This document shows positions 1 through 64,000 of a stretch of DNA of 64,000 nucleotides, one piece after another (within the stretch, counting starts at the first letter, position 1; each line of letters begins with the position of its first letter). The stretch is taken from contig MCFH01000080.1 in the NCBI GenBank assembly GCA_002104945.1, forward strand, positions 62,001 to 126,000, written 5' to 3'. Both the position numbers and the translations under genes were made by a program. This DNA is from Piromyces finnis finn. Taxonomy: Eukaryota; Fungi; Neocallimastigomycota. Below the pieces are notes generated by a model, which saw nothing but the letters and a program-made list of their open reading frames with translations, was not told the origin of the DNA and ran no database searches.

Positions 1-1159
1 TATCATCAATAAATAATGTAAAAGGTTCAATAAAATATTGTATTAATATTTTTTCAAGCATTAAAATAAATATATATCGAATTAATCATTTATTTATTAT
101 GTTGAAAGTATTTCTTTTTTTTTTTTTTTTTATAGTCACAATATCACCACAATACAATACTCAAAAAAATAAATTAAAATTTTAATTTAATAAATGTAAC
201 AAATTTAGTTTATATTTAATATTTAATATATGTAATAATGTATATTGTAAAATTTGTAATATATATATTAATTTTAATACATTTAAACAATGTATTTATT
301 TATTTTTTAATTTATATAAACTTTTTTTTTTTTATTTTATTTTCTTTTTTGAAATTTGAAATTTGAAATTTCTTTTTTCTTTATAATATAAATATATTTA
401 AAATAGTAAAATTATCTAATTTCAATATTATTGTACCAAATAAAAAAACATCATTAATCATTTTAAAAATAAAATTTGATTTAATAATAATTATAAATAA
501 AAAAAAATAATTATAAATAAGAATAAAAAAAAAAAAAAAAAAGAAAGAAAAATTAGAAATTATACCCAATTAATAAACCAATTTATTTAAACGATTTCTA
601 TTATTGCTTTATCCTCTTGAATATACTTTACAAAAGATATTTATTTGCAATATTTATAAATATATATATATAAATAATATATAATATAATTATCGAGAAA
701 TCTAAAAAGAAAAAAAAAAATAATTATTTGTTGATTCAAATAATATCAAAAATTAAATTTCTTGTTAAAAGTTCAATTAAAAAGTGTAAGCATAACTTGA
801 TAATAGATTTTATTTATTTCAATGGATAGGAAAGAGTATACATTAATATATTGTAGTATATAAAATTATAAAATTTAATGATTGTATTATATAATAATAT
901 TATATAAATAATAATAACTAATTTTAAAATCTGTTTAATATGTATAATGAAAAATCCTCATATTAATAACCTTATTTTTTTATTATTATTATTTTTATTT
1001 TTATTTCTTTATTATTATTTGTAAATAAAATTATATATAGAATAGAAATAATTGAAATTTGTTGTAACAAAATAAAAAATATATACATATACCATAAATA
1101 TATATAAATTAAACTTTTAATATTTTGAATAAAATTAAGAAAAAATACACATTTTTAAA

Positions 1160-2060
1160 ATGAAAAGTGGAATAATATTTTTCATATTTTCAATAATTTT
1201 TAGTATCAAGGTATTTTTATATTATGTATATATTATATCAATTAATTCTTAATACATATAAATATACTAATTATTTAATTGTAATGTTGAAAAATAAAAG
1301 ACAGTACAGAGTGTTGATTTTGCTTTTTATTGTAAATGCTATTGTCCTCCAAATAGTACAATTGTAAAGGTAAAAGATTGCTCTGTATGTAATAAAAATC
1401 TATGTATTGAACAAAAATTATGTGTTTTTCAAAATAGTACAACCACCACCGCAACATCAACAAATAATAACATTTCACAAAATAAACCAAGAAGTGTTCA
1501 AGATGACCAATATAGTGAAATTAAATCATCACTTGTAACATATACTGAATATTTATATGCATCATTATTTGGAAGAGTTAAAAGAAACTTTATGATAAAA
1601 GATAATGAAACTATTATGAATAAAGAAAAAAGAAAAGTAGTTCAAGAAGTTGATAAAGAATTAAATAATAATAATAATAATGAGGAAAATGATATAAAAG
1701 AAGATGATAATGAAAATAACAAGAATAATGTAAAAGAAGAGGATAATAATAATGAAGAAGAGAATAAAGAAGATAAAAGTGAAGAGAAGGAAACATCAAA
1801 TACAAATAATACAAGTAGTACTGATGCAAATAAACCTGAAGAAACAGAATCTGTCATTCATATTATTGAATCAGGAACAGATGATGGATATCAAAAAAGT
1901 GAAGAAGAAAATTGGATGACCGAATGTTTTAGTATGTATCGTTTTAATTTTTAATTTCATTCCATAAAATATTATAGTAGTATTAAAATGATAAATAATT
2001 GAAATGTTACCACTATCCTTATTAACTATTAATATTAAAAATAATTATAATAATAATAAC

Positions 2061-2096
<36 letters not shown>

Positions 2097-2261
2097 CATT
2101 TTAAAATAGAGCGAGGATCTATAAAAGATGAAGCTATTATTTTATTATTTTTAGGTTCAACTGGTATATTATTAGTCTATGCTTCAATGAAAAAATGTTT
2201 TGCAAATAACTATGAAGACGGAATGAAATATAATTATACAACATTAAATAATTCCAATTAA
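1160..2261 (+). CDS. Small Cys-rich single-pass membrane protein with signal peptide (conserved fungal uncharacterised family), 3 exons (~1160-1210, 1301-1931, 2110-2261)
   Basis: Exon 1 MKSGIIFFIFSIIFSIK is signal-like and ends at a GT donor at 1211. Exon 2 has YCKCYCPPNSTIV..CSVCNKNLC..C followed by an acidic N/E-rich linker. The GTATGT..TAG intron at 1932-2109 joins ECF to KRGSIKDEAIILLFLGSTGILLVYA (TM). The CKCxC...CF-x-R-x-S-x-KD-TM layout is recalled from fungal hypothetical proteins. Confidence 0.75.
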
Positions 2262-2294
2262 TTTTTTTTTCTCTCTTTTTATTATATTATATTT

Positions 2295-2329
<35 letters not shown>

Positions 2330-2841
2330 TAAATGCTTTATTTTCTTTTTTACAATCATTAATAAGATAATAAAACACACACACACATACAAAAAAAAAA
2401 AAAAATTAACATCATTGTATTTAGATTTTAACATGCATCCATACCATCATTATAAATAATTAGCATTATTCTCTTTAAGTTTTTTTTTTTTTAGACAATT
2501 ATTTTTTTTTATATAATAGATTTTTTTATATACTTTTTAAAATTTAAAAAAAAAAAAAGAATAAAATAACTAAACTTTTATTTTTAAAAAGATCAAATAA
2601 TTTTTTTAATAATAGTATTTGTTTTAATTAATAAGTAACGATTAATTATAATTGATATATAGTTTGTGTATATATTTAGTTTTTCATCCATTTTATTTTA
2701 AATTTCATAAAAATGTTATAAAAAAATCTTTTTTTTTTTTTAGATGTTGATAGGTACGGGTCACTTTATTATAATATTTAAAAAAGAATATTAAATTTTT
2801 AATGTTTATATACATTTTTTTATTTATTTATTTATTTTATT

Positions 2842-2879
<38 letters not shown>

Positions 2880-2999
2880 ATTACAATGTGAGTGCAGTCA
2901 AATAATTTTTGCTTTTTGTTATTTTTATTATTATTTTATAATATTTTGTTTAATTTTATGGTTTATTGTTTATTTTCTTGTTAATTAATTTTTGTTAGT

Positions 3000-5900
3000 T
3001 TATATACCCAAGCTCTTTAAGAAAGCTTCATTGTTTGGTTCTCTGCCTAAGAATTCCTTTAAGAGATCCATAGCATCTCTGGAACCACCATTCTTTAAAA
3101 TAATGTTACGATACTTTTCTCCAATTTCTGGGTTGGTAATACCAATTGGTTTGAATTTTGAGAAGAACATATCAGCAGAGAATACTTCACTCCATAAGTA
3201 ACCATAGTAACCAGAATCATAACCACTCATGATATGATCAAAGGTAGCTATAAATATTATATTTATTTAAAATAATTAATATTTATAAATAATAAAATTA
3301 TTATTATTATTATTAAAGACAATTTATATAAATTCTTGTGTTACAGCATAATAAAATAAAAAAAAAAACTTACTAATTGGCCATGTATCGGCCAAGTTTT
3401 CAATTAATACAATTTCCTTTCTTAAATCATTCCAAATCTTAATAATGTCCAAGTCTTTTTCTTCTTTTTCCATAGTATGAAGCTTCATATCAATAGTACC
3501 AAAGAAGATTTGACGAAGGTTAAGAATAGCAGCATTAACATTCTTGGTCTTAATTAATGATTCAATTAAGTTGCTTGGAAGCTTTTTATCCTTATCTTGG
3601 TAATGATGAGAAAGAGTTTCTAAAACTTCTGGTTCCCAACACCAATTTTCAAGCTATTTAAAATATATATCCAATAAAAATAATTTAATAATTATATTTA
3701 TGTTTTTTTATATAAAATAAATTATGGCTTGAACCGATTTTTATAATTACCATTTGAGATGGAGCTTCAACGAAATCACGTTCAACATTAGTACCATGGA
3801 ATCTTGACCATTTAGTTTTGGAGCAAATTTGATGGAAAACGTGACCTAATTCATGATAATAAGTTGTTACTTCACTATGTTTTAATAAAGATGGCTTGGT
3901 TGCAGTTGGCTTAGAGAAGTTGGCAACCTATTATAATAGGATTTTTATTTAAATTTTTTTTTTTTTTTTATTTATTTATTTGTTTGTTTATTTATTAGTA
4001 TAATAATGAAATTAATAAAATATATTTAAATATAATAACTAATTATTAAATATATGTTTTTCTATTTTTATTTTACCATAGCGGCAACTGGGTAAACATG
4101 ACTACCATCTTCCTTATCGAAACCAGAAGCTAAACCGAAGCAAGCAGCGTGAGTCTATAAATTTATATATAAATTACATATTAAAAAGTTATTATTATTA
4201 TAAACTTTTAAAATTTTTCTTATTAAAATATTTAAATATTTTTAAATGATAAAATATAAAGTAAAATTAAAATGCTTACGTATTTTCCATCACGTGGATG
4301 TAAATCAAGGAAAACCTTTGTTATTAAAAATAAATAAAATTATTAAATTAGTATCACTCATCTTGAAATTATTTATATATTAATGTGAAAAAGTATATAT
4401 ATATATATATTGAATAATTACAGTTCCAATGTATTCGTTAGATTTTTTATCGTAAATTTCTAATTGACGAACATCTGGGTGCCATACAACTGGATTCTTA
4501 ACTTCAACACACTTTAATGAGAAAATCTTTTCATAAATACCAAGCATTTCTTCAGTAACTTCATTAATTGGAAGATATTGTTTAATTTCATCATCCTTAA
4601 TAGCGTATTCCTTTTCAATTAACATTCTATTTATATATAATAAATGGTCAATTTATAAATAAGATAAATATAATATTTAATATAATAAATTATAAAGAAA
4701 AAAAAAACAAGTTTTAAACATTATTAATTAACCATCTTATTGGTATAAATATTTACCTGTTGTAGTAATGGAAATCCCAATCGTGAAGAACACCATCGTA
4801 TGGTTGATTTAATTCTTCCTTTTCTTGTTTTTTTAATTCTAATAACTTTTTAATTTCTTCCTTAGCTAATGGTTGAAGTTTTTCTTTTAAGCTTTGTAAG
4901 AAATCAATAACATTCTTTGGGTTCTTAGCCATTTTAGTTTCAAGTTTAAAGTGACTGTGAGTTGGGTAACCTAATAAATTGGCAATTTTTAATCTTTAAA
5001 AATAAACCGTTAAAATTTTATATCAAATCTATACATGATATATATGATATAAATATTTTTTTTATCTTGCTAATACTGAATAAATAATTAAATTATTATT
5101 ACCTGAGACCAAGAGCTTCCTTTAAACGATCAAGATTTGGCTTACAACGTTGACCATAAGCTAACATCATAGTCTTTCTGGTATTTTCATTCTTAGCTAA
5201 TTTAAGAATTGGGAAATAGGATGGATATTTCATATCAACAATGAAGGCTTCTTCACCATCCTTTGTAGTTTTTTCTAAATTTTCAAAGAAATCTTCGGAA
5301 AGACCATCTAATTCCTTCTTAGTGAAAACACGAGTAGTTTTATCTTTTTTTTTTTTTTTATAAAAAATAATAATAATAATGAAAAATGTTATAAGTATTT
5401 ATAAATTATTAAATTATAATTAGTTTTAAAGATTTTCAAATTTTTTCTATTATTATTAACATTAGTTATAATAAAAAATCCCGATTTTCAATTTCTTTTG
5501 AATATGGAACAATAATAAAATGTTGAAAATAAAGGAAATAAATTAACAATAAATTAATTAAAAATAAAAATAAAAAAAAAAAGTCCTACCTTCAGCAATA
5601 CTACGAGAGAATTCAATACTAATGTTTGTTAATTTCTTTTTAAGTTCCTTTAATTCAGCTAACTTATCATCTGGAAGAGCTAAACCGTTTCTACGGAAAT
5701 CAAGGTCCATTTTTTCTAAAAGTCTTTTATCTTCTGGATCTTCTGGAGCCTTAAACTTTCCACTTTTAATATTTTCAATAACCTTTGCAACCTTTTGATA
5801 AATTTTTTTGTTCATTGAACGTTCAATACCAAATTCTTGGAGTTTTAAGGAGCATTCAGCAGAAGCATCTCTTAAATCCTTATTTGGAGAAACATGTTGG

Positions 5901-6394
5901 AAGAAGTCAATATTAGCTTCAATAACTTCAATTTCATTTTCAGTTTTGCGTCCAAGTGGAGCAATAACGGTTTCAAATGAACATTCATCATCTGGAATTT
6001 CTTCAATTTGTTTATCAAATTGTTTTCCATCTTCAATGAGCTTATCAGTAAGTTTTCTAAGTTCATCTGGGGTATAGTCCCATTTAAGAAGAGCTGGTGC
6101 AGTTGGGTTAGTGATTGTTGAAACCATATTTAATGACTGAGTAGAATTTAAAATATAATTAGATAAAGATAAGAAATTATTGTTAGAGTGGTTTTTAATA
6201 TTGGAATGAATTTTTTTAAAATTTAATGAATGGGTTGAATTCAAGATGGAATATTGATTAGTTTGTTTTATACTAATATTTAAATTGGTTCTAAAATAAT
6301 TATTTAAAAAAATGTTTTTTGTTTTTGTATTTAATAAACTTTTTTTTAATAAACTATTTGATTGATTAATATATTTCTGGCTAATATTTAACAT
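3000..6394 (-). CDS. PRD1: M3A family zinc oligopeptidase (thimet oligopeptidase/saccharolysin-like), multi-exon, with N-terminal organellar presequence-like extension
   Basis: HExxH motif [11 protein letters not shown] (~3830-3865, minus strand), C-terminal [20 protein letters not shown] and [11 protein letters not shown], plus internal LKYP-like (DMKYPSYFP) and WHPDV motifs. Pieces join across GT-AG introns. The symbol is assigned at family/orthologue level only. Confidence 0.92.
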
Positions 6395-6636
6395 TACTAC
6401 TACTACTAAATATAATATATTCTATTCTACTTTAAATATTTTATATAATGATTATGATATAATAAATTAATTTTTTTTATATTATTGAATAAAATATTTT
6501 TTGAAAAAAAATATTATAAATTATTAATTATTGTATTGTGATTTTGAAATAAATAAATAATAGTTATAATAGTTATGATAGTTATAATATTTATAAAAGA
6601 GTGACAACATGAAATATATGTTAGCAATTTTTATAA

Positions 6637-6849
<213 letters not shown>

Positions 6850-7896
6850 GTAAATATTAATTTTGACTAAGATTTTTCGGCATTTTTTATAAAATATATA
6901 AAATCAACAAAATAAAAATATAATAATATAATTATATTTCAAATGATTAATAAATAAATAAATAAAAATTCATTATTTACTTCAAAAAAAATTGAAAGTA
7001 AAAATATAATTACAACGTGTATTGTATTCATTAATAATTTTTTTTTTATTTTATTTATAATTGTTTTATTAACAGTAAATCCAATTAATCAATAAAAGTC
7101 TATATTATATATTATTTTTATAAATATAATAATAGTCTATTAATAATGGTAATACAAATAATATGAATTATGAATTATTCATCTTTGTAAAAAAAAATAA
7201 TTATTTGCGTAGTAAATGTATTTAAAATTATATTTTATAGGGATGATTCATCAAATGAAGTTTTTTTTTTTTCTTTCTTCATCTTCTTTTTATTCTTATT
7301 TTTAACAAATTTACTTCCGTTGATATACATAATAATATTTATAGAGCATTTATAAATAAATAATATTATATGAAATATTACCTTTTTTAACAAAATTTTA
7401 AAAATTACTTTTTCCTTTTAAAAATTGTTAAAGAAAAAAAAATTTTTTTTTTTTTATAATTATATATTGACAGTTAATTTATAATTTTAATTAAATTTTA
7501 TTCTTTATTTAATATAAAAAAAAAAAAAAAAACATTTTTTTTTTATTCATTACTTATTATAGAATAATTTATTATTTATAATATTTATAATTAGGTATAA
7601 TAGGTATACAAGGAACAATAATAATACTAAATCTTAATTATTAAATATTCTACAGAATTATCTATTTATTATATTTATTATCTACTTTTTTTTTTTTTAA
7701 TATTATTTAAAAAGCTTATTAGTGGTGTATCATTTTCTTAATAACTAATCATGTATTATTTTTTATGATGCTATATTGATTTATAATTAAAATAATTGTA
7801 ATTATTTTTTTATTATTATTATTGATTATTATTGATTACAATTCATTTTATTCACTTATTTTTTATCTTTATATATATATAAAAGAATAATTATTT

Positions 7897-9427
7897 TTAA
7901 AAACTAAATTGGGCAATAATTGGCCAATGATCTGTCATTTCTTTTCCTTTTTCTTGACGGATAATATCATATTTAAGACATTTTAATGGAACTAATTCAT
8001 AATTAAGTTCTCTGTTATTCTTTTCTTCTGACTGTAAAATTAATTTTTTATTTAAGGAATTTAAACCGAAAATGTAATCAATACGACCCTTGGCCCATTT
8101 AACAGTAACTAATGAATTCTTAACATCATAAGTATGATCTTTATCATCTTCCATTTGATAATGTTTAGTATAAAAATCAACCATAGGTTCAGTTTCTTCT
8201 CCTAATAATTTTACTAAATGGGATTTATAAAGTTGATGATGAGCTGGAATATTCCAATCACCTACTAATATAACACCAACTTGTGGTAATACTAATTAAC
8301 ACATGGATAAAGATAAATAAAAAAAAGGGAGGGATTTATTCAAGGGAAATAAAATTAGTAAATATTATATATAAATTGATATAGTTTCATTTTTTACAAG
8401 GACGCATCATATTAATGAATAGAGTCCCATACATTCATTTGTGTATTTATAATTTTTAATAGAGGTGTTGATGTGATTACCTTTCTTTTCAGATTCTTCT
8501 ATTTGTTTACTTAAAATATCTGGAATGGTTTGATATAAAGTTTTTTCAATGTATTTACGAGCTTGTTCAAGTTGAATAACCTTATTTTTATTATCAAAAG
8601 CATCCAAATGAGTATTGAATACTACCAAGTATTTAGAAGCTTCATCTTTTTCAGTAGTTTCATTATTATTTTCAGTTTCATCAATAATTTTGGTTTTATT
8701 GTTAAAAAATTCATTCATACAATAAAGGTGACCTCTTATTCCCTTTTGAGAGCGAGTAGCGGATACATTATAAGTTTCTCTATCTGTCCAAATTAATTTA
8801 ATATCTGGTTTTTGAGCATAATATAAACCTCCAGTTTTAGTAACAAAATTTAAGGATACATTATAGGCTGTATTTAAAGCTGGCTTTTTAAAATCTTTAC
8901 GATTATCAAAAAATGTTGAATAGTTTTCTTTCAATTGAGAATTAATTTCGGGCTAAATCGTATATATTTATTTTAAATAATTTTATAAATATATAAATAT
9001 AATAATAATAATAATAATAATAATATTCAAAAATTAGTTAAAAAGATTATTTTTGGAAGAAAATAATTTTTATGAAATTACAGAAATTTCAATATCATAA
9101 TTATATAGTTTCAAACTCTTTTATTTTAAAAAAAGAAATTGAAATGACAATTATCTTTTTTCAAAAATATATATGTATATATATATATATTAAATAGATT
9201 TAAAAATGAAATAATAAAAAAAAAAAAAAAAAGCTATAATACTTTACAATTCCTACACCCCAAACTTCTTGCATCATAATAACATCAGGCTGGTATTTAT
9301 TATAAAATTCAGAAATCTTTAAAGCTCTACCAATTGGATTGGTTTTGAATTTAGTCCAGTAAGAAGGAATTAAATAGGTATTTAAAGTTGAAAGTGTAAA
9401 TTCTTTAACTGAATTAGATAGACTCAT
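7897..9427 (-). CDS. Endonuclease/exonuclease/phosphatase (EEP, DNase I-like fold) protein, 3 exons
   Basis: All EEP catalytic motifs appear in order: TLNTY, PDVIMMQEVW, FNTHL, VILVGDWN, GRIDYIF, TDHWPI. Introns ~9251-8953 and ~8433-8292. Confidence 0.9.
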
Positions 9428-10156
9428 TTTTTTTATTTATTTTCGTGCTATTTATTGGTATTTAAATAATAAAGATAATGGGAAGGTAGATAAAATAATA
9501 ATATTAATTAATTAATTAAAATAAAATTTGATTTATTATATTTTAATTTATTTTAAAAAAAAAATAAAAAATAAAAAATAAAATATATAATTAATTTTTT
9601 TTTTTTTTTTTTACTTTTTCTGTCTATCTCTGTTATTAAAAAAAAATTAATTATGGCTTAACATAACAACGAAAAAAAATTTTTTTTTTTCTAATCTACA
9701 AAAATAAAATAAATAAAAAAAAATTATTTATAAAATAAAATATAAAAAAAAAAAAAAAACATTTTTATAAAGATTTTAAAAATTGAGAGTTAATAATAAT
9801 TTAAATTCTAAATCAATAAATTAAAAAAAAAAAACTTTTTTTTTCTTTAATTTTTATTAATAACTAATGATTTTAATTGTATAATAGAATTATGGTTTAA
9901 AAATAATATATATGATAATGAAATTACATTTTTAATTTTTTTCTTATAAAAAAATATTACAATTTTAAATATGATTAATATTTTTATTTTTACAACAAAC
10001 TATAGAACTATAGTATTAGTGAATTAATAATTGCCCTATAAAAATCATATAAATGATTTTATTTTATTATTATTATTATTATTTTATAAAAAATAGGATA
10101 GGTATGATATGTATTTGGGTATGTGGGTATGTATAAGTATGCATAGTATATATGTA

Positions 10157-10819
10157 TTAGGAATTAACATAATATTGTTGTTCAAATTGTCTCCTTATAT
10201 CCACTACTTTTTCATAAACATGAAAATCAAGACCATCGACACAACGTACAATATTTGCTTTTAATATAATACCATTATTATAAGTTTTTATTATTGTATT
10301 ATGAAATTTATTAGATATATCTGTATTATGATATTCTTTGATTTCACCAATAAATTGTTGAAATGATTTTAATCTTCCAGACCAATTACCTAAATGTTTT
10401 GTATCCACTAACAATTTAGAATGAGATAAAGGATGTTCCAGTAATACAAGATTTTCTCTTAAATTTATATTTATTAATCTATGTTTTTTATTATATACAA
10501 GTTAATATTAAATAATGAAGAAGAAAATTATACATATATATATATATTGTTTTTTTTTATTTATTATTTGTTTGTTAGTTTGTTTCTAATAATGTATATG
10601 ATTATTTTATTTATTTATTTTTACTTTCCTTTTTAAAATTGAAATTTATAAAAAAAAAATTTAAATTTTTAATTTCATAAAAACTTACTTTCCCAATACT
10701 CTAACTGTTTCTCCAATATATTTTTTTGGCTCCTTTTCTAATTCATTTATATGAATTATTTTTCCAAATTTACGATTAATACTATCATTATAATAATTAT
10801 AACTACTGTTGGTATTCAT
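10157..10819 (-). CDS. TEN1: CST telomere-capping complex subunit Ten1 (small OB fold), 2 exons
   Basis: Exon 1 (ATG 10819) ends YIGETVRVLG(K) at a GTAAGT donor. Exon 2 reads LININLRENLVLLEH..LLVDTKHL..QFIGEI..ILKANIVRCVDGLDFHVYEKVVDIRR. This parallels metazoan/fungal Ten1 (LRTFGRL..VLVCTKLV..IVLGEL..VKARVLTCVEGMNL..LEQAIREQR), recalled from memory. Confidence 0.8.
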
Positions 10820-11101
10820 TTTTCTTTTTTTTTTTTTTTCAATATAATTTTTGATTTTATTTTTTTTCTCTAAAAAAAAGAAATTTAAAAAAAAAATAGG
10901 AAAATAGCAATATTAAATAAATGTAGTACAAATGAAAAAAAAAAAATAAAACTTTTTATTATAAAATAAAATTTTAAAATTTTAAATTGAAAAACTTTAT
11001 AAACTATTAAAAAAGAAAATTATTAATTTTTTTAATAATTATTATATAGTTAAATTTGAAAAACATAAAATTTTTATATTAGGTTTATTACTGAAAAGAT
11101 A

Positions 11102-11564
11102 ATGTTTGCCGCTTATCTAGATTACTATTATTCTAAGTCTTTTATTGAAATTCCAGATAAATATGGAAATATAAAATTATATATTTTAAAAAAATATATA
11201 TACCTATGAACAAGCTATGAATAATAATACATATGCAGATTATGATGATAATGTAGGTATTTTTTATTAGACATTAATTAAAAATGAAATGTATTAATAA
11301 ACACTGTGGTTTTTAATGAAGAATCTTCAGTAATACATTGTGATAATAGATGTGAATCCTCTAATTTATTTAAAGGAAAAAATTTATATATACATTATGG
11401 TAAATCATACCATGATAATTGTTCTTCTAAAACGATGTATTAATGGAAAATGGAATAAGCAAAATAAAGGTCCTAGTGATGATAGTGATTCAATGAATTT
11501 TGTACCATAATACTATGGGCTTTGTATTTTACCTTTATTCATAGTAACTCTATTCTGGGTTTAA
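11102..11564 (+). pseudogene. Decayed fragment of a Cys-rich, C-terminally membrane-anchored protein
   Basis: Frame-hopping pieces KCINKHC / NEESSVIHCDNRCESSNLFKGKNLYIHYGKSYHDNCSSK / RCINGKWNKQNKGPSDDSD followed by a hydrophobic tail (YYGLCILPLFIVTLFWV). The pieces are broken by stops and frameshifts, with no splice sites that repair them. They resemble an expanded Cys-rich family in anaerobic fungi (from memory). Confidence 0.45.
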
Positions 11565-11769
11565 AAGCATTATAGAAAGAGAACAAATAAAAAATAATTC
11601 AAAAAAAAAATTTTTTTTTTTTTTAGACTAGGAAGAATATACACTTTTACTTGTATTGATTTATTTAATTTGGGAAATTACATTATATTAGATGATAATA
11701 AATATGGGATATAATAAATAATAAATAAAAATAATAAAATATATATAAATATAAAAAAAAATTAGTAAA

Positions 11770-12215
11770 GTTAAAAGTTCGATGAACTCTGCAATTCGTA
11801 CAGTGTGGGATTGGTCCCTTACCTAATAAATTACATGAAATAAAAAAAAAAAGTAACATCAGGTATAATAGTGTGGTATCCACTAAACTCTCCCATGAGT
11901 TCATAATGTTTTCATTCGAAGAAATACTAACATTGAACCCTGTGTACGGAACATTAGGAATGTTCCTTTGCCATATCAGTACGACGTCGATGCTCTTGAT
12001 TACCGTTAGTTGTCTTACTAAACCTATTAAAAAAGTAGCTTCATTGAGCTACTAATGATAGGAATTATTTTAGTAAGAAAAACTGCGAGAGACTCTCTAC
12101 GCATTGAACATACGACCCCGATGAACTGTAATATTATTACCATTTTTTCTTTCCTTTTTACAAAAGTACTCCTTTTTTCTAGGATAAGAATAGAGTCAAA
12201 AATTAACACACACAT
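11770..12215. ncRNA. Unclassified structured non-coding segment (ncRNA candidate or decayed element)
   Basis: GC-enriched relative to flanks, with no credible ORF. Several perfect or near-perfect hairpins: 11776-11788, 11807-11818, 11948-11966, 12013-12078, 12085-12102. A TATA-like tract lies upstream and T-runs downstream on the + strand. Confidence 0.4.
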
Positions 12216-12519
12216 TCAATTTTTTTTTTTTTTTTTTTTTTAATTATTTTTTATTATTATTATTTTTTTTAAATAGGAATAAATATAATCTATGGTTTTT
12301 TTTTTTTTTTTGTTTTGTTTTGTTTAACATTTTATATAAAATAATACAATAATATTATTTATTGTTATTTTTTTTTAATTAGTTTTGGGAATTAAAAAAA
12401 AAAAACTATTTAATGTTTTTTTTTTTTTTTTATATCAAAATTATATCGTTTATTATCGATAATATTATATAGTTCAAGGATAATTTGATGGATCTTTTTT
12501 TTTGTTGTTATTATTTCAT

Positions 12520-14796
<2,277 letters not shown>

Positions 14797-17700
14797 TTTA
14801 GTATATATTTACTATAGATAGAGTTAAAAATATAATTTATTAGAAAATATTTTCCTTTTTTTTTTTTTATAATTTATTATTCAAATAAAAAAAATAAAAA
14901 TATATCCGGTTATCGATATTCAATATATATATATAGTTTTTTTTTTCAAATATTTATTTTTTTTTATTCACTATTATATTACTGTTTTTATATAATTCTA
15001 TTTTCATTTCCATTATCAAAAAATTATATACATATTTTTGTGTTTATGTGTGAATTACTATATTTATCACTATTTTTATTTTTTTTTTTTTATTATTTTT
15101 TTTATATTATTCTTTTAATTTTTCGAAATAGTTTACAAAAAAATATTGTTATTTGTATTTTAAATTAACTCCAATTTTATTATTATTACACTATTTTTTT
15201 TCTTTCTTAATTGTTATATCTATATTTTTTGCTTTTGTTCTTTTTTTTTTTTTTGGATGAATTATTTTAAAGGCAATTGGATATACTTTTAACTCTTTTT
15301 TTTTTCAAAAAAAAGAATAATAATAATAATAATAGTTTCAACGGTATTAAAAAAGAAAAACCCTCACTATTCTATTTTTATATATATTATATATTATGTA
15401 TATATATTTCTTTAAAAAAATATTTACATTTTATGTAATTAAAAAAAAAAAGATAGTTTGTTTTTTTTTTTTTCGATTTAAAGATAGAATAATAATATTA
15501 TTGATAAATATTATTTTTTTTTTATTTTTTTTTTTTATTTTATTGATGACTTTTTTTTTTTTCTTTATTTAATAGGTTTTAATTTTATAAATAAAGATAG
15601 AAAAAAAATTTTTTTTATTTTTTTTTTCTTTTTGAAAAATATATAAATGATAAAAAATATATATTTTTTTTTATTATGATATAAACTTTATAAATAAAAA
15701 TTTTAAAAATTAAAAGAATTTAAAAAAAAAAATAGATTATACTTTGGCATGATATATCCTAGTATAATCCATTCTATAATTATAATATACTCTCTATTAA
15801 AACCTTAATTATAAATAGAAATTGAATTAAAAAAAAAAATAATAATAATAATAATAATAATAAAATAAAATAAAATAAAATAATAATTAAAATTAAAAAT
15901 AATATATGATTTCTTTTATAAAATATATATATATTAATTTAAAAATTAAAATATTAAATAAATGAAAATAAATATTATTTATTTTACTTTATTTTTTTTT
16001 GTAAACCATGTCAACCCTAAAAGAAATCCTAAAATTATAAATATTCATAACCTAATAATGAAGATGAATAATTTTATTTAAAAATACTTTTATGAAAACA
16101 CATATATATATACTTTTATATTTTACCAAAATATATATATAAATATATAAATATACAATAATTCATATATATAATTATAATAATATTTCATATCAAAGAT
16201 TTTATATAAGAAATAAAGTTTATTCCATGAAGAGGAGATATTAAAAAATGAATTTATTTTTACATTTGATGATGAAAAAAAAAAAATGTTTATTTCTATC
16301 TATAAAAAGGATTTCAGTTTTATAATTAGCTAATTAAAATAGTTTTAGATTTATATTCCCAATGGAGATTTTTTAATGTACTTTTTTAAAAAAATATCAT
16401 TTACATAATTATAAAGAATAAATAAAATATTTGATACTTAATGAAAATGATTAAAAGAAATACATTAATTTTTTTTTTTAATTATTAATAATGATAAATA
16501 CAAAAAATACCTTTTTTTACCAGAGTAATTCTTATTGAATTTTAAAAAATGATTTTTTTTTTTTCCTTGAATAATAAATAATTAAATTAAATTATTTACA
16601 TAAAAGGAAAGTGATTTATTAATATTATATTAAAAATAGATTAAATTTTTTTTTGGAAAATTTTATAAAAAATAATTTTTTTTTTATTTTAGGAAATTAT
16701 TAAAATTTCTAAAGGACCGAATGATATTTTAACCTTCTTTTTTCTCTTTTTTTTATGCCTATGTATAGGCATAGACAACCAGAAAAAGTAATCGAAAAAT
16801 GTATTTAAAACATCAATTTTAATTTTAGTAGGAATAGCACATTATAATACAATGTTTATAATGTTTATGGTATTTTAATTGATTTATTTTATGATTTAAA
16901 AAAAAAATAAAATAAAAATAAATTAGAATAAAAAGAATAGGTAAATAATCTTATTATTTATAATTGTCGATAGAATAAAAATAAATATTTTTATAAAAAA
17001 AAAAATAGGTTCATGTTCATTTTAAAATTTATAAAAAGGAAGGAAAAAGCTTTAAAAACTTTTTTGAGTTTTTAAATCTTTTAAATAATAATCAAAAAGT
17101 TAAATTTAATTTTATATCAAATAATTAGGATGAAAAATTATAAAGGAAAATAAAAATTTTAAAAATTCATTCATTTTTTAAAAGTATTTTAAAAAGTGAT
17201 GCTTTTTTTTTTACATCATAATTTTATACAAGCATCTTTTTATTATTTAAAAAGTGAAAATGGCGATTTAAATATGTATTAATAGTTCATTAAATATATA
17301 AAAATTTTAAATTTTATAAAAGCAAAAGCAAAAAAAAAAAAAAAAAAAGACAAAAATTCAATAAATTATTTAATAATAATATTTAAATTATTTTCTATTT
17401 TAACTATTTTTTTTTTTATTATTATTATTACTTCCTTTTGATTTCCTTATTTCTTTTCTTTTTATGGATTGTATGTTTGTTTTAAATGAAAAAAGAAAAA
17501 AAAACGGTCAGTCTTCAAAATAAATTAAAAAATAAAATTATTAATTTAAATTGATTATTTTTAAATTAAATTAATATATTATTAACTAAATGGAGAATCC
17601 ATTAATTTTATTAAAATAAATATATTATTAAAATAAATAAATAAAAAAAATTAATTAAAAAAAAAAAAAAGAATTGATTTGCGGCAGGTTTTATCATGAT

Positions 17701-19757
17701 TAACTCTTTTTTTTTTAAAAAAAAAAAAATCGTTGAATAGTATAATAAAAAAGAAAAAATATATAGAAATACTAGGATGAATACCCAAGAATTTTTATTT
17801 TTAAACTTTTCAAAGTATAAAATATTTTAGTATAAAGATAAATATAATTATTTTCATTCTCTTATTATATGAAATATGAAATTATTAATAATAAATAAAA
17901 ACTAGGTGGTATAAAAGAAATTTGTGTTCAATACAAATAAAAGGAGAGTTTTATCTTTACGGTGCATTTTTTTTTTTTCTTTTGTAGCATTAAATCATAG
18001 TCTATTTTATAAATTTTAAAAAAAAAAAAAAAAAAGCTATTAATAATAATGGTAATAATAATAGGAATAACTATTAATTAGCTATTAAAGACAAAGTATT
18101 TAAATAGGCATCTTAGTATAGATAATATATTAAAATACAGTATATTATAAATTTTTTTTTTTTTTAATGACTTTTATCATACTGTATTTTTTTAACATAG
18201 ATTAAAATGAAAAGAATAAAAAAGGAAAACTATTATTATTTATAAAGGGATTCTTTTAATAGATTGGAATTAATGATATAGGATAATAAGTTTTTTTTTT
18301 TTTTTTTTTATAATTTAAAATTTTATGATTTTCTTTTCAATGATGGGTTAATAATAATATACCTTTTGCTAACTTAAAAGCTTAAGAAAAAATTTATTAT
18401 TATTAGTATCAAGACAAGATATGGTACGATTTTTTTTTTACTTATTTCTTTCCTAATAATAGGTTAATAATAATTAAAAAGAATATACTTTATATAAACT
18501 ACATAATTATAATATATTAATATATTTAATTTTTATTCATCCTTTCCAATGGATAAATAGGATTATAATTATGAATAGTTTCAAAATTTTTTTAACTCTT
18601 TTTTTTTTTTTTTATTTTAAATGATAGCAAATATTTTTTAAAATCTTTTATTTTCATTAAAATATATAATACATATGTATTTAAAAATAAATGAATGAAA
18701 ATTGGGTATGATGTATTTCTAATCATTTTAATTAAAAAAAAAAGGGGGGACAAGTATTAATGTTAAAAGACATAATTGTATTTAACTTTCAATAGCCATC
18801 TCAAGTAGCCAAGATCGAAAATTTGTCAAAGAGGAAGGATGACGGGAACAAAATTAGGGTCTTTATGGATGGCACTAAGTCTTATTGACTTGTTACACAT
18901 TAGGATTGATAATTAATTTTCTACGCACTTTCATTCCTATTTATACCCATCATTATAATACTTTTGAAAAGAATTTGTTAAATATTGAAAACCATTTTTA
19001 TAATAATAATAATGATATTGATGATGATGACGATGACGATGATGATGATACATTTGGGTATAGAAATTATTCTTTCCATTTAATTGCTACTCCCCCTTTT
19101 TTTTTTTACATTAAAGCGTATTACTGGATGGTAAAAAAAAAAAAAAGTTTTATGATTGAATTAACATTATTCCGTTATAATTATTAATCTATCAATCTAT
19201 ATACATATTTTTTAAAAAAAAAAAATATTTGTATATATAGTTTTATTAATATTTTCATATTAAAAAGTTTCAATATTTTTATTCATGATAATGGATATTT
19301 TATAAATTATTTTTTTTTTTTTTACATGACAATAATAGAAATAACATACATTAATAATGATCCTATGAATAATGGTATTTTATAGTAAGAGTATTAAAGT
19401 TTGAATCATTCTAATAGTTTAAATAGTAATTTAGTTAAATGATAGTGTTTTTAATAATCCAATAAATCATAATGTGTAATATTATACTAGTAATGGATGC
19501 AAAAAAAAGTATATATCTATCTATTTATTTAAATTTTTTCTTAAGTAAGGTTTATAAAGGTTTAATAATAATACATGGGGATGAAAAGAACTTTTTGCAA
19601 GGGTTAAATGAAACTAGACACTTCATAGAGAAAATATTTCTCAATTTTTAATGATCAAATGCAAAAACTTTTAATTATTGAGCACTAGCCAACAGCAATG
19701 GACATTATTATTTGAAAAAGGTTTAAAACCAATAACTAAAAAAGAGTATGTCAATGC

Positions 19758-19799
<42 letters not shown>

Positions 19800-21319
19800 G
19801 TTAAAGTAGTGGGGTTTGAAAATCCATAGAAAAACCAATAAAAAAAAAAAAAAAAAAAATACACTTTATCCTTTTCTAATTTATTTATTTTATTTTAATG
19901 AATATTTTTATACATGATATTTTAGGCTAATAATACTTACTCTGTATGGGTAAAATAATAATAGTCATTTATATTATTAAATAAAAAATAGATAAATAGA
20001 TAAAAAATTAAAATTGTATATATCAAAAAAAAAAAAGTTTAATACTAAATTTTTTACCATCTCTTTATGGTGTAGATTTTGATCTACTTTCTACCTAATA
20101 AATTAAAAGGTTAAAACATTTGGTAGATTATTGTGGTGATGGTTCTTTTTCCTTAAACACCCTCAGATCACCATGAATCCTTTATTTTTTTTTTTTTTTG
20201 AATAAATGAAAAAAAAAAAAAAAAAAATACTAAACATTGAATCCCTCATATACCATACAAAAAAAAAAAAAAAAAAAAAAAAAATTTAAAAATATTTATA
20301 GTTTCTTTTTACCAAAATAAAATGAAAATCAAAAAAAAAAAAAAAAAAATAGTTTAATATCTAATAATGATAGAAACAACAATTCACCACCACCATAGCT
20401 ATACCATGGTCAAATTGATCCTTTTTTTTAATAACATCAAAATACTTTTTTTAAAACTTTATTGAATCAAAATTACAATACATGTTATAAACGTCCTTTT
20501 TAATCTAATTTCACCTCTCGTTTCACTAATTACCTTTTTTTTTTTTTTTTTTCACTTATTCTATATTTTTTTTTTTTACTTTTAATTAGACATACATTTT
20601 CCTTTTTTTTTTTTTTTTTTTTTTTATAAAACTTTTTATACTACAGAATCATGAATAACAAAATTTTATTATATTGTATTATTTTATTATTTTCCAATTG
20701 TTAATTCTAAATATTTCCCTATTTCTTTTGCTTTACTATCAAGGTAAAGACAACAACAACAAGGTGTAAATTTATTTCTAATAAAAGTTTTATATTTTCA
20801 CCAAAATAATTTCTTTTTTTATTATAATATTATAATTTTTTTTTTTTTTTTATTGATATAGATGATATATAGTATTAATAAAGATTAAATAATTCATTCT
20901 TTAAATGATAAAAATAATTAATATATAAAAAAAATAAATAAATAGAGGTGTGAGATGATTATAAATATAATAATAAGAATGAAAAAAAAAAAAAAAAAGT
21001 GTTAAATAAAACACCATTTAATCATGATTAAATAAAATTGAAATTAAACCTATTCTTGGTTTATTCTATTTTCAATGGTAGTACTGACGCCATGAAAATA
21101 TAGAATAAAACACACACAAGTTCATTTAAAAAAAAAAAATTAAATACTCTTTTAAACAATATACGTATAAATAGATATTAATAATTTAATAAAAAATATT
21201 ATATTTTCTTGTTAAAATGAATTATGATACAACTTGTTGATTTATAAAGGGTATTATTATAATAATATAATATGTTTTTTTTTTTTTATTATTTTTATTC
21301 AATTCTTGTTAGACCTCAT

Positions 21320-23612
21320 TTAATTGTAGTATATGACATTTTCGTGACTTTGGGTATTTGGATGAGCTTCATTATTATAATTTGCTTGCCAGTTGGAATT
21401 ATTAGTAATACCTTGATAAATATTTTGGTTATTTTGATTAATAATTGGTGGAGAAGTGCCATTCCATGAATTTTGAGAATCATTAATGACTTGAGTGTGA
21501 ACCATTTGAGCATTATTCATATTATTACCACCCCAAGCTGGAGCATTATTTTGTTGAGTAGTGACAGCAGATGAAGTCATATTTTGATTTTGATTATTAA
21601 TAAGAGTTGAATGTGAAGCGAATGAAGAAATGGTTAATTGTTGTGGTGGTTGATTTGGATTAACAGTAGATTTTTGCATAACTGGAACTATTGGAGCGGT
21701 GGTTGGAGTAGAATTTGGAGTTGGGAGGGATTGTTGGTGAACAACTTGTTGTTGATTATGGCTGTAATTGGTAAAGTTTTGTTGATTATTTTGTTGATTC
21801 ATAGTTGGAGAGGAAAGTGTACGAAAGGCCATGGAAGGACTGTTTCCCTTGTTATTTAAAATTGGAGGAGTATTGTTAAAGGTATTGACTAAATTGATTT
21901 CGTTAGTTTGACGATTTTGTGGGTAGTAGGCATTATTATTGGTTTCATTTTGCATAATTGGAGTTTGAATAAGGAATGGGTTAAAGTTACTTGCCATATT
22001 TGATTGTTGTTGTGGTGGTAATTGGGAATCATTCATTAAAATTGAATTTGGTGTTTGACTTTGTGGGTTTTGAGATGGTTCGTTCATGATAATAGCATTT
22101 TGAGTTTGATTTTGTGGTTCTATCATAATATTTGAATTTTGTTGTGGTTGTGGTGGTTTTTCCATAAAGAGAAGAGAATGACTACGATCAAAGTTATTAT
22201 CTAATGACTTTATCGAAGAAGTAGAATTAGTATTGTTATTATTAGCATTACCGGCAGCAGAAGTAATGATGAATGGATTATCCTTTGTGTAGGCTTGAGT
22301 TTGTTGAGGTGGACCATTCATATTTTGTTGTTGACCACCATATGGAATACCATAAAGTGTTTGGTTTTGTTGTGGATTATTATTGGTTTGATGTTGAGCT
22401 TGTTGTTGGCTCATACCATTCATGCTCATACCATTCATACCATTCATTCCGTTCATACCGTTCATACCGTTCATGCCTTGGTTCATATTTGGTGGAATAC
22501 CACCCATTCCTGGGTTCATACCATTCATATTTGGTGGCATACCATTCATATTTGGCATATTATTACCATAAATAAATTGTGGTGAAGCTGATGTCATATT
22601 CATACCACTCTTTAAGAAAGCTTGATCTTGATAATGTGTAGCATTAGCGTTAAATCCGTTCATTTCATTACTACTAATTAAATTATTATTATTATTTGTG
22701 GCAATATTATTATTGGGTATTGGGTAATTGATACCATTGTTATTACGATTTTCATTTGATACAGAATTGTTTTGATTAGCTGGTGGGTTACTTAAATCAT
22801 TATCAACACACCAGTTTGGATTTTGAACCGTGAGTTGATTCATGTTAATTTGTTGTTTCTTGTTTGTACGGAAATTTAAGATTTCAATATTCTTGTTACC
22901 GCATTCCTTGTAAAGTTTTAATAATTCTTCATCACTTGATGGGGTATTAATAGTATGGTAGGATACATCTTGTTCGTGATAATATGAAATTAAATGGAAT
23001 ACTTTTCCTTCCACCTTAGCAGATAAAGTCTTTTTAATTAAACCATTTTGACGAATATTAAATTTCTTTAAATCCAATGAAGGAATAATACCCTTGTATT
23101 TAATTTTTTTCATTTGAAGTTCTTCATTTTTAAGTGCTGGGTCTTCAGTTTCCTTCTTATCCTTGGCCTTGTTCTTTCTATTAGCCCATTTATTTGTTTT
23201 TCTTGGGTCATCTAATTCAATATATACTAAATAATCTCCTAAAATTCTTGAAGGACTCCAATATCTACCATCAGTCCATCTAATACATATATTTTAAAAT
23301 AAAATAATTTTTATTTAGTTTTTTCTCTTTTATACACCTTTCAACAACAAAAAAAAAGAAAAGTTTTATTTTGTAAAGTTATCTTTTAAAATAGACCATT
23401 AAATTTTACCTTTTAATACCAGCTTCATCTTCTTTAAAAACAAAAACAGATCCTGAAATAATACTACGACGTTCAACTCTTGATAAACGTTTTTGTATAG
23501 TTGGTAGTTTATTATTAATGACAGCATTAAATAAAATTAAACTGTCTAATAAAGTATCGACGTAACCAAAGTAGGTTTCTGATAAGGAACACTTTCTTTG
23601 CTTTTTAACCAT
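21320..23612 (-). CDS. Gti1/Pac2 (WOPR) family transcription factor (Wor1/Mit1/Ryp1-like), 2 exons
   Basis: WOPRa: TYFGYVDTLLDSLILFNA..RRLSxxERxxIISGSVFVFKEDEAGIKR|WTDGRYWSPSRILGDYLVY, with an intron ~23409-23281. WOPRb: GLIKKTLS..FHLISYY. These are followed by a long N/Q/M/P-rich low-complexity tail. Confidence 0.93.
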
Positions 23613-24719
23613 GGTGAATTAATTTATTATTAATTTTTAGATAAATATATCTGACTTTTTTTTTTTTTTTTTACAAAAAGTGAAATAGTTTTAAAACTTT
23701 TTTTATATATATTACAAAATTATGTGTATAGATAATAGAAATACAAATAGTTCTATTATTAATTTTTTTTATTATTTTCTATATTACAAAACCTTAAAAA
23801 TTATTGTGGTGGTGGTTTTAAATAGCTACTTGTTATACTGTAAAATTAATACAATATTATTTCATATTAATTTTTATTTATTATTATTGTTTTTTTTTTT
23901 GGATATATTAAAATATTTAAAAAGTTTAATATTTTTAATATATTATATTAGGTGTTGGTAGTAGTTAAAAAAAAAAAAAAGAGTTCTAAACTTTTTTATA
24001 TATATATTAGGATATGCTTTAAAGAAAAATATTTCTTTATATAAAGTTTCTTTGCTATTATTTTTTTATTAATAATTAATTTTTTAATAAAAAAATTTAA
24101 TTAATATATAAATAAATTATTTTTTTTATTATTATGATTATTATATGATATTAAAAAAAAATTTATTTTTTATAAGTAAAAAAAATAAAAAAAAAATAAA
24201 TTTTTTTTTGCGTTTATATATATATTTTTTTTTAATAAAATTTTATAACATAATAAATAAATAAATAAAAAAAATATTTTTTTAATTATTTATTCGTTTA
24301 AACTCTAAAATTTTCTAGCGATTTAAGTTGGAATAAGGTTTAATAATTAAATTTTAAAAATTAATTATTACACACTTTTTTTTTTTTTGAAAAAAAATAA
24401 AAAAAAAAACGATGTGTAAAATATTAATAAAAAAAGTTGTGGAAGTTTAATAATTTAAATTCAATTTATATTATAAATAATATAATAAATCTGAATTAAA
24501 TTCAATGGATTAAAAAAAAAAAAAAAGAGTGAAAAAAAGTTTTTTTTATATGAAAAAACCTATTCCAATAAAATGAAGAGATAAAAATATGAATAGAAGC
24601 CTTTACACTTTAATCTATGCTGAATATAATTTTTAATAAAAAAAACTAAATTGTAAATTTAATTTATATACTATGAAATTAAGTTTAATTTTTTTTATCC
24701 ATGAATGAATAAATGAATA

Positions 24720-26420
24720 GCTAAGAGTGACTTAATATATTTAGAATATATATTTGAATATAATATGTACATATATTTTGTTAATTGAATATATATTAAA
24801 TATTATATGTATATATATTTTTTATTTATTGAATATATATTAAATATATTTGAAATTTAATTTATTTTACTAGTAATATATGTATAATATATAATGTTAA
24901 TATGTACATTATATATTGCTAATTTATATATATTTTAATATATAATATATTACCAATATATTATTAATCTATGGTTTATTATCTTTAATAATTAAAATTT
25001 ACATACTTTTTTATATATTTAGTATCATTTATACAGAATATATGACCTAATATATGATTTATAAATGATAACTATGTGGTGTCAATAACAATAGCAATTG
25101 AATCGTATTATATGGTTGATATGTTTATATGAATTGTATTCAATGGTTTCAATATATAATATTCAATATAAATAATGGTTTCAATAGAATGGGACTATAT
25201 AATATATATATTTATTATATGGTATTCATAGAATGGGACTATATAATAAAAATAGATTAATTTTATGTTTATAGGTTTCAACAAAATAGTAGTCTGTGAT
25301 GGTAGAATAATAGTATATGGTTTCAATGGAATGGGATGCTTTGGTTTCTATGGATTCTATTTAAATTGTAATTGAAACCATACCACTACAATTCTATTCT
25401 ATGGGCATTCATAATACCTTTTTAATTAATCTATTGGATTTCTATCCTGCCATAGAATAGGCATATAATAATAGTCTAATTCCACCATATATTTAGACTT
25501 AATAGACTCTGGTTATAGGGTTCATTTGTACTGAAACTTAAATTAGTATTTAATTTATATATATTAATACATAAATTTCCTATTGAGTTAATTTATTTTA
25601 ATATAAAATTCGAAGTCAGTAACTTTTTTTTATTTATAAAGTTTAAGCTTATGAGCCAGAGTTAATATATGTTTAATATATTGACTAGATATATTAACTT
25701 TATTTATATAAAGAATAGAGTTATCCTTTACGAAATAGATTAAAAAAAACAATTATTAGTGTAATACAATAGAGTTTATATTCTATGTTTCATCCTTCAT
25801 TCCATATATTATCATTACACTAATTAATATATGTCATGATTATACTATTTTATTAAAGTTTTACCTTTTATTCGTTTATACTTTAATATATAGTATATAT
25901 TGATTATATATTAATTAAATCAATGGTATACATTATAATTTATGTCTGAGTTTGAGTTTAATAAACATTTCTATTTATTAGTAATTGTAAAATGTACGCA
26001 AAACCAATAATAATAAATAATACTAATAAATGAAATTAAATATATGAAATTAAATATTAAATAATAAATAGTATTAAATATTAAATAGTATTAAATAATA
26101 AATAAATAGTAATAACTATTAAATAGTATTAAATAATAAATAAATAGTAATAACTATTAAATAGTATTAAATAATAGATAGCAATATTAATAAATGATAT
26201 TAAATATTAATAATATTAAATATTAATAAATATTAATTATTAAATAGTATTAAATAAGCATTTAGAAATATTAATAAATATTAATTATTAAATTATTAAA
26301 TATATTAATTAATAATAATAAATAATATTTATAAATATTAAATTGTATGAAAAAAGTATAATTAATTTTTATAGGTAAAAGGTTTATTATTATTAAATAT
26401 TAAATAATAAGAATGAATTA
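24720..26420. repeat. Island of degenerate AT-rich tandem/dispersed repeats (probable decayed mobile element)
   Basis: Lacks the poly-A/T runs of the flanking DNA. Contains repeated ATGGTTTCAATAGAATGGGACTATATAATA-like units (~25176, 25219, 25317), an inverted ATTGAAACCAT (~25371) and duplicated ~38 bp AT units at ~26090-26170. Confidence 0.5.
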
Positions 26421-29400
26421 GGATTAAATGAGTATCATTTTATTAGTATTAGATGGTGATAGTAAATAAAATTATAACTAGGTTGATTATTAACGATTTA
26501 AAGTATTTACACTTTTTATCTTTTTTTAAATATTAAAATTTATTATTTTTGATAATGCCTCATTTAGGCGGTAGAAGAATAAAAAAGCAGAAATAAAAAA
26601 AAAAAGGTCTTTTTTTTTTTTTGTCATCGTAACAATAGCAAGAGTCACAATAGCAATAGGCACATAAAATGATTAAATTCTTTGATTTATAAAAAAAAAT
26701 TCTATCCCAAAAAAGTGTCATTGTCGTCAAAATAATTAATCGTTTGAGAAAATAATTAATCTATTTTTAATATATTTTATTAATATAATAAAATTAATAA
26801 AAAAAAAAAAAAAGGATCTTGAATGTATTGGGTGAATATTTTTTTTCTTGGTGAACTAAAGCTGGTGTAATAAATAAAAAAAAAAAGACATTTTTTATTA
26901 TAAACTATTCTATACAAAAAGGGATTCATTATTCCTTTATTTTATTATTCTTTCATTATCTCTTTTTATTCATCCTTCCCTCATTATTATTTCCTATTTC
27001 ATTCTATTCTATTCTATTTTACAAATTTAATCATACTAATTATGTTTGAGAAAAAAATTTTTTTTCTAATTTCTGATTTGTTCCTGGTTAATTAGAATCA
27101 TTTTCTATTGTGAAAGGTAATATGAATTTCTTTTCAGGCAACTATGAAAATCTTTTATTACATAATGGTTTATTCTCACAATAAAGTTGTCCATCAAATT
27201 CCTTGAAAAACGAATGAATTTTAATGAATGAAAAAATAGAAAATTAAAAGTATAAAAGAATCTTATTATCTATAATTATACTTGCTATTCCCATTTATAT
27301 ATTCTTTTATATATTTATTCCTTACATTCATTGCATTTATTCTAGTTATACATTACATTCATTGCATTCGATAGGGCATTCACTTTTTCATTTCACCAGT
27401 TTTTCTTTCCTCCTCTTTTTTCTTTCTTTCTTCTTTTTAATATATATGGATGATCATCGTTTATATTAATATTAATATATTACTACAATAAATTAAAATT
27501 TTTAAAAATCATTGATGTATTAAAAAAAAAAAGATAATCCATTTCCATTTTTCAATGATTGATGAAATTGAATATTAAACCTAATTTTATAATAAATGAA
27601 TTAAAAAAATTTTTTTAAACTCTATTTTTACTGGTAAAATAAATTTATTAAAATTAATGAAATTAGTATTATGAAGAAAAATGAATATTTATTAAATTTA
27701 TTAAGTGAGAACAAATCAAAAAATTAAAACATTTTTACACAAAAAAAATAAATTAAAGTATAACAAATGAAATAAAAAATAAAGAATGGAATAAAAGTGA
27801 AATGTGAGATAGAAAAAGTGGTAGAAAAGATGGTTGTTTGTTGTATAAAAATATTGATGAACCACAAAGGAAAGGCATTGATATAAAAAGATATGGGTAT
27901 AGATTAATGGTTATTTAAAAGGACAAGAATAAAAAAAATAGATTGAATAGTTGTTCGATAAACTTTATAAAAGTTTTAATACCTTTTTTTTTTTTAGAAA
28001 TTAGTTTTTGGTAAATAGTAGCAAGTGGTGGTGGTGGTAGTGGGTGTTGAAGGAACAATTGATGATGCTTGAAGATTTTAATACAAACATTTAATAAAAA
28101 AAATAAATTATTTTTTTTAGTTTGTGAAAAAAAACTTTATTTAATAGATAAATAGGAATGATGGATAAAAAAAAATTTATTAATATTAAATTAATTTATT
28201 AATTAAAAAAAAGTTGATGGTGGTGGTGGTAGTCTATTTCTTCAAGAGGAAAAGAATGAAATGGACTTTGAACTTTTGCTTCATTCCTGCAGAAATACTT
28301 TAAATTCAAAATAAAGGTTCATGAATAGTATATAGATTGTATAGATTTCACATTCTTTATACTATAAAAATTTATAATACATATAATTTTTATTTGTATA
28401 ACCCATAGGATTAAGGATTAGAATTTATTATACAAGATTAGGTCAAAAAGATAAAAAGAATCTATTGAAGGAGTTTATCATTTAAAAAAAAAAAGACAAT
28501 GATATTATTCCACTTTTTGAAAAAAAAAAAAAAGTAAAATTGAAGTGGAATTAACAAAAAAAAAAAAAAAAAAGTTTTTAAAGTTATTTTGGTTTTAATT
28601 CTCTTATATACTTATTTTTACTCTAAAAGGTTACTTTGTTTTTTCCTTTCTGCTTTTAAATTTCTTTTAAAAATAATACTATTAAAGGGAACAATATAAA
28701 AAAAAGGACGTTTATTGAAATTCATTTTTTATTTTCTCTTTCATTCTTTAAATGCAAAAAAAAAAAAAGAAAATGACATAATACCAAGGATGATAAGGAA
28801 GAATTATAAAGTTCAAATAGCAAGGATTATAAGAAATAAAATAATTTGAATTAAAATAGTTTTTTTTTTTTTTTAATTATTTATTTATTTATTTTTTTTA
28901 AAAATAAAAATTTAACTTTAATTTAAATAAATTAATTATGAGTTTAAAAAGTCTATTTAATAATAAACTCTAAACTTTAGTTAAATTTGAAATTAAACTT
29001 TAAATACTATAAAACTTTTTATCTTTAAATTTTTTTTTTTTTTTTTTTGATTTGGTGTAATGTCTCTAGGTCTTCATGAATATATATCATCCATGGAGTG
29101 ACCACCAAATAACTTAAAGAAATCTGGCATTATCATTGTTTTACGATGCTAACTAATTCATAGTGAATCAACATAAAATATCTATATAAGATATAGAGGA
29201 TACCATTCTTTTAATAAACAATTCAAGTTTTTACTCTTTCTTTTTTTTTTTTTTTTGGCATTATTAAACTAGATAAATTTTATTAAAAGATAGCCTTTTT
29301 GTATTTTTTTTTTATGAATTTCAAAAAAAAAAAAAAGTTTATCATTTAAAAAAGATTCTATTAAGATTGTCCACGGTAAGTAAAAATAAAACTTTTTCCT

Positions 29401-32400
29401 TCTTATTAAATACTATTAATATAAAAAAATAACACTTTTTTTCTTATTCTTAATTCATATTGAAATATTGAAATTTTAAAAGTCAAACAAATAATTATTT
29501 TATATTTCCTACCCTATATTAGAGTATAATGGAATATATTATAAATTATTTATTTTTTAATCTATTAATTTAATTTATCAAAATTATACAATTTTTTTTT
29601 TAATTAAGAGTTTTAATGATAAAGTTTACTTTTGAATAGAAAAAATCAATTAATTTTAATTGAAATACTAGAAAAGTTTATTATTAAATAATAGTAATAA
29701 TAATAATAATAAAACATGATGAAATTCTAAATCATAACAATTTATTTATTATTAATATATTGCTTTTTTTTTTTTTTTTTTATAAATTCATTCTTTAATG
29801 AACCCTGTTGGAAATGGTATAGGATTAAAATAAGATATAGAGGAATTAAATAGTTGTAAGATAGTAGGTGGTCAAGGATAATGTTGGTTAGTAATTGGCC
29901 ATAATTAGTAGTGATCATGAAATGTCATTGTTTTATATATATATATATATTTTTTTTTTTGATGAAATAAAATTTATGTGTATGCAATGTATAATTTTAA
30001 TAAATTGCATTTTTTTTTAAATCGTTATACTATCCATAGATAATCCTATCTATCCATCTACACACACACCTCCATTATAACCCTTTGAAAAAAGTTTTTT
30101 TTTTTAAAACTCAATTTCAATATAAAAAAAATTAATTATTTTTTTGTTATTTTAATTATTATTTTTAATTATTTAAAAAATTGGAGATTATTTATATATT
30201 ACATTTTATATATTACAATATATTCTAATATATATGATTTTATATTCGAAATTTAAAATTTATACTCAGATAACTAATAAAAATAAATATAGATTTATTT
30301 ATTTTTTGCAAATTTAATAAAAAAAAATTAGATAAAATAAAGAACCCTTTTTTAATCAATGAGTAATCCTTTATTTTTTTTTATCCGTTATGATGTTATT
30401 TCCTTTTTTTTTATTATTATTATAATTAGTAAAACTAGTCATGAATGGATATCTTTTTTAAAAACATTTGAACAATAAAAAAAAGCTGAATAGAATTTAA
30501 CATAAAAAAAAAACATTAAATCTTAATAAAATAATGTTCCTTTTCTACATTCTATTTTACTTTTTTTCTATTTTAATCGTTAGAGTTTAATAATAAAAAA
30601 TTAAAGTTTTTAACCTTTAATAGAAAAAAATACACAAAGTAAATAAAAAATAATAATAATGTAATGATGTAATGTTTTTTTTTATATTAAACTTTATTTT
30701 TTAAACTAAATAAATTCTTTTTAAATAGGATATCATTGAATTTGAATTTGTAATATGTACTTGAATCTTGTTTCTACACCATTTTAGTATTGTATATATA
30801 TATATATATTTTTTTTTTATATTTTTAGTTTTCATGTTCAATACTTGATATATAAATGTCCATAGCAAGTAATAATAATAATAAAAAGAACCATTAATAA
30901 TTATTTAAATCTTAAAATATTTAAAAATTCATAAAATTCTATCTATTATGATTTAATAAATTAAATTATATTAAATAACCTCTTTTTTTTTTTTAATTCT
31001 ATTTAAAATATTCATTTAAAAATTTTATTAAAAAACTCTAAAAAAATGGAAATTCTAATTCATAAAAAGTAATGAACAAACGATTTTTTATTTTTTAATA
31101 TTTTATCCACAACACAAAGATAAAATATTAAAAAAAGTCGTTAGGTAATAATAATAAAAAAAAAAAGTATAATATATATTGAAAAGAAAAAAAAAAAAAA
31201 AAAGAAATAAAATCTTATATCAATAATTAATAATATAATATTATAATATTTCATTATTTAAATTTAATTTTTTTTTGAATGGCTCTTTTAAAGGCATGTT
31301 TTCTTTATTATATTTTTTTTATGGTCATTTTAATCATTTACATTGTTTTTAAAAGTAGATTTAAAATTTATTTTCATCCTTTCTTCTAGATTTTTTTTTA
31401 TACCAACAAATAATTTTTTATTCATTTGTGTATGGTTTAATCAACACAATACAAACACAAACCTTTCTATACCCATTCCTACCACCCACCACCCAATTTC
31501 ATTTTATCCACACCCATCCACCACTATTCATTAGAAAACTTTAACAGCTATTAAAATTTAATTTTTATTCCTATCAAAAAAAAAAAAAAATTAATATTTA
31601 TTTATTTTTTGTGTATTCCTTATTTCATAATAAATAAACTTTTAAAGGCAAATAAATACATTCCTTTTTTAGTTTGATACAGAATATAGGATTGAAGGTA
31701 GTAATAATGCATAAAAATGTGTAGTATATTCTTTTTTTTTTTTTCTTTTTAAATATAAAATAGAGTAATGGAAGATGCTATAGATTATTATATTTTTTTT
31801 CCAATTCGAATTTTTATAAAAGAAAATCCTAATCTTTTTTGTAACTCCACTTTGTCGACGACAACGACCGATTAATAATAAATAATATTAAAAACAAAAT
31901 AATACTAATTAATTATTATAATATTTAACTATATTTGGACGATATAATAAATAATAATATATCGTCCAAATATATTTAATTCTATCAAAAATTTTATTAT
32001 TTACCCTTCAACCATTGGTTAAAGCTAAATAATTAAAATTATTGAATTCTTCCAATAATCCCTAACAATAATATTAATTATAAATAAATAATAAAACAAA
32101 TAATACTATGTTTTATTAATAAATAATAAATAAATATTAATCTATGTTTTATTAATAAATAATATTAATATATAAATAATGCTATTATTATAATGTATAA
32201 CAAATAAAATAGAATAAATAAAAATTAGGTGTAGGAAACCAACAAGAAAAGTGTGAACCTACCTTGTTTCTTTTTTACCCACCCATCTTTTAGTATCATT
32301 TATTATTATTATTATGTGAAACAAAACAAAACCAAAAAAAAAAAGAATATTTTACGATTTATCCTATGACTACTATTCTCTTTTCTTATGCATTATAAAA

Positions 32401-33056
32401 AAAAATAAATATAAAAAATACCAATAAATTCATTCTCTTTATAAAAAAGAAATAAATTTATTTTATAATAAATAGACTTTGTGTTTTTTTTTTAAAAAAA
32501 AAAAAATCTTTTCTTATTGGGGATTTCACAAAAAAAGTTATATAGACTTTTAATTAATATTTAGAAAAAGGAAATCAACCCAGGAAAAATTAAATAAAAA
32601 GTAGAAGAATAGGAAAAAAAAAAAAAACTAAAAAGTTTTAATAAACAAATTGAAACTATAAGCATAGGAATAACCATAATCATAATTACATGTCTGTTAA
32701 ATCTTATGAATAGATTTAAATAACATTATGATCATTTTAATGAATGATGTGTGTGATTAGTTTTTAATTTAATTTTTTTTTATTTTGTTGTCCATGGAGG
32801 ACCATAATACCAAAAAACTTTTTTCTTTTTTTTTTTCCTTAAATAAAATAAATATTAAATTATAACCGATTGATGACTTGTTGTGTTTTCCTTTTTTTTT
32901 TTTTTTTTAAAAAGGTCATCGGATGAAGCAGAAAAAGGATCAACAAAACCCATGATGTCTTTTTTTTTTTTTAAATGATATCATCCAAATACTAATTATG
33001 ACTCTTTCTATTGAAATATATTTAACAATTAACAATTAATAAAAAAAAGATCAACA

Positions 33057-33633
33057 ACCTCACTCTTGGCATGTATAGTCGTTCCAGTTTTTATCCTGGT
33101 TGTTAAGGCGTTTCCTTAGCATACATAAGGCTTCTGGTTCGACCCCGCAGATGTCAGTGCCTGTGGATTTTCCCACTGGGTTTGCCATGGGTTGGGTTAT
33201 GATATTCAGGTAAGTATAAATGAACTTTCTAATTTACTACTATGATAATAACACTCGTCTAGCCGGCCTGAGAGGGTCTAGTGTACATGGTACATTCCAA
33301 ATTAGAACTTAATAAGTGGTGACTTAGGCTATGCCAAAAACACATAATATTCCTTAATCAATTTAAGTGTAAACATTAGGGGGCGGTTGACACGTGATCA
33401 AATTGACTATAAGAGGCTTAGCATTGTAGTTGTGAAATATCGTACAACGACATGCATCTAATGTACATGGATTAAGTGAGCGTCGAAGCTGAAGAAACAG
33501 TATGACAGACCAGGAGGGTCACAACCACCTAGCAATAGGAATGAGCCAACGTTTCTCTAAGAACCACCATTGGAGCTAACTCTGATCGATGGGAGAAATG
33601 CACTCGGAAGTTAAAAAAAAAAAAAAAAAAAAA
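33057..33633 (+). mobile_element. Candidate tRNA-derived SINE with poly(A) tail and target-site duplication
   Basis: tRNA-like head 33068-33156 (A-box-like TAGTC..TGGTTGTTAAGGCG; B box GGTTCGACCCC at 33136-33146; GGCATGT/AGATGTC acceptor-like pairing). GC-enriched body, A-tail 33613-33634, and ATCAACA at both 33050-33056 and 33634-33640. Confidence 0.75.
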
Positions 33634-34781
33634 ATCAACATCGTATTGTAATAAAAATGTATACAATTCAATATTAAATAATAAAATAAACCAATAAAAC
33701 TATAGAAATGACTTTTATTGTATTACAGAAAAAAATAAAGTCGACTTTGAAATTTGACCTACACTTTAGATGATGACTAAACAAACAAACAAACAAAAAA
33801 AGAAAAAACACAAAAAGGAGTTAATATGAATCACCTTTTTTTTTCTGACTAACATTTTTGTAATCAGTATATACAAAAAAAAAAAAAAACACATTGTTGT
33901 ATTCAAACATTTGAGTAAAATTTAATTAATATATATGTAGTATGTAGAGCAAAATCTATATATATCTCTATTTGTAAAATGATGTAGTATAACCCTAGGA
34001 AGAAGATTATTTCTTTTTTTTTTTTTTTCATTCCGTAATAATAAAAATTATGATAAAAGTAAAATATTTTTCAAATTTCATTCTTTCTTTCTTGGTAAGC
34101 ATGCAATACTTTTTAGGTTTGTTTCTTGTATTGTCAAAGTTCTCATTCCATAAATTAGACTTGTTTTTAGGTGATGAGATGATGTTTTTGTATATTTGAA
34201 AGTTGATTCATTATCATTTAATTATTTATATTATTTATTATATACTATAATGTATTCCATATTAAATTTATTCTAATCCATTTTTATTTATTTAGGGTAA
34301 CACCAAAAAATTTGTTTATTATTACCATTTTTATTTTTTAATATATTACGGTATATATTAGAATGTTTGTAAAATAAAAAGATTCATTTAAAAAGAATAA
34401 TAAATCTAAAACATTAATAAATTCATTGAATGGTGAATGAATGAATGAATTCAATGACACCAATGAAAATGCATTAAAAGAAAGAATAATATTAAAAATG
34501 AAAAAATGCAAAGACCATTTCCTTTTTTAGTTATTCCTTCATTTCAATTTCTTTTTATTAATTTTTATATTTGTTGAAATGAGAAAATAAAAAAAAAAAG
34601 TAATTATTAAACTTTTTAAGATGTTGAAATAATTCTCTATCCCTTTTATTAAGAAATTTATACTATTTTATCTTTTATAACAAGAATAATTCTAGTAAAA
34701 TAGTGATAGATGGTAATAGATGGTAATATGCATAGACATAATTAATAATGATTTTAATGGTGTTACTTACTACTACTACTG

Positions 34782-34859
34782 ATAATAATAAACTTAATAA
34801 ACATAATAATAATAATAATAAACATAATAATAATAATAATAATAATAAACATAATAAAC

Positions 34860-34891
<32 letters not shown>

Positions 34892-34892
34892 C

Positions 34893-34968
<76 letters not shown>
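34782..34968. repeat. (AAT)n microsatellite with AAACAT interruptions
   Basis: Direct read; it explains the poly-L/N/Y ORFs at 34675-35010. Confidence 0.95.
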
Positions 34969-34970
<2 letters not shown>

Positions 34971-37900
34971 TTTCAATATCACTATTTTTTAAAGAAAAAA
35001 AGTGAGTCATTAATTAATTTTAATATAAACCTTATGATGTAATATTATATCACTTTTATCACTTTAGTAGGATGAAACTTGAGTCTTTTACCATTGAACC
35101 TACCGATCTCCACAATTTTTAATTTATTTGTATTCAATAAACTTTTATAGAAAATAATGTTTTAGAATGTAGTGTAACCATCCTTTTATGGTGATAAAAC
35201 ATTATTTTACCAAAAATACAATTATTACTTATTTAATAATTGTTTGTTCTTTTTTTAATTTAATTAGGAAAAGGAGGAGATTCATTAAATCTATTGATTT
35301 ATTTATGAGTTGCTATTGAGAAATTTCATTATTCAATAGAGTTTAATCTTTTATTTTCCATTCTTTTCATTATTAATTAAAAATAAATAAAAGTTTTTCA
35401 CCAATGAAATAAAAAAGAATATTAAATTATAAACTAATTTTAAACCAAAAATTTAAATTATAATATTAAAATAATATCATTTTAATTTATTCTTCATTTA
35501 TTCTAGTGGATGGTAATACTTTTTAAAAACAAAAACAATCATTATTGTTTTATATTTTTTTTACTTTATTAATTCTTCTTTTAGAAAAAAAAAAAGTTCA
35601 TCAATTGTTTCAATATGATTAATTTAAATTTAATAAAACTCATCTTTTTTTTTTTATATTATTAAAAAGTATTTAGAAAAGGGTAGTCATCCTTAAAATA
35701 GTTATATTTTCAAATCAATAAAAAAAATAAAATTATTGTTTTCTAATACTATCCTACTATTATTCTACTATTTTTTTTTGACTATATTCTTATTCTTTTA
35801 ATTTATATATGTATATTTTTTTAGATTAATTTCCTATTCCTCTTTAAAACCTTTTTAATTTTTTACCCCCAAAAAACTTGTATTATTTTAATTTAATCCA
35901 AATTAAATTTTTAAATGAAAATGGTTACATTTTAAAAGAATAACATTATAAATTATTATTATAAATTTAATTATTTATGAATTTCATTGATTAATTAAAA
36001 CTTATATCATTCTGACATTAAATGATGGTATTCATTAGAAAAGAAAAAGAATGGAAATGATTATGATTCTATTTTATGACACATTTGATTTCCATTCTTT
36101 TTTTTTTTTTTTTAAATTAGAATAATGGATGGATAAGAGGATGGATACTTTTTTTTTTAATAAAAACTTTAAAGAATTTGATAAACATAGCTAATAGAAT
36201 AAGGTTAATTTACTTTTTTTTTTCCCCATAATAATAAATAGAATAATAAAATAATAATAAATAGGATAATTTATTATTTTTTATCCAATATTTTTTTTAT
36301 TTCATTTTAATTTTACACCCCTTAAAAATTGAGGTATGGAGGATGGCTTCAACAAGCTAAAAGTGGTTTTTTTTTATTTGCAACCCTTGCCTTAGAAAGA
36401 AATTTGTTGATGTATACATTTGTATATGTTTGTATACATTTAATTGTTATCCGCTTTATAAAATACATTTTTTCATTTTTTTTGAAGGACAACTTATGAC
36501 TTGCTTGCTTTCTTTTTTCTTTTTTTTTTTCTTATTGAATAAAAAATGGGTTTGTTAAAAAGAAAAGTTGAATCCTAAAATGTTTGTTAAAAATTTTAGG
36601 ATTCAACTTTTACGGTTTATATATTTTTTTTTTAATACCTATTACTTGTAGAATGATTTAAATAATTTATTTGATCAATTTTGGCTAGTTATTCATTACT
36701 TTATCGATTTGATTTTAATATAGAATTTAATAAAACAATAAATCCTTATGAGACTTTTACCTCAATAAAACTATACCACCACCACTTTCAATTTTTAATT
36801 TAAAAAATAAATTCTACAAAATCTAATGTAACCATTGGATGATCAATTGTAATTCTATTTTTTAATATTTTACTTTTGTAAAGTATAATATTAAATTAAT
36901 TTTTTAAATATTAACAATTTAAATTAAAAAAAAAAAAAAAACTAAAATTGAAATTTTAATATTAAAAATAATTTTATATTCAATTTTCCTTTAAATGAAT
37001 CACTTTCTAACACTAATTCTCGTTGACTTTTTTTTAAAGCAAAAAAAAGATAGATTTGAAATGTTTATTTAATTAAATGAATGTCTATTCTCTATTATTC
37101 TTACTTTATTATTTACTTTTTTTTTTCAAATAAAAAAAAAAATATGGTTACTTTTCATTTTTTTAGTTCATTATCAACAATACCTTGATCATTAAAAATT
37201 AATTTATTTTATTTACCAATAATTTTTCCTGATTTTTTATCCTTTTTCTAATGAGGCTTTGTATCTTTTTATTATTTTTATTGATTATCTATATTTGGTT
37301 AAATTAAATTTTGTTTTTTTTATTATTATTAATTTCTTTTTTTTTTTTTTTTTTTTTTACATTTACAAACAAAAAACAAGAAACATCATAAAATTAGATA
37401 AATATATATATAATTTCTATTTTTTTTATTCTCATTTTTAATATTATTTTATTTAACATGCAATTTTTTTATTCCATTTTAATTTATTTTTATTAGTATA
37501 TATATAAAAAAAAGTCACTTTTTTTTTCTTAACTATTCTTTGTTCATTTAAAAAAAGTTCAATTTGTGGGTTCTTTTTTTTTTAAATTGAGCTTGCCATC
37601 TTTTATTTATTTATTATAATTTATCAATTCAATTAATTTAATAAATTAATTTTATTTCTATTGATTATTAAACCTTATTTAATATAATTATTATTGGTTT
37701 ATCTTTTGTTTTGATTTCTCTATTAGTATTATATAATATAATACTAATAGAGAAAAAAAAAAAGGGAAATGTTATATAACTTCATTTAACAACAATAAAT
37801 AACTTTATCACACTAAGGAATATAGATGAGTATCTATTTACTCATAAAACTAAAAGGATTACTTGAAAAAAAAGGAATAGTATTACTTTTTTTTTTTTTT

Positions 37901-38114
37901 TTAGAAATAAAATGGAATACTTTCGAACAATTTTTCAATTTTTAAAAAGAATAAAAAAAAATTTTTTTATTATTGTTGATAGGATCCCCAATTCTATTAG
38001 TATTATATTATATAAATATTTATTTGTAACAATATCCAAACAAAAAATAAAGAAATCAAACATTGTAATCATGCTATTCCTAAAACTATTTTAATTAATA
38101 ATAATAATTTTTAC

Positions 38115-38310
<196 letters not shown>

Positions 38311-41300
38311 TATTTAATTCATTTTATTTTTCTTATTATTCTTTAAAAAAAAAGTGACAGATAAAAGAAAGGATGATGCTTTAATTAAAATGAAATAATA
38401 AAAAAAAAAGGATGATAAACTAATATACAATTTTATATGGTATAAAGTTTTTATATCAATTTTTTTTTAATATAAAAAATTGTTTAATCCTAGTAATCAT
38501 TAAGAGAAAAGAAAATTCTCTTTTTACTCTAACTCTATTTTATAATAAATTATTTAAATAATATAAAAAAAAATTATTAAATTTTGAGGCTATTTATTTT
38601 TACCTAGATTTTTTCTTTATTTAATGGTTAGATGAAGATATAAGAAAATAATAAAAGTGGAATACAATTAGGAATTTTTTTTTTATTATTATTAAAGGAT
38701 TTCTCATTCTATTAATTATAAGCATAGAAATGAAAATTTACTGATTCTCTTAATTATAATGATGTCTTATTATTGTAGAACAAAATAGAATTACACACAC
38801 CTTTTATGCATCATTATGATATCATAACTATGCATTATGTTAATATATGTTTTTTTTTAATAATAACTCTTACGGTCAACAATAAAAAAATGATGGACGA
38901 ATCTTGAAAATTATGGTAATAATTTTTTTAATATTTATCTAACATCCAATATGTATATATATATATTTGATGTCTTTAAGAGTGTGTGCTAGTGTTAGTA
39001 TATGTACATTACAATTTTTACTAGAAATAATAAAACAATAGAATAAGCTAGGCAATATACTAAGCATAATGACATAAAAATAATGGTAAAGTATTATTAG
39101 AAGAGGGGTTAGATATCTTTCTATTATTAATAAAAGTTCATTTGGCAATCAATTACTCTAACAATAAAATAAATAGTTAACACCAATAAATACAATTTAT
39201 TTGCTGTAACTCTTGATAATTATCTGGTAGACATTTAATATCAATTTTTCTGAACTTTTTAATAATAATAATAAAAAAGAGATCATATATTATATTATCA
39301 ATGCTTATTATTATCTTTTTTTTTTAAGTCTTGGATATAATTCTTTTAGTCATTGGTTACAACTACCTAAATTAAGAATTGTGGGTGAGTCATAAATAAT
39401 AATAATAATAAGAATGAAAAAAAATGTTACATTTATTTTAATAATAAAAAGATCATCATTTTTTTTTAAAAAAAAATTATTATTATTATTTAACTACAAA
39501 TATAGTATTGAATTTGAATGGATCAAAAAAAATTTTTTTATTAATAATATATTATCATTCCATTGTTTTATATTATCATTCTTGTTTTTTTTTTTTATGA
39601 AAATAAAAATAAAAATATTGAAAATAATAATTAATAATACTCTTTCCAGTTGATAAAGAAGAATAGAAATTTTATCTGCCTAAATCTATATAAGCAGATA
39701 TTTTTTCTATTTTGTTTTACCTAAAAATAGGATTTAAGATTTAAATCCATTATTTATCAAACCTAATTTTTTTTATTAGAATAGTTATTAGAGCGAAAAA
39801 AATGATCAATTTAAAAAAAGTTCCATTTTTAATATAAACAATACTAAATTAATTTTATTTTAATATTTCTAGAAAAAAATAATAATTTAACTTTTAATGA
39901 AATTGAACCAATAAAAAAATAGAGTCATTAAACTATTGCACCAATAAAAAATGAGGATACTTTTTTTTATTCTCAAACTTTAGGTAAAACAAAATAAAAC
40001 ATTTGATTAGAGAATGATTTTAATTATATACTTTTTTGGTAAGGGAGTAAATTAAAAATAAATTAAATTTTAATGAAGAAGGATGACCTTTTTCATAATA
40101 TGAGGGTTATGAGGGTAGAGGCATTAAAACATTGTCATTCGAGAGTATTTGTTGTAGAAGAGGAAAAAAAAAAAAAAAGGATAAATAAATAATAAAAGAA
40201 AAAATGATGTATTGAATTTTAAAAGTTATCGTTAAGACTACTTTTTTTAAAATATATAAATTATAATTTTTAATAGTTATCCTATAATATATATAAAATC
40301 TTTATTTTTTTTTAATAGTCATACTATTTTATTAAAAAAAAAAAAAAAGGAAAAAAGGAAAATATAAACTTTAAATATATAAAGTTTATTTTACAAATTA
40401 AATAGTTTAATAACTTTTATAATTATAATATAATTGTGTTAAACTTTTTTTTTATTTGTCACTTTTTTTTTTATCTATAAATTAAATGATGGAAAAAGAA
40501 AATTATTATCATTATTTCCTTTAAATAGTAAAAAAAAGAAAAAAAAGTTTTAAAAAGTCAAAAATGTTGTATTATAAAACATCATCAAACTTTTTAATCC
40601 TTCCCTTTGAATATTATTATTATTATTGAAGATGATGATTCTAATACATATATAAAATAAAAATAGAATAGTAGAATCAAATTTATTTAATTTTATTACA
40701 TTTGGTTTAAAAGTTTTTATTGATTTATACTCGATAATCCCACTATAAAAAAAAAAAAACATTATATTATTAGTTTAGTTTACAATACTATACCATGTTG
40801 ACTTTAGTATTATAGGAATGAAAATACATAGGAAAGAATAAATTAAATTAAAATTAGAATTGATTTACTATGGTTCTTTCTCTTTTTCTTTCTCTCTCTC
40901 TCTCTCTCTCTTTTTTTTTTATAAAAAGAATTATTGTAGCTGCATCAGTATAAAAAATTTTTTACTACTTTTTTTTTGACTATAATTTTTATTTTTTATT
41001 ATTTACGGAAAATTTAATGAATCTTAATAAATATAAAAATTTTCATAATTAATTAAAAAATAAGATTTTAATCTAAAAAAGCAAACAATTGAATAAGTAG
41101 AAAAAAAAAAAAAAAAAAGGATGGTAGTTTTCTAGTATAAATTAGTTTAAACTCTTTTTTTTTTTTTTTTTAATATATTATTGAGAGAATGTGTATATAC
41201 ATAAACGATGAAACTAAAATTTATCTTTAGAAAAAATTTTTTTTGTAGGAATCATGAATTAAACGATCAAGCACAATTTTTTCTGTATGAATGTAATGAT

Positions 41301-42169
41301 TGTATTTAATATAAAGTACAACTTTTTTGTACTTATGCTACGCTACCCTACTTTTTTTTTTTTCATTTTTATTATTTATTCAAAAAAAAAAAAAAGTATT
41401 TTTTTTTATATAGTTTATATTATATTTTATTATAATATATTATAATGGAATGGTGATGAAATTACTTTAGGTCATCTTTTTTTTTTTCTTCTTATAATGA
41501 TGATCTTTTATATTAAATAAACCTAGTTAATTTATTTACTTTTTTTGAATAGTTTTCTTCTACTAGGAAATATCTTATTATTTTGAAAAAAAAAGAGAGA
41601 ATGGGTGTGTATATATTAATATTATTAGAATAATCTTTTTTTTTTGACCTATTTTTTTATTCTCTTTACCGTTATATTTAGTTCATAGTTCATATATTAA
41701 GTTCACAAATAAAAATAACATTCTATATAAAATGACAAAGGGGAATTGTTTTATAAATTATCCTACCATCTCAAACTCTTTTTCTAAACAGGACTCTTTG
41801 ATATCTTTTAAAACTAAATGTAAGCATAATTTTATTTTATATTAATCGATAATTTATATATTTTATTTTTATTTGTTTTTTTGTTTTATTTTACATAATG
41901 TATTTATTTTGATATTTTAATTTATAATCTAAACCATATTCTATATAGTAGAATATATTATAATATTTAAAGAAATATTAATGTATATTACATTAGTTTC
42001 AAGTATTATTTTAGAAGCCTATTGATAACAAATACTTTATTATTTAATTATATCTTCTTTCCTATATTACTTACTAATTCTCTACTGTTTCTCTCTCTTT
42101 TTTTTTTTTTTTTTTTTTTTGAATATATTATAAACCATTTAATCTATTAGAATACAACATCTGTACTTT

Positions 42170-43620
42170 TTCATTATACCGTATTTATCCTTTTTATTTT
42201 AGTAAAATATGAAAGAAATAATATAACCAACTTAGTAATAGATTTCATTCCCTGCAATAAAAAATATTTAAATTTTGTTCAAGATCTAAAAATAGGGTCT
42301 CTGAATATCCTTTTTATTCAATAAAATTAGGAATGGATTTTCTTTTAATACTAACTTGGAGTAGTAATTTCAATACAGTTAATACTTTTACTTTATATAA
42401 AAATATTACCAATCTAAATGAATAAATTAATATTATTAAATAAACATTTTTATATAATAGTGTTATAGATTCTATCAGCTTCATATAATATTTATTAATG
42501 ATTAATAATTTTATCATTGGTAAAAACATAGTTATCATATTTTTATAAAAGTCGTCATAAAAAAGATTTGAAAAAGATATTGATTCAGAATAGGATAAAG
42601 TAATAACTATATTATCTATAATAAGATTTAAATACTTTTTTTTTTTTTTTAATAATATTAATATTATTATATCATAATAAATAATATTATAATAAATCTC
42701 TATCATTTATATAATCATACGTCTTAAAAAATTTTTTTTAATTTATTACTTTCTACGATATTATTTATCGTAGAGTAATCTATAAAACCACATAATAAAA
42801 AGTTTTTCATTTTTAAAATCTTTATAGTAAGAATATTTAATGTCCGTAGTAGAATCAATAGTAAAGTTTATTATAGTATATATTTTATCATAAATAATTG
42901 AACCATTTGTAAAATATAAAAGCGATATAATTTATATAATTAGTATTAAAATAATTATACTTTGAGCCATCTCTTAACCATAAACTGTCACCCCTTTTTT
43001 CAACATTATAGCCTGAAATTATCCTTTTTTTCAAAATCAACGATTTTATAAATATATCTTATAATATCACAACTAGAAAAATATGAAATTGTACTATAAT
43101 TTAAGTAATATTCTACATTAAATATTTCCCCAAAAACAAAATTCAATTTTACATAGTCAATAATCCTCAATCCTATAATAGGGTATATAATATACCTTAT
43201 AGGAACACAACCTATAATAGGGTATATAATATACCTTATAGGAACACAACCTATAATAGGGTATATAATATACCTTGTAGGAACACAACCTATAATAGGG
43301 TATATAATATACCTTGTAGGAACACAACCTATAATAGGGTATATAATATACCTTGTAGGAACACAACCTATAATAGGGTATATAATATACCTTGTAGGAA
43401 CACAACCTATAATAGGGTATATAATATACCTTGTAGGAACACAACCTATAATAGGGTATATAATATACCTTGTAGGAACACAACCTATAATAGGGTATAT
43501 AATATACCTTGTAGGAACACAAAACAATTTATTAATTATATTATTGTAAAAGTTTTCATCTATATTGTTCGATATAATTACTTTATCCTTTTTCTTTTAT
43601 TAAATAATTCAACTATATCT
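42170..43620 (-). pseudogene. Decayed gene resembling the N-terminal (beta-helix-like) region of large anaerobic-fungal membrane receptor-like proteins, interrupted by a minisatellite
   Basis: Minus-strand pieces KVIISNNIDENFYNIINKL-[repeat]-DYVKLNFVFGEIFNVEYYLNYSTISYF..KIVDFEKKDNFRL*C*KKGVTVY, then FTNGSIIYDKIYTIINF.. and ORF 42314-42706. Multiple stops and frameshifts. Family resemblance is from memory only. Confidence 0.5.
43172..43522. repeat. Minisatellite: 9 x 39 bp, each unit a near-perfect 32 bp palindrome plus AACACAA
   Basis: Unit CCTATAATAGGGTATATAATATACCTT(A/G)TAGGAACACAA. The first two units have A and the last seven have G. Confidence 0.97.
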
Positions 43621-45035
43621 TTTCAACACAATATACATTATCGATATTTTTATATAAAATATTTTAATTTTTTTTTTTTTTTGATTTACCTGAATAATTT
43701 AAAGAGTAATGAACACTATATGAATTAATTATTTCAAAGTAATGAACAAAATAAAAATATTTATTATGAAAGTAAATATTATTATATCTATCTAGACTAT
43801 TTATTAAATTTATTTCTTCAAAATTTTCAAGGAAGTGGTAAAAAAATCAAATATTTCCTACGTATCAAAATAAATTAAAATTGGCAATAATATTCTTTAA
43901 ATAATTAACTTGATTACAACAACTAACATAAAGTTTACTAATAAACATAACCTAGGCAACCCTTCAAATTTTTAATTTATTAATATTTGATTATTATTTA
44001 CTAGGAATCAAAAATAGTATCACATGACCCATCATTATTCATTATTACTAATAAAAGATCCATTCCATTAATAATTAATAGGTATTATTTTTATATCTTA
44101 TTCGATTGAAGCTCAAATAATTCCATACAAAATAAAGTTTTGAGAAAAGAAACCTTACGGACTATACTCCGATGATGATTTAGAGGTATAAAAACGCTTT
44201 TTTTTTTTTTAACCAAGAAATGTTATCCTAAGATTATATTTCTTTTTTATTTATATAATTTCCTTTTAATTATCCATATGATAGTTTTTTAATTAATATG
44301 GTGATCAAGCACATTAATTTATGGTTATTAATTATAGATTTATGTACCATGTTAATAAGTCAAAAAAAACAAACAAACGTATAAACAACCTTTATTTTTT
44401 TTTTTAAAAAAATAATAATAAAAAATTTTTTTTCTCCCATTATAATAGAGATAATAAATATAGTTCTGTATAAAAAAAGATCATTGATATTTTGATATAT
44501 TTCCTTTGATCCTCATTTTTTTAACATTCATTTTGTTTTAAATGCTTTAAATATTCGTTCAGTATGAAATCAGTTGAGATATAATTTCAACCAATAAAAT
44601 AATGGCACTTAGAAATTTATATTAAAAAACCCAACATAAAATTTAATATAATATTTATTTGATTTGGTGTTGTCCTACCATCACCAAATCAAACGACAAC
44701 AACAATTTCATTCATTCTAATTAAAAAAAAAAAAGAAAAAGAAAAAATATTATTAATAATACTTTAAAAAACAATTAGATAGTAATCCTATTTTATAATT
44801 TTATTTACCATTCTATCCATATTTTCCAATTTGCGAAAATATATATCTCTTAATAGAAGGAGAAGTATTTGATACGGATGCTGATGATGCTTTTGAATTT
44901 AATTATCATCAATAAAAAAAATACTTTATAATTTTAAATAATTTAAAGTTAAATTAATATTAAAAATTATAAATGTTTTTTATTTTCTAATTAGAAATTA
45001 AAAAAAATATTTTTATTAATACTAATACTATTATT

Positions 45036-45074
<39 letters not shown>

Positions 45075-45507
45075 TGGGTGTGTGTGCGTGTGAGTAAAAT
45101 TATTTTTTTTTTTCAAATATTTAGGAAAATATTACCATCACTTTTTTTAAAAAATGAAAAAATAAAAATTTAATAATAATTAATAATAAAAAAAAATATA
45201 AAATTAAATTTTTATTTTAATATTTCTTTTTTTTCTTTTTTTAAAAAAATAAAATTTTTTTTTGATAAAAGAATTTTTAAAGTTTGTATTTTGATAATAC
45301 AATAAAATAATAAAGTAAAAAAAGTTAATTATAAAAGAAATAATAATAATAATAATAATAAAAAACAAAAAAATAATATTGTTAATAATATTATATATAT
45401 ATATATATAAAAGATATATTTTTTCTCTTTTTTAAAGTCAAATAATATCAAAGTTTATTCTCTACTTTTTTACATCATATATAAATATATTAAATAAAAA
45501 AACAAAA

Positions 45508-45855
45508 ATGAAATTCTTTAAAACTTTAGCCATTGCTTGCATTGCTCTTATTGGTTCATCTTTAGCTTGGGATGATGAAAGAACTGCTAGAGATGATGAA
45601 GAATTAAAAGTTTTCAAATGTAGTCAAAAATGTCAATATTTATTAACTATTCCACCACGTTATGAACAATGGGATCCAAAAGAATGTAAAAAGAATGAAA
45701 TTGAATGTATTTGTTCTGGTGGTACAGATAATGGTTTACTTTTATGTATGGCTGATTGTGTCGGTATTGATTGTGAAGTTTTCGTTGAAATGTTAAAATC
45801 TTCTGATGAACAATTAGTCAAAAATCCAATAGATGAAATGAAGTTTGATCTTTAA
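45508..45855 (+). CDS. Small secreted 8-Cys protein, CFEM-like spacing, intronless
   Basis: Signal peptide MKFFKTLAIACIALIGSSLA. Mature part has C-x3-C-x17-C-x6-C-x-C-x10-C-x3-C-x4-C. Coding-like codon usage (GCT/GGT/TTA) and a TATA-like tract ~45391-45410. Confidence 0.85.
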   Translation: MKFFKTLAIACIALIGSSLAWDDERTARDDEELKVFKCSQKCQYLLTIPPRYEQWDPKECKKNEIECICSGGTDNGLLLCMADCVGIDCEVFVEMLKSSDEQLVKNPIDEMKFDL

Positions 45856-46546
45856 AATCTTTTTCAAAAATTTTTATATCTTTAATTACCACCTATGATA
45901 TTACAATACTTTTTTTTCTTTCTTTTTCTTTTTCTTTTTTTTTTTTCAAGTTTTAAATGTAAACATTAATTAGCTATAAAAAAAAAAAAGAAGAAAAAAA
46001 AAAGTAAAGAAATAAATTATTTTTTATTATTTCCTTTTCTGAAATAAGAAAAAAATAGAAAAATGGAAAAATGAATACAATGTTAATATCAAGACAAAAA
46101 AAGTAAAAGAGGAAAACAATAACAATAACAACAACAACAACAACATTACATAAAAAATAAAAATAATAAAACGAAATCAATTTTTTATTATTAATATTTT
46201 TTTTTTTGTAAAATATATACCTCAAGTAAATGAAACAAAAAAATAATAAATAAAAAAATAAATAAATAAACAAAACAAATAAAAATATTAATTTGAAATG
46301 TGTGATTCCTTTTCCATTTATTATTATATATTTGATATTTGTTATATAAGGACGTATAGAATAAGAGAAGTAAGAATTTTTGATGAATAATAATAATAAT
46401 AAAAAAGTAAATTTTGACTAATTAATTGATTATCAATTTAATTCTATTAAAAGATTATATATATGCTTTTTTTTTTTTTTTTTTTTTTTATTATTATTAT
46501 TCTAATATTATAAATAAATAATTACAATAGTTAAAAAATAATAGGT

Positions 46547-46581
<35 letters not shown>

Positions 46582-46686
46582 GGATTTAGATAAATGATAG
46601 TGTTAAATTAATATAACGAGATATTTTTTTTTTTTTTGAAAATCATTGAAATTTAGTAAATAACAAATAAACAAATAAATAATAAA

Positions 46687-47663
46687 TTATCGTTTTCCCT
46701 TTTTTTTATCTTTACTTAGTTCACTCATATATTGTGTGTATTCTTCTGTTGATAAAGCTGCTCGTTCAGTGAATAAACTATAATTTGGATTATCTGATTT
46801 AAAACATTTCTTTGTATGACAAGTTTTGCAAATAATTTCATATTTTGTTTCATTATCTTATTATTTTTTTTTTTTTAAAAAAAATATTTATATTAATATA
46901 TATATTTATCTTATAAAATATTTATATGTATATCTATGATTATAAAAGTACCATCAATTTGAATGTCTGAAGTTAATCCAGGTATTAAAGGTGTTTTACA
47001 ACATTTACAAATGGATCTTTTAACATTTGGATCCCTAAATAATATATATACATATATTAAAATGATATATTGGTATTTATTATTTTATTATTGAAAAAAT
47101 ATTAAACAATTAAAAAAGAGTTTATGCAGAGATTTTTAAATAAAATATATATATAAACTTTTATAATGGGGTTAACTTTTTTTTTTTTTTAAAAAAAAAT
47201 TGAATTATTATTTTTTTTTTTCTTACATTCTTGATACTGTCTTTTGTGCTACTACACCCAAAGTAGTGTTATAATAACGTGCTAATGGTAATAAAGGATA
47301 ATCCTTGTGGATGATGGAATGTATTTTTTCATTTTGTAATCTTTTAGGTGAATCGATATCCATGTTATTTTCATTGGTTAAACTTTTATTTAATTCTGAT
47401 AAATGTTTATTACGTTTGACACGAAGTGGAACTCTTTTTCTTTTTTTTGAAACATTATTCTTGGTAGGTATTTTTTTAATAGTCTTTTCCTTTTCATTAC
47501 TAATAATACTTTTGTTTTTGGGTTCTTCTCCCTTTGATTTTTTTATTTCTTTTGATAGGGTATACGCTAATAAATTGGATGCTTGATATAAAAAATTCAT
47601 TCGAATATTTGGTTCAGTTATTGTAACCGCTTTTGAAAAATCATTTTTTGTTTTTCTTCCCAT
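46687..47663 (-). CDS. RPR2: RNase P/MRP subunit Rpr2/Rpp21/Snm1 family, 3 exons
   Basis: RMNFLYQAS, LARYY, and SR(M)|DPNVKRSICKCCKTPLIPG joined across a GTAAGA..TAG intron; the last exon has IICKTC (second CxxC of the zinc ribbon). Confidence 0.88.
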
Positions 47664-48823
47664 TTTTTTTTTTTTTTTTTATTTAAATTGAAGATAGTTT
47701 TATTATTATTATAATTTTATAAAAATTATTTAAATTGTTTGAAATTGAGAAAAAAAAAAAAAAAAGGTAAAAAGATATATAAAAATTTTTTTTTTAAAAA
47801 AAAAAATATTAAATAAAAAAAAACAAAATTTATTTTATAAAGTTTGTCACCATGCTTTTTTTTTTTTTTAATTTTTATTCTTATACACAAGATTTGATAT
47901 ATTTAAGTAAATGAATAATTAGAAAAGTATGGAAAATAGAAAAAAAAAAAAAAAGGAAAATAAATATTTATTAAAGTACAATATAGAATGATAATATAGA
48001 TAAAATATTATGATCCTTTTCTAATTATAATGTTATAGGATTCACTTTAATCCGTATATAATCTCTAATTCTCTATCTATCATATAATATTAATTATTAA
48101 TTCATATCAAAATACAATTCTATAGAAATAGTATATTTTATCTTTTATTTTCAAAAATAGTGATAATGCCAAAAAAAAAAGTTTTTTTTTTTTTTTTAAG
48201 TATATTACTTTATTTTTATTAATAAAAATAAAATTTATCTAAAACGAAAACTATAAAATGAGCAAAGAATAATAAATAGTTTTGTTAAATTACTAATCTT
48301 ATGATTTGAAAATATAAAATATCTTTTTTCATTTATATAATAATAAATCATTAAAAGGTATAAATAAAATCTTTATAAAGTAAAAGGATTAATAAATTAT
48401 TATTTAATTTATTTTTATGGATTAGTTAGTAGGTTTAGTAAATTTTCATTTAGTTGAAAAGATAAAACAATGTTTTTTTAGTATGGTCAGGAAAAAACTT
48501 TAGTAAAACTTTAGTTTGTCCAAATAAAATAATATATGTTTTTATTTTATTCCTTTATTTTATCCTTGATGATAAAGATCATCCACACTTTAGATATAAA
48601 TATAAATACTTTATTGAATTTTATTCATTTTTGAAGGATTAAAAAAAAAAAAATTATAATATATATATAAATATTAATTTATTATATCCTTTTTTTTTTT
48701 TGATTTTATTATTATTATATTTTAGAGTATTACTTTTTATGTTATTAATAGATTACTTATAATAAAAAAATTCTTTATATACGAAATAACTAATAATAAA
48801 AAAACAGTATTATTATTATAATT

Positions 48824-49031
48824 ATTATAAAAATAAATTAGATAGAATTAGTAAATAATAATAATAATAATATGCAACAACAGCAGTAACAAAGATTATA
48901 ATTTTTTTTTTAACAGAATTTCTTAGGCTTGTGTAACATTTTTTATTCCTTTCGGTTGTGGTTTAGTAAATTTGATTATTTTACTTTTTTACTTTGTTAA
49001 TAATTAAATTAGTGGTGATTTCAATATTGCC
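48824..49031. repeat. Arm A of a ~210 bp inverted duplication (partner 50443-50659)
   Basis: Reverse complement of 50443-50659, e.g. CAGAATTTCTTAGGCTTGTGTAACATTTTTTATTCCTTTCGGTTGTGGTTTAG, with a few indels/substitutions. Confidence 0.92.
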
Positions 49032-49404
49032 TATTATTTGTTCAACTTATTTCATAGCCTTTTTTTATTTTATGTATGCAATTTTATTATTAATCTTAAG
49101 TTACAAAAAAAGTGAATAGTAAGTAAAATAAAATAAAATATATTAAAAAAAAAAGGTAATGTAAATTTTAAAATGGAAATATTCAAATATACACACATGC
49201 AATAATAAAACATAAAATAATAAAAAAAAAATATTTAGTTTTAATTTCAAAATTTTATTTCAAAAAATATTTTTTTAAAAAATAAAAAAAAAAGTAAATT
49301 ATGAGTTTTTTTTTTTTTTTTAAATGATAAATAAACATATTTATCATATTAATAAATAATGGATAAATAGATAAATAGAGGAATACTATTTTTTTCATTG
49401 ATAT

Positions 49405-50210
49405 ATTAATTTAGAGTTTATTTATAAAAATTTATAAAAAATAATTTATTTTATTATATTTATGGATTAGTTTTGTTTATTTTGTTTGTATTGTTTGTTT
49501 TATTTCGTTTTGTTTTGTTTTGTGGTAGATTCAGTAATAATGGATTTAATAATCCATGGTATATTTTGTGAATTTAGTTTTATTCTTTCGAATATCTTTT
49601 TTATTAGTGATATTAATCTTTTTTAAAGAACATTTTGTTGTCATTTTCATATTTTCTTTTATAGAATATTGATTTAATGGATTTTCGGGTGAATTTTTCC
49701 AATCTCTTTGAATATGTTTTTCTAAATCGGATCTTGAATAGACGATGCCATTTTCTTTATATTCCTCAATTTTTCTTTGTTTAAAGAATTGATAAGCTTT
49801 TGGAATATTTATTAAATTCTTTTGATTTAATTCATTTTTATTTACACTCCAAGTGTTATCATTATCATCATTATTATTTGTAAATGAAATTATTGAATTA
49901 TCAATAGAATTTTCCATTTCACCCATGTAAGAAGAAGAAGTCGTTTTCTTATTTTTATTTTTTTGCTTTTTTGATCTTCTTATAGCGACTTTATATGATT
50001 CTATCATTAATTTTTTAAAAAAAATTTAAATTTAAAAAAGAAAATCAAATTAATTAAATATTAAAGTTTACAAGTTATAATTTTATAATAAGTATAATGA
50101 TCATTTATTATAAATAAATAATATAATTAAAAATTGAAAAAAAAAAAAAAAAAATACATACTTTCATTAAAAACATTATTACCATAATACTTCATTTTTT
50201 ATTAATATTT
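49405..50210. repeat. Arm B' of an ~806 bp inverted duplication (partner 51135-51941)
   Basis: Reverse complement of 51135-51941. It spans a whole gene including its intron. Confidence 0.95.
49546..50195 (-). CDS. HMG-box-like/YABBY-type small nuclear protein, copy 1 (2 exons)
   Basis: Exon 1 MKYYGNNVFNE(K) with a GTATGT donor. Exon 2 contains KAYQFFKQRKIEEYKENG..SDLEKHIQRDWKNSPENP, matching the AY..F....I...K...... W..SPENP helix pattern of fungal YABBY/HMG-box_2 proteins. Confidence 0.7.
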
Positions 50211-50404
50211 TTTTTTCTTTATAAAACTTTTTAAACTGAGTATATTTATTATTATTATATATATATATTATTATTATTAATTTATAATATTTATTAATAA
50301 TTGGGTGGTGGATAGTTATTATAATAATAATAATAATAATAAAGCAAAAAAAAAAAAAAAAAAAGAAATTCATTTCAATATTTATACTTTTTTTTTCCTT
50401 ATTC

Positions 50405-50435
<31 letters not shown>

Positions 50436-50442
50436 GAAATTT

Positions 50443-50659
50443 GGCAATATTGAAATCACCACCAATTTAATTATTAACATAGTAAAAAAAAAAAAAAAGT
50501 AGAATAATCAAATTTACTAAACCACAACCGAAAGGAATAAAAAATGTTACACAAGCCTAAGAAATTCTGTAAAAAAAAAATTATAATTTTTATAAAATAA
50601 TACTGTTGTTGCATATTATTATTATTATTTACTAATTCTATCTAATTTATTTTTATAAT
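50443..50659. repeat. Arm A' of the ~210 bp inverted duplication
   Basis: Reverse complement of 48824-49031. Confidence 0.92.
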
Positions 50660-51134
50660 GAAAAATAGATCTTCAAAGATTTATATTTAAAATATATTTA
50701 AAAAAATAAAATAAAATTGTTAATAGTTGTTATATGAAAAAAAAAATAAACTTTTACCAAAATAATTTTATTTCTTATTTTATTTTAATAAATAAATATT
50801 AATTAATTATAGATTACAAAGATTTAAAAAGTTTTTTGTGGATTAGTCATTTTTAAATAAGTTGATGATTTTTATAAATATATATTTTGAGGAAAAGTAA
50901 ATCAAATAGCATTAATAAGTAAAAATAATAAGTAAAAAAAAAAAGAACAAACATTTATATAATATTAATATTAAAAATTAAGAGAATAATTAGAAAAAAA
51001 AAATATTTAAATAGAATAATTTTTTACTTTTTTTTTTTTTTTTAAACATTAAAAAATATATATATTTTTAAAAATTTAAATTAATAAAAAAGTATTAAAG
51101 ACTTTACATCTCTAAAATAAATAAAATTAATAAT

Positions 51135-51941
51135 AAATATTAATAAAAAATGAAGTATTATGGTAATAATGTTTTTAATGAAAGTATGTATTTTTTTTTT
51201 TTTTTTTTTCAATTTTTAATTATATTATTTATTTATAATAAATGATCATTATACTCATTATAAAATCATAACTTGTAAACTTTAATATTTAATTAATTTG
51301 ATTTTCTTTTTTAAATTTAAATTCTTTTTAAAAAATTAATGATAGAATCATATAAAGTCGCTATAAGAAGATCAAAAAAGCAAAAAAATAAAAATAAGAA
51401 AACGACTTCTTCTTCTTACATGGGTGAAATGGAAAATTCTATTGATAATTCAATAATTTCATTTACAAATAATAATGATGATAATGATAACACTTGGAGT
51501 GTAAATAAAAATGAATTAAATCAAAAGAATTTAATAAATATTCCAAAAGCTTATCAATTCTTTAAACAAAGAAAAATTGAGGAATATAAAGAAAATGGCA
51601 TCGTCTATTCAAGATCCGATTTAGAAAAACATATTCAAAGAGATTGGAAAAATTCACCCGAAAATCCATTAAATCAATATTCTATAAAAGAAAATATGAA
51701 AATGACAACAAAATGTTCTTTAAAAAAGATTAATATCACTAATAAAAAAGATATTCGAAAGAATAAAACTAAATTCACAAAATATACCATGGATTATTAA
51801 ATCCATTATTACTGAATCTACCACAAAACAAAACAAAACGAAATAAAACAAACAATACAAACAAAATAAACAAAACTAATCCATAAATATAATAAAATAA
51901 ATTATTTTTTATAAATTTTCATAAATTAACTCTAAATTAAT
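51135..51941. repeat. Arm B of the ~806 bp inverted duplication
   Basis: Reverse complement of 49405-50210. Confidence 0.95.
51150..51800 (+). CDS. HMG-box-like/YABBY-type small nuclear protein, copy 2 (exons 51150-51183, 51347-51800)
   Basis: Protein identical to copy 1 (the ORF track shows the same 153 aa). Intron 51184-51346 is GT..AG and restores the frame. Confidence 0.7.
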
Positions 51942-54485
51942 CAAAAATGCAACAATATCACATCCAATTATTTTATATTATTTATATACTATCTATTTTA
52001 AAAGAAATTCTATAATGATTGTTAAAAATGTAATAGTTATATATATAATTATATAATATTCCTCTCTAGTTAATAGTTTTATTATTATTAAATAGTTTTA
52101 ATCTTTTAAACATGGATTCATATATCATTTCAATTTTTTTCAAATTTATTACTATATTAATAATAAATAGTTATTTAATATGAATAGCATAGTTTAAAAT
52201 ACAATAATTATTTTTAAAATTTAACTATTGTAAATTACATCTCATGAATGATAAATAAATAAGTAAATAAATAAAAATATATTTAATTTTTTTTAGTAAT
52301 TAATTTGCTACTACTTATTGATACAACTATTTAAAGTGTAACCTATAAACCTATATAATAATTACTTAAATATTATAATATTATGTTGAAGATAATAGCA
52401 AAATACTAAGGGCGCATTTTGAATCAGTAAAATAAAACTTCTTTTTACTTTTTATTTTTTCTTTATAAATAATTTATGTATATTTATGTTAAAAACTAAT
52501 TAAAGGAAAGCTTAAGAGATGTGTTTTTTTTTTATTAAAAAATAACAAATTATTTTTTATGATCTAAAAAAAAAGTCGTCAATGTTTATCGATAATTTAA
52601 AAGATAATTATTATTTTTTTCTTATCTTAAAAATTTTTTATATGTTTTTTAATATTTTTATTCATATTATATAATAATATTATGGTTTATTGTGGTATGA
52701 CAACAACTGAAGATGTACTAGAAATCTATGATATTAATTTGGTAGCATTTTTGAGAGACAAAGAATAAAATGTTAATAAAATAATAAAAAAAAAAAAACA
52801 GTAGTTTAAAATAAATGAACTGGTGAAAATCATAAATTTTTATAATATGAAAGGATTTATGGCACAGCTTGTATATATATGCTTCAGATCTTTAAATAAT
52901 ATTAAAATCTTATGAATCATTTTATGTGTGTTTAAAACATTTATAAATATATTTATAATCTTTTTTAAGTAGTTTACATGAACAAGTTTATATTTTTGTA
53001 GCAAAGAATAATTTTATTTATCATATCTTGAATGATATGCCTATTAATAGTAGTAACGTTCCAACGCTTTATATGAAATTAAATGTGATAAATTAATAAT
53101 TTTTTACTTTCGATAATAATTTTCATATGGATTCGGATAAACAATCAGATGGGTATCCTTTTGTTAAGAAGATATTTTTATATTAATGTTAATGAAAATC
53201 TCTTCATATTTAAAGTAGTTCTAATGAATAGCTTTACGAAAAAATATTTAAAATTAATTTCTGGTGTCTTTATTTTAAAGGAAAAGGGTATTAAAACTAA
53301 AAAAAAAATTACAAATAGTAAATTTTAGGACTCCGTAATGAAAATTACATAGAATAATAATCTTTGAAAAGGAATACATTATTATTGTTATTAAAAGTAG
53401 ATGTTCTATTGCCAACTCTAATCATGATGATATTCATCTTATAATTAATGATGATTAAATAGATGCTATTTAAAAAGGCCTTAAAAAAGGTCAAATCATT
53501 GATATTATTAAATAGAGTTGATAATATAACAGTTAATAGTAAAAGAGATATACTATGGTTTGCATAATTGTTATAGATTATTATAAACTTCTTTTCAAGT
53601 GTACCTTTCATCCTACCATCTTTTTCAAGTAGTGAATTGGGTTACACTGGCAACAAATTAAATATTTTATATATTAATATAAACCAATATATTTCAATAA
53701 ATTAAAATATATTATCCTATTTAATAATCTTATATATTAAATACTTTTAATTTTATTGTTATTTCTCCATTTTAATTTTTATATATTCAATCTATATATT
53801 ATTTAATATATTTCTATATAATAAATTTTATATTAAAAATGTTTTTTTTTTTAAAATTATTCCCCACACTTTTTCTTGTTAAAAAAAAATTAATTAAAAA
53901 GAATAAATTAATTAATTAATAGAATTTATTATATTTTGGTAAGTCAAAAAAAAATTTGTAATAATTAAAAAAAAAGATGGAAAAGATGGTTCATGATTAG
54001 GAATCTTTCTGAATTTATATTGGTTCATAAGGAAATAAGCAAAATTTAAAAAGTTTAAATATTTTTAAAAAAAATTATTTTTTAATTTTTCTTTTAAATT
54101 TTTTATTATTGAAAAAGGTTTAAAAAGGGAAAGACTTGAAAGAAACCATTAATATATTCATAGTAAACTCTATCACAGTGTAGTATATCATTAGTGTAGT
54201 ATATCATATCATCACATTTGGTATTTTAAAAAAGTTTGATACAACTGAAAAATTATTAAAAGGTAAGATTTTTTTTCTTTTAGAAATGTTGGTTTTAAAA
54301 CTCTTTATTTAATAAAATAAAAAAAAAAAGTCTTTTAAAAAAAAATAAAATATTGTATGTGTTAAGCTTAGGGAAAAAGAAAGACAGTTTTTTTTTTTTT
54401 TCCTTATTGAAGAAATTTTTAATTATAATATTAAATCTTTAAATATTTAAAATTACTTATGGAAGTAATAGAACAATTAAAAATG

Positions 54486-54516
<31 letters not shown>

Positions 54517-54799
54517 AAAAAGAAAAAGAAAAGAAAAGAAATAGATAAAATGTCTTTTTTTTTTATTAAGTATAAAAAGTTGAATTGCATATTTTGGTAT
54601 TAAAGTAATATACAAATTATTTAATAATTTTAAATTTCAAATTAAATATTATTTTTTAAAAAAATATTTTTTAAAACTTGGGTATTAAAAAAATTTTTTT
54701 CCCCTTATATAAATAATTAAAAATTTGATAATAGCTCAAAAAGACAAGTAATAATTTTAAAAGTTAAAAAAATATATATAAAATAAATCGATTTGTACA

Positions 54800-54836
<37 letters not shown>

Positions 54837-55013
54837 AAGAATTGATTAATTTATGTATTAAAAAAATACATATATATATTATATAATAAAGCTTTAAATT
54901 AAACTAAAAATAAAAATAAATAAATAAATTTTGAAATGAAAAAATATAATTAAAAGTTATTTATATAGGTAAAGAATAAAATTTGATTTTATGAAAATTC
55001 TATTTATTTTTAT

Positions 55014-55069
<56 letters not shown>

Positions 55070-55600
55070 AACACAAATTTATTATTATATATAAATTAAT
55101 TATTTTAGTAGAGAAAACTATATTGTTTTGTTATTAAAATTTTTGATTCTATCTTTATATGTATATGTATATATAATAATTAATAAAAATACCTATAATA
55201 ATCAATATATTAAAGTTTAATAGTTTCAATCTCATTTCAAAAATTAAAAGACAAGTAAATAAAACTATATACAAATATGTAAGAAATAAAATATATTTTT
55301 AATTATATATATATATGCATCTTCTCTTTCTCTTTATTCATTAAATTTATTTTTCTTATAATTTAACAATATACGTAAATATAGAATTCTTTGAAAAATT
55401 AATATATCAATTTTTTAATAAATTAAATTATATCTCTAAAATACAATACCAAAAGATAATTCAATTAAATTGAATTAATATTTTATATTTTAAATAATAT
55501 TAATATATATATATATATATTGTTATTCAAACAGAGTATTTAAATATACAAAATAATAAATAAATAACAACTTCAAAATTGATTTTTGAAATTAAATAAA

Positions 55601-58768
<3,168 letters not shown>

Positions 58769-59366
58769 AATTTTAAAGATTAAAAAAAAAAAATAATAAT
58801 AATAATAATAAAATAAAATAAAATAAAATAAATAATAAGGATAATAAAAAATAAAATAAAAAAAGATTTTAAATAAATTATTCTTTTCCCTTTTTATAGT
58901 GAATTATCATATTATTTAAAAATAAATAAATAAAAAAAAAATAATAATAATAAAAAAAAAATAAAAATAAAAATAAATACTATTAAAAATCATTATCTTT
59001 TTTTTTTTTTTTTTATATTATTCTATTTCATTTATGTAATGTACATTTGATTATCTTATATACAACTATTGATGATGTTAATAAACCAATTTAAAAAAGA
59101 TTAGTAACTAATTAAAATTTAAAATAGGATATTTTTCTTTTTTTTTTTTTTTTTTTTTTTTTTTGAAATAGACTTATAAATGTAAATTCTACAAAGAAAA
59201 AAAAAAAAAAAACTTTTAAACTTTAAAAAAAATTTTAGCACGCCTTCTACTTTAAACAAATTTATTGTACTTTAGATGAAAAATTTTAAATGTAGCTATT
59301 TTTAATCATATAAAAATTCTATCCTTTTTAATTTTTTTTTCTTTTCTTTTGTTTTGTGGTATCTAT

Positions 59367-61894
59367 TTAAGATAAAATCTTTTTTACCCATACTGTATTT
59401 TTAGTATAAAAACTACGATGATTTATAAAATGTAATTGAGTTTTTCTTACTGGTTGATAAAGACAGGTTGGACTTTGGAATTTTGTTAAACTTTTCCAAG
59501 GCTGGAATGATAATCCTTCAATTTTTATATCAATGCATTGTACTTCATGTATATCAAGAAGTGCTCTTACTGCACTTAAACTGTAATCCATATATATGGG
59601 AAAATCAATCTTTATTTGTTTAAATATATTTGGTAAACGTTTGCCTAGAATATATATATAAAGAAAAGGAAATCATTTAAAAATACTACTTTTATGATAA
59701 ATAAATTATATAAAATTAAAATTTGGGGAGGGAGAATTCCTATCTACCTTCAGGATGGATTGGCATAATTTTTCTATTTTCAATAATTTGTTTAGCTTTT
59801 TCAGCAAATATTTTCAACATAGTTTCAAAACATAAAGAATATTTATGAAGATTTGATATTTGAAAGGAAGACTCAGAAATTTCTATAGAGTATAAATAAT
59901 CTAGTTTTGTTAGGGCAATTAATAAATCGGTAGAAACATCACTAATATCAATATGAATGGCTTCTAATTGATTTAGGGTTAAATAGTATTGTAACATAAG
60001 ACTGGTATAATGACCACAATTAATAATGGTAAGTTTTTTTACATTTCTAGGGAAATAGGTTACTAAATCGTCAAATGGGATGACAAATAAAAAGTTAACT
60101 TTAAAAAAGGACAATTCTTCTAAATTTTCACAAACTTCAAATATTTCTGTGGTATTTAAGGCATCGAATGAACATCTAGAAAATTGAAGCGTTTTTAATT
60201 TTGATTTCTTTAACGGTACAATAAAATCAAGTTTCGTTTCAATATCTTCGATGGACGATAACATTGGTAAATTAATTGTTTGATGATTATATTTTTCTTC
60301 GTATTTTTTGTATTCCTCATAGTCAAAAATTAAATTACGATAGTCCTTTCTTTGACGTTTCACCGGCCATTCCAAATTACGAATATAACTAGAATCGATA
60401 GATAATACTTCCAGTGATTCGTGATACATATAATATACTAATTGAAGATTACCATTTTCAGAAAACTCGTAAGATAAATAAAGTTCTTTAATTCTATCAA
60501 GATGATTTATATTATGAGTTAAGATATTTAATTTATAAAATGAATCAATATATACATTTAATGTACAAAGATTTTTAAAACAATGTTTAAACAGAAAATT
60601 TAGTTGATACGGGCTACATTGACGATAGCATATTGATTTAAGATTAAATTCTTTCTCTTTAATATATTTTATTTCTTTTGGCATTGTATTTTCATTTGAT
60701 TCATTATCCGCAGGACTGTTCACTTGATCGTCAAATGGAATATTATTTTCATTTAAGTCTTTACAATAGATGGTTAAGTCATCGATTTCTTTGATTTCAT
60801 TTCCTTGTAAATAGAATAAATTTATAAAAGTTTGATTTGTAATATCACCGTTAAGTTGCAATGTTTCTAAATTTTTAAAAATTGGTATAATATTATTAAT
60901 TAAACTATCTTGAGGAAAGGAACTATCTACTCTTAAAAATGTTATTAATTCTGGATGTGGTATTGCTTTTAAAGCACTTTCTAGTTCTTTTGTTTCAGTT
61001 AACACTAAATACAATGTAATATATATATATTACATGAAATATAATTAAAATTAAAATTAAAAAATTTTAAATTTTATATATTAATAAATTATATATACCA
61101 TTTGTAAATGATGGAGAATTAATACGAAGGGATAAATGTTGTAGATTATTACAATTAAAAAGTATCGTTTTAAGTTTATTTACAAGAGTGGAATTGATAT
61201 TTAATAGTATTAATGAATTTAAATTTGAAAATGCGTAGTGATTTTTTGTAGCAATTTCATTCGTAATTTGTAATATATTTTTGGTAGGATTTCCAATAAC
61301 TGTTAACGATTGAAGATTTCTACCAACATTTTCAAAAAGAAATTTTAATAAGAATGGAAAATTTAAATTCAAATTGTTTTTATGAAGACTGAAACGACAA
61401 GAATTTATAAAATTATTACTATTGTAATTTTGTGGAAAACTATTTCTAAATTTGGAAGGTAATTCCGAAGCATACGGTATTCTTTTATTAGTTGTATTTG
61501 AATTATAATAGTAATTGTCAGGTTCGTTAAATTGGTTATCTACATAGGGATTGGTAACTCTTGAATAGTTGTTGGAAAATGATTTGTATTGATTTTGAAA
61601 TTCTTCATTATAACTTGATATAAAACCCAAATCAAGAGTTTTTACTTTTAGTATATCCTGTTTTATATTTTGATTTTTATTATTTGAAGAAAATATTATG
61701 TAGAATGAAGAAAGGAATTGATATAAATCATATATTGAATTTAATTTAGGATTGGACCATAATAATGGAGCAGCAATGTCATAAAAAGTATGAGATACTA
61801 AACATAAATTATAAAAATCGATAGGCCATAATTGTTTATTATACGCCTGGATAATGATTTTATGAATGATATCATAGGGTAATGTTTTTGCCAT
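59367..61894 (-). CDS. F-box-like protein with degenerate leucine-rich repeats, 3 exons
   Basis: N-terminal LPYDIIHKII..FYNLCLVSHTFYDIAAPLLW (F-box-like), LRR-like LxxLxL units (LQHLSLRI, LKTLQFSRC, LEELSF). Introns ~61076-61015 and ~59749-59647; the last exon GKRLPNIF..KKILS*. Confidence 0.75.
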
Positions 61895-62177
61895 TTTTTT
61901 TCTAATATTTTTCTAGTTTAATCATTTAAATCTATAAATAATTAAAAATACTTTTTATCCTATGTTTTTATCATATAAAAAACCAGTCTATCTATGAAAA
62001 GAATTTTTCTAAAAAAAATTAATGGAAGATACAAATTAACCTTTATTTTTTAATTAATTCACTTAATCATGTGATATGATCTATACTTTTATAAATATAT
62101 GATTGAAACAGTTACTTTTTCATACAGGTCAAAATTTACATTGAAGGTATAATTCTTTTTTTTAATAAATAAAAACT

Positions 62178-64000
<1,823 letters not shown>

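Follow-up and report, generated by a model that had tools for sequence, protein, structure and literature searches.

The closest described systems are of several kinds. In the mammalian poly(A)-tailed ("relaxed") SINE–LINE pairs of the Alu/L1 type, the SINE is noncoding and about 0.3–0.5 kb long, whereas in the "stringent" pairs, such as eel UnaSINE1/UnaL2 and those with CR1-, L2-, or RTE-type tails, the SINE and the LINE have a 3′ stem-loop in common. The CORE-, V-, and Deu-SINEs are superfamilies of shuffled modules in which one module is conserved and the rest differs. To our knowledge, SINEs have rarely been described in fungi. The earlier fungal cases, Mg-SINE of Magnaporthe, Foxy of Fusarium, and EGH24-1/Eg-R1 of Blumeria, are multicopy elements of about 0.5 kb in which a Pol III-like box stands close to the 5′ end and the 3′ end is A-rich. 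The element that we describe here, famA from the anaerobic gut fungus Piromyces finnis, has the same general build. Compared by description with Mg-SINE, Foxy, and EGH24-1, it differs in belonging to another phylum, the Neocallimastigomycota, in the near identity of its copies, which points to current activity, and in bearing a module from the end of a LINE ORF2 together with a conserved splice-donor-like 16-mer. An initial annotation of this DNA knew of no such family from the lineage, and we likewise found no published description of a SINE from Neocallimastigomycota or anaerobic gut fungi in the literature.

The copy that we studied lies on the forward strand of a 64,000-nucleotide stretch of the P. 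finnis genome, called the window below. It is, with good probability, a very recent insertion (33077–33634) of a nonautonomous, noncoding, poly(A)-tailed non-LTR retroposon, for which a second resident LINE lineage, LINE-2, would have supplied the enzyme. The element proper spans 536 nt (33077–33612), its longest ORF has 45 amino acids, and copies 99.6–100% identical to it are found across many contigs. It is followed by an A22 tail (33613–33634), with neither AATAAA nor ATTAAA upstream, and is enclosed by a 7-bp target-site duplication (TSD), ATCAACA, at 33050–33056 and 33634–33640; the first A of the 3′ copy is common to tail and duplication, an A8 run stands directly before the 5′ copy, and an A run likewise precedes the 3′ copy. 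The GC content of the element is 41.6%, and that of the adjoining kilobases is 18.6% and 19.6%. The initial annotation had pointed out the GC-enriched body, the A tail, and the duplication with A runs at both sites; the tail, about 21 nt in that reading, has 22. The motifs that it had listed are also in place to within one base: a T5 run (33088–33092), GTTAAGGCG (33102–33110), the B-box-like GGTTCGACCCC (33137–33147, at +60/+61 counted from the start of the RNA), and the two GNRA-capped stems GGCCT-GAGA-GGGTC (33265–33278) and CCTA-GCAA-TAGG (33528–33539).

The 5′ boundary had to be moved. The initial annotation let the element start right after the duplication, at 33057, which is 20 nt off: the family start in the window is 33077, at AGTCGTTCCAG, and every other copy among the 30 that we fetched begins at AGTCGTTCCAG. 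The intervening 20 nt (33057–33076, ACCTCACTCTTGGCATGTAT) are missing from the other 29 copies and, at 45% GC, are unlike the local flank. A genome search allowing up to two mismatches found this filler to be unique, and none of its 12-mers occurred in the other loci compared. The filler appears to have been picked up at the 5′ junction of the window copy and could have come, for example, from template switching as reverse transcription ended. With this filler and a 7-bp TSD, the shortest among the 30 copies (the remaining TSDs have 9–15 bp), the window copy is atypical for famA.

We searched the genome (56,455,805 bases in 232 contigs) for further copies. All 40 scored matches, spread over many contigs, were 99–100% identical over about 548 nt. 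A 27-mer from the 3′ end occurred 292 times at up to two mismatches, and a 23-mer from the head, which holds the B box, occurred 232 times; the controls gave 0 in both cases. Counted by its 3′ ends, famA is thus present in at least 292 copies, and the element in the window is not single-copy. Among the first 100 of the 3′ ends listed, about 69 had the head at the expected distance of 467–471 nt and about 31 were 5′-truncated. Exact TSDs, independent and mutually unrelated, were found in 28 of the 30 best copies (7–15 bp, median 12), and the A tails of the 30 fetched copies ranged from 12 to 130 nt (median 32). Across these 30 copies the 5′ end was fixed and the 3′ end was always an A tail. They differed from the consensus at 0.23 sites per 536 nt, which is a lower bound on the divergence of famA because the sample consisted of the best-scoring copies.

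Short, noncoding, dispersed, and present in many copies, famA has the general properties of a SINE, and the initial reading of the locus as one member of a LINE-mobilised, SINE-like family is borne out by the copy number, the independent TSDs, the variable tails, and the truncation of roughly 30% of the 3′ ends, which lack the head. Target-primed reverse transcription leaves such marks, and with its fixed 5′ end, variable tails, independent TSDs, and a minority of 5′-truncated copies, famA bears the traces of spread by a LINE enzyme through this process. As about 300 copies are nearly identical, the family is probably still moving. Scans of metagenomes for relatives, one with a 21-mer from the head and one with the LINE-related module described below, gave 0 matches each.

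A second family, famB, is represented by a copy at L018:~731–1258 (minus strand), and a first look gave 246 candidates with identities of 69–100% and graded 5′ truncations. The two families have in common the first ~96 nt (33077–33172 in the window; about 85% identical, with a BLAST match at L018:1176–1254), the 16-mer ATTCAGGTAAGTATAA (33204–33219), and the A tail. Between the common head and the 16-mer, some 30 bases cannot be aligned, and the alignment shows the bodies of famA and famB to be unrelated. Having one module in common and the rest differing, they are built like the CORE-, V-, and Deu-SINEs; here, the common part is a 5′ head plus a 16-nt motif rather than a central domain, and two families are seen. 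Three head motifs spaced 110 nt apart were observed at C150:542372–542614, with no famA or famB body listed close by.

The genome contains at least two lineages of LINEs with APE and RT domains, and the autonomous elements expected beside a SINE are thus present. LINE-1 is 5.78 kb long (L072:1200–6981), its copies are 99% identical to one another, and its single ORF of 1432 amino acids contains the Exo_endo_phos and RVT_1 domains; the best solved relative of the resident LINEs, searched with LINE-1, is human L1 ORF2p (E = 4e-35). LINE-2 is represented by a 3′ part (L074:1–1282) and a 5′ part (L072:6982–8667 and L075:27–3302), and its ORF2 is 31–45% identical to that of LINE-1. A 60-mer from near the end of the LINE-2 ORF2 occurred 572 times in the genome, and at least 50 places had open frames of about 1512–1527 amino acids, from which LINE-2 is abundant and apparently intact.

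Each SINE family carries a short piece of one of these LINEs. Positions 402–451 of famA (window 33478–33527) align to the last codons of the LINE-2 ORF2 (L074:932–984) with 45 of 50 bases identical, and the local alignment of famA and LINE-2 scores 66, against a null of 22.8 ± 2.3 with a maximum of 30. In famB, a 24-mer matches LINE-1 at 22 of 24 positions in the homologous codons (score 38; null 22.8 ± 2.6). The cross pairs, famA with LINE-1 and famB with LINE-2, stay at the null level. The SINEs therefore hold a LINE-derived, lineage-specific region, and the modules of LINE-1 and LINE-2 occupy homologous ORF2 codons. Each module is able to form two small adjacent hairpins, in famA GCTG-AAGAAA-CAGT and GACC-AGGAG-GGTC, with weak local fold z-scores. 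The arms of the second hairpin read GGCC/GGCC in LINE-2, GACC/GGTC in famA, and GATC/GGTC in an old relative of famA; all are paired, and the changes amount to one compensatory double change and one wobble. With three sequences only, this structural conservation is not significant (179 of 500 shuffles).

The LINE-related module is not placed at the 3′ terminus. It is internal in both SINE and LINE, lying 85–135 nt from the tail in famA and 265–317 nt from it in the LINE, and immediately before the tail only GTT (famA and LINE-2) or AGTCT (famB and LINE-1) is common to the partners. BLAST of the element against LINE-1 matched the A tail alone. As for kinship between the 3′ end of the element and those of resident LINEs, raised in the initial annotation, the module and the terminal GTT are common with LINE-2, whereas the 85 nt before the tail match no LINE. 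Both LINEs have an AATAAA signal 20–28 nt before the tail, and neither SINE has any.

Taken with the abundance of its putative partner, these matches make LINE-2 the most likely mobiliser of famA, acting through the module and the tail. In this mechanism, LINE-2, an L1-like, abundant, and apparently intact element, would supply the enzyme for insertion, and the module and A tail would probably serve to bring the LINE protein onto the SINE RNA. We infer recognition through the module rather than observe it, since the 85 nt that separate it from the tail have no LINE counterpart. As the SINEs have no poly(A) signal, each new copy probably takes over its A tail from its parent, as in Alu, rather than gaining it at such a signal. 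Mobilisation through poly(A) alone, by either LINE, may be at work instead, because LINE-1 copies are likewise young and intact.

This places famA between the two kinds of described pairs. Like Alu, it has an element-encoded tail without a poly(A) signal, TSDs of 7–15 bp at A/T-rich sites, and a candidate trans-mobilising APE and RT LINE whose RT is nearest human L1 ORF2p among solved structures. It differs from Alu in a head that is not 7SL-derived and belongs to no recognisable Rfam family, in the additional lineage-specific LINE piece, and in its internal T5 and T4 runs. With the stringent pairs it has in common that it holds a short, hairpin-forming segment of its partner LINE and that there are two SINE families, each matching a different LINE lineage. 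Unlike in those pairs, the segment derives from the last part of the coding region and not from the 3′ terminus; it lies at different distances from the tail in SINE and LINE, the sequence between is unrelated, and the element ends in a plain A tail.

The origin of the head is less clear. The initial annotation saw in it a degenerate tRNA head driven by Pol III, and of that proposal the B box has stood and the tRNA has not. The B-box consensus GGTTCGANNCC has a single match in each family, at +60 in both, which is as far from the 5′ end as it would be expected to stand in a tRNA gene. The box is more than a chance occurrence, as it lies inside the 23-mer with 232 genomic matches against 0 for the control. 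A T4–5 run 22–28 nt past the B box in both families resembles a remnant tRNA terminator, the SINEs have no poly(A) signals, and the head is a module conserved between famA and famB. All this would fit a classical tRNA-derived Pol III SINE, with a decayed tRNA gene as the head and the full 536-nt RNA transcribed from A and B boxes.

Searches for the tRNA itself gave a different picture. There was no A-box match in the head of either family. ARAGORN called no tRNA in the window or any of the loci compared at default, 90%, or 80% thresholds, and at 70% it called differing, incompatible folds in famA and famB. Rfam gave no tRNA match at E ≤ 10, either with 1.7 kb or with the 151-nt head alone. Two degenerate genome patterns for a host tRNA gene with the layout of the head's anticodon loop and T arm, with SINE copies excluded, had 0 matches; because the variable positions of these patterns lean partly on tRNA-Ala sequences, this zero is weak evidence of absence. 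In the predicted fold of the head, no cloverleaf forms: GTTAAG, which would be part of the D loop, is paired to CTTAGC, which would be part of the anticodon loop, and the 5′ end pairs with the B-box region. The loop between the two pieces has been wholly replaced between the families (GCGTTTC vs. ACCCCCG). The z-score of the head fold is significant in famA (−3.25) and not in famB (+0.35).

The T runs bear on the same question. The initial annotation took the T5 as a possible defect of the window copy, impairing Pol III read-through. As the run occurs in the family consensus and in all 30 copies, it is no lesion of this copy; famB has TTTCT at that position. Internal T5 and T4 runs, here at +12 and +92, are expected to hinder Pol III and should stop it, and the T5, if anything, makes efficient transcription by Pol III less likely for famA as a whole. 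As for the polymerase, the B box conserved at +60 points to Pol III; the lack of an A box, the two T runs, and a U1-complementary motif, described next, speak against a Pol III unit of the classical tRNA type. A tRNA origin of the head is possible and undemonstrated, and we regard the full tRNA-derived account as the strongest competitor, though one that we would not bet on.

The U1-complementary motif is part of the 16-mer at 33204–33219, which is a perfect 5′ splice-site consensus and is identical between famA and famB at 16 of 16 positions amid sequence that cannot be aligned on either side. Within it, CAGGTAAGTAT is complementary over its full length to the conserved 5′ end of U1 snRNA. 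In famA, the motif opens an AT-rich, intron-like stretch of 53 nt (33210–33262), GTAAGT...CTAAT...TAG, in which a branch-like CTAAT is followed by a terminal TAG; the stretch is retained in all 30 genomic copies, and neither these nor the four runs described below gave a sign of splicing. Neither AGGTAAGT nor TTCAGGTA was present in the 5′ regions of the LINE-1 and LINE-2 copies compared. Public sequencing runs contain the element. In four runs, represented by contigs of unrecorded kind that come without ends or strand, it was covered without differences, the flanks were uncovered, and there were no joints. Seven runs under four coded organism labels, none of them recorded as RNA, held 60–92% of the element's words, and in one run the element's words reached a very high depth, as either the genomic copy number or a high RNA level would produce.

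These features can be combined into another account, in which the heads are not tRNA relics but a dedicated module ending in a perfect 11-nt U1-complementary site, SINEs and LINEs are matched by lineage through the hairpin module, and U1 snRNP has a role in propagation. We offer this joint reading only tentatively and think it rather improbable as a whole. If true, it would mean that a LINE system of the poly(A) type recognises RNA in a lineage-specific way and that U1 snRNP serves, for example, in transcript protection or nuclear handling.

Less likely still is that famA consists of processed pseudogenes of an abundant cellular noncoding RNA and is no element adapted to mobility. The fixed RNA 5′ end and the high GC content within an AT-rich genome would suit such retrocopies, and the trio of heads at C150 could be an array of source genes. 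Against this, no Rfam family matched, and one head joined to unrelated bodies, each with the module of a different LINE lineage, is a typical SINE design; about 300 near-identical copies also far exceed the number in which processed pseudogenes usually occur in a genome of 56 Mb. We therefore consider such an origin improbable and retain the nonautonomous retroposon as the better description.

It is more doubtful again that famA is an internally deleted LINE-2 that has lost its coding region. Such a derivation would account for the 50-nt segment 88% identical to the LINE-2 ORF2 end and for the common terminal GTT, and is contradicted by the lack of any similarity to the LINE-2 5′ end (L072:6982–8667, L075:27–3302) or to its 240-nt 3′ UTR and by a head that is instead common to famB.

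A structured or catalytic, ribozyme-like RNA body, also suggested in the initial annotation, is the least credible of all, for, although the sequence allows two GNRA-capped stems and a few other short hairpins and one of the stems, CCTA-GCAA-TAGG, appears in the MFE fold, the fold of the whole element is no more stable than expected (−136.7 kcal/mol vs. a dinucleotide-shuffle mean of −137.1 ± 6.8; z = 0.06), Rfam returned no ribozyme, group I/II intron, or other family from 1.7 kb at E ≤ 10, and famB has an unrelated body. The GNRA hairpins themselves, correctly placed by that annotation, occur at chance frequency (two GNRA-capped 4-bp stems vs. dinucleotide shuffles: P = 0.07 with G–U pairs allowed, 0.08 with Watson–Crick pairs only) and are not conserved: in an old, 87% identical subfamily copy (L066:2448–2632), AACA stands in place of the GCAA loop, and of the GTTGT/ACAAC stem the 5′ arm is gone.

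The findings have a practical side for work on this organism. Copies of famA are GC-rich and contain a perfect splice donor, and in a genome of 18% GC they can give rise to spurious exons or calls of "structured RNA"; famA should therefore be masked in gene prediction. As a young family that is probably still moving, it makes P. finnis, an early-diverging fungus, a possible system for the study of a SINE–LINE partnership. The two parallel pairs, famA with LINE-2 and famB with LINE-1, would amount to a natural experiment on RNA choice by an L1-like enzyme.

The two resident L1-like LINE lineages, LINE-1 and LINE-2, begin with the same bases, ATCCGTGGTATTCG, seen at loci from the window's own genome (L072:1195-1215, L072:6980-7000 and L075:3290-3305, minus strand), despite their ORF2 proteins being only 31-45% identical. 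In LINE-1, about 1.4 kb (L072:1200-2598) precedes a single ORF of 1432 aa, and we found no ORF of at least 150 aa within this upstream region; either ORF1 is absent from LINE-1 or its 5' region is unusually long. The C-terminal part of the LINE-2 ORF2 (L074:400-700) contains a long, low-complexity Asn/Ser-rich insert, (AAT AGT)n, that LINE-1 does not have.

In the window, a 5'-truncated 3' fragment of the LINE-1 family, 85% identical and on the minus strand, occupies 11611-12131 and spans the end of ORF2 and the 3' UTR; this segment is thus a LINE remnant that retains the LINE hairpin module. Short fragments resembling the LINE-2 3' UTR, 78-87% identical, lie at 18590-18740.

The two SINE-like families, the poly(A)-tailed famA and famB, which has a similar head of about 100 nt and an unrelated body, were also found as neighbours. 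At L018, a gap of about 250 nt separates a famB copy on the minus strand (731-1258), with its own TSD ACAGTATA, from a famA copy on the plus strand (1501-2051), so that the two are arranged head to head. The B-box-holding 23-mer of the head occurs outside the window in three exact copies spaced by 110 nt (G000:C150:542372-542614, minus strand), and among the matches listed neither a famA 3' end nor a top-scoring famB body was found nearby. This triplet may be a source-gene array of the head or a rearranged SINE.

Close arrangements were likewise seen among the LINEs. At L072 a full-length LINE-2 starts directly after the A tail of a LINE-1, and at L075 the full-length LINE-2 lies about 180 nt past the LINE-1 A tail. 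On contig C1 of the same genome, 60-mers from the LINE-2 module recur regularly every ~942 nt (1537975-1540861 and 1549406-1550407), a spacing that points to LINE-2 3' ends arrayed in tandem, which perhaps arose by repeated insertion into A tails.
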